IMG/VR virus record: IMGVR_UViG_3300028591_000119
Span: 58,279 to 122,278 of that record
Origin: a virus
Taxonomy: Duplodnaviria > Caudoviricetes
DNA length: 64,000 nt
Strand: one strand, 5' to 3'
In this document: positions 1-64,000 of the stretch, piece by piece
Layout of the letters: each line of letters starts with the position of its first letter
How positions within the stretch are numbered: the first letter of the stretch is position 1
Position numbers and translations under genes: made by a program
The notes under the pieces: model-generated
The model's input: only the letters and a program-made list of their open reading frames with translations
Database searches by the model: none
What the model was told of the DNA's origin: nothing

Positions 1-608
1 ATAAATACAGAATTTTCACCATCAGAAATCAACGAGAAACATGATTCTGCTGTAGAAAGATTTTTATCACGTCCTTTAAGATAACATCGACCGATTTTAA
101 CAGGTGTTATACTTGAACCAGAACCTTTAAATCCGTTAACAAGCACCAACTGTTGATTAGCTAAACCTGAAAGATCACTTGTGTTTCTCACAAAACGCAT
201 TTTCATAAGACCGATAACAACGCCGTCTTTTTCAATAACACGAAGATTGTTTGCTGGGATTTTAGATGTTTTATCACCTACTTCCATAGCATTAAACCAC
301 CAGTGTCCTGCACCAGAAACGAATTTTCCTTTACTAGAATTGATCCATGATTTTACTTCTTCAAGAGAAGGAGAGTCATTTCCTACTTTTGCTTTAACTT
401 TTGAAACGATACTGTCTGTCATATCTTTTACAGATTCAAATGTTCCAAGAGAAGTTATTTTATTGATAATAGTAGTCCAAACACTAGATGCACCAGCAGT
501 TGCAACCAAATTAGTACCACGAGTAATAGAGCCAACAACATTAGCTTCTTGTGACTTCACTGAACCATTTTCTACACTAATAGTTACACCATTTACTTTA
601 ATTTGCAT
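1..608 (-). CDS. Putative internal head protein, 3'-truncated by the window edge (missing from the ORF track)
   Basis: ATG at 608 with AAGGA upstream; the frame MQIKVNGVTISVENGSVKSQEA... stays open to position 1; shares the N-terminal beta-hairpin motif and S-x-E site of other putative head proteins here. Confidence 0.75.
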   Translation of the reverse strand, partial: MQIKVNGVTISVENGSVKSQEANVVGSITRGTNLVATAGASSVWTTIINKITSLGTFESVKDMTDSIVSKVKAKVGNDSPSLEEVKSWINSSKGKFVSGAGHWWFNAMEVGDKTSKIPANNLRVIEKDGVVIGLMKMRFVRNTSDLSGLANQQLVLVNGFKGSGSSITPVKIGRCYLKGRDKNLSTAESCFSLISDGENSVF

Positions 609-695
609 AATTTATTTTCCTTAATCAAGTAAAAGTATTTATACTCTCCTCTCCTTGATTAAAAGAGGAGAGTATATTATATGTATCGGTTGATA

Positions 696-2945
696 TTAAA
701 AACCGACCATATTCATAAATTTATTAAGATTATCGTTTTCATTATATGAATCAAATAAACCGAATGCTTCAGCTGTTTTATAAACAGTTGTCATCAATCT
801 TGATTTCCATTCAATGTTTTTCTTTTCTTCATTAGATAATGAAACTCCGTTAATCCCATCTTCACAACCATGAGCCATGATAGATTCTTTACTCATTGTT
901 ATGATAAATTTCTCATATGGAGTAGGAACAACATCTGTAACGTCTTCCTGGTTAGTAATTGCTTTGATAATAGTCATTTCGTCATCGTTGAGTTCACGAC
1001 ACCAAAGCTTTTCAAACTTATCCTTAACACGTTTAACTACAGTTTCATTGATTTCAATGTTACTCTTATCACCAATATTTTCTTCCCAAACTTTAATCTT
1101 ATAGTCCGTTATGAAATTAGGTGAAATTGCTTTCTGGAAATTCATCTTACTGAGATCAATAATACCATATGCTTCTTTCTTAACATTTTCATCATTATAA
1201 TTAAGCATGTTATGATAGAATACATTTTCACGACTTTCAAGATCGTTAACTATTGTTGTATCAGGATTATCTTTTCTATCACAGTATTGACGCAATTGAA
1301 CTATATCAAATGCGTTAGAATATACATTTTCTTTCGATGTATATGGTCTAACTGTAGGTGATACGTGTTTACGATGATAAACGAATCTTTCGATAATGTT
1401 TCTAGCAATAGCGAAAGTATTTTCGTTTGCACGAATAAGTCCTTGCGGAGTTAATCCGATATCATTCAATGTCTTAGTATACATATCTGCGTTAGATAAA
1501 GATTCAGCAATAACTGCTCCATATCTATTTATCTTTTCATTGATAATGCTCTGAGATTCCTCAGATATACCGTGTGCCTGTTTAGTAGCAAGTTTTAATC
1601 CGTCTAAACGAATTTTCATTTCAGCTTTAACGTCACCTACTGCATTTACACATTCTGAAGACAACGTATTAACATCTGGAAGTTCCATAGCTTCAAATGT
1701 TCTAGGATGTAAAGGAATACGTTTTTCAGATAAACTTCTAGCATTGTAGAGATTAAGATTTTCTTTACCAAGATTAGCGCCATTGATATTGATAGTAATT
1801 CCACCAGAATTGCTATTGTTGTTTCCTGGAGCTCCAGAGTCAGTTGTTCCTCCTTCGCCAGAATCCATACCCATATCGTCTGTAGCACCCATATCATCTG
1901 TTCCAGTGCCATCGTCTAATCCATCGGTACCATCATCTGTACCCATATCAGAAGTATCGTCACCTGTATCTTCTATTCCAGTATCATCAGTTGTTACATC
2001 TTCGGCATTTTCGCCTACTTCAGAAGAATCAATTTGACCGCCAGCACCATTGTCTTTTCCAACATCACCGTTATCAACAATACCGTCATCTCCACCTATA
2101 GATGGATCTGCTGGAGCATCAGTATTTTCATCTGTACTCGTATCATTGTCACCAGTGAATGTTTGGTCTGAACCAAGACCATCGTCTGTATCGTATAATT
2201 GTTCATCGTCCTGATTTTCATCAGTATTTCCAGCTAATCCATCGTCACTAGTATCTGCTAATGTATCTTCAGGATTAATTCCAGTTCCATCATCCGTTCC
2301 GTTTTCATCTGGTGGATTATCAGGATCTTGATACTGATCATCAGGAGGAGCTATTTCATTCTTGTAATCTATTATTTCTTGTGTAGTACCTTCAACTAAT
2401 TCATTTTTAGCTTCAGTTTCTTCAATAGCATCTTTAACGTCGTTCTTGATGCGTTCGATAACATCATCCACAGCTTCAATAGACATAAGATATTTCATAT
2501 CTTGTGTAAAACGTTTAGAAATATCCTGATTCTCAAAAGATTTAGTATCCGCAAAAGCATTTTCACATGCTATATTTAAAGACACGTGATCCTGATTTAC
2601 TTTACCTAATCTAATTCGATTGATCAACTTCTGCTGTCTATAATCAGACTCTAAAGATACTGACTCAGAAATACTATTAACCATAGAAGTAAATAGATTA
2701 CCTGTATCAAATTGTCCAACGTGACCGAACGAATCAACCATATTCTTAGATATATCACTCAATACAGTCGTGAATTTATCTTTAAATTCTGGATTATCTA
2801 TCTTTTCACGTTCACCTTCTTTTAAAGGAATAGACTTTGTGACTATATTTCTGAAACAGTCATTTATCAAATTCTCTTTAAAAGCTTTTTCGAAAGCAGT
2901 TTTAGTTGCTTCTATTTTAGATATACTGTTGGCGTTTAAATCCAT
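696..2945 (-). CDS. Hypothetical protein, probably virion/head-associated, with long Asp/Gly/Thr-rich low-complexity linker
   Basis: 749-aa ORF, GGAG SD, late-type promoter motif at 2978-2989, several S/G-x-E motifs (SLES, SIEA, SKES). Confidence 0.6.
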   Translation of the reverse strand: MDLNANSISKIEATKTAFEKAFKENLINDCFRNIVTKSIPLKEGEREKIDNPEFKDKFTTVLSDISKNMVDSFGHVGQFDTGNLFTSMVNSISESVSLESDYRQQKLINRIRLGKVNQDHVSLNIACENAFADTKSFENQDISKRFTQDMKYLMSIEAVDDVIERIKNDVKDAIEETEAKNELVEGTTQEIIDYKNEIAPPDDQYQDPDNPPDENGTDDGTGINPEDTLADTSDDGLAGNTDENQDDEQLYDTDDGLGSDQTFTGDNDTSTDENTDAPADPSIGGDDGIVDNGDVGKDNGAGGQIDSSEVGENAEDVTTDDTGIEDTGDDTSDMGTDDGTDGLDDGTGTDDMGATDDMGMDSGEGGTTDSGAPGNNNSNSGGITININGANLGKENLNLYNARSLSEKRIPLHPRTFEAMELPDVNTLSSECVNAVGDVKAEMKIRLDGLKLATKQAHGISEESQSIINEKINRYGAVIAESLSNADMYTKTLNDIGLTPQGLIRANENTFAIARNIIERFVYHRKHVSPTVRPYTSKENVYSNAFDIVQLRQYCDRKDNPDTTIVNDLESRENVFYHNMLNYNDENVKKEAYGIIDLSKMNFQKAISPNFITDYKIKVWEENIGDKSNIEINETVVKRVKDKFEKLWCRELNDDEMTIIKAITNQEDVTDVVPTPYEKFIITMSKESIMAHGCEDGINGVSLSNEEKKNIEWKSRLMTTVYKTAEAFGLFDSYNENDNLNKFMNMVGF

Positions 2946-2977
2946 ATTAAACTCCTATTAATTGTATAAATTTTAAT

Positions 2978-2989
2978 CATAATAATGTT
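2978..2989 (-). promoter_or_regulatory. Late/middle-type phage promoter AACA-N6-TG
   Basis: AACATTATTATG on - strand about 30 nt upstream of the 2945 start; the motif recurs upstream of about 12 genes. Confidence 0.65.
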
Positions 2990-3042
2990 TTATTAGGAAA
3001 AAAATAAAAAATAACTAGGAGACTGTTCTCCCAGTTATTTAT

Positions 3043-3234
3043 CTAACAATGAACAACAGTACCGGGTTTTATACCATCTTTTTCATTCTGCTTTAACAAA
3101 TTTAAAGCAGTCTCAAATGTTGAACCTTGTTCAACTGCCAATTTAGCTGCTTCTGCTACCTGTTGTTTTGTAAATTTCTTCCGAATTTTTTTCGGAAGTT
3201 TATCATATAAGTCCATAAATTTCTTATCTGTCAT
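3043..3234 (-). CDS. Small hypothetical protein (early-type promoter)
   Basis: 63-aa ORF, GGAGG SD, TATATTAT at 3257-3264. Confidence 0.7.
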   Translation of the reverse strand: MTDKKFMDLYDKLPKKIRKKFTKQQVAEAAKLAVEQGSTFETALNLLKQNEKDGIKPGTVVHC

Positions 3235-3290
3235 ATATAGACCTCCTATCAGTAGTATAATATAAACATGAAATATTGATTATATTAAAT

Positions 3291-5225
3291 TTACATATCG
3301 ATTTTGCCACTGATTGATTGATCGAATTGTATATTGTTTCTAGCATAATCTTTAAGTTTATTGGTGACGTTATTAAAATTAACAAAATTTGACAACGGAA
3401 GCTTACCGTCTAATTTTATTTCTTCATCAGTTTCAATATAAACACAGTTATCAGATACTTGTTTGTGCATTATCTTTGATAATACACCATTATGTTCAGG
3501 ATCGGCATATATACCAACATTTCGTAGTTTTGAAGGATCTATCTTATAAATATATAATTTTTCACCACCTAAAAGTTGAGTTAGTATATTTTCAGAATCA
3601 ATACTATCGATGCCTATTTTATTAACGAATCGTTTAAAAAACATCTTATTATAGATCCTTATAAATTCATATATTCCTTCATCAGATATAGGGAATCCAT
3701 TTTTCATAGCTGGATATTTGGCTGCATATATTCTGAGTTTATTTCCTTTGGTTATAATGCTCTGACCTAAATCACCTTGACCTCCCATTCCTTCACTATT
3801 ACCTATAGTAGGGCTTATCTCTGTTAGATTACTTGAATATGATGTGTGATACAATGTTTGTATATTACTCATATCTATTTTCTTTCTATTATCAACTACT
3901 ATCTGACAAGTTATAAAGATATCGCCGTTTCCTTCATATCCTGCTGAGAAATTATACATTGTCAATGCGGTATTGTTATTTATTTTACCTGTAAACATTT
4001 TGAGTTTATTACTTTTCTTCATAAAGATATCTAAGAATTCACCATACAAAGTATTCATATCTCTATTCGTTACAGTCGATTTATTACCAGCATTAAAGTA
4101 TGATATTAATTTATCAACTATTTCTCTCAAGCGTTTATATTCGTCATCTGTAAAAGTGTTTTTACTTAACAATACTTTACGTAAATCTATACAATATGTA
4201 TCAAGATAACGTTTAACTGATACTCCTTTAACATACTCACCAACGCCAGCATCATCACCCAATATTCGAACATCGGCTTCTACGATTCTCGTAAGTTCAA
4301 CGTATATTCTCACAATAGAACTAATATATCCTGTAACCAATGATGAATATAAACCTATTATCTTTTGTTGATGTTTCATGATATTAGTTTCTCTATCAAC
4401 AACGCCATTATTTAATTCTGATATACATTTATCAAGTTTTCCGCCAATATCGTTTCCTAATTTAGATATTTGATCTAATTGTTTTATTCCTTTAAAATTC
4501 GAAATACATAATTTCACGTTAGTGTAAGTATTGCTATCGGTTGCTTCAACAAACAATTTTTGTTTCATAGCTTGTAAACTAGATATATATTCGCGCACAT
4601 CTGATTCATTTAATCCGTCAGATATAGCTTTAGTTATTAATTCACTAGACGTCTGTATATAATTTAAATTATTTTCTATATTAGCACAATTCGGTACACT
4701 CTTAATTCCCTCAAATACAGCATATTGATTAATATTTCCAATATCTATAACAGATTGAATTACCTTTCCATTACCTAATAAATATCGTACACCTATATTA
4801 GTCTTCGACGACGGATTTATTAAATCATTTTTTATATTATCCGAATTCTGTTTGATAAAATTGTTGAATTTATTATTCTTTTGGTTTATCACATCAGGCG
4901 AAACATTTTCATCTATTTGTATATCTTTAATTTGATGTTTGTTAAACAATATTCCAAATATACGCTTGATAAATCCAATGAATTTATTAAATGCTCTCAC
5001 AACTGCATCTTTTAATCGTTTAAAAAAATCAATTATTTTTTGTATAAAAGTCTTTTGATTATTTTGTTCATCAACGACTGATTCGGCACTCAATGTCATT
5101 GCTTCTTGTTGTATAATATTAAGCGCTTCTTGTGATTTATTGTAATCCATAACATGATCTATCAGTTCTTTCTTATCGTTTTTTATTTCAATAGTTGTAC
5201 CTTTGACAGATATTTTTACATTCAT
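3291..5225 (-). CDS. Putative internal head (injected) protein with possible C-terminal ADP-ribosyltransferase-like domain
   Basis: SQEA/SAES cleavage-like motifs followed by amphipathic helix FIQKIIDFFKRLKDAVVRAFNKFIGFIKRIF, typical of phiKZ-like head protein paralogs; C-terminal LYHTS...ISPT...RIY...YIYKI...DPEH pattern. Confidence 0.55.
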   Translation of the reverse strand: MNVKISVKGTTIEIKNDKKELIDHVMDYNKSQEALNIIQQEAMTLSAESVVDEQNNQKTFIQKIIDFFKRLKDAVVRAFNKFIGFIKRIFGILFNKHQIKDIQIDENVSPDVINQKNNKFNNFIKQNSDNIKNDLINPSSKTNIGVRYLLGNGKVIQSVIDIGNINQYAVFEGIKSVPNCANIENNLNYIQTSSELITKAISDGLNESDVREYISSLQAMKQKLFVEATDSNTYTNVKLCISNFKGIKQLDQISKLGNDIGGKLDKCISELNNGVVDRETNIMKHQQKIIGLYSSLVTGYISSIVRIYVELTRIVEADVRILGDDAGVGEYVKGVSVKRYLDTYCIDLRKVLLSKNTFTDDEYKRLREIVDKLISYFNAGNKSTVTNRDMNTLYGEFLDIFMKKSNKLKMFTGKINNNTALTMYNFSAGYEGNGDIFITCQIVVDNRKKIDMSNIQTLYHTSYSSNLTEISPTIGNSEGMGGQGDLGQSIITKGNKLRIYAAKYPAMKNGFPISDEGIYEFIRIYNKMFFKRFVNKIGIDSIDSENILTQLLGGEKLYIYKIDPSKLRNVGIYADPEHNGVLSKIMHKQVSDNCVYIETDEEIKLDGKLPLSNFVNFNNVTNKLKDYARNNIQFDQSISGKIDM

Positions 5226-5284
5226 ATTTTTCCTCGTAGTTTTTGAAATTACCCCCCCCCGATATGATGGGGAGAGGGATAAAT

Positions 5285-8200
5285 TTATAATACCATTATA
5301 GAAATATTAGGTACAAATTTAACATCATTATTTGTCAAATCCGAATTAGTTTCATCTATTACATTCTGAATACAAAGATATTCATTATCTATATTTTCTT
5401 CTAATGAATCTTCTTTATATATAGTTTGACATTCTGTAGATTCGTAATTATTCAAACCATAATATTCAAAATATAATATAGATGGAACGTTTTGTTTAAT
5501 ATTATCTAGCATAGCATTAATGTTAAATTCTAGGGATTTATTATCTGTTTGTATATTCTTAACATAATCAATTATCTCTGTCTTAATTGTTTCTATCAAG
5601 AATTCGGTGTTCTTCTCAGTAATATTATCTTCAAATTTTACACCTAATCTCAAACTGATAGCTAATGAATCAAGATATTGTTTCTCATAGGTTTTATTAT
5701 TTTGAAAATAATAATATTTACTTTCACCTGAAGTAGTTTTAAGACCCAGATATAGATTACCGTCATCTACGAATATATCATCCATAGCTGCAATTTTATC
5801 TATTAATTGATTATAAGATTTTAATACATTAAAGAAATTACTAGGAATAGCAAATGCTCTAGAGAAAGCAGGAATGTCATTTAATAAACAAATCTGTTTA
5901 GAATCTTCTTTAATAACAGGCTTTCCGTTAGAATCCATTATTATATCGTTCTTGCGATATTTATAAGTGATATTTCCGGTTTTACCACCAAAGTAGATAA
6001 CGTTATTACCATTCTTTGAATCGTAAGAACAGCATGAAATAGTATTTTTAATGAAATCTCCTTCAGAAGTAATACCGCCGGATTGGCTATTATATGGTTC
6101 CCACGCGTTTGTGATAGTTTCATAATTTGATATTCGTCCATTATCACCACAGAACAATATAGTTGTTCCATAAGCCATAACTGCAAAAATATCTGCTCCA
6201 TCCATGTACTTTCCATCAGAGCATAAACCACCACCAGCATTATAATTATTCCACTGATTTTTAATGATGTTATAACTAGCCACATATCCATTTCTACCTG
6301 CTTGGATAAAATTACTTCCAGATATTTCACATGAATACATAGTTTTATTGTCTACAACATTACCGTCATTAAGCAATGTAACTTCACCAGTAGTTAAATC
6401 GACTACAGAAGATACACCATCAATACCTGTAAGGTAAATACTGTTCTCAAGATATTTTGCTGAAGATAATATTGCTCGATATCCTCTATCAGAACCGTCT
6501 GAGAAAATATTCTCACGACTTCTAGTTCCAATATCAGAGTCAAAGTTACGCCAACCAGCATATCCTTCATCAAGTGACAATGAACAGATTCTACCTGCTC
6601 CACCAGCAAATAACAAATATTGCTTTTCTGAAGTAGTACCGTTAGGAGAAACAGTAGTGACGGTATAGTCTTGACATGTATACAATGCGTTATACTCGTT
6701 ACTTCCATTATTGATACATCTACCGTTACTATAATATACTGTAACTCCACCTGAGTTATCTTGATTACTTCCGTCGAACTTATTCCAAGTATTAGTTGCT
6801 AATTTACAACAAACCAAACGACCCATATCGCCGAATGCTAAAAGAATCTGATATTTAACATCATTTACAACTCGTTCGATAATTTTAAGACCACGAATTG
6901 CACATTTCTTAGTTACACCATCTGTAGGATCCATGTACGAACCGAGCAACGTGTCACCTTTTATAACATAACCAGAAGAATCACCAACATCAGGATCTCT
7001 AAAGTTTTTCTTATTAGTTCCACTACTAGCTTCATTATAAGGATGCCATTTATTGTATTTTATATCATAACAACCGATGCGTCCATCGTCGCCAGCAAAA
7101 ATTACAAGGTTATTCCATTCGACTATCGCATGTATAGCCACGCCACCTAAAACATTTCCAGCATCATAAATACCTGTTTCAGTAGCTTCATTAGACCATT
7201 TCCAAGAATTAGCCGAGTTAGCGTTATATGTACCAACTCTACCATCAAGTTCCTTCTTGATATCTCCGGCATAATGTAATGGAGTATATCTATTTCCAGA
7301 AGACAATGAACCGTCTGGTAATTCTGTTGTTACAGCAGAAATTTCGTATGTACCATCATCTTTAGTTTTATAAACATTTTCGGTATATACATCTGGAATA
7401 TCAGAATCAGCAGTTTGATAAACTGGCTGTGTTAATTTTAAGTCAGATACAATATTTATTTCTTCAGTCATATTTCTAGATAAAACTATATCTGAACAGC
7501 TGTAAATTATTCCTACATAATATTTATTATTCTGCTCATATGCAGTAAGGTATTGTTTGTATTCTTGAGGCACGGAACCATCTGTATTAGATTTGAATAA
7601 TACGACTACGTCTATATCTATTACATTATCTACATAATAGAATCCATATTGTACTTTTGAATAAGGAATTTCGTTCAAAGTGTTATTGTCTATACATATC
7701 TTATCATCATCTAATACACTACTATTAGTATGCATATTAGTTATACAATGGATTACATTATTTGATTCTTTATCGAATTCACAGTCATCTAAAGAAATAT
7801 TTCTAGCATAAATACTTCCATCAGATTTATTTTTCAATAAAATTCTAAATTTAACATATTCTTCATCAGATGACACTTTTTCTTTAATAGATTTAAGATG
7901 TTCATATATGAAATCGCTAACATATACATCAAATGCTAATCTATAATAATCTTTTTCATATGAATCTTCGGCAATAAGATTTGATGAAATTGGGTTTCTA
8001 TAAATCATCAAATTAGTTATACTTGCCTTATCATATATTTCATCTGATACATAAGTGAATTGTGTTGATTTTGTCTCATCAATACTTTCATCATATACAT
8101 TAACATCGAGTGAATCACCATTCTTTATTTTTATGAAATATGGGAATATATATTGCTCTTTAGTCAAATCTTTCTTATATTCATTGTAATATGTGTTATA

Positions 8201-9598
8201 TACGGAAAGAGTTTTATCGTTGAGTAATTTATATATCTTACTCTCTTTATCATATGTGAAAGCATTGCTCGGTGTTATCATTCTTGAATTTGTTTCTGTG
8301 TTAACTGGTATTTCATCAAATGAAAAATATCCATCAATGGTTTTAGATGGAATAATGTAACCGTTTTCCACATTGGTCAAGAATGAAGAAAGTACATATT
8401 CTAGAGCATATAAATCGTGTCGTTTTTTAAACGGTGAAAATCCTCGTTTATTAGCTACAGATTTAATTGTTGCTGGAGTAATTACTTCGCCATTACCAGA
8501 TTGTATTACTAAACTGCGAATACCTTCTATATCAAGCGAATTTTTACCACCTACAGATTCATTTGAAATAATTGAACATGTTGGTATTATCTGAAGCAAA
8601 GCGTATTGTGATGCGTCTGCTACATTCTGATTAAATAACATGTTCATATCTTGTGAAGTATTTTTATCAATTTGACCCAAAGTATAATTTCCATCTTCAC
8701 CAGCAGTAGTATAAGTTATTATCTTGATAACCCCATTAGTAGGATTGAATGCGTCTGGTAATTTTGAAAATTTAAATTTAATACTATTATTGTTTCCTGT
8801 ATTTCCTAATGTGTAACATAAACCATCGGTATAAATTTCACCCTCAAGATAACAATTCACTTTAGTAAAAGTATTAGAACTTTGAGATTTGTATAATACC
8901 ACAAATCCCATAAGTTTATCTGAATATTGAACAAGTATATCTTTAGGTTCACCTGTCATATCAAAAGTATCGATTTTACGATTAAATTGTTTAATGTTTA
9001 AATACATAGAAAACATTTGTTTTCCATTTATAACAACATCGTTTCGAGAATTGATATAAGGATTATTGATAGATAAAATATTACCAGATTCAAGATCATC
9101 CGTATCATACATTGCATACGTAGAATATGATATTTTACCTTCATTATTGTATTTAGTTGTAAAAATATCGATATTATAATCAAGGGTGAACGGAGGATTA
9201 TTTCCGATAAGAAATATTGTATTTTTATTTAATGTAAGTTTATATTTACCATCACTCTGAATAACAGATTTTTGTATAATATCGTCTATAGGATATGAAA
9301 CTACTATTTGTGTATTACTAGGGGTACCATAAATAGAAGCTAAATCCTCAGACTTTAAATTTCTCAACAATGACTTTGCTAAAATAGCAGTTGATGGAGT
9401 CAATTCACGTTTAGCCATAAGCATTGAGAAATTCGAAAAAGCAGATATTTTACCTAATGTACTTGCAAGTAATTTGTTGAAACTACTAGGTGCTTCATTA
9501 AGTTTTTCATCAGGTTTTAATACCCATTCTTCGAGATTATTTATAAATTCTAATGCAGAACTTTGTATACTCGTTTTATTAATATCATTCCAACTCAT
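5285..9598 (-). CDS. Baseplate wedge protein (T4 gp6-like) with inserted beta-propeller
   Basis: Motifs ELTPSTAILAKS, YTTAGEDGN, GGKNSLDIEGIR resemble gp6/baseplate J; seven G-x-x-G-R/Y...W..YN/FD repeats; ATG at 9598 has a GAAGG SD and is preferred over TTG 9613. Confidence 0.7.
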   Translation of the reverse strand: MSWNDINKTSIQSSALEFINNLEEWVLKPDEKLNEAPSSFNKLLASTLGKISAFSNFSMLMAKRELTPSTAILAKSLLRNLKSEDLASIYGTPSNTQIVVSYPIDDIIQKSVIQSDGKYKLTLNKNTIFLIGNNPPFTLDYNIDIFTTKYNNEGKISYSTYAMYDTDDLESGNILSINNPYINSRNDVVINGKQMFSMYLNIKQFNRKIDTFDMTGEPKDILVQYSDKLMGFVVLYKSQSSNTFTKVNCYLEGEIYTDGLCYTLGNTGNNNSIKFKFSKLPDAFNPTNGVIKIITYTTAGEDGNYTLGQIDKNTSQDMNMLFNQNVADASQYALLQIIPTCSIISNESVGGKNSLDIEGIRSLVIQSGNGEVITPATIKSVANKRGFSPFKKRHDLYALEYVLSSFLTNVENGYIIPSKTIDGYFSFDEIPVNTETNSRMITPSNAFTYDKESKIYKLLNDKTLSVYNTYYNEYKKDLTKEQYIFPYFIKIKNGDSLDVNVYDESIDETKSTQFTYVSDEIYDKASITNLMIYRNPISSNLIAEDSYEKDYYRLAFDVYVSDFIYEHLKSIKEKVSSDEEYVKFRILLKNKSDGSIYARNISLDDCEFDKESNNVIHCITNMHTNSSVLDDDKICIDNNTLNEIPYSKVQYGFYYVDNVIDIDVVVLFKSNTDGSVPQEYKQYLTAYEQNNKYYVGIIYSCSDIVLSRNMTEEINIVSDLKLTQPVYQTADSDIPDVYTENVYKTKDDGTYEISAVTTELPDGSLSSGNRYTPLHYAGDIKKELDGRVGTYNANSANSWKWSNEATETGIYDAGNVLGGVAIHAIVEWNNLVIFAGDDGRIGCYDIKYNKWHPYNEASSGTNKKNFRDPDVGDSSGYVIKGDTLLGSYMDPTDGVTKKCAIRGLKIIERVVNDVKYQILLAFGDMGRLVCCKLATNTWNKFDGSNQDNSGGVTVYYSNGRCINNGSNEYNALYTCQDYTVTTVSPNGTTSEKQYLLFAGGAGRICSLSLDEGYAGWRNFDSDIGTRSRENIFSDGSDRGYRAILSSAKYLENSIYLTGIDGVSSVVDLTTGEVTLLNDGNVVDNKTMYSCEISGSNFIQAGRNGYVASYNIIKNQWNNYNAGGGLCSDGKYMDGADIFAVMAYGTTILFCGDNGRISNYETITNAWEPYNSQSGGITSEGDFIKNTISCCSYDSKNGNNVIYFGGKTGNITYKYRKNDIIMDSNGKPVIKEDSKQICLLNDIPAFSRAFAIPSNFFNVLKSYNQLIDKIAAMDDIFVDDGNLYLGLKTTSGESKYYYFQNNKTYEKQYLDSLAISLRLGVKFEDNITEKNTEFLIETIKTEIIDYVKNIQTDNKSLEFNINAMLDNIKQNVPSILYFEYYGLNNYESTECQTIYKEDSLEENIDNEYLCIQNVIDETNSDLTNNDVKFVPNISIMVL

Positions 9599-9613
9599 AT
9601 TATTAACCTTCAA

Positions 9614-11029
9614 TTACAAATACATTAATTTATTTCCGTCTACTATATATGGAGATCTATAATTATATACATCTCCTAAATCACCTCTATATTTACCTAA
9701 TTGTGAATTTTTGAAAGATTTTAATTTTCCTTCATCATTCTTAGATAGGTCTATATCAGAAGTATCACCAAACAATTTATTTGAATCGATCGTATTACCA
9801 GATTCGAATGGTCCCATATCATCGGCTCTCAATATATTACTTTTTGGTGTAATTAATTTACTAGGAACTTTAGAAGGATTCCATGTGTTTCTAAAATATA
9901 TGGCTTCTTTTTCAGTTATAGTGTGATTTCTACTAAAGAAAAAATCAGACGCATCATCGAAATCTCGATTTATACCATAAATAGAATTTTTAAAACCTTT
10001 GCCGTCCCTACAAGTTAAAGCTGTTTCAGCTATCATGTTGAATTCAGCAAAATTCACAGGATCCATAGGACAAGCAAAATTATACTGAAATGGTACAGAA
10101 AACTTAGACAACGATTGTATATCGATGTCTTTAGAATGCATAATATTCGCAAAAGGAATCATTTTAGGAAATGCACCAGCATATCTAGTAACTCTTAATA
10201 TAGTTTTTTGATCGGTGTCAAGCATAAACACGTAAATAGAACAAGTATAATCAATTATCCTATTTATAATATATTTTAATTCAGGATTACATACTGCTTT
10301 TGCAACATAATGCATATAATATACCCAAATTAAAATCGTAAAGAATGCTGGTGAACCATAAATATCTTCAAAGTTTAAAGTTATTTCACCTGGGCCTCGA
10401 CTTTCATTTATACCTGAGGCATACACTAAGTGATTTCCTGAAAAATTGGAATCAGTTTGTTCTGTTTCAAGTACGATGTCTTTTCCATTACTTACTTCAG
10501 TACATAAATTACTTAATACTGGTATAAATGGAGTTTTATCAATTTCATAAGAATATTTTAAAATCTCTTTTTCATCACCAAAAACGCCGTAGTTTCCAAC
10601 AATACAGTCATCCGCAGTTCCCTTAAGTATCTTACATGTTTCATAAGTTATATTTTTATCAGGTTCACCTTTTTTATATAAACCACCATAGCTGACATTA
10701 TTGATAATATCTGGATACATTAAAAATCTAGCAACAGTTCTTCCCAAATTACTACCTGTACCATATGATAATACTCTACTTCTTACTATATTTCCAGGAT
10801 TTCTTAAATTGAGATTTGGACGTGTTATATAAACTCTGGTTCTACCTACTTTTTGGGGATCTGTATACACTCTACCACTATTGTTAAAAAAACCTATATT
10901 AGATGCTACTGGATCGGCTACGTTCATACTCATATTATCTAATACATATGAGTACATCGTTTCCAATTCATCTAGCAGCTCATTATTTATCGTATATTGT
11001 AATGATTTAGGAGTTATTATAGATGGCAT
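9614..11029 (-). CDS. Tail-tube-like baseplate structural protein (phiKZ-like)
   Basis: YITRPNLNL, IDYTCSIYVFMLD and GAFP motifs of conserved jumbo-phage tube-fold proteins; adjacent to wedge gene; GACA-N6-TG promoter at 11057-11068. Confidence 0.6.
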   Translation of the reverse strand: MPSIITPKSLQYTINNELLDELETMYSYVLDNMSMNVADPVASNIGFFNNSGRVYTDPQKVGRTRVYITRPNLNLRNPGNIVRSRVLSYGTGSNLGRTVARFLMYPDIINNVSYGGLYKKGEPDKNITYETCKILKGTADDCIVGNYGVFGDEKEILKYSYEIDKTPFIPVLSNLCTEVSNGKDIVLETEQTDSNFSGNHLVYASGINESRGPGEITLNFEDIYGSPAFFTILIWVYYMHYVAKAVCNPELKYIINRIIDYTCSIYVFMLDTDQKTILRVTRYAGAFPKMIPFANIMHSKDIDIQSLSKFSVPFQYNFACPMDPVNFAEFNMIAETALTCRDGKGFKNSIYGINRDFDDASDFFFSRNHTITEKEAIYFRNTWNPSKVPSKLITPKSNILRADDMGPFESGNTIDSNKLFGDTSDIDLSKNDEGKLKSFKNSQLGKYRGDLGDVYNYRSPYIVDGNKLMYL

Positions 11030-11056
11030 AAAAATCTCCTATATAAAAAATTTAAT

Positions 11057-11068
11057 CATAAAAATGTC
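11057..11068 (-). promoter_or_regulatory. Late-type promoter GACA-N6-TG
   Basis: GACATTTTTATG on - strand upstream of the baseplate operon. Confidence 0.6.
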
Positions 11069-11144
11069 AAAAAATTAATCTTTAAAATAAATATATATTA
11101 ATTCATTGTAAGAAGAAAAATATATAATATTATAAATATTAAAA

Positions 11145-11156
11145 AACATAATTTTG
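11145..11156 (+). promoter_or_regulatory. Late-type promoter AACA-N6-TG
   Basis: AACATAATTTTG upstream of 11181. Confidence 0.55.
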
Positions 11157-11180
11157 TTATAAATATTGTGGAGGATATAA

Positions 11181-11567
11181 ATGCCTGAGGAAGAAATTGA
11201 AGTAAAAACTGATTACGAACCAACTGTTAAGGAAGAAGTTGAATTTAATATATCAACAGTTGCTAATCCTAAAACTAAACGTACTCGTGCTAAAAACGCA
11301 GTTAATGATCTAGTTGAAATTGTAGAAAATGGTAAACCTTCTGGAAAAATTCATAAAGCTTATAAAAATAATGATACTGTAAAAGAATTTGCTAGCAATA
11401 CTGCTGATTTAATGGCAGAATCATCTAGACAAATTCTTAGCGAAATGGATAAACAAGAAAACGAAATGATGAATGAACTCGTCAATCGTGTATATAAACC
11501 AACTGTTAAAGTTGATGATTCTAGCTCAGATTTAGATAATGTAATGAATTCACTTAGATTATTCTAA
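11181..11567 (+). CDS. Hypothetical protein
   Basis: 128-aa ORF with GGAGG SD, followed by terminator. Confidence 0.75.
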   Translation: MPEEEIEVKTDYEPTVKEEVEFNISTVANPKTKRTRAKNAVNDLVEIVENGKPSGKIHKAYKNNDTVKEFASNTADLMAESSRQILSEMDKQENEMMNELVNRVYKPTVKVDDSSSDLDNVMNSLRLF

Positions 11568-11590
11568 ATATATTTGTCTCCTTACTTTTT

Positions 11591-11611
11591 GCACCCACTG
11601 TCAGTGGGTGC
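11591..11611 (+). terminator. Intrinsic terminator
   Basis: GCACCCACT-GTC-AGTGGGTGC followed by T tract. Confidence 0.8.
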
Positions 11612-11677
11612 TTTTTCTTTTTATTGATAAAAAGATTATATATTAAAAATATAGAATTCATAATAAGGAGATAAAAT

Positions 11678-12199
11678 ATGAATATTGAAATTTTTAAAGT
11701 AAAAGATGTCTCATTGAAAGACATCCCAGTTTCACCATTTGATTCTTTTAGTGTTTTTGAAAAGTTTAATCATAAATTTGATGAAATTTTCAAAGATACA
11801 TATGTGTATTCAAGTGCAAGCGGTATGCCATTAGTACTAACACCTTTGCAAAGAATCGTCATGACACCAGAAATAATGACATATATTAATAAAGTAGCAA
11901 CGTGTGTACCATCATCTCATTTCAAAGAAAATGACGAGATTATTGAAAAATCTATATCATTTGATAATTGGGTAAGAGATGTGGTATTCGTTAATGGAGA
12001 TGGGAAATATGAGAAAATTCCTATTTCTCATGTCGTTATGAATATGGTAACAAAACTTCGAATAGTTGAAAACACTAACGGTTTTGGTCCAAATGCAAAT
12101 GTTCTGGCTGACACAGAAATATTTGTGTCAATAAATTATGACAAAGATAGAACATCAAGTACAATATTTGATTCTTTCATTGATATGATTTACGACTAA
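11678..12199 (+). CDS. Hypothetical protein
   Basis: 173-aa ORF, AAGGAG SD, TATATTAA at 11638-11645, terminator hairpin 12220-12247. Confidence 0.75.
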   Translation: MNIEIFKVKDVSLKDIPVSPFDSFSVFEKFNHKFDEIFKDTYVYSSASGMPLVLTPLQRIVMTPEIMTYINKVATCVPSSHFKENDEIIEKSISFDNWVRDVVFVNGDGKYEKIPISHVVMNMVTKLRIVENTNGFGPNANVLADTEIFVSINYDKDRTSSTIFDSFIDMIYD

Positions 12200-12262
12200 A
12201 TTACGCACAATTTCACACAAATAACGGAGATTAATTTCTCCGTTATTTTTTCTTTAGCAAAA

Positions 12263-12274
12263 AACAAAATAATG
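12263..12274 (+). promoter_or_regulatory. Late-type promoter AACA-N6-TG
   Basis: AACAAAATAATG upstream of 12313. Confidence 0.6.
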
Positions 12275-12312
12275 ATTAAATACTAAAATTATCTATTAAT
12301 GGAGTATAAAAT

Positions 12313-13623
12313 ATGATAGGTACAGTTATTGAAATTGCTGATGCAATAGGTACAATTGCAGATAAAACTGGTAAAGTGGTGGATAATGCTACTAAAACGG
12401 CAGTAGCTTATCAGGACGCTAAACAGGCTACAATGAGTATCGCTGAAAAAGCTAAAAAATCAGTTATGATGTATAAAGTTTGGATTTCTTCGGGTATTAG
12501 AGAAGCCAAACTTGCTTCACAGATCAATAAATGGCTTGAAAACATGTACGCTATTTTCACAATGATGGTATTGGGATACAATCCTATGGCATCAAATAAT
12601 GATGAAATTAGTCGAATCGTACAAGGTATTTCAGCCGAATCATTCAAACCTAACTATGATACTAGAACGCAAGAAGCAGCATTTGCTGCAGCTATGCAAG
12701 AAATCGAGTCTGAAAGAAACTACGGTAAAAGACAACCTAGAATCGGTAAAAATGCAGTTATGTCAAAAGAAGCAGATCCTAGTATTACTACTTTACCTGA
12801 TGATACTGAGATAGTAGGTAATTCAGGTAATCTTGGAGACGTTAGAAAAGACGCTATTAAAAATTATAAAGCTAGTAATCATAATGCTAAACTCATCGAT
12901 ATGAAATTCATCGACAATGTGCAGAAAAATAATAACACAGCATATCCTACAGTAGTAAATATGAAAATTAATACTGGCTCTGGTGTAGTTTCTATTCCTC
13001 TTGCTATTAAATGTAATCTTTATCCTATTGGAACTGAAGAAATGAGATTACTCATTGAATCAGGTATTTCAGGCAAGATGTTTGATTACATTAGACGTAT
13101 TAAATGGCGTTCTGGAGAAATTTCTACACTCGCTTGGATTTTTAATACAGATATTTCTAAACGAAGTAAAACTTTGTATGAAAAACTTGGACGCAATCCA
13201 ATGTTCCAAGAATTACAACAGAGAAAAGCTGCGTCTAAATCATCGTTCTGGTCAAAATTCTTAACACGTTTTGGTACAGAATATGAATCTGGAGATAAAG
13301 CTACTGCTTATAAACAGATTAATGCAAACATCGCTAACGTTCCTCCTACATCATCTATGATTGTATCTACAGATGATTTAGTTGCTGCATCTAGATTAAA
13401 CATAGAACACTTCACTAAAAATGAAGGTTTTATCAACCGATTCATGAAAGATAATTTCTTACTTTGTCTCGGTATAGTTGATCTTGTTGCTGAGGAATGT
13501 AGTTTCTTTATTATGGGATATAAAAATCCATTTAAAGTTTCTTTTACTGATTTGGAAAATAAATATGAAAATCAGAACGATTCTATGTTAAAAATCATTA
13601 ACGAATTATCAAGGAAGGTGTAA
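12313..13623 (+). CDS. Conserved jumbo-phage virion structural protein
   Basis: 436 aa; IKWRSGEIS motif recalled from jumbo-phage virion proteins; SAES, TQEA and SKEA motifs. Confidence 0.55.
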   Translation: MIGTVIEIADAIGTIADKTGKVVDNATKTAVAYQDAKQATMSIAEKAKKSVMMYKVWISSGIREAKLASQINKWLENMYAIFTMMVLGYNPMASNNDEISRIVQGISAESFKPNYDTRTQEAAFAAAMQEIESERNYGKRQPRIGKNAVMSKEADPSITTLPDDTEIVGNSGNLGDVRKDAIKNYKASNHNAKLIDMKFIDNVQKNNNTAYPTVVNMKINTGSGVVSIPLAIKCNLYPIGTEEMRLLIESGISGKMFDYIRRIKWRSGEISTLAWIFNTDISKRSKTLYEKLGRNPMFQELQQRKAASKSSFWSKFLTRFGTEYESGDKATAYKQINANIANVPPTSSMIVSTDDLVAASRLNIEHFTKNEGFINRFMKDNFLLCLGIVDLVAEECSFFIMGYKNPFKVSFTDLENKYENQNDSMLKIINELSRKV

Positions 13624-13626
13624 GTA

Positions 13627-14931
13627 ATGAGAAATTTCGATTTTGCTAAAATAAAAGAAGCATATGATAAGGCAGATAAAGGATTTAATCCTACTCGTCA
13701 CAAAGTAGATAATAAGGATCCTAATCCTCAAGCTTATACTTCTAAATTATATTTTAAATTCTTAGCAATAAACAATAAAACTATTACAAAAGCTCTTAAA
13801 TCGACAAATGCCGAATACTATAAATCTATTGTGGATACTAATGGTGATTACTCTCGTCGCAAGGGAGGAAATTTACCAGAACAAATCAGAGCACACGTTG
13901 ATTGGGCTAGAGATATGATAGGTCGCGATCCTACATTGAAGTATAGTATTCTTGGTGTTTTCTGTGATACATATGATTTATTGAATGACCTTAGATGGAG
14001 AGCAGCATTCAAACTTGCTTTCGATTATTGTAGAAGAAACGGTGATAATAAAACCATCGTTGCTGCTATCAAGAGTCTTTATTTCGCATTAGTTATTTCT
14101 TGTGAAACTACGTTCATGAAAGTCATCGAAACCGAATATTATGTATCATTAGGAAATTCTCCTGTAAATGCTGTGCTTAACGTTCATGAAAAATATTATA
14201 CTTTCATGAAAAAGAATATCATACCAACCATTAATGTCATTACTCTTCTCAGAAACACTAAAGATCCTATCACTTATGTAAAGAGTTATATCAATGGTGA
14301 AAACAAAGCAAAACGTGCTACTGAGAACTTTTCTGTTCCCATGTATAAAGATGAAGCTACTAAATCTGCTGAAGGTGTTATTTTCGACACAATGAAAGCT
14401 TCAGGTGGAGCCATAGCAAATATTGCTGCTTCAGGATTAACATCTGGTTTCGGTATCGCTTCTGTTATTGGTAGTGCTAAAGCCGGTGCTGCATTAGCTA
14501 TTGGTTCAAATCCTGTAGGTTGGATATTAGCGATCGTAGGTTCTCTTTGGTTTATAATAACACTTATCCCTAGTATAAGAATTATTATTTATTACGCTAT
14601 GATAAGTAAAACTAATGTACAGAAAGAGCTGAAACTTCATTCTGAAATACTAGGTAACAATATCGCAACGTTAAAAGAAAAATATGACAATATGTCACCT
14701 GGTGCTGAAAAAGATAAGTTAGGTGAAGTAATCAAAAAACAACAATCGATGTACGAAGATTTATTAGCTAAGATGAAAAATGAAACTAGTGGTAACTATA
14801 ACGACGATGCCGCCGTTGACAGTGAATTAGACAGTGATGAATCTGATGCAGATAAAGAAGCTGAAGATAAAGGAAATGACGTCGATGATAATAATGACGG
14901 AAATTCTGATAACTTCGGTGTATTGATTTAA
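13627..14931 (+). CDS. Putative virion protein with Gly/Ala-rich hydrophobic (TM-like) segment
   Basis: 434 aa; ATEN/SAEG sites, then GGAIANIAASG...NPVGWILAIVGSLWFIITLIPSIRIIIYY; coupled to the upstream gene. Confidence 0.55.
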   Translation: MRNFDFAKIKEAYDKADKGFNPTRHKVDNKDPNPQAYTSKLYFKFLAINNKTITKALKSTNAEYYKSIVDTNGDYSRRKGGNLPEQIRAHVDWARDMIGRDPTLKYSILGVFCDTYDLLNDLRWRAAFKLAFDYCRRNGDNKTIVAAIKSLYFALVISCETTFMKVIETEYYVSLGNSPVNAVLNVHEKYYTFMKKNIIPTINVITLLRNTKDPITYVKSYINGENKAKRATENFSVPMYKDEATKSAEGVIFDTMKASGGAIANIAASGLTSGFGIASVIGSAKAGAALAIGSNPVGWILAIVGSLWFIITLIPSIRIIIYYAMISKTNVQKELKLHSEILGNNIATLKEKYDNMSPGAEKDKLGEVIKKQQSMYEDLLAKMKNETSGNYNDDAAVDSELDSDESDADKEAEDKGNDVDDNNDGNSDNFGVLI

Positions 14932-14937
14932 TAAAAA

Positions 14938-14964
14938 AATAACTCGGGTTGAACCCGAGTTATT
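14938..14964. terminator. Bidirectional intrinsic terminator between convergent genes
   Basis: AATAACTCGGGTT-G-AACCCGAGTTATT flanked by A and T tracts. Confidence 0.8.
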
Positions 14965-15009
14965 TTTAATCTTTAAGCGGTTCTTTTTACTTTTTCAAGA
15001 AACCGTTTT

Positions 15010-15741
15010 TCAAAACTCCTTTTTATATTTGTCTATATAAGAATCTAAAACTATACTTATACAAGTAAGTAATTTTTTCCACAAGACTCTATTATGATAG
15101 TATAACGGATGATTTTCTATTTCCTTTAACTTTTCTTTAAATCGAGCATAAAGTGAACAACAATAATTGTATATAATCATATCTTGTATAGGATTTATCA
15201 ATATTGATGGGTATAACTCTTTATATTCGGATATATCTTTTTGTATAATCTCATCAAAACGTTTTTCAACACAATTTACCAATGGCATAAAACCTGATTT
15301 AGTATATTGCATCTTATATATTTCGTCTGCTATTTCAGCAAATTTATCTGAATCATATAGATAGTTTACATATATTTGAATCATTTCTCCCAGTTTGATA
15401 GGATATTCATCCGTAACATGTTGAAATGATTTTTTAACTTTATTATAAAGCGTTTTTCCAAATATATCTACAGTAAAAGGGATAAATATGTAGTCCACTT
15501 TACTTGGATCCATCTCACCTTCAATATCATATAACCGTTTCTTATATTGGTATACTATATGTGATTTTGGAAAACACAACATTATTTGTCCACCAGGATA
15601 TAGATGTTTAAGTGTTTCGGCAAATATATAACAATATCCTGACCTAAATAATTTATGAACACCGTCCATTTCATTATCATTTAGTGTTCCTCTGTTAGTT
15701 CTTAGATTATTGATATAATCTAAAATATCCATCTTTTTCAT
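15010..15741 (-). CDS. Papain/transglutaminase-like fold protein (putative Cys-His-Asp triad)
   Basis: GYCYIFA...HIVYQY...LYDIEG motif order; TATATTAT at 15763-15770. Confidence 0.5.
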   Translation of the reverse strand: MKKMDILDYINNLRTNRGTLNDNEMDGVHKLFRSGYCYIFAETLKHLYPGGQIMLCFPKSHIVYQYKKRLYDIEGEMDPSKVDYIFIPFTVDIFGKTLYNKVKKSFQHVTDEYPIKLGEMIQIYVNYLYDSDKFAEIADEIYKMQYTKSGFMPLVNCVEKRFDEIIQKDISEYKELYPSILINPIQDMIIYNYCCSLYARFKEKLKEIENHPLYYHNRVLWKKLLTCISIVLDSYIDKYKKEF

Positions 15742-15778
15742 ATCTTATATCTCCTTAGATAAATAATATATAAATAAA

Positions 15779-15807
15779 AATTACAGGTAGGAATCCTACC
15801 TGTAATT
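15779..15807 (-). terminator. Intrinsic terminator
   Basis: AATTACAGGTAGGA-A-TCCTACCTGTAATT with A tract to the left. Confidence 0.8.
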
Positions 15808-15810
15808 ATA

Positions 15811-18312
15811 TTATTTTCCTAAAACCATTTTATCAAATAAATCATCGAATCTGCTGTTGATATTTTGATATGCTCGATTTTCGATATCATTAAGCATATT
15901 ATTTCTAACAGATTCTGTTGCTTGTGTGACAATCGCTTGATCTAATGTATCAGAAGTTCCTTCGGAAATAATTCTTCCAGATGCATCTGTTGGAGAATCT
16001 TCAGTAACAGCCGCATTAACATTTGAACCGTCGACATTGATATCAGTATTTTCATCATTAGTTATTTCCAACGATTTTACTCCACCACATAATGAACCAA
16101 GTACACTATAACATCCGTTATTAGCCATAGCATCGGCACCTTCAGTCGTTAAATCTGAAGCAGATTCGAGACAAGTAACGGTACTATCAGTAGATTCAAG
16201 TGTTTTAAATGCGCGGTTATATGCACCAGCAGACAAATTCATTTTATATATACTGTCTAAAACTACTTGGTTTCTAGGGAACATAATAGGATTATCTTTA
16301 TTTATTGAAGGCCCTGTTTCAACATTCATATCGTAAGCAACATTCTTTCTTTCAAAATATTTTACAAAAGAATGTAATACTCCCATATCTACAAAGAAAG
16401 GAATCTTTAAATAATGTTTAAAATAATCGATATAATATCCATTTTCACCTTCTAATATCTTTTTGAGTGTTTCTGAAGCAATATCTTTAGAAGAAGCAGC
16501 TGTGATATTATCTATTATTTCAAATTCCTGTGAATGATATTGTTCATCGAGAATATCAAAACAACTACACATTGTACGATTATTATATAGATCCATAGCT
16601 TTACTGAAAGGAGTATATTTCTTACAAATATCGGTAAGTAATTGTTTTTCTGAAAAAGAGAAATCTGTAAATTGAATAGATGAGAATGATGTTCTATTAA
16701 ATGAATTATTAAGAGTATCATATATTCTATTACATACACCATTATAAATTTCTTCAAATAATACTTGCTTTGTTTTGCCTGTATTAGGTTCAATTTCAGT
16801 ATAAGAACGACCTAACTTTGCTTTAATAATTGAAAGCATGTATAAATATGCTCCATACAAGAACATTCTAGATAAACTAGAAACAGCAAATTTATTAAGA
16901 GAAAGAATACTATAATCTGTGGTAGAAGTAGAAATGTAAATGTCTCTGATTTTAAATCCTGTGGTGGTGTTCTTTATAACAGTAGCGGCTTCTTCATCTT
17001 TGATCTTAGAAACAGCATATTTTATAGTTTTAATGGACTGATAAAGATTACCGTTAGTATAATCCATAGATTGAGACGTATTATAAGTACGATATCTAGC
17101 AGTAAGATAAATTATCAAAGAACGACAAATATAATCACAAATATGAGCAAAATCAGTATCCCACATTTTACTACTGATACTCAACATTTCAGTTACACCA
17201 TTATTATTTTGAACAGTTCTATCTATCGCTAAACGTCTAAATCCGTCACTTAATATAGCAGTAATACAAGCTGACCACACTGAATATTGGAGCTTTATAT
17301 TGTTGTAGTCAGAAGGTCGTTTACGAATATCTTCTCTTATAGAAGAATCTTCATATTGTCCGTTTCCATCTATATTCTCGTGATATTTATCTACTGTATG
17401 ACCGCTTACATCAGATATATTTATAGAATCAGGATAAAGCGCTTTATCAAGAGTAGATAAACTATCTTTAACAAATGCGGTATATGCCCAAGAATATATA
17501 TCATTTTTAGCACCAATTAATTTAGAAGCATAAATAAGATATGTCGAGATAGCTGAAGCCAACATCTTTTTAGTAATCTTTTCAAGAACGTTATTGGAAA
17601 TGGTAGGATCTTTAAATTTGTTAAGTATCTCAGTAAGAATATCTAAACCTTTAGCTCCATTATCGTTATCACCACCATCTTCATAAACACCTTTCTGGTC
17701 TGTGGTAGAGATAATTTCACCAAAGAATCTATCAAATAAATTAATAACATCTATACTCATTACAGATTCTAAATTATCGAGAACAGTTTTATTCCCATTA
17801 AAACCTTCTATTTCAAGAATATTGTTATTATAACCGTAATTATTATAATCGTTCAATAATCTTTCACTTGATGAAAGGGTAGGATTATCTGACACTTCAA
17901 ACATGATAGGAACAACATGTTCAGTATTCAAATATGCGTACGGTGTAACTGCTATATCAATAGATTTTACAGGAGCATAAATATCTGCACCGTTTACTGT
18001 ATAGAACGTCTCATCTGCTGACATAGTTTTAACTTTATCATATACTCGATTACGTCCATACAAATGTCTAAATTTAACATCAAGTACATCTTTAGAAAAT
18101 ACTTTAGAATAAACAAACATGAAACGACGATTATTAATCATCATATTCACGGTTTTATTGACGCTATATTCCGACTTAGAAGCGGAATTCATCAATTGAG
18201 CAAATAATTCATCTATACACTGATAACAATCTGCGTATAATTTTCTTATAAACCCTGGAAGTTCAGTATTTATAAAGATTATAGATTTTTCAAATTGATT
18301 CTTATTAATCAT
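15811..18312 (-). CDS. Large hypothetical protein, probably virion-associated
   Basis: Open frame of about 833 aa; ATG 18312 has a GGAG SD and an ATGA overlap with the upstream stop; C-terminal TLES, CLES, TTEG and ATES motifs. Confidence 0.6.
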   Translation of the reverse strand: MINKNQFEKSIIFINTELPGFIRKLYADCYQCIDELFAQLMNSASKSEYSVNKTVNMMINNRRFMFVYSKVFSKDVLDVKFRHLYGRNRVYDKVKTMSADETFYTVNGADIYAPVKSIDIAVTPYAYLNTEHVVPIMFEVSDNPTLSSSERLLNDYNNYGYNNNILEIEGFNGNKTVLDNLESVMSIDVINLFDRFFGEIISTTDQKGVYEDGGDNDNGAKGLDILTEILNKFKDPTISNNVLEKITKKMLASAISTYLIYASKLIGAKNDIYSWAYTAFVKDSLSTLDKALYPDSINISDVSGHTVDKYHENIDGNGQYEDSSIREDIRKRPSDYNNIKLQYSVWSACITAILSDGFRRLAIDRTVQNNNGVTEMLSISSKMWDTDFAHICDYICRSLIIYLTARYRTYNTSQSMDYTNGNLYQSIKTIKYAVSKIKDEEAATVIKNTTTGFKIRDIYISTSTTDYSILSLNKFAVSSLSRMFLYGAYLYMLSIIKAKLGRSYTEIEPNTGKTKQVLFEEIYNGVCNRIYDTLNNSFNRTSFSSIQFTDFSFSEKQLLTDICKKYTPFSKAMDLYNNRTMCSCFDILDEQYHSQEFEIIDNITAASSKDIASETLKKILEGENGYYIDYFKHYLKIPFFVDMGVLHSFVKYFERKNVAYDMNVETGPSINKDNPIMFPRNQVVLDSIYKMNLSAGAYNRAFKTLESTDSTVTCLESASDLTTEGADAMANNGCYSVLGSLCGGVKSLEITNDENTDINVDGSNVNAAVTEDSPTDASGRIISEGTSDTLDQAIVTQATESVRNNMLNDIENRAYQNINSRFDDLFDKMVLGK

Positions 18313-19811
18313 TTTTTTCTCCAAGATTGAATACAATCATCGATATATTTATTTATAATTACGAAAGATTCGTATAAATATAATTTCATAACCATATCAT
18401 ATGAATTAATGTAATGCATAGCATTCATAGTAGATACTAAATCTAAACAAGTCCAGCTAGCTATACTCAACACTAATGTTGCTAATTTATAATTAGATTT
18501 AGCATTAATTTTATTATATTCTATAATCATAGACTGTACTGTCGTTGATAACTTTCCAGTTATATTAGCTACTCTAGTAATAGAATCTATCAACGATTTA
18601 ATAGTTTCATCTGCTTTTTCCTTAAATGCACCAGTCTTATTATTGAAATTATCTATTTGAGAATAGAATTCACCAACAGTAATATCATCCACGAATGACA
18701 GATTTTTAGGTTCTTTAGCCATTATAGAATCTAAATTAATATTACTATATTCACTGCCTACTTCAGAAATAATTCTTTGAAGATTTTTAGCATTTTTAAT
18801 ACATGCAAATATAGTCTTTTCGTTTTCATTATCAGTTAAATTGTTAGAATTAAAATCAATAGTTCTAAACAAATCTGCTTTAGTAGAACCATCATATCCA
18901 ACATTAGGTTTAATACTGTCTGATTGTTTAGCTGTAAAAGTCGATACATCTAATTTATATTTTTGCATCATCCATACGAAATAGTCATCATCATCTGTAT
19001 ATTCGGAACTAGTCAATTCATCATACATAGCATCTATTTGTTTTGACAGTTTTATAATCTTTTTAATTTCAGTATCAACTCTTTCAGAAGATGCACCATT
19101 TAAATCGGTAGTATTGAAAATATCTTTAAATGATGATAACATCTCATTCACAGCGAGTGCGACTTTACTAGTAATATCCGATAATTTTTGATATCGTTTA
19201 ATATATCGTTTGAAATAACTGATATTGTCACCGTTTTTAACAAATACGTTAATAACGTCTCTAGTGTAATCTCTCAACGAATCGATACCACATTCAATCA
19301 TTTTATCTGAACCTAGAACATTTTCCAATATGTTTTTAATATATGTCTTTTCTATATCAGAAATATCAGTTCGTTTAGATAGTTTTGGTAATTTTCTAGT
19401 GAAATCTTTATTTGTAAGGTCTTTTACATCTTTATTCATCTTGATACATAAACCACATGACGGAATTATTTGGTTTTTAAGAATCAAATTCATCATATTG
19501 ACTAATGGTTTAACCTCGGTTCCAAACGATTCCACTGCTCTTTCAACCATATCATTATCTTTATTTACAAGATAATTTCCTATAGAAGTACCTATTTGTA
19601 CTTCTTCATTATCTTTTCTCGAAACAGTCAATGCTTTCTTTAAATTACTGTAAAACTCGTTCAGTATTTCAGATTTAATTTTTCTATCTTTTTCACCGCC
19701 ACATAAAGAAGTATCTTTACCATCTTTATATTGTGTTATAGATTCGTTTATTTCTTTCGATACTGCATCATACGGTAATTCATTAGAAATATTATCGTGT
19801 ACTATATCCAT
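18309..19811 (-). CDS. Hypothetical helical protein, probably virion-associated
   Basis: 500-aa ORF, AVES motif, coupled to the downstream gene. Confidence 0.6.
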   Translation of the reverse strand: MDIVHDNISNELPYDAVSKEINESITQYKDGKDTSLCGGEKDRKIKSEILNEFYSNLKKALTVSRKDNEEVQIGTSIGNYLVNKDNDMVERAVESFGTEVKPLVNMMNLILKNQIIPSCGLCIKMNKDVKDLTNKDFTRKLPKLSKRTDISDIEKTYIKNILENVLGSDKMIECGIDSLRDYTRDVINVFVKNGDNISYFKRYIKRYQKLSDITSKVALAVNEMLSSFKDIFNTTDLNGASSERVDTEIKKIIKLSKQIDAMYDELTSSEYTDDDDYFVWMMQKYKLDVSTFTAKQSDSIKPNVGYDGSTKADLFRTIDFNSNNLTDNENEKTIFACIKNAKNLQRIISEVGSEYSNINLDSIMAKEPKNLSFVDDITVGEFYSQIDNFNNKTGAFKEKADETIKSLIDSITRVANITGKLSTTVQSMIIEYNKINAKSNYKLATLVLSIASWTCLDLVSTMNAMHYINSYDMVMKLYLYESFVIINKYIDDCIQSWRKK

Positions 19812-19874
19812 AATAATTTCCTATTTAATTATTGTTCATTATTAATGTTTTTCGTATCAAAAGAAAATAAAAAG

Positions 19875-19900
19875 AAATGTCCCCTAAACAGGGGACATTT
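19875..19900 (-). terminator. Intrinsic terminator
   Basis: AAATGTCCCCT-AAAC-AGGGGACATTT, A-rich on the left. Confidence 0.8.
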
Positions 19901-19902
19901 GT

Positions 19903-20072
19903 TAGAAATTGTATCACAACTCAAAATGAGTTATAATTTATTTCAGTTTAAATTTAAACTCAAATACGTTAAAGAATACTGTAAGTACGATATTAAATAA
20001 ACCTAATTTTGGAAATTTAATTAGGGTCGTCTTTTACCCAATATTATACTCATAGATTCATTCTTTAACTTA
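19903..20072 (-). ncRNA. Candidate structured non-coding RNA or 3' UTR element
   Basis: 10-bp inverted repeat 19968-19977/20060-20069 enclosing nested stems, plus two further hairpins; no credible ORF. Confidence 0.35.
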
Positions 20073-20075
20073 AAC

Positions 20076-20585
20076 CTAATGATTATAACGCTTTAAATTG
20101 TTTTTAAAACGACTAACTATCATTTCCCTAACAGATTCAGACAAATTAAGATTGACCTTTTCAGGATAATTCAAAATTATATCTCCAACTGCATTAGCGA
20201 TTTTGTCAGAAGTCAAAATAATCTTATCGATTTGATTATTATTGACTATCAAATTTATTAGACTTGATATAGTTGTTAGATGTTCACCGTTTCTTCCAAA
20301 ATCACCTAAAACCCTTACTTTAACAAGAGTTTTATTTAGGAATGTATCTGTGTAATCATTTAATTTAGGTTTAACTTCGGTTTCAACTTCGACAACACTT
20401 TCCTCTGCTATCTCTGCTTCAACTTCAAGAGTTTCAGATGAAGTTTTTTCACCTATATTAACGATCTCGTCGGAACCCTCAATCTTAGTGGAATCGATTG
20501 ATTTTTTTGCTACTTGATCTTCATAGATTATTTTAGCTTCATCTGATTTATTACGTGATTTATTTGTCTTTTTTCTATTGCTCAT
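20076..20585 (-). CDS. Hypothetical protein
   Basis: 169-aa ORF with GGAGG SD. Confidence 0.7.
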   Translation of the reverse strand: MSNRKKTNKSRNKSDEAKIIYEDQVAKKSIDSTKIEGSDEIVNIGEKTSSETLEVEAEIAEESVVEVETEVKPKLNDYTDTFLNKTLVKVRVLGDFGRNGEHLTTISSLINLIVNNNQIDKIILTSDKIANAVGDIILNYPEKVNLNLSESVREMIVSRFKNNLKRYNH

Positions 20586-20614
20586 AAGAAGCCTCCATTT
20601 CTAGAGACTTTTTA

Positions 20615-21253
20615 TTAGAGCTTTGTAAGATCGAAATTAGCAAACAAAGATTCAAGTGATGCGTTAGGATCAGCAGCTGCACTATCATCACCTTCTGCAC
20701 TTGTTTCAGGTTCAGCAGGAGCTGGTTCAGCTGGTTCAGTAGGTTCTGTTGCAGGTTCAGCAGGAGCTGAATCATTCGTTATTTCAATCTTTACACCGTC
20801 TACTTCTACAACTGTAGTATCTGATGTCTGTGTAACTTCAGCATTGTTATCTTCAGCAGGAGCTGGTTCAGCTGGTTCAGCTGGTTCAGTAGGTTCTGTT
20901 GCAGGTTCAGCAGGAGCTGGATCAGCAGCAGGTGGTGTATTATCTGGTTCATCTGATTCTTGTGCTGCAAAAAGCTTCTTAACAAGAGTAGGGTCTTTTT
21001 TAACCATTCCTGCTACGAGTCTAAATGCTTCATTAGCTTTCTGAGCCTGTTCAGGTGTATCGTCGTGTTCAGCTTGAGCTTGTGTTGAAGGATCATCTGC
21101 GTTGAATTCAGCATTTGGATCGCTAGGAGTTTTCTTAGCATCATCTTGTAATTCGAGCAGATCTGGTCCTGCACCCTGTGTTACATCAGGTACACCTGCT
21201 GAATCAGATTCAACACTAATAGTCTGTCCGTTCTTAGTGATATTAATTTTCAT
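20615..21253 (-). CDS. Acidic Pro/Ala/Glu-rich protein, putative head scaffold/core component
   Basis: Many S/A-x-E sites (SVES, ANEA, AQES, SAEG, SLES); PAEP repeats; late-type promoter at 21407-21418. Confidence 0.55.
   Translation of the reverse strand: MKINITKNGQTISVESDSAGVPDVTQGAGPDLLELQDDAKKTPSDPNAEFNADDPSTQAQAEHDDTPEQAQKANEAFRLVAGMVKKDPTLVKKLFAAQESDEPDNTPPAADPAPAEPATEPTEPAEPAEPAPAEDNNAEVTQTSDTTVVEVDGVKIEITNDSAPAEPATEPTEPAEPAPAEPETSAEGDDSAAADPNASLESLFANFDLTKL
20711..20919. repeat. Coding direct repeat (20711-20769 and 20852-20919) built from 9-bp GCTGGTTCA units
   Basis: Near-identical copies encoding PAEPATEPTEPAEPAPAE; the second has one extra 9-bp unit. Confidence 0.9.
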
Positions 21254-21406
21254 TTGTAATAATCCTCCATTAGTCTTTAATAATAAAAACTAATTTTAAA
21301 AAGTTTACAAATCTCATATTCAAATATGAGTATTTTTGAAATATAAAGCAGTAAAGAGATGAGCGATATTTCTTAAATAAGAAATTCTCTAACTACTAAA
21401 TAAATT

Positions 21407-21418
21407 CATAATAATGTT
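21407..21418 (-). promoter_or_regulatory. Late-type promoter AACA-N6-TG giving a ~150-nt structured leader
   Basis: AACATTATTATG, identical to the site at 2978-2989. Confidence 0.6.
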
Positions 21419-21635
21419 ATATAATTTAACGTTTTTTCTATTAAAAAGATAAAAAAATAAATCCTGTTTATTCTTTCATATTCTCAAATATCATACATAT
21501 AAGTAATCAAATAAAAAAAATAACACTACGCATTTTATTAATCTATGTGTTATTGAAAAATATTAACCCAAAGTGCAACAATAGCCTAAATACTAAGTCA
21601 CCGTAGATTTTATAGTATAAAATGTATTTCTATAT

Positions 21636-21779
21636 TTAATCTGACATACTGCTGTCATCAGATGAATCGTCACTCGTCTCAATACCAAACATATCTTCAA
21701 TACCTTCTGTTCCACCTACTATAGGAACAGAAGACATAATATCCATAGTCCAGTCATCGTCGTCGCATGAAAATAACAT
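21636..21779 (-). CDS. Small acidic hypothetical protein
   Basis: ATG 21779 with AAGGAGG SD (47 aa). Confidence 0.55.
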   Translation of the reverse strand: MLFSCDDDDWTMDIMSSVPIVGGTEGIEDMFGIETSDDSSDDSSMSD

Positions 21780-21798
21780 GTTGTGCCTCCTTTTTCCT

Positions 21799-22035
21799 TT
21801 ATTCGTTACTTCCACCATAAATGATTTTAAAAATAGATACCGCAGTTAATGAGACGATACCTATAATTCCGGTTGCAACGATACCTTTCAAGATACCTTT
21901 GCTTTCTTCGTCTACTTCTAGACGAAATACTTTTTTACTTGGAAGCTTGGCTGATTCAATGTATGATTCAGCTAATTTTGTTGTTTTGTCATCCAAGCCT
22001 ATCTTAGAGACATTAATATTTAATTCTCCTTTCAT
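21799..22035 (-). CDS. Small protein with C-terminal TM anchor
   Basis: ATG 22035 with GGAG SD; GIVATGIIGIVSLTAVSIF; TATATTAT at 22058-22065. Confidence 0.65.
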   Translation of the reverse strand: MKGELNINVSKIGLDDKTTKLAESYIESAKLPSKKVFRLEVDEESKGILKGIVATGIIGIVSLTAVSIFKIIYGGSNE

Positions 22036-22156
22036 ATTTTTACTCCTACTCAAATCTATAATATATTAAAATGAATGTATATAAAATAAAATTTATATTT
22101 TAATATAGAAAGATATACATTATTATGAAATCGACGTCTATAGGAGGATTAACATT

Positions 22157-22444
22157 ATGGACGAACCAAAAGAAGTTGAAACAACTGTAACACAGGAAAA
22201 GGATACTAAAAAGAAGCAGCATCCTGAGTACAAAATCACTAAAGAATTGGGTGTTCTTGGTAACCGCGGTAATGTCGGATGGACTATTCAGTTAAATGAA
22301 ATCCAGTGGGATCCTAGCAATCCTGAAACAAAGTATGATATTCGTACTTGGTCACCAGATCGTAAAATCTTAGGTAAAGGTATTTCTCTTAATAAAGAAG
22401 AAGCTTCTAAACTCAAAGATCTCCTCAATTCTATCGAATTATAA
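22157..22444 (+). CDS. PC4/YdbC-family ssDNA-binding protein
   Basis: GWTIQLNEIQW...KYDIRTWSPD...GKGISL is the YdbC/PC4 pattern; GGAGG SD. Confidence 0.9.
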   Translation: MDEPKEVETTVTQEKDTKKKQHPEYKITKELGVLGNRGNVGWTIQLNEIQWDPSNPETKYDIRTWSPDRKILGKGISLNKEEASKLKDLLNSIEL

Positions 22445-22455
22445 AATATTGTATA

Positions 22456-22483
22456 ATGTAGACTCGGTTTTCCGAGTCTACAT
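22456..22483. terminator. Bidirectional terminator
   Basis: ATGTAGACTCGG-TTTT-CCGAGTCTACAT between convergent genes. Confidence 0.75.
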
Positions 22484-22488
22484 ATTAT

Positions 22489-22917
22489 TTATGTCCTATT
22501 AAATCTATCAATATCTTCTTGGGTTATTCTCACTATTTCACATTCGATTTCGTTATTTTTATTTTCTTTTCTTGTAGGATTTTGTAAATCATATAACTTA
22601 TCAAAATCAGCATCGCGTTCTTCTTCACGCTTTATATCTTCAGCAGTAATTCTGTCTTTTCGTTTAGTTAACCATCGTTTAGAATTCTTTTTGATATATT
22701 TGACAGATTCATCAAACTGTCTAAAACTTAATTCTGTGTCCCCTAATTTAAACGAAGAATTAACACATTCGAATTCAAATTTAATTCGTTTATGTTTCTC
22801 ATCCAAAACAAATTTAATAGAATCAGGTAACACTTTAAATAACATACTTAAATCACCTGAATATATAGAAAGCATTTCTCCATTAGCATCATCTTTAAAT
22901 TGTTTTTTACTTCTCAT
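22489..22917 (-). CDS. Hypothetical protein
   Basis: 142 aa, AGGAG SD, TATATTAT at 22940-22947. Confidence 0.7.
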   Translation of the reverse strand: MRSKKQFKDDANGEMLSIYSGDLSMLFKVLPDSIKFVLDEKHKRIKFEFECVNSSFKLGDTELSFRQFDESVKYIKKNSKRWLTKRKDRITAEDIKREEERDADFDKLYDLQNPTRKENKNNEIECEIVRITQEDIDRFNRT

Positions 22918-23002
22918 ATTTTTATCTCCTTACACTAAAATAATATATAATCATTTGACATTTCAATGATTTAAAATCGATATAGAATAAGGAAAAAATC
23001 AA

Positions 23003-23836
23003 ATGAATGAAGATAATTTAAATAGACATAAAAAACCTAAAATTTTTAAATGTCCAGAATGTGGACAACGATACACTTCATATTATTTATTAGTAAGACA
23101 TGCTTCCACTTTACATAAGGACAAGATTCCTGAAGGAATATCTGTAGATCAATGGTTGTTTGATAGACGAAATAAAATTACATCTCCTAAATTATGTGTA
23201 ATATGTAAAAAGAATCCAGTTAAATTCAATCAAACAACTTTAAAATATAATAGATTCTGTTCTGAAGAATGTCGTAAAAAAGCAGGTGAGATAGCTGAAA
23301 GAAATCTAAAAAAGAAAACAGGTAAAACTCGTTCTGAAAGAATGTCTGATCCAGATACACAAAGAAATATGTTAGCCAATAGAGGAACGTCAGGAACATA
23401 TACTTTCAGAGATAAAAAAACTACTATAAGATATGCTAGTTCATACGAATTAGATTTCTTAAAATTTTATGATTTAGAATTCCAAGGCGACCCTTTAGAT
23501 TTAATAGAGTGTCCTTACACGTTCGATTATATTTTTGATAATAAGAAACACACTTATATACCTGATTACGCTTGTAATCTTGGTGGTAATGGTGGAATAC
23601 TTATAATAGAAATAAAAGACGGTAAATTAGCTAATCAAACTAATCAAGCAATCATTGATAATAGCCAAGCTAAAGAACCTTTCAAAGATGAAGCAGTATT
23701 ACGTTCAGGTATCTATAATTTCATTAAGATACGTGATATGCAATATGATGATTTTGTACAAGTTATGAATATTCTAAAAGAAAGAAATGCAAGTACAGAA
23801 TCATTTCCACCATTATTTATAAATCCTGAAAGATAA
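23003..23836 (+). CDS. C2H2 zinc-finger plus TnsA-like PD-(D/E)xK endonuclease
   Basis: CPECG...H...H, CVIC and FCSEEC; YASSYE...YIPDY...IEIKDG; GACA-N6-TG at 22957-22968. Confidence 0.75.
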   Translation: MNEDNLNRHKKPKIFKCPECGQRYTSYYLLVRHASTLHKDKIPEGISVDQWLFDRRNKITSPKLCVICKKNPVKFNQTTLKYNRFCSEECRKKAGEIAERNLKKKTGKTRSERMSDPDTQRNMLANRGTSGTYTFRDKKTTIRYASSYELDFLKFYDLEFQGDPLDLIECPYTFDYIFDNKKHTYIPDYACNLGGNGGILIIEIKDGKLANQTNQAIIDNSQAKEPFKDEAVLRSGIYNFIKIRDMQYDDFVQVMNILKERNASTESFPPLFINPER

Positions 23837-23840
23837 TAAA

Positions 23841-23871
23841 AAAATGACCTGCGTGTGAGGCAGGTCATTTT
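23841..23871. terminator. Bidirectional terminator, possibly regulated
   Basis: AAAATGACCTGC-GTGTGAG-GCAGGTCATTTT. Confidence 0.75.
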
Positions 23872-23885
23872 TCGTTTGACGTCGT

Positions 23886-24005
23886 CTATGCAAGCAGTCT
23901 GCAATCTTCGTCGAACAAATCAATTTCAACAACGATGTTCGATTCAAGATCACTATGACCTGCCTCCCTTCGAACATCATTAATAAATGACATCCAGTCG
24001 TTCAT
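23886..24005 (-). CDS. 39-aa small ORF (MNDWMSFINDVRREAGHSDLESNIVVEIDLFDEDCRLLA), below the ORF-track cutoff
   Basis: GGAGG SD 7 nt upstream; starts right after the 24008 stop. Confidence 0.6.
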   Translation of the reverse strand: MNDWMSFINDVRREAGHSDLESNIVVEIDLFDEDCRLLA

Positions 24006-24007
24006 TA

Positions 24008-24256
24008 TTATCCTCCTATATTTTCTTCAGTTTTGGTTAATCTTTTGACAGACTCTTTGCGAGCCTTATCCTGAAGCATGTCTCGGTATATTTCTTCGAC
24101 TTGCTTCGTCTTCTTCAAATATTCCTTTGGATCAGATACTCTATTAAGCATACGATCCAAACCATTTGCTATACCATTGGCTAGCTTTTTACCAATCTTA
24201 TTAATTGGCCAAAGCAATGCCATATTAGCATATTCTAATTGCAGTTCTGTTATCAT
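24008..24256 (-). CDS. Small hypothetical protein
   Basis: 82 aa, AGGGGG SD, TATATTAT at 24287-24294. Confidence 0.65.
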   Translation of the reverse strand: MITELQLEYANMALLWPINKIGKKLANGIANGLDRMLNRVSDPKEYLKKTKQVEEIYRDMLQDKARKESVKRLTKTEENIGG

Positions 24257-24313
24257 AAGAACCCCCTTTTCTATTTATTCACTATTATAATATAAAAATG
24301 AAACAATACATTA

Positions 24314-24347
24314 AATAAAATCCGAGGATTAATCCTCGGATTTTATT
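24314..24347 (-). terminator. Intrinsic terminator after chaperonin
   Basis: AATAAAATCCGAGGA-TTAA-TCCTCGGATTTTATT. Confidence 0.75.
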
Positions 24348-24358
24348 ATTTATCAAAA

Positions 24359-26284
24359 TTAACGACCACTAGGTCTTTCATCAACCATTACAGACATCAA
24401 CTGATTAGATGTCAAGAATAAGCTAAGAATACTGATTTCTGATTTAAGAGTTTCGATATCAGTATTTCCTGGTACGATCAAATCAGGAAGCTTAGATACA
24501 TCAAGCGCTTTATGTTCATGATCCGTAGAAGAATCAGATACATAATGGAACTGTTCGTATTTATCTGTAATCAAGTTGTATGTTTTAGGTTCTTCAAATT
24601 GTTTCTGATTATAGAATTCTTTAAAGAGATTCTTAATCCAACGTTTATCAGGAATACCGTTTTCGAATACTGTTCGAAATGCAGTTGTAGATGAAATTGC
24701 TGTAATATCAAGGATATCGGCAATAATCTTTTTAAGCTTATCTGCATTCATTCTAATACCGATATTCTTAACCTGACCAGGAACAGTGAGTTCATTGTAA
24801 ATATCTTCAATAAGTTTATCCTTATATCTGTTAATACAATGCATTACGTTAACTTGTCCACCGAGAATAATACCGTTGTTTACACAAGCTTTTACTGCAC
24901 AAGTAGCATCATCGAAAATGAGTTTTCTATTACGCTTTTCTTTTTCAGAATCACCACCGACCTTAATAATCTGCATTTCACCTTCAAGCATAGAAATGCG
25001 GTGTCTAAGCATATCAAGACGAGCAACTGCTTGAATTCCGTGTTGAGCAGAATCCTTATTATTCGCAATAATCTTCTTGATTTCTTCGATACGTCCTTTA
25101 CGGAGTTCCATATCACCAGCACCACCACGAATGCGTGTAAATCCAAATTTAGATTCAACGTGTTCGGCACGTCCTAACATCTGGTCTAATTCCTGTGCGT
25201 TACTTGGTGTAACGATAAGATTACCGTTATTAGTCTTAAGAGCTTTAGCACCAAGAGTAGCTTCAAGGTCTTCAACACGCCATGAACCATATTCGTTGCT
25301 CATATTAAGACAAATAGACAATATAGGTAATTTTACTAAAACGCGCTGACCATTATAGTTTCGTGTAATGCCAGTTCTACACAATGTAAGATAATCAAGA
25401 ATTTCTTGAGAGAATGCTTCAGCGATAATTACAAGAGGTCTAGGATGTGTTGGGTCTTCAGTTACCCATTTAATCCACATCTTAAGATAATCAAGACTCT
25501 TATTGAAGAGAGGACCTCTTACCAACAAGAACATCGGATTATCATATTCTGCAGTAATACCATCTGCACTATTTGCCATATACGATAAATTGTAACCATA
25601 TGGCATTTCAAAACCGATATCAGTTTCAACCACAGTATTTTCATCGTACGATTTTTGAATATTGATGTATGGTTCATCTGTACGAGATTTATCATAAACC
25701 TCAGCAATCATGTCGCCTATAGTCGAATCATTATTTGCTGCAATTGTAGCAATCTTTCTGTAGATTTCAATTCTAGATGCTTTAGGTAAATCATTAACTT
25801 TAATAATATATTTTTCTTTGAATTTTTTAGTTAATGAATTATGAACCGCATCAATAATGTTTTTGATACCATATGGTGTGATTTCATGGTGTCTGCGAAC
25901 ATATTTTTCGATCCTACTATAGAAGTTTGCTGCATTTACAGAACAAGTAGTTGTTCCATCGCCAAGTTCCTGGTTTGTTCTACCGGAGATGTCTCTTGCT
26001 ACCCTGTAAATACTTTCATATACTGGATTGTCATAAATATGATCGTTCATGACAGTGAATCCATCTTTACATGGATAAATTGGAACAGAAGCATATGGTT
26101 CAGTGATGAGTGTGTTTCCACCAGCTGGTCCAAGTGTAGGCTTTACAGTTCTTGATAAATCATTTAAAACGTTGCGGATGATTTTCTTCATTTGCTTAGG
26201 AGGAACAATATTCTCTTTAGCGCGTTTTACATCCAACTGATGTTTAGTAATGTTTTTCATTGATTCGTTTTTATCAAATTCCAT
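24359..26284 (-). CDS. groEL: Phage-encoded GroEL-like chaperonin (Cpn60)
   Basis: TLGPAG, KDGFTV, GDGTTT, IAANND, PLVIIAE, IKVGG.SE.E and DDA..AVKA motifs. Confidence 0.93.
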   Translation of the reverse strand: MEFDKNESMKNITKHQLDVKRAKENIVPPKQMKKIIRNVLNDLSRTVKPTLGPAGGNTLITEPYASVPIYPCKDGFTVMNDHIYDNPVYESIYRVARDISGRTNQELGDGTTTCSVNAANFYSRIEKYVRRHHEITPYGIKNIIDAVHNSLTKKFKEKYIIKVNDLPKASRIEIYRKIATIAANNDSTIGDMIAEVYDKSRTDEPYINIQKSYDENTVVETDIGFEMPYGYNLSYMANSADGITAEYDNPMFLLVRGPLFNKSLDYLKMWIKWVTEDPTHPRPLVIIAEAFSQEILDYLTLCRTGITRNYNGQRVLVKLPILSICLNMSNEYGSWRVEDLEATLGAKALKTNNGNLIVTPSNAQELDQMLGRAEHVESKFGFTRIRGGAGDMELRKGRIEEIKKIIANNKDSAQHGIQAVARLDMLRHRISMLEGEMQIIKVGGDSEKEKRNRKLIFDDATCAVKACVNNGIILGGQVNVMHCINRYKDKLIEDIYNELTVPGQVKNIGIRMNADKLKKIIADILDITAISSTTAFRTVFENGIPDKRWIKNLFKEFYNQKQFEEPKTYNLITDKYEQFHYVSDSSTDHEHKALDVSKLPDLIVPGNTDIETLKSEISILSLFLTSNQLMSVMVDERPSGR

Positions 26285-26302
26285 TTTATAAAACCTCTTT
26301 TA

Positions 26303-26665
26303 TTATATTTTCAATGATAAATTTATTTCCAAATTCACCGATGAATTATATTCAACTATCTGAATATTGTAGCGCTGAAAAATTCCGCTATGAATTACTT
26401 TATTCAAAGTATTTATATTTATATCTGATGTATTAAATTTAAAACAAGTATACGATTCTGTTAAAGTTTCGTTAACTTTATTAGTTACTAGAATAGGTAT
26501 AGGCGGGTTCTTGCGTTTAGACATAGCAGCATATGTACACACAATATCGTGACTAATTAACATAGCTGAAGATGCTGCGGCAGAAAATATTACTTGGTAA
26601 TCCACACCTAATGTTATCAAATTTTGTTGTATCAAATTTAAATAATTAGGTAAACTTAATTGCAT
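26303..26665 (-). CDS. Hypothetical protein
   Basis: 120-aa ORF in operon. Confidence 0.6.
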   Translation of the reverse strand: MQLSLPNYLNLIQQNLITLGVDYQVIFSAAASSAMLISHDIVCTYAAMSKRKNPPIPILVTNKVNETLTESYTCFKFNTSDININTLNKVIHSGIFQRYNIQIVEYNSSVNLEINLSLKI

Positions 26666-26676
26666 TTTCGTTCTCT

Positions 26677-27030
26677 TTATCTAGGAAGATCTCGAAAGTT
26701 TAAGCTGCGTGTTCTATCTATTTCATCGTATTGTTGTAATGTCGTGTCTTGTTCTATATTGTGCGAAGGAACGGAAGACGCGTCGTCTCCACCAAACAAT
26801 CCTCCCATGGAAGAGGCATAACGTCGAGAATAAGCGTCAATTATACCGTTCTTATAATTTTCTTGACTACGTTTTAGATTTTCAAGTCTAGCTCGAATCA
26901 TTACTCGTTGTGAAGGAATATCCATCGACAGTATTTCTGTTGGTGATATGTCACCATCAAATAATCTTATCATGCCGTCTATTTTCATCGCCATTTGTAC
27001 CGGAATATCATCTGTAAATTCTTCATCCAT
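26677..27030 (-). CDS. Tail assembly chaperone 'T' segment, probably expressed by -1 frameshift from the upstream gene
   Basis: ISPTEILSMDIP..R.MIRARLE motif; no SD at normal spacing; frame open back to the T8 slippery run. Confidence 0.6.
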   Translation of the reverse strand: MDEEFTDDIPVQMAMKIDGMIRLFDGDISPTEILSMDIPSQRVMIRARLENLKRSQENYKNGIIDAYSRRYASSMGGLFGGDDASSVPSHNIEQDTTLQQYDEIDRTRSLNFRDLPR

Positions 27031-27059
27031 ACTAGTGACTTCGATTCCTTCGGATGATT

Positions 27060-29132
27060 CTATTTCGTAAGTCGTTTTCTCCGTCCTTCGCCAATCTTGA
27101 AAAAAAAGATTTGTTTAGGATTAATTGAAACAAATTTAATATTCTTACCGCAATTATTATTACTACATTTACAATCTGTAAGATAATATCTTGTAGAAGT
27201 CTTAGTGATAAGATCTTTAATAGCTTCACCAGATAACAGTTCATTGTAATCATCTGGGTCTAAAGCATTGATGTGTTCAATAATATCTGCTTTATTTGTA
27301 AGTTTGATATATCGATATTTATTTCCGTCTCCTACTTTAGTAGGAATACCAATATCTTTGATATAAATATACATTTGAATCCTATTGAAATCTTCAATAA
27401 GACTTTCTTCATCTTCTATTTCAGAAGGATCAATATTGAAATCATCAAGAATATCAAGATTTAATCTTCCACCCATATCTCTTTGATTAATTCTCTCAAG
27501 AGTAGTAATAGTTTCAAGATAGTCATATAATGTCGGTACAGCAAAATCAACGATAATACAACTATTAGGAAGCATTTTTCTAATAACTTTAGTTTCTGCC
27601 CATTTAGCGAGTGGAGTAGAATCCAAATTCATTAAATCTTTATTAGTGATGAATTTTTCAAGTTCATCAGATTTCATATCAAATTCTTTAGGAACGCCGA
27701 CTGTGAGCTCAGGATTTCTTTTATATACGTCCAATTCTGTACCACAATAAGGACAATCGAAAATATAATGATTAGGACCTGTAGAGTTAGCGTCATATAC
27801 ACTGAAATATAAAGACATCATGTCTGGGAGTTTTATATTTCTTGCCCACGTATCAAAATCTGGTTTTTCTTTAGCATAAGAAACATAATTGACATGCGCA
27901 TAGATTGATTCTAAAAGAATTCTTTCTCTATCGATAAATCTATGATTGTCTGAAAAAATAACTCTTTCTACACCAATCTGGTCAGAATTTCCATATGCTG
28001 CTATTTCCTCATAATGTCCACTCATTAATAATGCGATACGTGAAATCTTAGGAGCAGAAATCATATCATTACGTGTTGTGAGATATGATTTACGCAAATT
28101 GTTATCATCCAGATTAAAATCAAACATCTCAATCTTTTCAACATCAACATGTTTAGTATCGAGTTTAGATAATGATTTAAGAATATCACTAATCTTCTTA
28201 CGAGATACACTCTTGACATTATGTAAATCTACGTCTTTAGGAGCAGAATATTCTTCATCAAGTTTCTTGATACGTTCTTTTTCCACATCGTCTTTAGTTT
28301 GAATATCTAATGTTTCTGTATTATCTTCTTCTTTATTTATTGCGGTCTCAACCGTTTCATCATCGTCACCATCAAAAGGTTTAGCCGTGAATATATCATT
28401 AATTTCTTCAAGAATAGCTTCTTCTTTTTTAGTATTTTCATCAGCTTCAGTCGTTGTCTTCTTATTATCAACAATTATATCTATTTTTTCTTCAGTAGGT
28501 TCATCAATTATAATAGATTCCTTCTTTTCTTCTTCATCCAGTGAAATATTGTTTCCGACAGGAACTTGTTTAGGTAGTTCTTCAATAGGTTCTTCTTTAA
28601 CTGGTTTAGGAATAACTCTACCGATTTCTTCATTAGGAGTAAAATCTGCCGCAGATTCGCTGCGTTTTACTGCTGGGATATTTTCTTTTTCTTCAACAGG
28701 TTCTTCCAATTGAATATTATTTAAATCTTCTTCAGATATTTCAGGTTTTCCTATTTCCATATCAACAAGGTTAACATCTTCTTGTTTTTCCTCTTCAGAT
28801 GCAATATCTACTTGAGGTTTTGGAATAGTCTTTTCTTCAACAGGTTGAGTCTGATGTTCTTCAGCATTTTTAAGGTCTGTAGTAACGATAGTTTCAGAGG
28901 TTTTCTTTAACTCGTTTGATTTACTGATTAATGTTGAAAGAATGTTCTCTAATTCGGCCGCATAAGAAGGATTAGCTTCTAATCCAGAAGATGTTTCTGG
29001 CGACGCACCTAACTTATATGCTAAATTAATTTCTTTCTTAATGTCATCTAAAGATAAAGTATCAATGTTGTCTATAACATTTCGTAGTTCTTTCATACTA
29101 CTTTCTAAATCAAGTTTCTCTTCTTCAGCCAT
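27060..29132 (-). CDS. Tail/baseplate assembly chaperone (T4 gp26-like C-terminal half) with long acidic N-terminal region
   Basis: CPYCG and CSNNNCG Zn-binding pairs; ends ...QIFFFK over a T8 run. Confidence 0.6.
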   Translation of the reverse strand: MAEEEKLDLESSMKELRNVIDNIDTLSLDDIKKEINLAYKLGASPETSSGLEANPSYAAELENILSTLISKSNELKKTSETIVTTDLKNAEEHQTQPVEEKTIPKPQVDIASEEEKQEDVNLVDMEIGKPEISEEDLNNIQLEEPVEEKENIPAVKRSESAADFTPNEEIGRVIPKPVKEEPIEELPKQVPVGNNISLDEEEKKESIIIDEPTEEKIDIIVDNKKTTTEADENTKKEEAILEEINDIFTAKPFDGDDDETVETAINKEEDNTETLDIQTKDDVEKERIKKLDEEYSAPKDVDLHNVKSVSRKKISDILKSLSKLDTKHVDVEKIEMFDFNLDDNNLRKSYLTTRNDMISAPKISRIALLMSGHYEEIAAYGNSDQIGVERVIFSDNHRFIDRERILLESIYAHVNYVSYAKEKPDFDTWARNIKLPDMMSLYFSVYDANSTGPNHYIFDCPYCGTELDVYKRNPELTVGVPKEFDMKSDELEKFITNKDLMNLDSTPLAKWAETKVIRKMLPNSCIIVDFAVPTLYDYLETITTLERINQRDMGGRLNLDILDDFNIDPSEIEDEESLIEDFNRIQMYIYIKDIGIPTKVGDGNKYRYIKLTNKADIIEHINALDPDDYNELLSGEAIKDLITKTSTRYYLTDCKCSNNNCGKNIKFVSINPKQIFFFKIGEGRRKRLTK
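27100..27107 (-). other. Putative programmed -1 ribosomal frameshift site (ATC TTT TTT TTC)
   Basis: -1 frame reads FQDWRRTEKTTYEIESSEGIEVTS directly into MDEEF of 26677-27030 with no stop. Confidence 0.7.
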
Positions 29133-29133
29133 T

Positions 29134-30165
29134 TTATTTTTCCTTAATAGTATTAAATATTATATCAAATGACACTGTTTTATGCATCGAAAATTTAATA
29201 TTTTCAACTCTAGGTTCTCTATTTAGATAAATAAAATCTTCACTTTGCATCCAATCATTAGAGAACATGAATTTAATTGTTTTTTTATAATTTTTGATTG
29301 CATAAACAGATTTAATCAAATTAATAAATTTATCTTTTAAAAGATCTATATTGTTAAATTTTAAAACTAATTTATCTGGATATTCTTTAAGTTCATATTT
29401 CACATTATTTAGAAGATATTTTATACTTAAAGAAGATACGTTGTTATAAGAATAATTATCTCGAATTATCACACGTTTCGTTTTTTCATCGATTTTCAAC
29501 AAATCACATATTTCTATATGAAACACTTTTAAGAAATCTCGATAAACAGAATTTAATAGATAACGATATTTGTGTTTATCACCATTTGAATCAGTTATCG
29601 TATAGAATCCACCATATATCAATTTCTCTATTAACAATCTATAAAATCTATCAGTAAAATATCTTGTTAATATATAGATAGCTGTGACATAATCTATTTC
29701 TATATCAAATTTATTGATTCCATTATTTAACTTGCATAGTTTAATTTTTGGTATATTATGATTACATTTATATTCAGCCGGTAAATCACATTTAACACGA
29801 TCAACATCAACAAACATATCATATTTATTCCATTTATTTTCAACTGTGTGTATAATTTCGGTACGAGTTATATGAAATAATTCATCCAATACTGTAATAA
29901 TTTGTATTGGACTAAAACTATATTCTGAAGATGCTGAATAAAAGCATTTTCTATCTCCATATTGGTTATTATTAAAAACATAATGTTTATGAAGTTTGTT
30001 TTTTTCAGCATATCTCTTCATTTTATACGAGAATAAGCATAAAAATGCTACATCTTGCACATAATTCATTGAACTTTCATCATATATAAACTCTTTAGAA
30101 TCGAATCCATCATATATAGTTAATAGTCCAGAAATAATATGATTGTTTTTTCCTATGTTTTCCAC
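29134..30165 (-). CDS. Hypothetical protein
   Basis: 343-aa ORF, GTG start with GAAGGG SD. Confidence 0.65.
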   Translation of the reverse strand: MENIGKNNHIISGLLTIYDGFDSKEFIYDESSMNYVQDVAFLCLFSYKMKRYAEKNKLHKHYVFNNNQYGDRKCFYSASSEYSFSPIQIITVLDELFHITRTEIIHTVENKWNKYDMFVDVDRVKCDLPAEYKCNHNIPKIKLCKLNNGINKFDIEIDYVTAIYILTRYFTDRFYRLLIEKLIYGGFYTITDSNGDKHKYRYLLNSVYRDFLKVFHIEICDLLKIDEKTKRVIIRDNYSYNNVSSLSIKYLLNNVKYELKEYPDKLVLKFNNIDLLKDKFINLIKSVYAIKNYKKTIKFMFSNDWMQSEDFIYLNREPRVENIKFSMHKTVSFDIIFNTIKEK

Positions 30166-30256
30166 ATTTCCCTTCTTAATAGTTTCATTCTATTAAAATG
30201 TGGTTTTTTATTTAAAAAAAAATAATATCCTGGCTATTGCCAGGATATTATTCAGT

Positions 30257-40540: not shown

Positions 40541-41314
40541 TTATTTCATCTTATACGTTCTGTTCTCTATTACATCCTGGATATCTTTAGATATATTTTC
40601 TAAAAAGTCATACCCAGTGATATCTTCTATATATCTAATATTCACGATATAAAATTCCCAATCTTTTTCACTACAATTACTATTATTAGGAATCCAAACA
40701 GATATTGTTTCAGTATTTTTATCGATTCTGCTAAAATCATCATCTCCTTCTTCTAAGATTATAACTACTTTCCAGCAGTATTCAGGAATACTGATATTTT
40801 TACTTGACATTACACCAATTTCGCCATATACACCAGCATAAATATACGTTTCATAATTATCATCTTTAACTATTTTTCTACAAAATTCTTCAAAATTTTT
40901 CCAAACACCACGATTACATTCTGGCGTCTGTGGTACAATGTTAGTAGTTATAAATGTTTCTTTTCCATTCTCATAAGCATTTCTGTCTGCATTAGGACAA
41001 AGATGACCTCTATCATAACCACTATTGATATAATCTTTATGCTGAACTTTTACCCAATTCTCAGGCAATTTATTATCTGTAATGAATATTCCTGAATGTC
41101 TACCTGAAGATAGATCTGTTTTATCAACGTGCCAGCCAACCCAATTAGGTACCAATAACGAATTATTATAAGATATATAAAACGTATCATGTTTTACAAG
41201 ATAATTACATTCATCATTTCCGGCATTGCTGGGATTACTTATTTCTAATACATCGTTCGCAAATAAATTAAATATCAAATTTAATGCAATCAAAAAAAAT
41301 ATTTTTCTTTTCAA
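40541..41314 (-). CDS. Secreted DNA/RNA non-specific endonuclease (NucA/EndoG, His-Me finger)
   Basis: Signal peptide MKRKIFFLIALNLIFNLFA; PNWV, GYDRGHLCP, TF..TNIVPQ, NRG.W..FE, IPEYCWKV and IE.ITGYDF. Confidence 0.93.
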   Translation of the reverse strand: MKRKIFFLIALNLIFNLFANDVLEISNPSNAGNDECNYLVKHDTFYISYNNSLLVPNWVGWHVDKTDLSSGRHSGIFITDNKLPENWVKVQHKDYINSGYDRGHLCPNADRNAYENGKETFITTNIVPQTPECNRGVWKNFEEFCRKIVKDDNYETYIYAGVYGEIGVMSSKNISIPEYCWKVVIILEEGDDDFSRIDKNTETISVWIPNNSNCSEKDWEFYIVNIRYIEDITGYDFLENISKDIQDVIENRTYKMK

Positions 41315-41375
41315 TATATCACCTCGTAAAAATGTTATTTAAAAAAGAAACCTCCATATAGGAGGTTTCTTTTTA

Positions 41376-41999
41376 TCATTGAAAACGAGAATTAGACAAA
41401 TGATTAGATCTATCTAAATCATCTGTAGTCTGTTTATTATCCATATTATTCTCTTTAGTATCTTTTTTAAGTTTATTTGAGAATCTATCTAAAAATTCTT
41501 TTTCTTCATTAGTTAATTCTTTCTTATCTTTTAAATCTAATTCATGTAAACGCTGTTTTATAGCTCTATCATATTTTCTATATTTTTTCACAGAAAAATT
41601 GAGATGTATACTGTAAAAAAGAACAACTAATGCTTGGAAAGCATAATCCAATATTTGAAATGCTAACCATGAAAAAGCAGCAAAAAACAAAACAGGATAA
41701 AAAATAGTAAATTCGTGAAAAATGAAATTAAAAACACTTTTAAACCCGAAATAATTATATTCATTTTTCATTATATCATTTAACACTAATCCAAATATCA
41801 AGATGATAGGAATGAATTTACAAACAATATTTATCAATAGTGTAAAAAACGCGTCTATATATCTAAGAGGTAGAGGAGCACTAGCTTTTTCGATTCGTTT
41901 TTGATATTCTGTAGGTATCTCAACATTTTCACCTTTAGCATTTGCCCCGAACATTTCTTCAAACATTTCAGCATGTCTAGGATTAATTTTATTTTTCAT
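41376..41999 (-). CDS. Membrane protein (two TM regions)
   Basis: Two long hydrophobic stretches; GGAG SD. Confidence 0.7.
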   Translation of the reverse strand: MKNKINPRHAEMFEEMFGANAKGENVEIPTEYQKRIEKASAPLPLRYIDAFFTLLINIVCKFIPIILIFGLVLNDIMKNEYNYFGFKSVFNFIFHEFTIFYPVLFFAAFSWLAFQILDYAFQALVVLFYSIHLNFSVKKYRKYDRAIKQRLHELDLKDKKELTNEEKEFLDRFSNKLKKDTKENNMDNKQTTDDLDRSNHLSNSRFQ

Positions 42000-42054
42000 A
42001 TTTATTCTCCAAAAAAATACTTTTGTCCTTTTTTACAAGGACAAAAGTTTATTA

Positions 42055-42843
42055 TTAGAATGGTGCGTCTCCAAAATCAGAATCAGATTCGTAATCATTA
42101 TTATTTGCTGGAACGGAGTTCGATGGTGAACGATAATTAGAATCGGTGTATCTTCCTCCGTTATTATCATTATTCGTTTTAGCTGGAATACCGAGCTTAT
42201 ATCTGATTGCCCCAAAATTGCCCATCATAACACTTAGGACTTTTTCCTGTGTCATAAGAGAAGGATAATTATAAAGAACTGAGAAGAACTGACTAACGAA
42301 TGCATAGAATCTAGAATCATTTAAATCGATCTCTTCAGCTACTGGAACTTCTCCATCAAATTCACATTGACTCTTAAGATATACTGAACCAAGGCCGATC
42401 TTAAACTGATCTGCTCCAGTATTATAACAGATATATACTGTATTATTTCCAGAAGATTCAGATACTTCTGTTTTGATTTCGAAAACACCAATAGTTCTTA
42501 CTGTTTTCGATTCCTTTTCAGTAATCTGCAATGTATTCTTGAAACTACCTACTGGATAAGGAACATGTTGTTTAAAACAATTCTTTCTATAATCCATGAT
42601 TCCTTTAAGTACATTTCCAACAATACATGCACTTTCATAATCCATCTGAATATATGCTGTAACAGGGGGTTGTTCTTTATTACCTTTTAAACCTTTAGTA
42701 AAGTTTAAAGTTATTTTTTCACCGTATATACCGATTTTAACGCTCTGATATTCATTTCCAGAACTATCAGTAGACCAAAAAGTTGTCATAGGTACGCTCA
42801 AATTTGCATGTCCTCCATTTTTATTATTAAAATTCTCTGCCAT
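42055..42843 (-). CDS. Putative single-stranded DNA-binding protein
   Basis: beta-rich core, Asn/Gly/Ser linker and acidic tail DYESDSDFGDAPF resembling the SSB C-terminal tip. Confidence 0.55.
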   Translation of the reverse strand: MAENFNNKNGGHANLSVPMTTFWSTDSSGNEYQSVKIGIYGEKITLNFTKGLKGNKEQPPVTAYIQMDYESACIVGNVLKGIMDYRKNCFKQHVPYPVGSFKNTLQITEKESKTVRTIGVFEIKTEVSESSGNNTVYICYNTGADQFKIGLGSVYLKSQCEFDGEVPVAEEIDLNDSRFYAFVSQFFSVLYNYPSLMTQEKVLSVMMGNFGAIRYKLGIPAKTNNDNNGGRYTDSNYRSPSNSVPANNNDYESDSDFGDAPF

Positions 42844-42918
42844 TAAAGGCCTCCTTATTTTATATTTATAATCAATCTTAAGTTAATTTGTATTTATTTT
42901 TATAACACTAATTTTATT

Positions 42919-44208
42919 CTATTTTTTAATAATAGGTATTCGTATTTTATCTATATTTCTTACAATATTCATTCCAGTAGATGTGTGTGCTCCTTCTACC
43001 ACATAATCATGCAAAGCTTCCGTTTTCAGCATTCTCAATGTTTCAGACGATAATATTTTATCTCCAACAAATATAGTCATTTTACCTATCAATTCAAATG
43101 GTTTATCACATAAATAAACTCTTATAGTATAGTGCATTGACGGGTGAAGCATTGTTTCTTTAAGATCGTACGTGCTTTTATTACAAAGATCCGTGAAATT
43201 TCTAAGGATCATGAAAAGATTTTCATTAAATAATTTAGTCATCTTATCAACAGGAACGGTGACTTTTTTATATCCTGAATCCTCTAACCCAGAAATAGGA
43301 TCATAACAATATATTAATTCAAGACCATCCATAAGATAACAAATCGATATTCTCATAAAATCTACTAATATATTTCTTAGAGACATTCGCATACCTATAG
43401 CCAAACTTAAATCATCTATAACAGCATCATTTATACTTGTCTGTTCATAATTCATAAGTTTAGCACGTAAATCTGCTGATCTTTTATTTTCATACATGTC
43501 TTCCAATTCAGGAGAAACATCTATTTCTTTAATAGATAAATTCAATAACGATAACATATCTTTTCCTAGATATTTATCTTTCATCTCTAAACATCTAGAA
43601 TAATCACCCATTTTATAAATGTGTGCTTCAGGATGTAAAGGATCGGTTATATCAAAATATTTAGAATCGTCATCTAAATTATTATTTTTTGCACGTTCAA
43701 ATAAATTATTATCAATAACATCCTTAAATTCTTGTTCTATTGCGACATTTGCTTTATCCATGTATTCAACATCATTGATTGTTCTTGTCCCATGTTTATA
43801 AAATCTAACTTTCATACTCCTAGTCGCATACATATATCTAATTGGAGAATCTAATACACCACACGAATATGAAATATTTGGAAATAGATATAATGATTTA
43901 AATCGTTCCAATAAATTATCTTTATTTTTAGACATTCTACTAATACCATTAAAATGATGAACTATTTTACAATATATCATGTCTTCTGAATTACTTATTC
44001 GTTTCAATATTTCTGATATAAGTATAACGTCATATAAATCGTTTAAATTATTAGTGTCATACGAACTACTTATTTTCTTAAGATATATTTCGTTTCTAAT
44101 ATCTTTAACTGATCCCATAGTCGTATTGAAATGAAGAACGTTATAATCTGTTTTGATATCTTCATTATTTATATTCCAATCAATTATTTTTTTAGGTATA
44201 ATCAGCAT
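42919..44208 (-). CDS. Hypothetical protein
   Basis: ATG 44208 with GAGG SD; TATATTAT at 44230-44237. Confidence 0.65.
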   Translation of the reverse strand: MLIIPKKIIDWNINNEDIKTDYNVLHFNTTMGSVKDIRNEIYLKKISSSYDTNNLNDLYDVILISEILKRISNSEDMIYCKIVHHFNGISRMSKNKDNLLERFKSLYLFPNISYSCGVLDSPIRYMYATRSMKVRFYKHGTRTINDVEYMDKANVAIEQEFKDVIDNNLFERAKNNNLDDDSKYFDITDPLHPEAHIYKMGDYSRCLEMKDKYLGKDMLSLLNLSIKEIDVSPELEDMYENKRSADLRAKLMNYEQTSINDAVIDDLSLAIGMRMSLRNILVDFMRISICYLMDGLELIYCYDPISGLEDSGYKKVTVPVDKMTKLFNENLFMILRNFTDLCNKSTYDLKETMLHPSMHYTIRVYLCDKPFELIGKMTIFVGDKILSSETLRMLKTEALHDYVVEGAHTSTGMNIVRNIDKIRIPIIKK

Positions 44209-44323
44209 ATAAATCCTCGCTACAAGTAAATAATATATTATCAAAATTATTTTTATAGAATTATAAAAAAAATAAAACCTCCCAAATTATGGGAGGTTTA
44301 TTAGTCATTTATTATAACCTTAG

Positions 44324-45394
44324 TTATTTATTAATCTTATCTTTAAGTTTAAATTTCTTTAAACTCTTAAGCATCTTATACATACCTACACCAACAACTA
44401 CTGTTCCACCTACAATGCCACAAATCATAAGTGTTTTCTTAATAGCAGTAGAATCGTCATCTGATTCCTGAGCAGCTTTAATACATGATTCGAGTCCTGT
44501 ACTAATTAATGCTGTTCCACCCATGAGCATAAATGTATTTACTAATGCCTGTTTATCTTTAGATGCCTGATTATTAACGTCTTCCAAATCAAGCTCATAC
44601 TGATCTTTAGTAGCAGCAACTGCTTTAGTCACAAGATACTTTGTTATTGTTCCGTATTTTTCAACAAATGTATCTGCACTTTCTTTTCCACTAAATACTA
44701 CTAATCCTGAATTATCTTGAATTAATGGTTCGCCTTTAACGACCTGATTCTTGTTAACAATTTTAATATCTGAAGATATAGTCACTTCATCTGTATCACC
44801 TTCATTCACACGAAGATTTCTAATCACATTATTTATAATAAACACGTGATTTACATCAAGAGTAGCTGGATCGAGATTATATTTCTTAAGATATTCGTCT
44901 CTCAAGTCATCACTCGCTGAAGGTAATCTTACAATCTGCCCATTAGACATAGTATAATAGTGTTCATCCGCATTCAATGCTGTAACAGCTGTGTAAGATG
45001 CATTAATCAACGCTGCCATTCCTGACGCAAACGCTTTCATCATCTTGGATACTGAACCGCCAAATGATTTGATTCTTTCTTCACGTTCTTCGAACGAATT
45101 AAAGAGAACACAATTCAGCTCTTCAATATAAGCAGGATATTTTTCAACAGGTGCTTTATACCATTTATTCTGTAGAGTATTTATAACATTATTTTCAATA
45201 TCAAAACAAGTTATCTGAATTCCCCCACAAGATGCTCCAGGCATAGTGGCTCCTAAACCTACCATATTCGATTCAGGATGCAGAACAAACAATGTACCAT
45301 TCACAGTGACACCATAGTACGGATTGGTTGTATAATTTTTCATATAAGTGGCGAAATTTCCACTCATAGAATTTAACCAGTTCATAGTATTCAT
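44324..45394 (-). CDS. Hypothetical protein with C-terminal TM segments
   Basis: ATG 45394 with GGAGG SD; TFMLMGGTALISTGL and ICGIVGGTVVVGVGMY. Confidence 0.7.
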   Translation of the reverse strand: MNTMNWLNSMSGNFATYMKNYTTNPYYGVTVNGTLFVLHPESNMVGLGATMPGASCGGIQITCFDIENNVINTLQNKWYKAPVEKYPAYIEELNCVLFNSFEEREERIKSFGGSVSKMMKAFASGMAALINASYTAVTALNADEHYYTMSNGQIVRLPSASDDLRDEYLKKYNLDPATLDVNHVFIINNVIRNLRVNEGDTDEVTISSDIKIVNKNQVVKGEPLIQDNSGLVVFSGKESADTFVEKYGTITKYLVTKAVAATKDQYELDLEDVNNQASKDKQALVNTFMLMGGTALISTGLESCIKAAQESDDDSTAIKKTLMICGIVGGTVVVGVGMYKMLKSLKKFKLKDKINK

Positions 45395-45549
45395 TTTACT
45401 ATTTTTCCTCCTATACAATTTTTGTCTTTTAGTTTAGCTAATTCTTTAGCTTCATTAGATCTGATAATATCATTTACTACTCTGGAGGCATTAATATCAC
45501 ACGATCTTTTTCCAGAGCATTTTTCCGATTTAATTTTTTCTTTTTTCAT
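45391..45549 (-). CDS. 52-aa small ORF (MKKEKIKSEKCSGKRSCDIN...)
   Basis: GAAGG SD; ATGA overlap with the next gene; TATATTCT at 45572-45579. Confidence 0.5.
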   Translation of the reverse strand: MKKEKIKSEKCSGKRSCDINASRVVNDIIRSNEAKELAKLKDKNCIGGKIVK

Positions 45550-45642
45550 AAAACTAATTCCTTCTAGTTATAGAATATATATTTCAAAAAAGAATAAAAA
45601 ATGACCTTATCGAATATATGATAAGGTCATTAAAGGCGAGTA

Positions 45643-45978
45643 TTAATCAGGATTAGCAGATTTCAGATTTTCATCCGATGGACACTTTTTAAGTTTAGAA
45701 AATTTGACGTTTTTATTAATAACATCCAATGTTTCTGAAATAGAGCAGATGCTCAATATTGAAAGACCTACACCAAGACCACCAGTTACGATAGGTCCAA
45801 TTCCACCATAAGTGCTTTCGGAAGAACTTAATCTTTCAATACCAGACTTAATCGCTAATACACCAAATGCACCAGCAGCGGCACCAACAAAACCTGTCGT
45901 GATTCCGTATTTCAACGGATTCTTTTCTTTTTGTTTTTTAATTCCTGATTTGATATCTCCAACATTACTGATTATCAT
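45643..45978 (-). CDS. Small Gly-rich two-TM membrane protein
   Basis: AGGAGG SD; TATATTAT at 46002-46009. Confidence 0.7.
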   Translation of the reverse strand: MIISNVGDIKSGIKKQKEKNPLKYGITTGFVGAAAGAFGVLAIKSGIERLSSSESTYGGIGPIVTGGLGVGLSILSICSISETLDVINKNVKFSKLKKCPSDENLKSANPD

Positions 45979-46034
45979 AGTATCCTCCTTTAACCATACA
46001 CATAATATATAATCGGAAAAATGCTTTATTAAAA

Positions 46035-47939
46035 TTACATGGCAAGATCAAATGGAGTTATACCTACTTCAGATACAGGAGCATATCTTTCACGTTTATC
46101 ATAATCAAACGGAGTCATACCTGCGTTTTTATTTATAATATAATTCATCATCATTATATTATTACACATAGCAAAATAATTTTGTTGCAATTGTAATGTA
46201 ATATTATCTTGTTCGCTACTAAACATTGGTTTAACTGTAGTATTAACTTCTTTCTTTTCAGATGAAACAAAATTATTATTTTCAACAGACTTAGTATCGG
46301 TAGTTTGTATCTGCTGTAAACTAGCTAAACCTCTAATACCTACAGTCATACCTTGAGAACCATCTTCCATAGGCATAATAGAAGATCTACAAGTACATTT
46401 ATCTGTATTTAGGTCGTCTTCTATAAAGAATCCGTTATGGAGTTTAGTTACGAAATACGAATACTCTGAATCTGAGGATCTATATCGGGTTTTATCTCGT
46501 CTAACTTCAAGGTATTTTTCACCATCGTATTTAGATATTTCCGTATAAATAAATGCTGTAAAATGAGCACGTCTAAGAATATCATAAGAACCAGAAACAT
46601 GTTGTCTATCAAGGAACTTACATAAATCTATATTTCCTTTTTGTCTAGCATCAGCAATAGCTCTTGCTGCTTCACGGTTCAACTGGTGTGCCGAAATAAA
46701 TGGATATGGTTTATCTGATATCCACTTTTCAATACGTCTACTTCGATTCAACAACAATGTTGTTTCATCTGATACTCTTAATCTAATATCTTCTTCATCT
46801 GGAGACATCAAGTCGAAAGAATCGACTATAATACCTATTACAAAGAATCCGTCTTCCTCAACTCGTTTAATAACTTGTTTTAAAGACGACATATTAAATT
46901 TACAATCTCCAGCATTTATCTGAGTGACTTCAATAATAGTGTCTTTGAATTCATCTTGATACATCTGAAAAGCTGTTTCAAATGAATCACAATCATACAT
47001 GTTTTTCTTAGAAGCGATAGAAAAATCTCGGGAAATATCTTCTTTACTACCGTTCTCCAAAGATACAAATATTATAGTCGGTCTTTTACCAGTCCTCAAG
47101 TATTCTTCTTTAAACATGTTTGAGTTATATTTTTGAATCCAACGTTTTATATTTTCGAGAAGAGCAGATTTGAAGGTATTGGTATCTGCCATGAACAAAT
47201 CGAATGTTCCGCCTAAAAATCCACCTCTAGGAGATATCATTTTATCAAAGGCTTTCAAACCAACATGCAAACACATCTTTGGAGAGTTTTCATATTCATA
47301 AGCTTCTCTAAATTTTTCTTTAAATTCATCAGGTCTAGATGTGTGATAAATGCTTAGTTCATCTTCATTACTGTCGGTTTTACTAAATTCATTATTTAAA
47401 TCAGCAATTATATCTCTTAATTCACTAATAGCCTCATCTAGATTAGAAATGTTTCCACTTCCAATATCAGTAATAGCATCCGCCAATTCATCTTTTCTTA
47501 TAAGAATTGTTTCATATCGCAATAACTTATCACAAGTTTTTGTAACAAGTTTAGTTTCTCGTTCTGTTGCTTCAGTTGAACTTAAAATTACAGGAAATAT
47601 AATATTATCTTTAATATCTCCAAATTGATCTCCTAAATCGATATTAACATATTCAACCAAATCTTCTATTTCTACCGCACCTTCGAGTTTATTTCTCAAA
47701 ACACATTTAATCGATAGAATTAATGCGTACACTGTTTGATCTTTTTCGAATAAGTATAAAGGTGTAGCATTTACAAACGATTGTATATTTTGTAATCGTT
47801 TTACCTTTACGAATTCAGGATTTGAAACGACTTTTAACATCATTGATAAAAATCGTTCTGTTAATATAGTAGACCTAAAATCTAATCCTTTTCTTTTTTT
47901 AGGATAAGCTTTAGGCTCTGTCACGTCTCTAATTATCAT
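46035..47939 (-). CDS. dnaB: DnaB-like replicative helicase (phiKZ-type)
   Basis: Walker A variant ADTNTFKS, FVSLEN, IIVDSFDLM, SAHQLNR and RDKTR; GACA-N6-TG at 47962-47973. Confidence 0.85.
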   Translation of the reverse strand: MIIRDVTEPKAYPKKRKGLDFRSTILTERFLSMMLKVVSNPEFVKVKRLQNIQSFVNATPLYLFEKDQTVYALILSIKCVLRNKLEGAVEIEDLVEYVNIDLGDQFGDIKDNIIFPVILSSTEATERETKLVTKTCDKLLRYETILIRKDELADAITDIGSGNISNLDEAISELRDIIADLNNEFSKTDSNEDELSIYHTSRPDEFKEKFREAYEYENSPKMCLHVGLKAFDKMISPRGGFLGGTFDLFMADTNTFKSALLENIKRWIQKYNSNMFKEEYLRTGKRPTIIFVSLENGSKEDISRDFSIASKKNMYDCDSFETAFQMYQDEFKDTIIEVTQINAGDCKFNMSSLKQVIKRVEEDGFFVIGIIVDSFDLMSPDEEDIRLRVSDETTLLLNRSRRIEKWISDKPYPFISAHQLNREAARAIADARQKGNIDLCKFLDRQHVSGSYDILRRAHFTAFIYTEISKYDGEKYLEVRRDKTRYRSSDSEYSYFVTKLHNGFFIEDDLNTDKCTCRSSIMPMEDGSQGMTVGIRGLASLQQIQTTDTKSVENNNFVSSEKKEVNTTVKPMFSSEQDNITLQLQQNYFAMCNNIMMMNYIINKNAGMTPFDYDKRERYAPVSEVGITPFDLAM

Positions 47940-48027
47940 TATATTCCCTCACATTCAATAACACAATCATGTCATTGACAGGATAATAAATAATAGATAG
48001 CCTTAGATAAGGCTATCTATTATTTCA

Positions 48028-49128
48028 CTATATCTTAATAGTTTCAAATGAATATTTTCCACCGTTCTTTGGCAATTCTCCGAAGTCTTTACCTTCAGTA
48101 CTTAAATATAGTGTTATATCAAATGTAGATTGATATGGTTCAAGTATTCTTTGGAAATAATCAACAGAAAAAGTTTTATCATTATCACAATAAATATCCA
48201 ATTTTCCACCAACGTATCCAGATAACTCTATTAATCGTTGTATAGTTCTTGCACATCCTTTTCTAGATGAAGATCCCATTATTACACTAGTATTGTCTTC
48301 GCCATAGAAATAATTAGACACGTTAATTATATTAAAACATGATTCCGACACAGCTATAGTCGGTTGATATGTCAAAACGTCTAAACTTATCGGAGGAACA
48401 TAGAAAAACGGTCGTTTAATATTTTGATAAAGATGTATTATTTCAAATCGTTCAATTTCTGTAGGATTTATATTCAACGATAACAACGAATTTATTTTAG
48501 CAATTCGTCGCTTTTCATCAATCATATCATCAGGTCTTATATTTCTAAAGTTTATAGATGTTTTATCAGCTGACACAAATCCACATCCTAATTCGTCAAT
48601 CAACGGTATCAATTCGTTAGATACTCTAGGATGTTCTATTTTATTCATCTTTAAAAATTTTGAGAAATTTAAAACTACTTTATATTTTTTAATATTATCA
48701 TAATTGTTAAAATCTATTCCTAAACGTCTATATAAATAATCAACTTTATCTTTTTCTTTAGCAGTAGGCATCGGATATTTATAAACTAATCTAGTGGTAT
48801 CATCTTCTTCATTAAATGTCTTAACATAACCCGATGATAATGTGCTTTTAAGATATTCCTCTACCACCAAATCATGTACACCTAAACGTCGTAACAATGT
48901 AGGTGTAACTATTCCAGAACTAGAACAAAGTTTACAATCGTAAACTATCAATTCTTTACCATTTACTTCTTTTACCCCGATATACATATGTGTACTATCT
49001 TCATGAACCGAATCTCCACAAATTGCACATCTACACACTGCTAATTCGGTTGGGGTATTAACAGGTTTCGCTTTTGGTAAGAGCAAAAGATCCTGTTTTA
49101 ATCTATCTATATTTTCGTTATTATACAT
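48028..49128 (-). CDS. DNA primase (Zn-binding plus TOPRIM)
   Basis: CAICGDS...YDCKLC; ESCFN, YCDND and KDFG; next to the helicase; AACA-N6-TG at 49171-49182. Confidence 0.85.
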   Translation of the reverse strand: MYNNENIDRLKQDLLLLPKAKPVNTPTELAVCRCAICGDSVHEDSTHMYIGVKEVNGKELIVYDCKLCSSSGIVTPTLLRRLGVHDLVVEEYLKSTLSSGYVKTFNEEDDTTRLVYKYPMPTAKEKDKVDYLYRRLGIDFNNYDNIKKYKVVLNFSKFLKMNKIEHPRVSNELIPLIDELGCGFVSADKTSINFRNIRPDDMIDEKRRIAKINSLLSLNINPTEIERFEIIHLYQNIKRPFFYVPPISLDVLTYQPTIAVSESCFNIINVSNYFYGEDNTSVIMGSSSRKGCARTIQRLIELSGYVGGKLDIYCDNDKTFSVDYFQRILEPYQSTFDITLYLSTEGKDFGELPKNGGKYSFETIKI

Positions 49129-49274
49129 ATAACGTTATCTCCAATTTTATAAAAAGACTTTAATAAAAGTCATGGGTATGTTTCAACACATGTTAAATAT
49201 ATAAACGATATTTTTTTAATAATTTTACAAAAAAAAATAACTAGGCATTACGCCTAGTTATTAACGTCGATTGA

Positions 49275-49721
49275 TTACAAATTTTCTTTATCAATGGATG
49301 TGACTGATAATGTATCGCCTTCAAAATCATCTAAAATACTAAAACAAATATTTAATTTCTTATGAAGACCAATCTTATGATCAGTTATTTTAACTATTTC
49401 ATATTTCTTAAATTCTTCATAATATTTACCCATTCCTTCTTTTCTACTGAACATATGCAACATTCTGTAGTGGTGTTTTAATGCCTGTTTGGCATTTTTA
49501 TAATTCCAATAAATTCCTTCAGGATTAGGATCCCTAATGAATTTCTTTTCTTTGAATTTTTCTGATCTGGTTTTCGCCCATGGAAAAGCTTTCTTAAATT
49601 CTTCTTTTATAGATTCATTTGTTATAGTTAATTGCGAACCATCATCAATTTTCTTAATTATGTAACCATAATCTTTAACATCGACGTCTTTGGATTGAAA
49701 ATTCATTGTTTTAATTTCCAT
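49275..49721 (-). CDS. Hypothetical protein
   Basis: 148 aa, AGGAG SD, TATATTAT at 49743-49750. Confidence 0.7.
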   Translation of the reverse strand: MEIKTMNFQSKDVDVKDYGYIIKKIDDGSQLTITNESIKEEFKKAFPWAKTRSEKFKEKKFIRDPNPEGIYWNYKNAKQALKHHYRMLHMFSRKEGMGKYYEEFKKYEIVKITDHKIGLHKKLNICFSILDDFEGDTLSVTSIDKENL

Positions 49722-49811
49722 ATTTAATCTCCTTTCATCATTATAATATATAAAGACTTTTTATTTTTTATAAAAAAACAATACGGAGACCCAATGGTCT
49801 CCGTATTTAAA

Positions 49812-50708
49812 CTATTCTTCAGTAGACACTAAGTTATATATTTGGTTATATACTTGTTCGGCAGTATAATTACCTGATAACCCTTGAACACCATCAAATG
49901 CTGCAGGATGTCGTATCATAATATCCGCTATAGTATCTATTATGTATTGTTTTATCAATTTCAAACGATTACTTTGTTCTACATTTGATAAAACTATTTT
50001 ATTAGATTCATCTATACTAGCTGTTAAATCTGAATATCGTTTTTCATATTTAGATTTCGAATTTTCCATATCAATGGTTGATTCATATAAACGTCTTTCA
50101 GCTGATTCAATATTACTTTTTCTTTGAATATCTGAATTTTGTAAATCAATATACTTTTTCTTTTTTTCAGAAGTATACTTATCATATTCAGATTGTGTCA
50201 TTAAAACTTCAATAGACGTTGATATGATAGAAAGATTATCTATTACAAATTCAGAAGTTTGTCTCAACGCATTTTTAATAATAGTTTTAGATTCTTTTTC
50301 AAAATTATTCAATTTCATCAAATTATCATGAATTCTAGGATTAGATGAAAAATTATATTGTGTTCTATACCCTTTAATGTATGAATAACTTTTATTATAT
50401 TTTATCAAAGAAGATGGAATATATACGATCACCTCATCATCAGATATAGATGTTTCTATAGGATCAGTTGAAATCAATTTAGTAGCAATAAAAACTAATG
50501 TAGATTTATCAATATATTTATTATACACTTCATTATCAAAACCATATTGTTCAAAATATAATTTAAACAACGTTTTAGATTCATCTATAGAAGCAATTAC
50601 ATCTGGGGAAGCATATCCAGTTATTTTATATGAACCGTTTAAATTTCCCCATTCATCTAAAAATTCAAAATGATAATATTCATCAATTTTTACATCGGTT
50701 TGAGTCAT
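49812..50708 (-). CDS. Putative tail/virion protein with coiled coil
   Basis: 298 aa in a late-type operon. Confidence 0.55.
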   Translation of the reverse strand: MTQTDVKIDEYYHFEFLDEWGNLNGSYKITGYASPDVIASIDESKTLFKLYFEQYGFDNEVYNKYIDKSTLVFIATKLISTDPIETSISDDEVIVYIPSSLIKYNKSYSYIKGYRTQYNFSSNPRIHDNLMKLNNFEKESKTIIKNALRQTSEFVIDNLSIISTSIEVLMTQSEYDKYTSEKKKKYIDLQNSDIQRKSNIESAERRLYESTIDMENSKSKYEKRYSDLTASIDESNKIVLSNVEQSNRLKLIKQYIIDTIADIMIRHPAAFDGVQGLSGNYTAEQVYNQIYNLVSTEE

Positions 50709-50723
50709 TTAACAACTCCTAGA

Positions 50724-52235
50724 TTATCCTGCTACATCCGAATTCAATTTACCGTAAACCGTCCAAGTATTACTACCGAATACGAATGATACTAATTTTC
50801 TATGATATATATCCGCACTCACAGTTTCAGTTATACTATAAGAACTCTTAAATGTTTCAGATAATACATTTTCACTATCATTAAGATATGACAATATTGT
50901 CATCAAAACAAAGTGGAACTCTGCAACATCAGATTTTAAATTCTGACCATATATCGGTTGATAGTTAGGGAAACGTGCAGAAATAGGATTAATGATACCT
51001 GACTGAGAACTCTGCTCGATGGCAAGAATTGGTAAAATAAAATTTACATTCACGGAAGGAGTCCAACCCGCTCCAGGACCAATGTAAAAAATTTCTGTAG
51101 GAGAATATGCTGCGTCTGCTTCCGAAATGCTTTTTCCTAATGAAACTAATAAATTATTTAATTTTCTCAATGATAATGGATATACATCAACTAAACCATT
51201 ATCTTTAGTTTGAATCTGATTATCCCAAACTGGTACAATAAGAATAACGTTCTGACCGAACAAATCAGGATAAGTATAGTTAAGTGTACTCTCACCTAAA
51301 CCCAATCCTAACAAATATTGTTTAATCTGCTCTATCATTGTAGCAGATGTGAGCTGATTTGCTAATGAAGAGAAAACAAAGAACTGTTCTTGTACATAGT
51401 TATCGTTATTGATACGTTTTCTAATGCTTATAGATGAATACGTTTTATATTTACCTGTTTTAGAAATCTCAAATATTTTATTTACAATCTGAGAATCAAA
51501 TTCGGAATCATCTATTGTAGAATCATTATTTAAATCTTCATAGCGATATACAGCATATGAAATATTAGTACTTCTTTCAACCCAAGCGTCAGCATCAAAA
51601 TATGCTGTTACAGTAACAGCTTCACCGTTATTATCGTTATTCTTTACTGAGAATTTTACATAAGAAATACGACCTTCTTTTGTACTTGGGAATATCTGAA
51701 TGGAATGTTCTACATAATTAGTTATTCTATAAGGGTTACTGTTAGCTACACTTGAACCTGGCGCCATTTCTGACATAAATGCACAATCAGCAGCATTAAT
51801 ACAACTTTCAGGAGCATTACTCCACCTATTACCATTAGCTGAAGCTTGATTTGCATATAACCATTCAAGGATACAGAATATATCTGTCCATATTTTTTGT
51901 TTAACATCTGCTGAATCTAAATCTTGAGCAGAATAATCTACAGAATATTTTGTACTTGAGCCTGTCTCAACTAGGGCATTGTTAACAAGATTAGTTTTAT
52001 CGTCACCAATATTTAAGAATCCGTTATTTCCAGATTCATACATTGCTTCTTTTTGTAAATGTCTTACTTTAACAAAAGCTTTTTCGACTTCATTCATCGA
52101 GTATTTAAAGATAGGACCTTTAACTACTTCACCAACCGAGTTAACGTCGTATCCAAATGCAGCATTTGGATCTGAATTTAGAGGATAATCTTTACTTCCG
52201 CTTTTATAGTAAAACATCAATATATTTTGCATCAT
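50724..52235 (-). CDS. Putative tail/virion structural protein
   Basis: ATG 52235 has a GGAGG SD; the track's ATG 52286 overlaps promoter motif GACA-N6-TG (52284-52295). Confidence 0.6.
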   Translation of the reverse strand: MMQNILMFYYKSGSKDYPLNSDPNAAFGYDVNSVGEVVKGPIFKYSMNEVEKAFVKVRHLQKEAMYESGNNGFLNIGDDKTNLVNNALVETGSSTKYSVDYSAQDLDSADVKQKIWTDIFCILEWLYANQASANGNRWSNAPESCINAADCAFMSEMAPGSSVANSNPYRITNYVEHSIQIFPSTKEGRISYVKFSVKNNDNNGEAVTVTAYFDADAWVERSTNISYAVYRYEDLNNDSTIDDSEFDSQIVNKIFEISKTGKYKTYSSISIRKRINNDNYVQEQFFVFSSLANQLTSATMIEQIKQYLLGLGLGESTLNYTYPDLFGQNVILIVPVWDNQIQTKDNGLVDVYPLSLRKLNNLLVSLGKSISEADAAYSPTEIFYIGPGAGWTPSVNVNFILPILAIEQSSQSGIINPISARFPNYQPIYGQNLKSDVAEFHFVLMTILSYLNDSENVLSETFKSSYSITETVSADIYHRKLVSFVFGSNTWTVYGKLNSDVAG

Positions 52236-52361
52236 ATTTTCAATTCCTCCTAAGGAGTAAAATATATTATATAAAGTTTGATTCATTATGATGTCAAAAA
52301 GATAAAAAATAAAAAACCGAGCATTAAGCTCGGTTTTTTATTATCTGAAAAGGCAGATAGC

Positions 52362-53252
52362 TTATTCAGCAACGGTAACAGCTGCGTCACCATCACCGCG
52401 TTTAGCAGCAACAATAGCTTTTATACCAAAGAATACGCCAACTGCAACAGCACTTACACCAACTGTGATAGCAGTGCCTTTAAGAACTTTTCTTATATTC
52501 TTCTTTTTAGATCTGACTCTGGCTTTCAAATCAACGTCGATAACTTCAACGTTATTGAGGTCAAGATGCACTTTTTCCTTTTCATCTTCAGAAGATTCTG
52601 GAATTGGTGCGGCATGATCCTCAATTTCTGCTGTAGGTTCTGACCCAGCTGGAACTTCGATTACTGCAGGTTCTTCGATCTGTCCTTCAATTTCAATATT
52701 ACTCTTGTTCTTGTTTTTATTGAATGCCATGATTTTGTCTCCTTCTTCTACATTCATTTTCAACAGTTCATCGTCATTTGTATCCAATAGCTCATCTGTT
52801 GGCGTAATGACATCAATGAACGATTCGTTTATGATTTCTTGTCTAACCTTGATATACTTCAAATTAAGCACAACATTTTCTTTATACTTGATTCTTATAT
52901 TGTCATAAGGTCGATCGTTTTCATCTATAAACCAATCTTTTGGCCACCACCTATTAATTGGATTGAAATTTAATTCGATGATAGGCGAAGCCACAATCCA
53001 GTCGTCACTGAAATCTTCTCCAGTAACATCCATTGTAATACGGATAGGAATCACTGTATCTGATTCTGTTACGGTGTCGATATTCCGACATTTTTCCATA
53101 TTACCATCATCATGCATGTCACACATGTCATGCACTGCTGACACGTTCCATTCTTTCATATGTTCCAAAGCATCTTTTGAAAGATAACTGTCTTTGAAAC
53201 ACATCTGTTTACGCAATGGAACTATGACATAGGCATCATAGACTTTCTCCAT
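52362..53252 (-). CDS. Hypothetical protein with C-terminal TM anchor and possible internal start at 52730
   Basis: GAGGAG SD; GTAITVGVSAVAVGVFFGI; second SD GAAGGAG before in-frame ATG 52730. Confidence 0.65.
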   Translation of the reverse strand: MEKVYDAYVIVPLRKQMCFKDSYLSKDALEHMKEWNVSAVHDMCDMHDDGNMEKCRNIDTVTESDTVIPIRITMDVTGEDFSDDWIVASPIIELNFNPINRWWPKDWFIDENDRPYDNIRIKYKENVVLNLKYIKVRQEIINESFIDVITPTDELLDTNDDELLKMNVEEGDKIMAFNKNKNKSNIEIEGQIEEPAVIEVPAGSEPTAEIEDHAAPIPESSEDEKEKVHLDLNNVEVIDVDLKARVRSKKKNIRKVLKGTAITVGVSAVAVGVFFGIKAIVAAKRGDGDAAVTVAE

Positions 53253-53316
53253 ATTGCGCTCCTCATAAAAACTGGAGAACTACAAGGCTACTGTAATTTA
53301 TTCTCCAGCTTTCATT

Positions 53317-54546
53317 TTATTCTTCAGAATCAACGAGCTTCAATATAGCATTTACATCCAACGCATTTGCTGAATTTGCTTCTTTTATTGCCCGCTTATT
53401 TTCCTTAGCCAAAGCACTGTCATAAGATTGACCGATTTTTGACTTATCAGAACGTTCCTGTGCTTCTGACTTTCTACGAAGATCAGATACGACGTTCTGA
53501 CTTTCTTTGAGAGTTGGTTCAGGAACATTAAATCCTGAGTACATAACGAATCCGTATGCACTCAATGATTCTGACGAACTAGGATAAACTCCTTTAAAAG
53601 AGTTATCTGAGATTGTAATGCCAAGTGTTTTAGACATAGCATTTACAACTTTCACTTCATCCTCAGAGCATTCAAATGCTCCGCGGTTAACCAATTCGCC
53701 TTTCGGAAGTACAAATGGTGAGCTAAAAGCTCCATCTCTTAAACGTGCAAGTGCACGCATTTTTGGCGTACATGAAATGACGTATCTGTCCTCAAAGTCA
53801 AGGTTAGTATCGTTACCTAAGTATTCGATACACTCGTATCGATAAAGAAGTTCGGCTACTTCTTTATCCACAATAAGAGCTTTCTCTTCAGGAGTTGTTT
53901 TGTCTGTAACACCTTCGACAGCGTCAGCTGATGAAAGATCAGCAATATACAATGAGATACCTTTAGCATCTACGATGTTGCTGAATTCCTTAAGACATTC
54001 GGAGTAGTTTTCCCACTCTTCCTGTGCATTACTTAACGCAGGTTTAAACATGATTACCTCTACAGGTATCTTACGTTTAGCAATGCCTTTTATTCCTTCA
54101 GTGAAGGTTGGCTGCGACAAGATTGCTGATACAGTTGGACCTGCTCCTGAACCAAGTCCACCACCAGATGATACAAATACAAAGATCTTATCTGTTTTAG
54201 GATTGATCTTACTTTGTAATTCTGGCAACCATATGTTCATTCCCTGGATAGCATCGTTTTTTGCTTTATCACGGTTCTTTCCGCATCCAAACGAGCTATC
54301 ATTGATATTGATGTGATTTCTCACATCAACTAATTTTGCTGATGTGAGATCCGTCTTGTAGTTCATTACAAAACAATTTTCTGGGAGTACGAATGGTTTA
54401 TCGAGCATTGCTCGCATTCCATTATAACCTCCCTGACCAATCGAGATACAAGTGATTACTGGTTTGCGGGTCATTACGCGCTGACTTTCATCTATCTCAT
54501 ATTTTGGCCCTGAGATTGTGATAGGTGTATTCTGTTGTTCTGGCAT
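53317..54546 (-). CDS. Tubulin/FtsZ-family GTPase (PhuZ/TubZ-like)
   Basis: IGQGGYN, GCGKNR, signature GGGLGSG and T7-loop NLDFED. Confidence 0.9.
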   Translation of the reverse strand: MPEQQNTPITISGPKYEIDESQRVMTRKPVITCISIGQGGYNGMRAMLDKPFVLPENCFVMNYKTDLTSAKLVDVRNHININDSSFGCGKNRDKAKNDAIQGMNIWLPELQSKINPKTDKIFVFVSSGGGLGSGAGPTVSAILSQPTFTEGIKGIAKRKIPVEVIMFKPALSNAQEEWENYSECLKEFSNIVDAKGISLYIADLSSADAVEGVTDKTTPEEKALIVDKEVAELLYRYECIEYLGNDTNLDFEDRYVISCTPKMRALARLRDGAFSSPFVLPKGELVNRGAFECSEDEVKVVNAMSKTLGITISDNSFKGVYPSSSESLSAYGFVMYSGFNVPEPTLKESQNVVSDLRRKSEAQERSDKSKIGQSYDSALAKENKRAIKEANSANALDVNAILKLVDSEE

Positions 54547-54611
54547 TTATTTGCCCTCCTTATTATTATTCTAGTATAAGAATATATTAAAATAATACGG
54601 GTTAAATAAAA

Positions 54612-55151
54612 TTAATAAATGCTATAACCAAGCAATAAACCGATCCCTATACTTCCATCCGATTCAGTATTTGTAAATATAGAAGAATTAATACTTGCTC
54701 CTATGTGAAAGTTCCTGAAGATTCTATAATCTATCCCAATATTAACAAACATACCGAGATTCACAGTTGGACCTGTTATCAAAAACATAGTACACCTAGT
54801 GTCAACTTTTGTAAGTCTAGTTATATCTTTATCTAACGTTTCAATGACTTTTTCAGTATCTTCAAGTTTTTTATTAGCTTCATCTAATTTAGCTGTGACA
54901 TCATTTAACTTATTGGTATAATCTTTTCTTTCGTCATACATCTTATTATTCAATAATATTATCTCATCATCAGCATTGTTAACCAATTCAGCTAATTGCT
55001 TAATTAAAATTTGAGAATCTTTAATATTATTTGGAATTTCTCTAGAATATTCTTTTCCAGAAACTCTAATGATTATATTTTCAGAAAATAAAGCACTATT
55101 TATCAATAACGGTATAATCATTATTAACAACATGTTTTTGATTTTTGTCAT
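54612..55151 (-). CDS. Signal peptide + coiled coil + C-terminal amphipathic beta-strands; putative outer-membrane anchored (spanin-like) protein
   Basis: MTKIKNMLLIMIIPLLINSALFS; heptad region; four beta-strands ending IGIGLLLGYSIY. Confidence 0.55.
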   Translation of the reverse strand: MTKIKNMLLIMIIPLLINSALFSENIIIRVSGKEYSREIPNNIKDSQILIKQLAELVNNADDEIILLNNKMYDERKDYTNKLNDVTAKLDEANKKLEDTEKVIETLDKDITRLTKVDTRCTMFLITGPTVNLGMFVNIGIDYRIFRNFHIGASINSSIFTNTESDGSIGIGLLLGYSIY

Positions 55152-55524
55152 TATTCTTTCCTTTATAATTGTTCTGTTTATGTACATTATTTATTCTTTT
55201 ATGATTTCTTTCATTTCGTTTATCTACGTTTTTTTGCTCTGATGTAGATTTTTTAGGTTGAACAAGATGTGCTTTAGTTCTTTGATTAATAGCGTCACAC
55301 ATTTTCTCAACACGTTTACTACCAGTAATGATGTTTGTCATATCAGTAGTTAATTTGCTAATACTTTCAGTTAAACACTGATAAATAAAACAATTCGAAT
55401 TTCTTAGACCAAACATCAAAATCAAAGTCATCAAAGAAATAATAAAGGTTATTACCACCATAATCAAAATGAATGCCAATAGCGATTCTGCAGACAAATT
55501 TAAACAACTAATAAACTTATCCAT
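55096..55524 (-). CDS. Single-TM inner-membrane protein (holin or i-spanin-like candidate)
   Basis: LLAFILIMVVITFIISLMTLILMFGL; overlaps the downstream gene by 56 nt. Confidence 0.5.
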   Translation of the reverse strand: MDKFISCLNLSAESLLAFILIMVVITFIISLMTLILMFGLRNSNCFIYQCLTESISKLTTDMTNIITGSKRVEKMCDAINQRTKAHLVQPKKSTSEQKNVDKRNERNHKRINNVHKQNNYKGKNNDKNQKHVVNNDYTVIDK

Positions 55525-55592
55525 TTTATTCTCCTTAATAAAAAAATAAGGGAATCGAGATATCTCGATTCCCTATTAATTTGTAATCTTAT

Positions 55593-55754
55593 TTATGAAT
55601 TTTGTATAAGATCACAGCTAGATTCTGCTCCTCTTGCTCTAGGGTCATCGCCCTTGCCGTTTGCAAAATCTGGATTATTGTCAGAAACCATAGTTTTTTC
55701 TATAGTTCTAGATACAGGTTTTTCAAAAACTTCATCATTTTGCTTATCTTCCAT
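55593..55754 (-). CDS. 53-aa small ORF (MEDKQNDEVFEKPVS...)
   Basis: AAGGAG SD directly after the gyrA stop; terminator near 55549-55574. Confidence 0.55.
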   Translation of the reverse strand: MEDKQNDEVFEKPVSRTIEKTMVSDNNPDFANGKGDDPRARGAESSCDLIQNS

Positions 55755-55769
55755 GATTAGCTCCTTGAT

Positions 55770-58217
55770 CTACATAATTCCACCTGTTATAACTGTTAAG
55801 AAGATACGTTTAAAACTATAAGGTTTCTTAAAATTAGTAACGCTTAAAGTTGTTGTAGAAGATTTACCTATCATACATAACGCATCTTCTTTATTATTAA
55901 CCTTACCTATTATTAAAGAGGTAGCTTTTTGGTTTTTAGGTAAAGCTAACAGTTTAGGTTTATTTGTACGACCTGTTATTTTTAAAGATGATATCGGATA
56001 CGAATGTATGTATCCTTGTTCATCATTATCAATTGTACCTATAAAGAATCTACTTGTATCTGTTTCATCGTAATCCCCAATATCTATCAAATCCATATAG
56101 ATTTTCAAATCAGGATTAGATGATTTGTCGAATGCACATTTGACACCAGAAGCAACTCTTCCTAATAACGGAATATCATCAATAGGTACTACAGAATAAG
56201 TTGGCCCCTTCTCACTAGTGTCTCCTATCATCAAACAATCTATCTTTTCACTATTAGGGTCACTTCTAACTATATTTACGATGTTTCCACCTGAAGCTGA
56301 CGCTCGTTTAGAAACATCTTTAATCAATATACGTTTAATTTTAAAATCATCCGAAAGACACACTAGTTCATCTTCGTCCGAATAATATGGACAAGCAGCT
56401 GTGATGTATTTTGCTGAGTCTTTTTCATCACACTTTGTATCATACCACACGTTCGAAACTTTAAATACATTAGCATCTACTGACTGAATAGTAGCGTCGC
56501 TATAGCAAACTACAAAACCTTTAGGAGAACCATTTAATTCGATTCCTCCACAAACTTCACGAATTCCTTTACCATTTCCTTTATATGGTCTTAAACCATT
56601 TAACAAACCCTTAGAATTTCTTGAACCATTATGATCAAACAAACCTAAAGATAATTGAGAATACAGGAATACGCCTTTAGATATTTCAGGACGTCCAGAC
56701 ACAACATCTTTATAATCCATGATTATATCTGTTTTTCTAGGTCTTCCGTATTTATTAATTAATTCGTTTAATTCGGATATAATAGTATCATCGATATGTG
56801 TGAGAACATAATCGTCTTCTAACATATTCGAATGCAGTTTTTCAATTCTATTCTTTAAATCTGCCTCACCAAAACCACTCAATGTTCCTAAAGGCATTTC
56901 ATAAATACCTCTAGCTTGTGTCTTAGTTATATTAAAGTTCTTGTGAAGCTCTTCAATAATCTCTTCTTTATTAGTAGATTTAGATGAACTAATGAAATTC
57001 ACTACTTCTTTCTTTCGAGGATAAATACTTAAAATACCTTCATAAAGATGTAGTTTTTCTTGAGAAATACTGATATTTCTCTGGTGTCTTCGTCTAATAC
57101 AATCTACACGAACATTATACCAATCGCTGATAATATCCTTCACATCAACATATTTTGGATATCCATCTTTGTTAACCATGAAAGATAATTGTATAGAAGT
57201 TTTAAATTGAGATACTTTTCCCATTTCGTTAAGTATTTCAATCATATTAGCTTCTTTCTTACATGCATATTCGTGTGTTATTTTTTCAGCATTTTTCTTT
57301 TTCTTCTTAGTCTCATCTTCGTTATCATCATGATGATTGTTATCTTGATATGAAATGATTCCACTAAGAATCATGTTTCCACCTTTAATGGCTTGGTCAA
57401 TTGTATCTGTGATATTATCTATTTCTACACCATACGGAAATTCTGTAAGAATAATAGTATTAGTATTCGTGTCTAATGTAGCTTTACCTCTAACATTAAT
57501 TGTAACAGATTTTCCATTACTATCAAGTGCCATACCACCACGTTTGTAACAATCAGCTAATTCGTTGCCGTTAAGAATTTCTCCACCAGTTGGGAAATCA
57601 GGGAAGAAATCTTTAACCAACTCTTCATTAGTTACGTTTTTATTTTTAATAAAACGAATACAGCGGTTAGCAACATCAATTAAATTATGTGGAGGTATAT
57701 CAGTTTTATATCCTACTCCAATTCCTTGAACACCATTTACAAGAAGAAGTGGTATTTTGGTAGGTAAATATTTAGGAACAAGTGATTTATAATCGAAATT
57801 ATCTTCATAATCAACGACTACATCATCAAGTTCATTAAGTATAACATCCCTAGCAAATTGAGACAATTTACATTCGATGTATCGTCCTGCTGCTGCTACG
57901 GTTCCGTCTTGTCCCCCTTTATTACCTTGAATATCAACAAGAGGATAATTCATTTCCCAAGGCTGTGCCATTCTAACTAATGCAGCATATACACTAGAAT
58001 CACCGTGTGGGTGGAATTCCAATACTTCACCACAAGTCTTAGAAACTTTAGTCAAATCTATAATATTATGTTTCCACATACTATATAGAATTCGTCTATG
58101 GATGGGTTTAAATCCATCTTTATCTGAGGCAAACGCTCTATCAAACGTAGTTTTTGAATATATCAACGTGTTAGATTTAGCAGAATCCGCTAAATCTATT
58201 TCGGTAATTTGTTGCAC
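55770..58217 (-). CDS. gyrA: Type IIA topoisomerase subunit A (GyrA/ParC)
   Basis: DGFKPIHRRILYSM, HPHGDSSVY, catalytic AAGRYIE, LLVNG..GIGVG..T.IPPHN, PDFPTGG and degenerate C-terminal pinwheel repeats. Confidence 0.93.
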   Translation of the reverse strand: MQQITEIDLADSAKSNTLIYSKTTFDRAFASDKDGFKPIHRRILYSMWKHNIIDLTKVSKTCGEVLEFHPHGDSSVYAALVRMAQPWEMNYPLVDIQGNKGGQDGTVAAAGRYIECKLSQFARDVILNELDDVVVDYEDNFDYKSLVPKYLPTKIPLLLVNGVQGIGVGYKTDIPPHNLIDVANRCIRFIKNKNVTNEELVKDFFPDFPTGGEILNGNELADCYKRGGMALDSNGKSVTINVRGKATLDTNTNTIILTEFPYGVEIDNITDTIDQAIKGGNMILSGIISYQDNNHHDDNEDETKKKKKNAEKITHEYACKKEANMIEILNEMGKVSQFKTSIQLSFMVNKDGYPKYVDVKDIISDWYNVRVDCIRRRHQRNISISQEKLHLYEGILSIYPRKKEVVNFISSSKSTNKEEIIEELHKNFNITKTQARGIYEMPLGTLSGFGEADLKNRIEKLHSNMLEDDYVLTHIDDTIISELNELINKYGRPRKTDIIMDYKDVVSGRPEISKGVFLYSQLSLGLFDHNGSRNSKGLLNGLRPYKGNGKGIREVCGGIELNGSPKGFVVCYSDATIQSVDANVFKVSNVWYDTKCDEKDSAKYITAACPYYSDEDELVCLSDDFKIKRILIKDVSKRASASGGNIVNIVRSDPNSEKIDCLMIGDTSEKGPTYSVVPIDDIPLLGRVASGVKCAFDKSSNPDLKIYMDLIDIGDYDETDTSRFFIGTIDNDEQGYIHSYPISSLKITGRTNKPKLLALPKNQKATSLIIGKVNNKEDALCMIGKSSTTTLSVTNFKKPYSFKRIFLTVITGGIM

Positions 58218-58416
58218 GATTTTCTCCTTTTCTATTTATCATCAATATAACGTTTTCTAATTTATATTTTTATACTTGAAGATTTAACTTTATGATTAAC
58301 TATAATAGTCACTTCTTTTGTCATTATATTTTATACTCCTTTATTATAAATATAATATATCATCCATTTTATTATAAAAAATGTAAAACGAGGGAAAATC
58401 CCTCGTTTTATTTAAC

Positions 58417-58887
58417 TCATGGTTTTATAGTAGCAAATCGTTTAGTTAATAACTGTTTTTTCACATTATCATACATTATTATATACATTTTATATGTATA
58501 TTTTTTAAACATTGCTCCCACCATATTCGTGCTATTAAATCTGGCTACAGTTATACCATCTATTTCAAAAGTATTATGTTTACCAAAATATTTTGGATCT
58601 AATTTAATCAATTCTGTTTGACTTATTGATCGTACTACACCGCCAGATTCAGCAGCGGCTTTACGAACCGTTGCTAAAAATGATTTTACTTTATCGGATT
58701 TTTTAAGTTCAGCAATCGATTTAAATGTAAATCCGGTAGCTAAATCGCCTATATTAGATAATGTCGACGTTAGTGATCCAATTGCTATAGTGCTTTTTAT
58801 TCCTTCATTACTTTTTATTTCTTGTTTATTATCAGGTACAGTAATACTAATAGGACTAGTACCTTCTTGACTTATAGTTATTTTCAT
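58417..58887 (-). CDS. Putative internal head protein (N-terminus paralogous to 37879-38472)
   Basis: MKITISQEGTSPISITVPDNKQEIKSNEG. Confidence 0.6.
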   Translation of the reverse strand: MKITISQEGTSPISITVPDNKQEIKSNEGIKSTIAIGSLTSTLSNIGDLATGFTFKSIAELKKSDKVKSFLATVRKAAAESGGVVRSISQTELIKLDPKYFGKHNTFEIDGITVARFNSTNMVGAMFKKYTYKMYIIMYDNVKKQLLTKRFATIKP

Positions 58888-58935
58888 AATATTACCTCAT
58901 AATAAAGTCAACAAAAAAGAATATATCATAAAAAA

Positions 58936-58960
58936 ACTCCCTAGGAAATACCTAGGGAGT
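58936..58960 (-). terminator. Intrinsic terminator
   Basis: ACTCCCTAGG-AAATA-CCTAGGGAGT with A tract on the left; similar hairpins also near 30222, 35710, 40508, 41342, 42020, 44273, 45600, 47991, 49236, 49780, 52312 and 58386. Confidence 0.8.
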
Positions 58961-58968
58961 GGGAGTAA

Positions 58969-59232
58969 TCAATACGGATAATCATATTCTACTGGTTCTG
59001 CCACAACGATATGAATACTTCGATCTTCTTGCATCGACGCGTGTTCATGAATCTCTTCAAATCGTTTTATCAATTTTGCTTCAACGTGACGATCAGCCGC
59101 ATTTATCGCTTCATTATTTTGACTATCTGCAAACTCTTTCAATTTCAAAGCTTTTATAACTAAATACAATTCATCTGTTGTAATAGTCTCATCCATCGTA
59201 GCACCATTTTTATCAAAACTTATACCCATCAT
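58969..59232 (-). CDS. Small hypothetical protein
   Basis: 87 aa, AGGAG SD, coupled operon. Confidence 0.7.
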   Translation of the reverse strand: MMGISFDKNGATMDETITTDELYLVIKALKLKEFADSQNNEAINAADRHVEAKLIKRFEEIHEHASMQEDRSIHIVVAEPVEYDYPY

Positions 59233-59468
59233 TATAATTCTCCTTTCAAATATTTTTCATAATCCTTTTTAGAAAGTCTATCTTTAATAGCACTTAAAGG
59301 TTGTATTAATTCTACATTCGAGTCAGAATCATCGGGCATAGCTTCATCTGGGATAACATATGCCGTAACTCCTTTATTTGATTTAACGTTTGTTATACTT
59401 TGAAAACCAGTTGGTTTACATTTGCTAGCACCGGTAAGTACATTTTTAAGCGTTGGTTTATACTCCAT
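59232..59468 (-). CDS. Small hypothetical protein
   Basis: 78 aa, GGAGG SD. Confidence 0.7.
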   Translation of the reverse strand: MEYKPTLKNVLTGASKCKPTGFQSITNVKSNKGVTAYVIPDEAMPDDSDSNVELIQPLSAIKDRLSKKDYEKYLKGEL

Positions 59469-59784
59469 TTGTTCCTCCTAAATGTTTAACAATATTGGCA
59501 AATTTTACTCCATTCAACCACATGGTATAAATATAATTTTCATAATCGTCTAGATAAGACCATAACAATAATTTATATTCTTTGTTAGTCGAAACCATTT
59601 CTTTAAACGTAGTGGCGTCATCTGAATATATCATCAAATCTCCAATATCTTCTTTAACTGATAATTTTGATGGATCTTTTTTAGATTTACTAAAGATACC
59701 AATGATATCTCTATCATCAACCGCTTCTTCAAGTGTTTTTGGCGTCATAAAATGATTATATGACAATTTAATTGTATTCTTCAT
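59458..59784 (-). CDS. Small hypothetical protein
   Basis: 108 aa, AAGGAG SD, TATATTAT at 59803-59810. Confidence 0.7.
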   Translation of the reverse strand: MKNTIKLSYNHFMTPKTLEEAVDDRDIIGIFSKSKKDPSKLSVKEDIGDLMIYSDDATTFKEMVSTNKEYKLLLWSYLDDYENYIYTMWLNGVKFANIVKHLGGTNGV

Positions 59785-59892
59785 ATTTTACTCCTTACAA
59801 AAATAATATACAAATATACCACAATATAAAAAATAGCCACACTAAAAGCGCAGCTATTGCTTTTCGATACTTAGAACAAAATATTGTCAAAT

Positions 59893-60510
59893 TTAATCAG
59901 ATACTATCGGATGATGAGTTTGAACTGATTCAAACATTTTCTGAATTCGTTCGGTTTCAGCTTTTCTAAGACGAAGTTCACGTTCGTCTTCTGCTTTAAA
60001 ATCAATGTTCTTATAAGGATAACATAAACGCTGATATATTGCGTTTTCTACCTTACTAACAAACGGGTCGATTCTATAAGCAGGATCAGCATCATCGTAT
60101 TTTCCAGCACAATATCCAATAGAAGAAGTCTGATCACAGATAACCCTTACTGTAAGGTCTTTTCTTTGATCAAGATCAAATTCTACTATATCTCCCTGAT
60201 GTCTTCCCATAACGCATGGTAACGGAATAGCTTCAGGAAATATATGGACATTATATTCTTCGATAGGGGCTGGTGATGGAACTCCGACTTCGATAAAATT
60301 GACTCTAATCATCCACTCCATATCAGGGTCATAATGATCCTGTTGTTCGAGAGCAAATGCTCTAATCAATTTCTCTTCAGGTGTTAAAGAAGTTTCATCG
60401 TTCGGATTATAACAATCTTTACCACCAGTTCTTTCCATATGATCCCATCTGAGTCTAAAAATAGGACTTCCATTGATTGACATTCTGTACATTGGTTTTG
60501 TTTCTGCCAT
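59893..60510 (-). CDS. Hypothetical protein
   Basis: ATG 60510 with GGAGG SD; TATATTAT at 60531-60538. Confidence 0.7.
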   Translation of the reverse strand: MAETKPMYRMSINGSPIFRLRWDHMERTGGKDCYNPNDETSLTPEEKLIRAFALEQQDHYDPDMEWMIRVNFIEVGVPSPAPIEEYNVHIFPEAIPLPCVMGRHQGDIVEFDLDQRKDLTVRVICDQTSSIGYCAGKYDDADPAYRIDPFVSKVENAIYQRLCYPYKNIDFKAEDERELRLRKAETERIQKMFESVQTHHPIVSD

Positions 60511-60567
60511 ATTATAAATCCTCCAAAAGAATAATATATAAAATTTCATATCCAATAAATAAAAAAT

Positions 60568-60594
60568 AAAACCAGAGGCATTGCCTCTGGTTTT
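60568..60594 (-). terminator. Intrinsic terminator after the Cys-repeat gene
   Basis: AAAACCAGAGGCA-T-TGCCTCTGGTTTT. Confidence 0.8.
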
Positions 60595-60626
60595 TATAAA
60601 TCATAGCTTAATCAAATGTATTGCAT

Positions 60627-63600
60627 TTACACGTTGTTTTTAACTGTAGGATATCCTGATCCAGTAGCATCTGGTCCTGAGAAATATCCTGCTTTCTTAG
60701 CAGTATCATTCTTATCAATTCTAGTATTACCAAATTTATTTTTAAGATTAAACTTAGCATAATAATCAGGATCAGTATTAACTGCGTTCGGTGTATTAGC
60801 AAATGGTTGATTATAAACTGTTTGAGTAGTTTGAGGATCATTCACTACGTGATCTGGCGCGGGATCTGCTGATACTGCTATAACAGGTAAATTTCTATAT
60901 GTAGATTTAGTAACCATACCGGTACAAGCTTCACCACATCCGTATTCACAAGATACAGAACAAGTTCCAATACAATTAGTATAACAACTTTGTCCACAAT
61001 CAAAATGACACGTACTATAACAACCAATTTTACAAGAAGTTGCACATGTAGAAGATTTACATGAACCCATACATCCACTCATACATTTATCTTTACAAGA
61101 CGTATTAGAGCATTCCGATGAACAAGTTACATCACAAGTGCCTTGGCATGATTTTCTACACGCTTCACCACACGTACTAGTTTTACAGTTTCCAGTACAA
61201 TCAGATGCACAAGTACCAGTACAAGCAGATTTACAATTTCCAGTACACTGTTGACCACAAGTTCCTTTACAACCTGCGTTAGAACATGTTCCAGTACATT
61301 GTAAACCACAATCACCAGAACAGTTGGCTCCAGCACAATTGCTAGAACAGTTGGTTTTACATGCAGCGCCAGTACAAACACTTCCTCCACACGTTCCTTT
61401 ACAATTAGCTGAACAAACTGATGAACATCCTGCTGATGCACAAGTACCAGTACAAGCAGATTTACATCCAACAGAACAGTTACTTGAGCAAGATTCTCCG
61501 GAACATGCGTTGTGACATTTATTAGTACAAGTACCAGTACTACATGTTCCTAAACATTTACCTGTACATCCTGCTGATGTACATACATTATAACATGCAT
61601 TACCTGAACAACTAGCACCACAAGTACCTTTACAACCTGAGGCATCACAACTTCCGGTACAAGCATTAGAACACGTTTTAGTACATCCACCAGCTGTACA
61701 TACTGTACTACAGTTGCTACTACCACAATATCCAGTACAAGCACTAGTACATAAATTTTTACAACCACTAGTGCAAGAAGTATCACAACTGGTTGCACAA
61801 GTTTGACTTTTACAATTAGATCCACTACATGTTCCACTACATTTACCTGCACAAACGGTTTCACAACCACCATAGCAAGTTTTACCAGAACAACTAGAAC
61901 CACAATATCCACTACAACCTGAAGCATCACAATTTCCAGTACAAGCATTAGAACACGTTTCAGTACATCCACTACTTGTACAATTTACGGCACAGCTACT
62001 ACTACCACAGTATCCACTACAAGCAGCACCAACAGCACACAAGCTATTACAAGCATCAATACAAGAAGTATCACAACCAGTTGCACAAGTTTGACTTTTA
62101 CAATTAGATCCACTACATGTTCCACTACATTTACCTGCACAAACGGTTTCACAACCACCGTAACAAGTTTTACCAGAACAACTAGAACCACAATATCCAC
62201 TACAATCTGCGTTAGAACATGTTCCAGTACAAGCTTTAGAACACGTTTCAGTACATCCATTACCTGTACATACTGTACTACAGTTGCTACTACCACAATA
62301 TCCAGTACAAGCACTAGTACATAAATTTTTACAACCACTAGTGCAAGAAGTACCACAACTGGTTGCACAAGTTTGACTTTTACAATTAGATCCACTACAT
62401 GTTCCACTACATTTACCTGCACAAACGGTTTCACAACCACCGTAACAAGTTTTACCAGAACAACTAGAACCACAATCACCAGTACAAGCCTCGTAACAAC
62501 TGCCTTTACATTCTAAAGCACATGTTCCACTACAACTGTCTTTACAATTAGCTGTTGAACAAGTATTTTTACAACCATCACCACAGTTTGATGTACAATC
62601 AGATGCACAATCTCCAGCACATGCTTTATGACATTTACTGTCACAACTTGTATTACATGTTCCAGTACAATTACCTGTACAAACGGTTTCACAACCACCA
62701 AAACAAGTTTTACCTGAACAGCTAGAACCACAATCCCCAGTACAAGCCTCGTAACAACTACCTTTACATTCATTAGAACATGTTCCGGTACAGGCGTCTT
62801 TACAGTTATCACTACAACCTGTTATACAATTATCACTGCATTGACCGACACAATCAGATGCACAGATTCCTGCACATGCTTTATGACATTTACTGTCACA
62901 ACTTGTATTACATCTTCCACCACAGCTTCCAGCACATTCATAACCACAAGAACTACGACAAGTTTTACTTACACAATTGGCTACACAGTTGTTAGTACAT
63001 CCGGAAGAAGAACATCTACCAGTACAACTACCATAACATAAACTAGAACAAATATTTTTACAGTCAACAGTTTCACATCCGTTCATACAGCCGCCGCAAT
63101 TAGTGGAACAGTTTTGTCCGCAACCAGCACCACAAGAGGCATATTGATTTCCGCCACACGAGCCGGTACAATTATCTTTTGAACATGTTCCAGAACAAGC
63201 GTTGTAACATTTTCCAGAACAACTACTTGAACAAGCGCCAAATCCACAGTTTACTCGACAATCACCAGTACATCCACTAGAACATGCACCATAACAATTA
63301 AATCCACACATGCCAGTACAAACATTTTCTATACAAGTTGCATCACAATTTGCTTTACATGCAGCACCAGTACAATTACTTCCTCCACACGTTCCTTTAC
63401 ACTTTGAAGCATCACAATTTCTAGTACAATCATTAGAACATGTTTCAGTACATCCTCCAGCCGTACATACTGTACTACAGTTATTACTACCACAATATCC
63501 TGTACAAGCACTAGTACACTCTTCTTTACAATCACCAGTACAAGTAGTACTACAACTGGCTGCACAAGTTTGACTTTTACAATCAGATCCACTACATGTT

Positions 63601-63998
63601 CCACTACATTTACTAGTACAAACGGTTTCACAACCACCATAGCAAGTTTTACCAGAACAACTAGAACCACAATCACCAGTACAACCTGAAGCATCACAAT
63701 TTCCGGTACAAGCATTAGAACACGTTTCAGTACATCCTCCTGATACACACGTTGTTTTACAGTCGCTACTACCACAATATCCACTACAACCATCAGTACA
63801 TAAATTTTTACAACCACTAGTGCAAGAAGTACTACAACTGGTTGCACAAGTTTTGTCTTTACAAGATGATCCACTACATGTTCCACTACATTTACCTGTA
63901 CAAACGGTTTCACAACCACCATAGCAAGTTTTACCAGAACAACTGCTGCCACAATCCCCAGTACAAGCGTCGTAACAACTATCTTCACAACCATTAGC
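60627..63998 (-). CDS. Giant Cys-x-x-x repeat protein (>1,120 aa), 5'-truncated by the window edge
   Basis: The frame of the 894-aa track ORF stays open upstream of Met 63311 to the window end (ANGCEDSCYDACTGDCGSSCSGKTC...); Cys every 4th-5th residue; Cys-free C-terminal tail of about 95 aa. Confidence 0.9.
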   Translation of the reverse strand, partial: ANGCEDSCYDACTGDCGSSCSGKTCYGGCETVCTGKCSGTCSGSSCKDKTCATSCSTSCTSGCKNLCTDGCSGYCGSSDCKTTCVSGGCTETCSNACTGNCDASGCTGDCGSSCSGKTCYGGCETVCTSKCSGTCSGSDCKSQTCAASCSTTCTGDCKEECTSACTGYCGSNNCSTVCTAGGCTETCSNDCTRNCDASKCKGTCGGSNCTGAACKANCDATCIENVCTGMCGFNCYGACSSGCTGDCRVNCGFGACSSSCSGKCYNACSGTCSKDNCTGSCGGNQYASCGAGCGQNCSTNCGGCMNGCETVDCKNICSSLCYGSCTGRCSSSGCTNNCVANCVSKTCRSSCGYECAGSCGGRCNTSCDSKCHKACAGICASDCVGQCSDNCITGCSDNCKDACTGTCSNECKGSCYEACTGDCGSSCSGKTCFGGCETVCTGNCTGTCNTSCDSKCHKACAGDCASDCTSNCGDGCKNTCSTANCKDSCSGTCALECKGSCYEACTGDCGSSCSGKTCYGGCETVCAGKCSGTCSGSNCKSQTCATSCGTSCTSGCKNLCTSACTGYCGSSNCSTVCTGNGCTETCSKACTGTCSNADCSGYCGSSCSGKTCYGGCETVCAGKCSGTCSGSNCKSQTCATGCDTSCIDACNSLCAVGAACSGYCGSSSCAVNCTSSGCTETCSNACTGNCDASGCSGYCGSSCSGKTCYGGCETVCAGKCSGTCSGSNCKSQTCATSCDTSCTSGCKNLCTSACTGYCGSSNCSTVCTAGGCTKTCSNACTGSCDASGCKGTCGASCSGNACYNVCTSAGCTGKCLGTCSTGTCTNKCHNACSGESCSSNCSVGCKSACTGTCASAGCSSVCSANCKGTCGGSVCTGAACKTNCSSNCAGANCSGDCGLQCTGTCSNAGCKGTCGQQCTGNCKSACTGTCASDCTGNCKTSTCGEACRKSCQGTCDVTCSSECSNTSCKDKCMSGCMGSCKSSTCATSCKIGCYSTCHFDCGQSCYTNCIGTCSVSCEYGCGEACTGMVTKSTYRNLPVIAVSADPAPDHVVNDPQTTQTVYNQPFANTPNAVNTDPDYYAKFNLKNKFGNTRIDKNDTAKKAGYFSGPDATGSGYPTVKNNV

Positions 63999-64000
63999 AC
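61600..64000. repeat. Coding tandem repeat of about 282 bp (94 aa) inside the Cys-rich gene
   Basis: Anchor TTTTACC(A/T)GAACA at 61880, 62168, 62450, 62708, 63647 and 63929 (spacings 288, 282, 258, gap, 282). Confidence 0.9.

Follow-up and report, generated by a model that had tools for sequence, protein, structure and literature searches.

The window analysed here, a 64,000-nucleotide stretch of a Caudoviricetes virus record from IMG/VR (IMGVR_UViG_3300028591_000119, positions 58,279 to 122,278), ends in the 3′ two-thirds of a gene whose product is dominated by a ladder of closely spaced cysteines. The source record is a 122-kb virus contig, 44% complete and with 30% GC, and the window edge coincides with the contig end. 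Across 1,123 codons the gene stays in one frame, which is still open at this edge (Table 1), and the competing frames across the ladder region are all interrupted, with the longest ORF reaching no more than 223 aa. An independent 258-kb contig of ENA assembly ERZ27256846 contains the same locus, in which 116 nt again separate the ladder gene from the same 205-aa neighbour, and reveals a full product of 1,697 aa, placing 574 N-terminal residues beyond the end of the IMG/VR contig.

Table 1. Features of the Cys-ladder locus (positions in the window)
Feature	Position	Strand	Basis or detail
Cys-ladder gene, 3′ two-thirds	60627..63998	(-)	1,123 codons + stop
Ladder core, partial-product residues 1-1025	60924..63998	(-)	Cys count/spacing
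282-bp (94-aa) higher-order repeat array, 2.0 copies, 84% matches	63405..63966	(-)	Tandem Repeats Finder
282-bp (94-aa) higher-order repeat array, 3.1 copies, 85% matches	61600..62487	(-)	Tandem Repeats Finder
Conserved terminal ladder block, residues 945-1025	60924..61166	(-)	six orthologues
Junction motif T-G-M-V-T-K + 98-aa Cys-free tail	60630..60923	(-)	orthologue comparison
Intrinsic terminator, 12-bp stem, 6 G-C pairs, T run	60568..60594	(-)	33 nt past stop codon

The partial product contains 242 cysteines; they make up 23.6% of its 1,025-aa core, or 21.5% if the tail is counted in, and the full 1,697-aa chain is estimated to hold about 340. Successive cysteines are mostly four residues apart (CxxxC, 186 steps) or five (CxxxxC, 52 steps, or one in five), with only three steps of other lengths. 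The residues between them are small and hydrophilic, the core has neither Pro nor Trp, and charge is balanced across the 1,123-aa partial product (70 K+R versus 72 D+E). Superimposed on this spacing is a higher-order repeat, of which same-type units (n = 5) share 81–92% DNA identity, and the 3.1-copy array is one cassette amplified in a lineage-specific manner. An earlier note, made from the letters alone, had described a phage-encoded, uninterrupted frame of more than 1,120 aa that was open at the edge, with roughly one residue in four being Cys, higher-order repeats of ~94 aa and a Cys-free tail of ~95 aa, and the measured values agree with this description throughout.

Full-length relatives consist of three parts, an architecture read from P0013, P0152, P0151 and L026:6486-9128: an N-domain of ~165 aa, then a ladder whose length varies, and lastly a conserved end block that leads through a C.GM.TK junction into the C-terminal region. 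Judging by these orthologues, this phage’s protein probably has an N-domain of ~165 aa as well. The terminal ladder block differs from the rest of the ladder in being conserved in sequence across six orthologues, without a single Cys substitution. The first half of the tail is also conserved, with invariant P, D, Y, F-A, A-x-N and P, and in the relatives the tail is longer, giving a C-domain of ~290 aa; their ladder proteins have no N-terminal leader. Comparison with the L024 and L025 orthologues gave a dN/dS of 0.19–0.46 with the frame kept, and 62 of 66 Cys columns were invariant, as against 70 of 200 non-Cys columns. The ladder itself spans 92–117 Cys in relatives, at least 143 in L024 and at least 242 in the partial product described here, a variation that fits a spacer or shaft, since such parts are expected to vary in length.

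The locus is rich in repeats, the contig stops within them, and gene callers applied to other assemblies split it into wrong-frame ORFs, all of which would be in keeping with an assembly artefact or with a non-coding repeat open by chance. Such an origin is extremely improbable: the whole 1,697-codon frame is present in the independent ENA assembly, orthologues on at least six other contigs keep both frame and cysteines under purifying selection, and the repeat units are 8–19% diverged in DNA, not identical. The ladder gene is real and conserved, and comes from a jumbo phage of ~270 kb. As gene callers fragment ladder genes in wrong frames, public protein sets contain fewer members of the family than exist.

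Gene order around the ladder is kept among relatives, and comprises a gene of 927/930 aa, dUTPase, the ladder gene, topoisomerase IIA and a tubulin-like gene. The locus of one relative also includes an RNAP-beta-like gene and the anaerobic ribonucleotide reductase genes NrdD and NrdG, and because of the latter pair the host is probably an anaerobe. Close relatives are absent from GenBank phages, IMG/VR and GTDB genomes. Two distant topoisomerase relatives are present in IMG/VR, both devoid of a ladder and of radical SAM genes, and JGI metagenomes contributed two short contigs of the L026-type lineage.

Evidence for the timing of expression comes from a promoter-like motif, GACATYATWATGA after a T run, which occurs 12 times in the 122 kb of this phage versus 3 ± 1.7 times in simulations, with 11 of the 12 instances lying 9–47 nt ahead of a same-strand ORF. 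Eight large genes stand behind the motif; three match PHROG families annotated ‘virion structural protein’ or ‘head maturation protease’, and it is on these three annotated genes that the link to late or virion genes is based, the other five being without a match. Ahead of the ladder gene in L028, L026, L034 and L035 stands a copy that agrees with the motif at all 13 of its 13 positions; the promoter evidence is drawn from these orthologues, the upstream region of the gene described here lying off the contig. In a relative’s 50 kb the motif occurs just twice, and never ahead of NrdD, NrdG, the RNAP-beta-like gene, dUTPase or topoisomerase. Downstream, the gene ends in a strong predicted terminator that closes its transcription unit.

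Searches of Pfam, PHROGs and NCBIfam with the protein and with the relatives’ N- and C-domains returned no known fibre, tail, decoration or capsid family, and the sole family match was phrog_6085, annotated as of unknown function. AlphaFold2 modelled the conserved ladder end and tail with a pLDDT of 42, the conserved block coming out as helical at low confidence, and the relatives’ N-domain with a pLDDT of 58 and a pTM of 0.56. Foldseek comparisons against BFVD and the PDB gave nothing at E ≤ 0.001, the PDB sequence search gave zero matches, and the ESM Atlas gave only unnamed clusters with no usable structural match. A homotrimer prediction for the last 179 residues scored 0.00, which counts neither way on oligomerisation.

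Our preferred reading, held tentatively and at somewhat short of even chances, is that the gene encodes a late-made, probably virion-borne, thiol-cross-linked rod of a jumbo phage. The sequences directly show the gene, the selection on it, its architecture and synteny, the motif in relatives and the terminator; the late timing in this phage, the virion location and the rod shape we infer. The ladder gene would be a single-gene transcription unit, driven by the motif seen in relatives and ended by its own terminator here. Its product would form an elongated shaft on the particle, be it a fibre, whisker or decoration, with the N-domain as anchor and the C-terminal part as free end. Amplification of the 94-aa cassette would set the length of the rod, and its evenly spaced thiols would cross-link and hold it together. 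The earlier note’s suggestion of a virion appendage gains indirectly from the motif being common to the orthologues and to this genome’s virion genes, but finds no counterpart among fibre, tail or capsid families, and the surroundings of the gene, which are nucleotide- and DNA-metabolism genes and not a head or tail module, count against it. A virion rod of this kind would represent a new way in which a reducing environment allows an appendage to be both long and stiff, with chemical staples holding it.

As to the nature of the cross-links, we lean slightly towards metal-thiolate or disulfide bonding over enzyme-made thioethers, because no dedicated maturase is linked to the gene here or in three relatives, the four orthologous loci whose flanks could be read. 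Against this lean, metal-binding families gave no match, and within the cells of an anaerobe disulfide formation is unlikely. The more specific proposal, a maturase-free metal-thiolate or disulfide rod on a jumbo phage of anaerobes, whose length would be tuned at least three-fold by gain and loss of the 94-aa cassette, is unlikely; if true, it would be a fibre architecture without a solved or described counterpart.

The thioether alternative, in which the protein is a giant substrate of a CXXX-type radical SAM/SPASM maturase and becomes a cross-linked, RiPP-like structural protein, appears somewhat unlikely. The gene for such a maturase would lie in the host or in the half of the phage genome outside the scanned part. 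The CXXX-repeat peptide modification system comprises a target repeat (TIGR04114, equivalent to PF27846), a further target (TIGR04117), a radical SAM/SPASM maturase (TIGR04115) and an accessory protein (TIGR04116), and is defined by genome context alone. Databases name such Cys ladders radical-SAM targets, and our literature search found no paper on them, whether on TIGR04114/TIGR04115 or on phage CxxxC ladders. Membership of the ladder among these targets was one of the proposals of the earlier note, and the likeness is real though weak, consisting of a tandem Cys period of four with small residues in the intervals. TIGR04114 gives 19 matches in the frame, of which the best scores 17.5 bits; the 20-bit cut-off is attained solely by summing neighbours, and hmmscan of the whole protein lists nothing. 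The match is nearly circular, as an 18-position model with Cys at every fourth position fits any such ladder. Precomputed matches to PF27846 (‘tSAM_targ_Cxxx_rpt’) exist in the orthologues and nearest ladder relatives, weak or faint in the former and clear in the more distant P0001, with none recorded for the 1,697-aa product. TIGR04117 falls far under its cut-off (best 15.4 versus 50 bits), and matches with the repeat part of the model only. The enzyme did not turn up in the parts that were scanned: PF04055, SPASM, TIGR04115 and TIGR04116 have zero matches in the 122 kb scanned (44% of the genome), which extends to the whole contig the earlier observation that the window contains no maturase. 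On the 258-kb ENA contig, the gene table covering 4.8 kb upstream of the ladder lists no radical SAM/SPASM gene, and a maturase is likewise missing from the 9 kb, 21.6 kb and 50 kb of flanking sequence readable at the loci of the three relatives; the sole radical SAM protein in the 50 kb is NrdG, which scores above its curated cut-off, sits beside NrdD and is not a peptide maturase. The ladder protein differs further from CXXX-repeat targets, which are peptide-sized, in its 1,697 aa, its folded-looking end domains, the leaderless relatives and the CxxxxC steps, and neither maturase nor accessory gene lies beside the orthologues. On the other side, ~120–150 kb of the genome falls outside the scanned part. 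Under reducing, anoxic conditions, moreover, links made by an enzyme are favoured over disulfides. Should a maturase be encoded in the rest of the genome, no substrate so far proposed for an enzyme of its kind would come near this one in size.

The protein might instead remain inside the cell and form no part of the particle, acting as a thiol or metal sink (giant metallothionein-like, or Fe-S-, Zn- or Cu-binding) that sequesters metals, buffers redox or stores sulfur, a role that we consider quite improbable. The dense spacing of its more than 240 thiols, interspersed with residues that are small and hydrophilic, would suit such a role, as would the metabolism-gene neighbours (dUTPase, topoisomerase and, in a relative, anaerobic ribonucleotide reductase) and the missing virion-family match. 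Copper storage proteins have helices lined by CxxxC, which the low-confidence helical model of the conserved block recalls; by geometric reasoning, however, steps of four and five leave the cysteines off a single helix face. A sink has no need of a conserved N-domain, junction and C-domain, and the motif in common with virion genes points to co-expression late in infection, as a structural protein. No metallothionein or copper-storage family was matched in Pfam or NCBIfam. Together with beta-helical antifreeze proteins, metallothioneins and copper storage proteins do share with the ladder a regular placement of Cys in a Thr/Ser/Gly-rich repeat and the use of thiols as structural or metal ligands. 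The Cys period of beetle antifreeze proteins is 12 residues, disulfide-laddered, and metallothioneins are small, with clusters of CxC or CxxC where the ladder steps by four and five. All three groups are more than 10 times smaller than the ladder protein, whose sequence matched neither a solved structure nor a Pfam family.

A further Cys-rich repeat, CysRRep, has been described by Daugavet et al. as a eukaryotic module with conserved Gly/Pro to at least position 31 and no matches among virus proteins (PMC7379824; bioRxiv 10.64898/2026.06.07.730663). It is a longer module and contains Pro, and the Pro-free ladder with its four-residue period rules out membership.

The best matches to the ladder itself are found in a group of List_Bact_rpt/Flg_new giants (P0001, P0003-P0007; phrog_6085), with ~42% identity over 250–300 residues and E-values of 1e-33 to 1e-39. 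Their ladder step is strictly four and, unlike in the phage protein, their ladder is the C-terminal end of a ~1,000-aa surface-repeat protein. The N-terminal parts of these giants have no similarity to the orthologues’ N-domain or to this phage’s own 1,557-aa Flg_new-like protein, and the likeness between the ladders may be compositional convergence. A split fibre-plus-ladder gene was considered and dropped, as there is no homology between that 1,557-aa protein and the N-terminal part of P0001.

The ladder gene, a Cys-rich reading frame at the right end of the window, is a single open frame of 1,123 codons that runs to the window edge, where the contig (122,278 bp) ends as well; the IMG/VR virus record is rated 44% complete. 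The partial product contains 242 Cys, or 23.6% of a 1,025-residue core, with Cys-to-Cys steps of four residues in 186 cases, five in 52 and other lengths in three. The core has neither proline nor tryptophan, the residues between the Cys are rich in Ser, Gly, Thr, Ala, Asn and Lys, charge is balanced across all 1,123 residues, and the final 98 residues form a Cys-free tail. Tandem Repeats Finder detected two arrays of 282-bp (94-aa) period, and five cassettes of one type share 81–92% DNA identity. The frame, Cys spacing, 94-aa repeats, open edge and Cys-free tail had been described in the earlier note, correctly on all points.

A protein identical to the 205-aa product encoded directly downstream occurs in ENA assembly ERZ27256846, on a contig of 258,455 bp, and again on a short contig from Logan. 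In the ENA copy, a gene for a 1,697-aa product lies ahead of it at the same 116-nt spacing as in the window, and 574 N-terminal residues are therefore missing from the window frame. Among 1.84 billion representative proteins searched, 240 matched at E ≤ 0.001, the closest two being short fragments excised by gene callers from longer frames. Re-reading of these loci, L024 and L025 of related phages, gave an open ladder frame in each: 680 aa in L024, where an orthologue of the 205-aa gene follows, and 376 aa in L025. On both ENA contigs the gene had been split into several short wrong-frame ORFs plus a short 3′ fragment, so only pieces of such genes reach public protein sets. Compared with L024 and L025, the ladder frame has a dN/dS of 0.19–0.46, and 62 of 66 Cys columns are invariant, against only 70 identical columns among the other 200; the remaining reading frames of the region are all broken. 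Judged by these comparisons, the frame is a protein-coding gene whose Cys positions are under selection, and an artefact is exceedingly improbable.

Complete orthologues include P0013 (951 aa), P0152 (980 aa, locus L028), P0151 (630 aa) and an 881-aa protein at locus L026. Each has an N-terminal domain of ~165 residues (70–84% identity among them), for which Pfam and PHROG gave no match, a ladder, with 92–117 Cys among the orthologues, a common junction, C-x-G-M-x-T-K, and a C-terminal region of ~290 residues, the initial 50 of which align with the tail of the window protein. Between orthologues and window protein, the final ladder block (~80 residues) is conserved in its Cys and in much other sequence. 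With at least 242 Cys, the window protein has a ladder no less than twice the length of those in the orthologues; if the missing part includes the N-terminal domain, the ladder would reach ~1,430 residues with roughly 340 Cys. The extra length comes largely from the amplified 94-aa cassette; reading by eye did not show its anchor motif in L024, L025 or the ladder frames of the other relatives. At L026, the full gene (6486-9131, stop codon included) is followed at 10001-11605 by an identical repeat of its final 534 codons, the outcome of tandem duplication or of misassembly. The best matches outside the family (P0001, P0003–P0007) are giant List_Bact_rpt/Flg_new repeat proteins with a C-terminal ladder of strict step four; their non-ladder parts are unrelated. 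AlphaFold2 predictions had low confidence both for the conserved end of the ladder together with the tail (pLDDT 42) and for the N-terminal domain of relatives (pLDDT 58), and fold and sequence searches against solved and predicted structures gave no match.

Gene order is kept in this phage, the P0013 contig and L028: a 927/930-aa gene, small genes, dUTPase, ladder, small genes, topoisomerase IIA (in which this phage and L028 share 69% identity) and a tubulin-like gene of 407–409 aa. The latter is a candidate PhuZ/TubZ-like phage tubulin, with a Tubulin/FtsZ GTPase match of 22.9 bits, below the cut-off of 33, and an equally weak match in its 407-aa L028 orthologue. Further upstream, a relative encodes an RNA-polymerase-beta-like protein, which suggests a phage-encoded multisubunit RNA polymerase in the lineage (no such match occurs within the 122 kb of this phage), and anaerobic ribonucleotide reductase NrdD with its activase NrdG, which suggest an anaerobic host. 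Given this conserved neighbourhood, the ladder gene lies outside the head/tail module.

In four relatives (L028, L026, L034 and L035), the region upstream of the ladder gene contains a conserved block made up of a T run and then GACATYATWATGA. If one mismatch is allowed, this 13-mer occurs 12 times in the 122 kb of this phage, versus 3 ± 1.7 expected from first-order Markov simulations, and 11 of the 12 copies lie 9–47 nt ahead of a same-strand ORF. Eight large genes follow a copy of it; PHROG matches were obtained for three, two to 'virion structural protein' and one to 'head maturation protease', and for the remaining five there were none. In 50 kb of a relative it precedes only the ladder gene and one further gene, and not the NrdD, NrdG, polymerase, dUTPase or topoisomerase genes. 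From the three annotated genes, the block is probably the late/virion gene promoter of this phage group; the assignment reaches the window gene only via its orthologues, its own upstream region being off the contig. With a terminator 33 nt past the stop codon, the ladder gene seems to form a late unit of one gene. The 5′ leader in relatives is unusually long (80–120 nt) and contains, between the motif and the ribosome-binding site, a palindrome, GTTAAAC-NN-GTTTAAT, that may be an operator or RNA hairpin regulating the gene.

Coordinates of features in the window, the whole record (G000) and related loci
Feature	Location	Strand	Detail
Ladder gene, partial	window 60627-63998	minus	
94-aa period array 1	window 61600-62487		
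94-aa period array 2	window 63405-63966		
Neighbour gene	window 59896-60510	minus	205 aa
Terminator	window 60594-60568		12-bp stem
Tubulin-like gene	window 53317-54546	minus	409 aa
Promoter-like motif	G000 7403, 15689, 29060, 32747, 33178, 61267, 69346, 79696, 80394, 93965, 110573, 117187		
Final seven copies	window 2989, 11068, 21418, 22116, 35687, 52295, 58909		
1,557-aa protein gene	L023:2689-7362 (G000 2689-7362)	minus	
Ladder orthologue	L026:6486-9128		881 aa
Palindrome	L028:9975-9990; L026:6434-6449		also L034, L035
RNA-polymerase-beta-like gene	L029:197-2524		775 aa
NrdD and NrdG	L030:2074-5378		

The repeat type itself is already known and named in NCBIfam and Pfam; new are the size of the ladder, roughly twice the previous maximum, the end domains peculiar to this family, the lineage of the phage, the genome position, and the consistent absence of a maturase next to the gene. 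The earlier note's proposal of a radical-SAM substrate draws on the repeat type. TIGR04114, an 18-position Cxxx repeat model with a 20-bit cut-off, gave 19 matches in the frame, of which the best scored 17.5 bits, but attained the cut-off only with neighbours summed, and the target-protein model TIGR04117 scored far under its own; the 1,697-aa product had no precomputed PF27846 match, and those of orthologues were weak or faint. That no maturase lies in the window was borne out across the 122 kb (44% of the genome), in which Radical_SAM, SPASM, TIGR04115 and TIGR04116 had no match. Partners, the note suggested, may lie upstream; the ENA gene table shows none in the 4.8 kb ahead of the ladder gene. 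Gene tables for the DNA flanking L026 (21.6 kb) and P0013 (9 kb) contain no radical SAM gene, and at 29.5–79.7 kb of a relative's contig the only one encodes a 164-aa protein adjoining NrdD and above the NrdG cut-off. At the four loci of the family whose flanks could be read, here and in three relatives, there is thus no maturase beside the ladder gene. An enzyme encoded by the host, or by the phage in the roughly 120–150 kb of its genome outside the sequence analysed, may still act on it, and the radical-SAM reading is considered less likely than not, somewhat behind our preferred one. With no enzyme linked to the gene, we lean slightly towards metal-thiolate or disulfide cross-links.

Our tentative preference, at somewhat short of even chances and leaving the cross-link chemistry open, is that the ladder would form the shaft of an elongated structural protein, one end anchoring and the other free. 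This is argued for by the conserved head domain, junction and tail, by a middle part that varies at least two-fold in length yet keeps its Cys register, by small, hydrophilic residues and the absence of proline, and by a promoter class common to virion genes. A non-virion thiol or metal sink is improbable by comparison, and the remaining weight falls on functions beyond all of these readings.

Another gene of this phage encodes a 1,557-aa protein that has an extended low-complexity stretch rich in Asn, Gly and Ser and matches Flg_new faintly. A perfect copy of the promoter-like motif precedes this gene too, which makes the protein a candidate for a fibre or adhesin. The left end of the record (position 1) is near a contig end in the ENA assembly too, on a separate 14-kb contig; a repeat is a possible cause of this break common to two assemblies.
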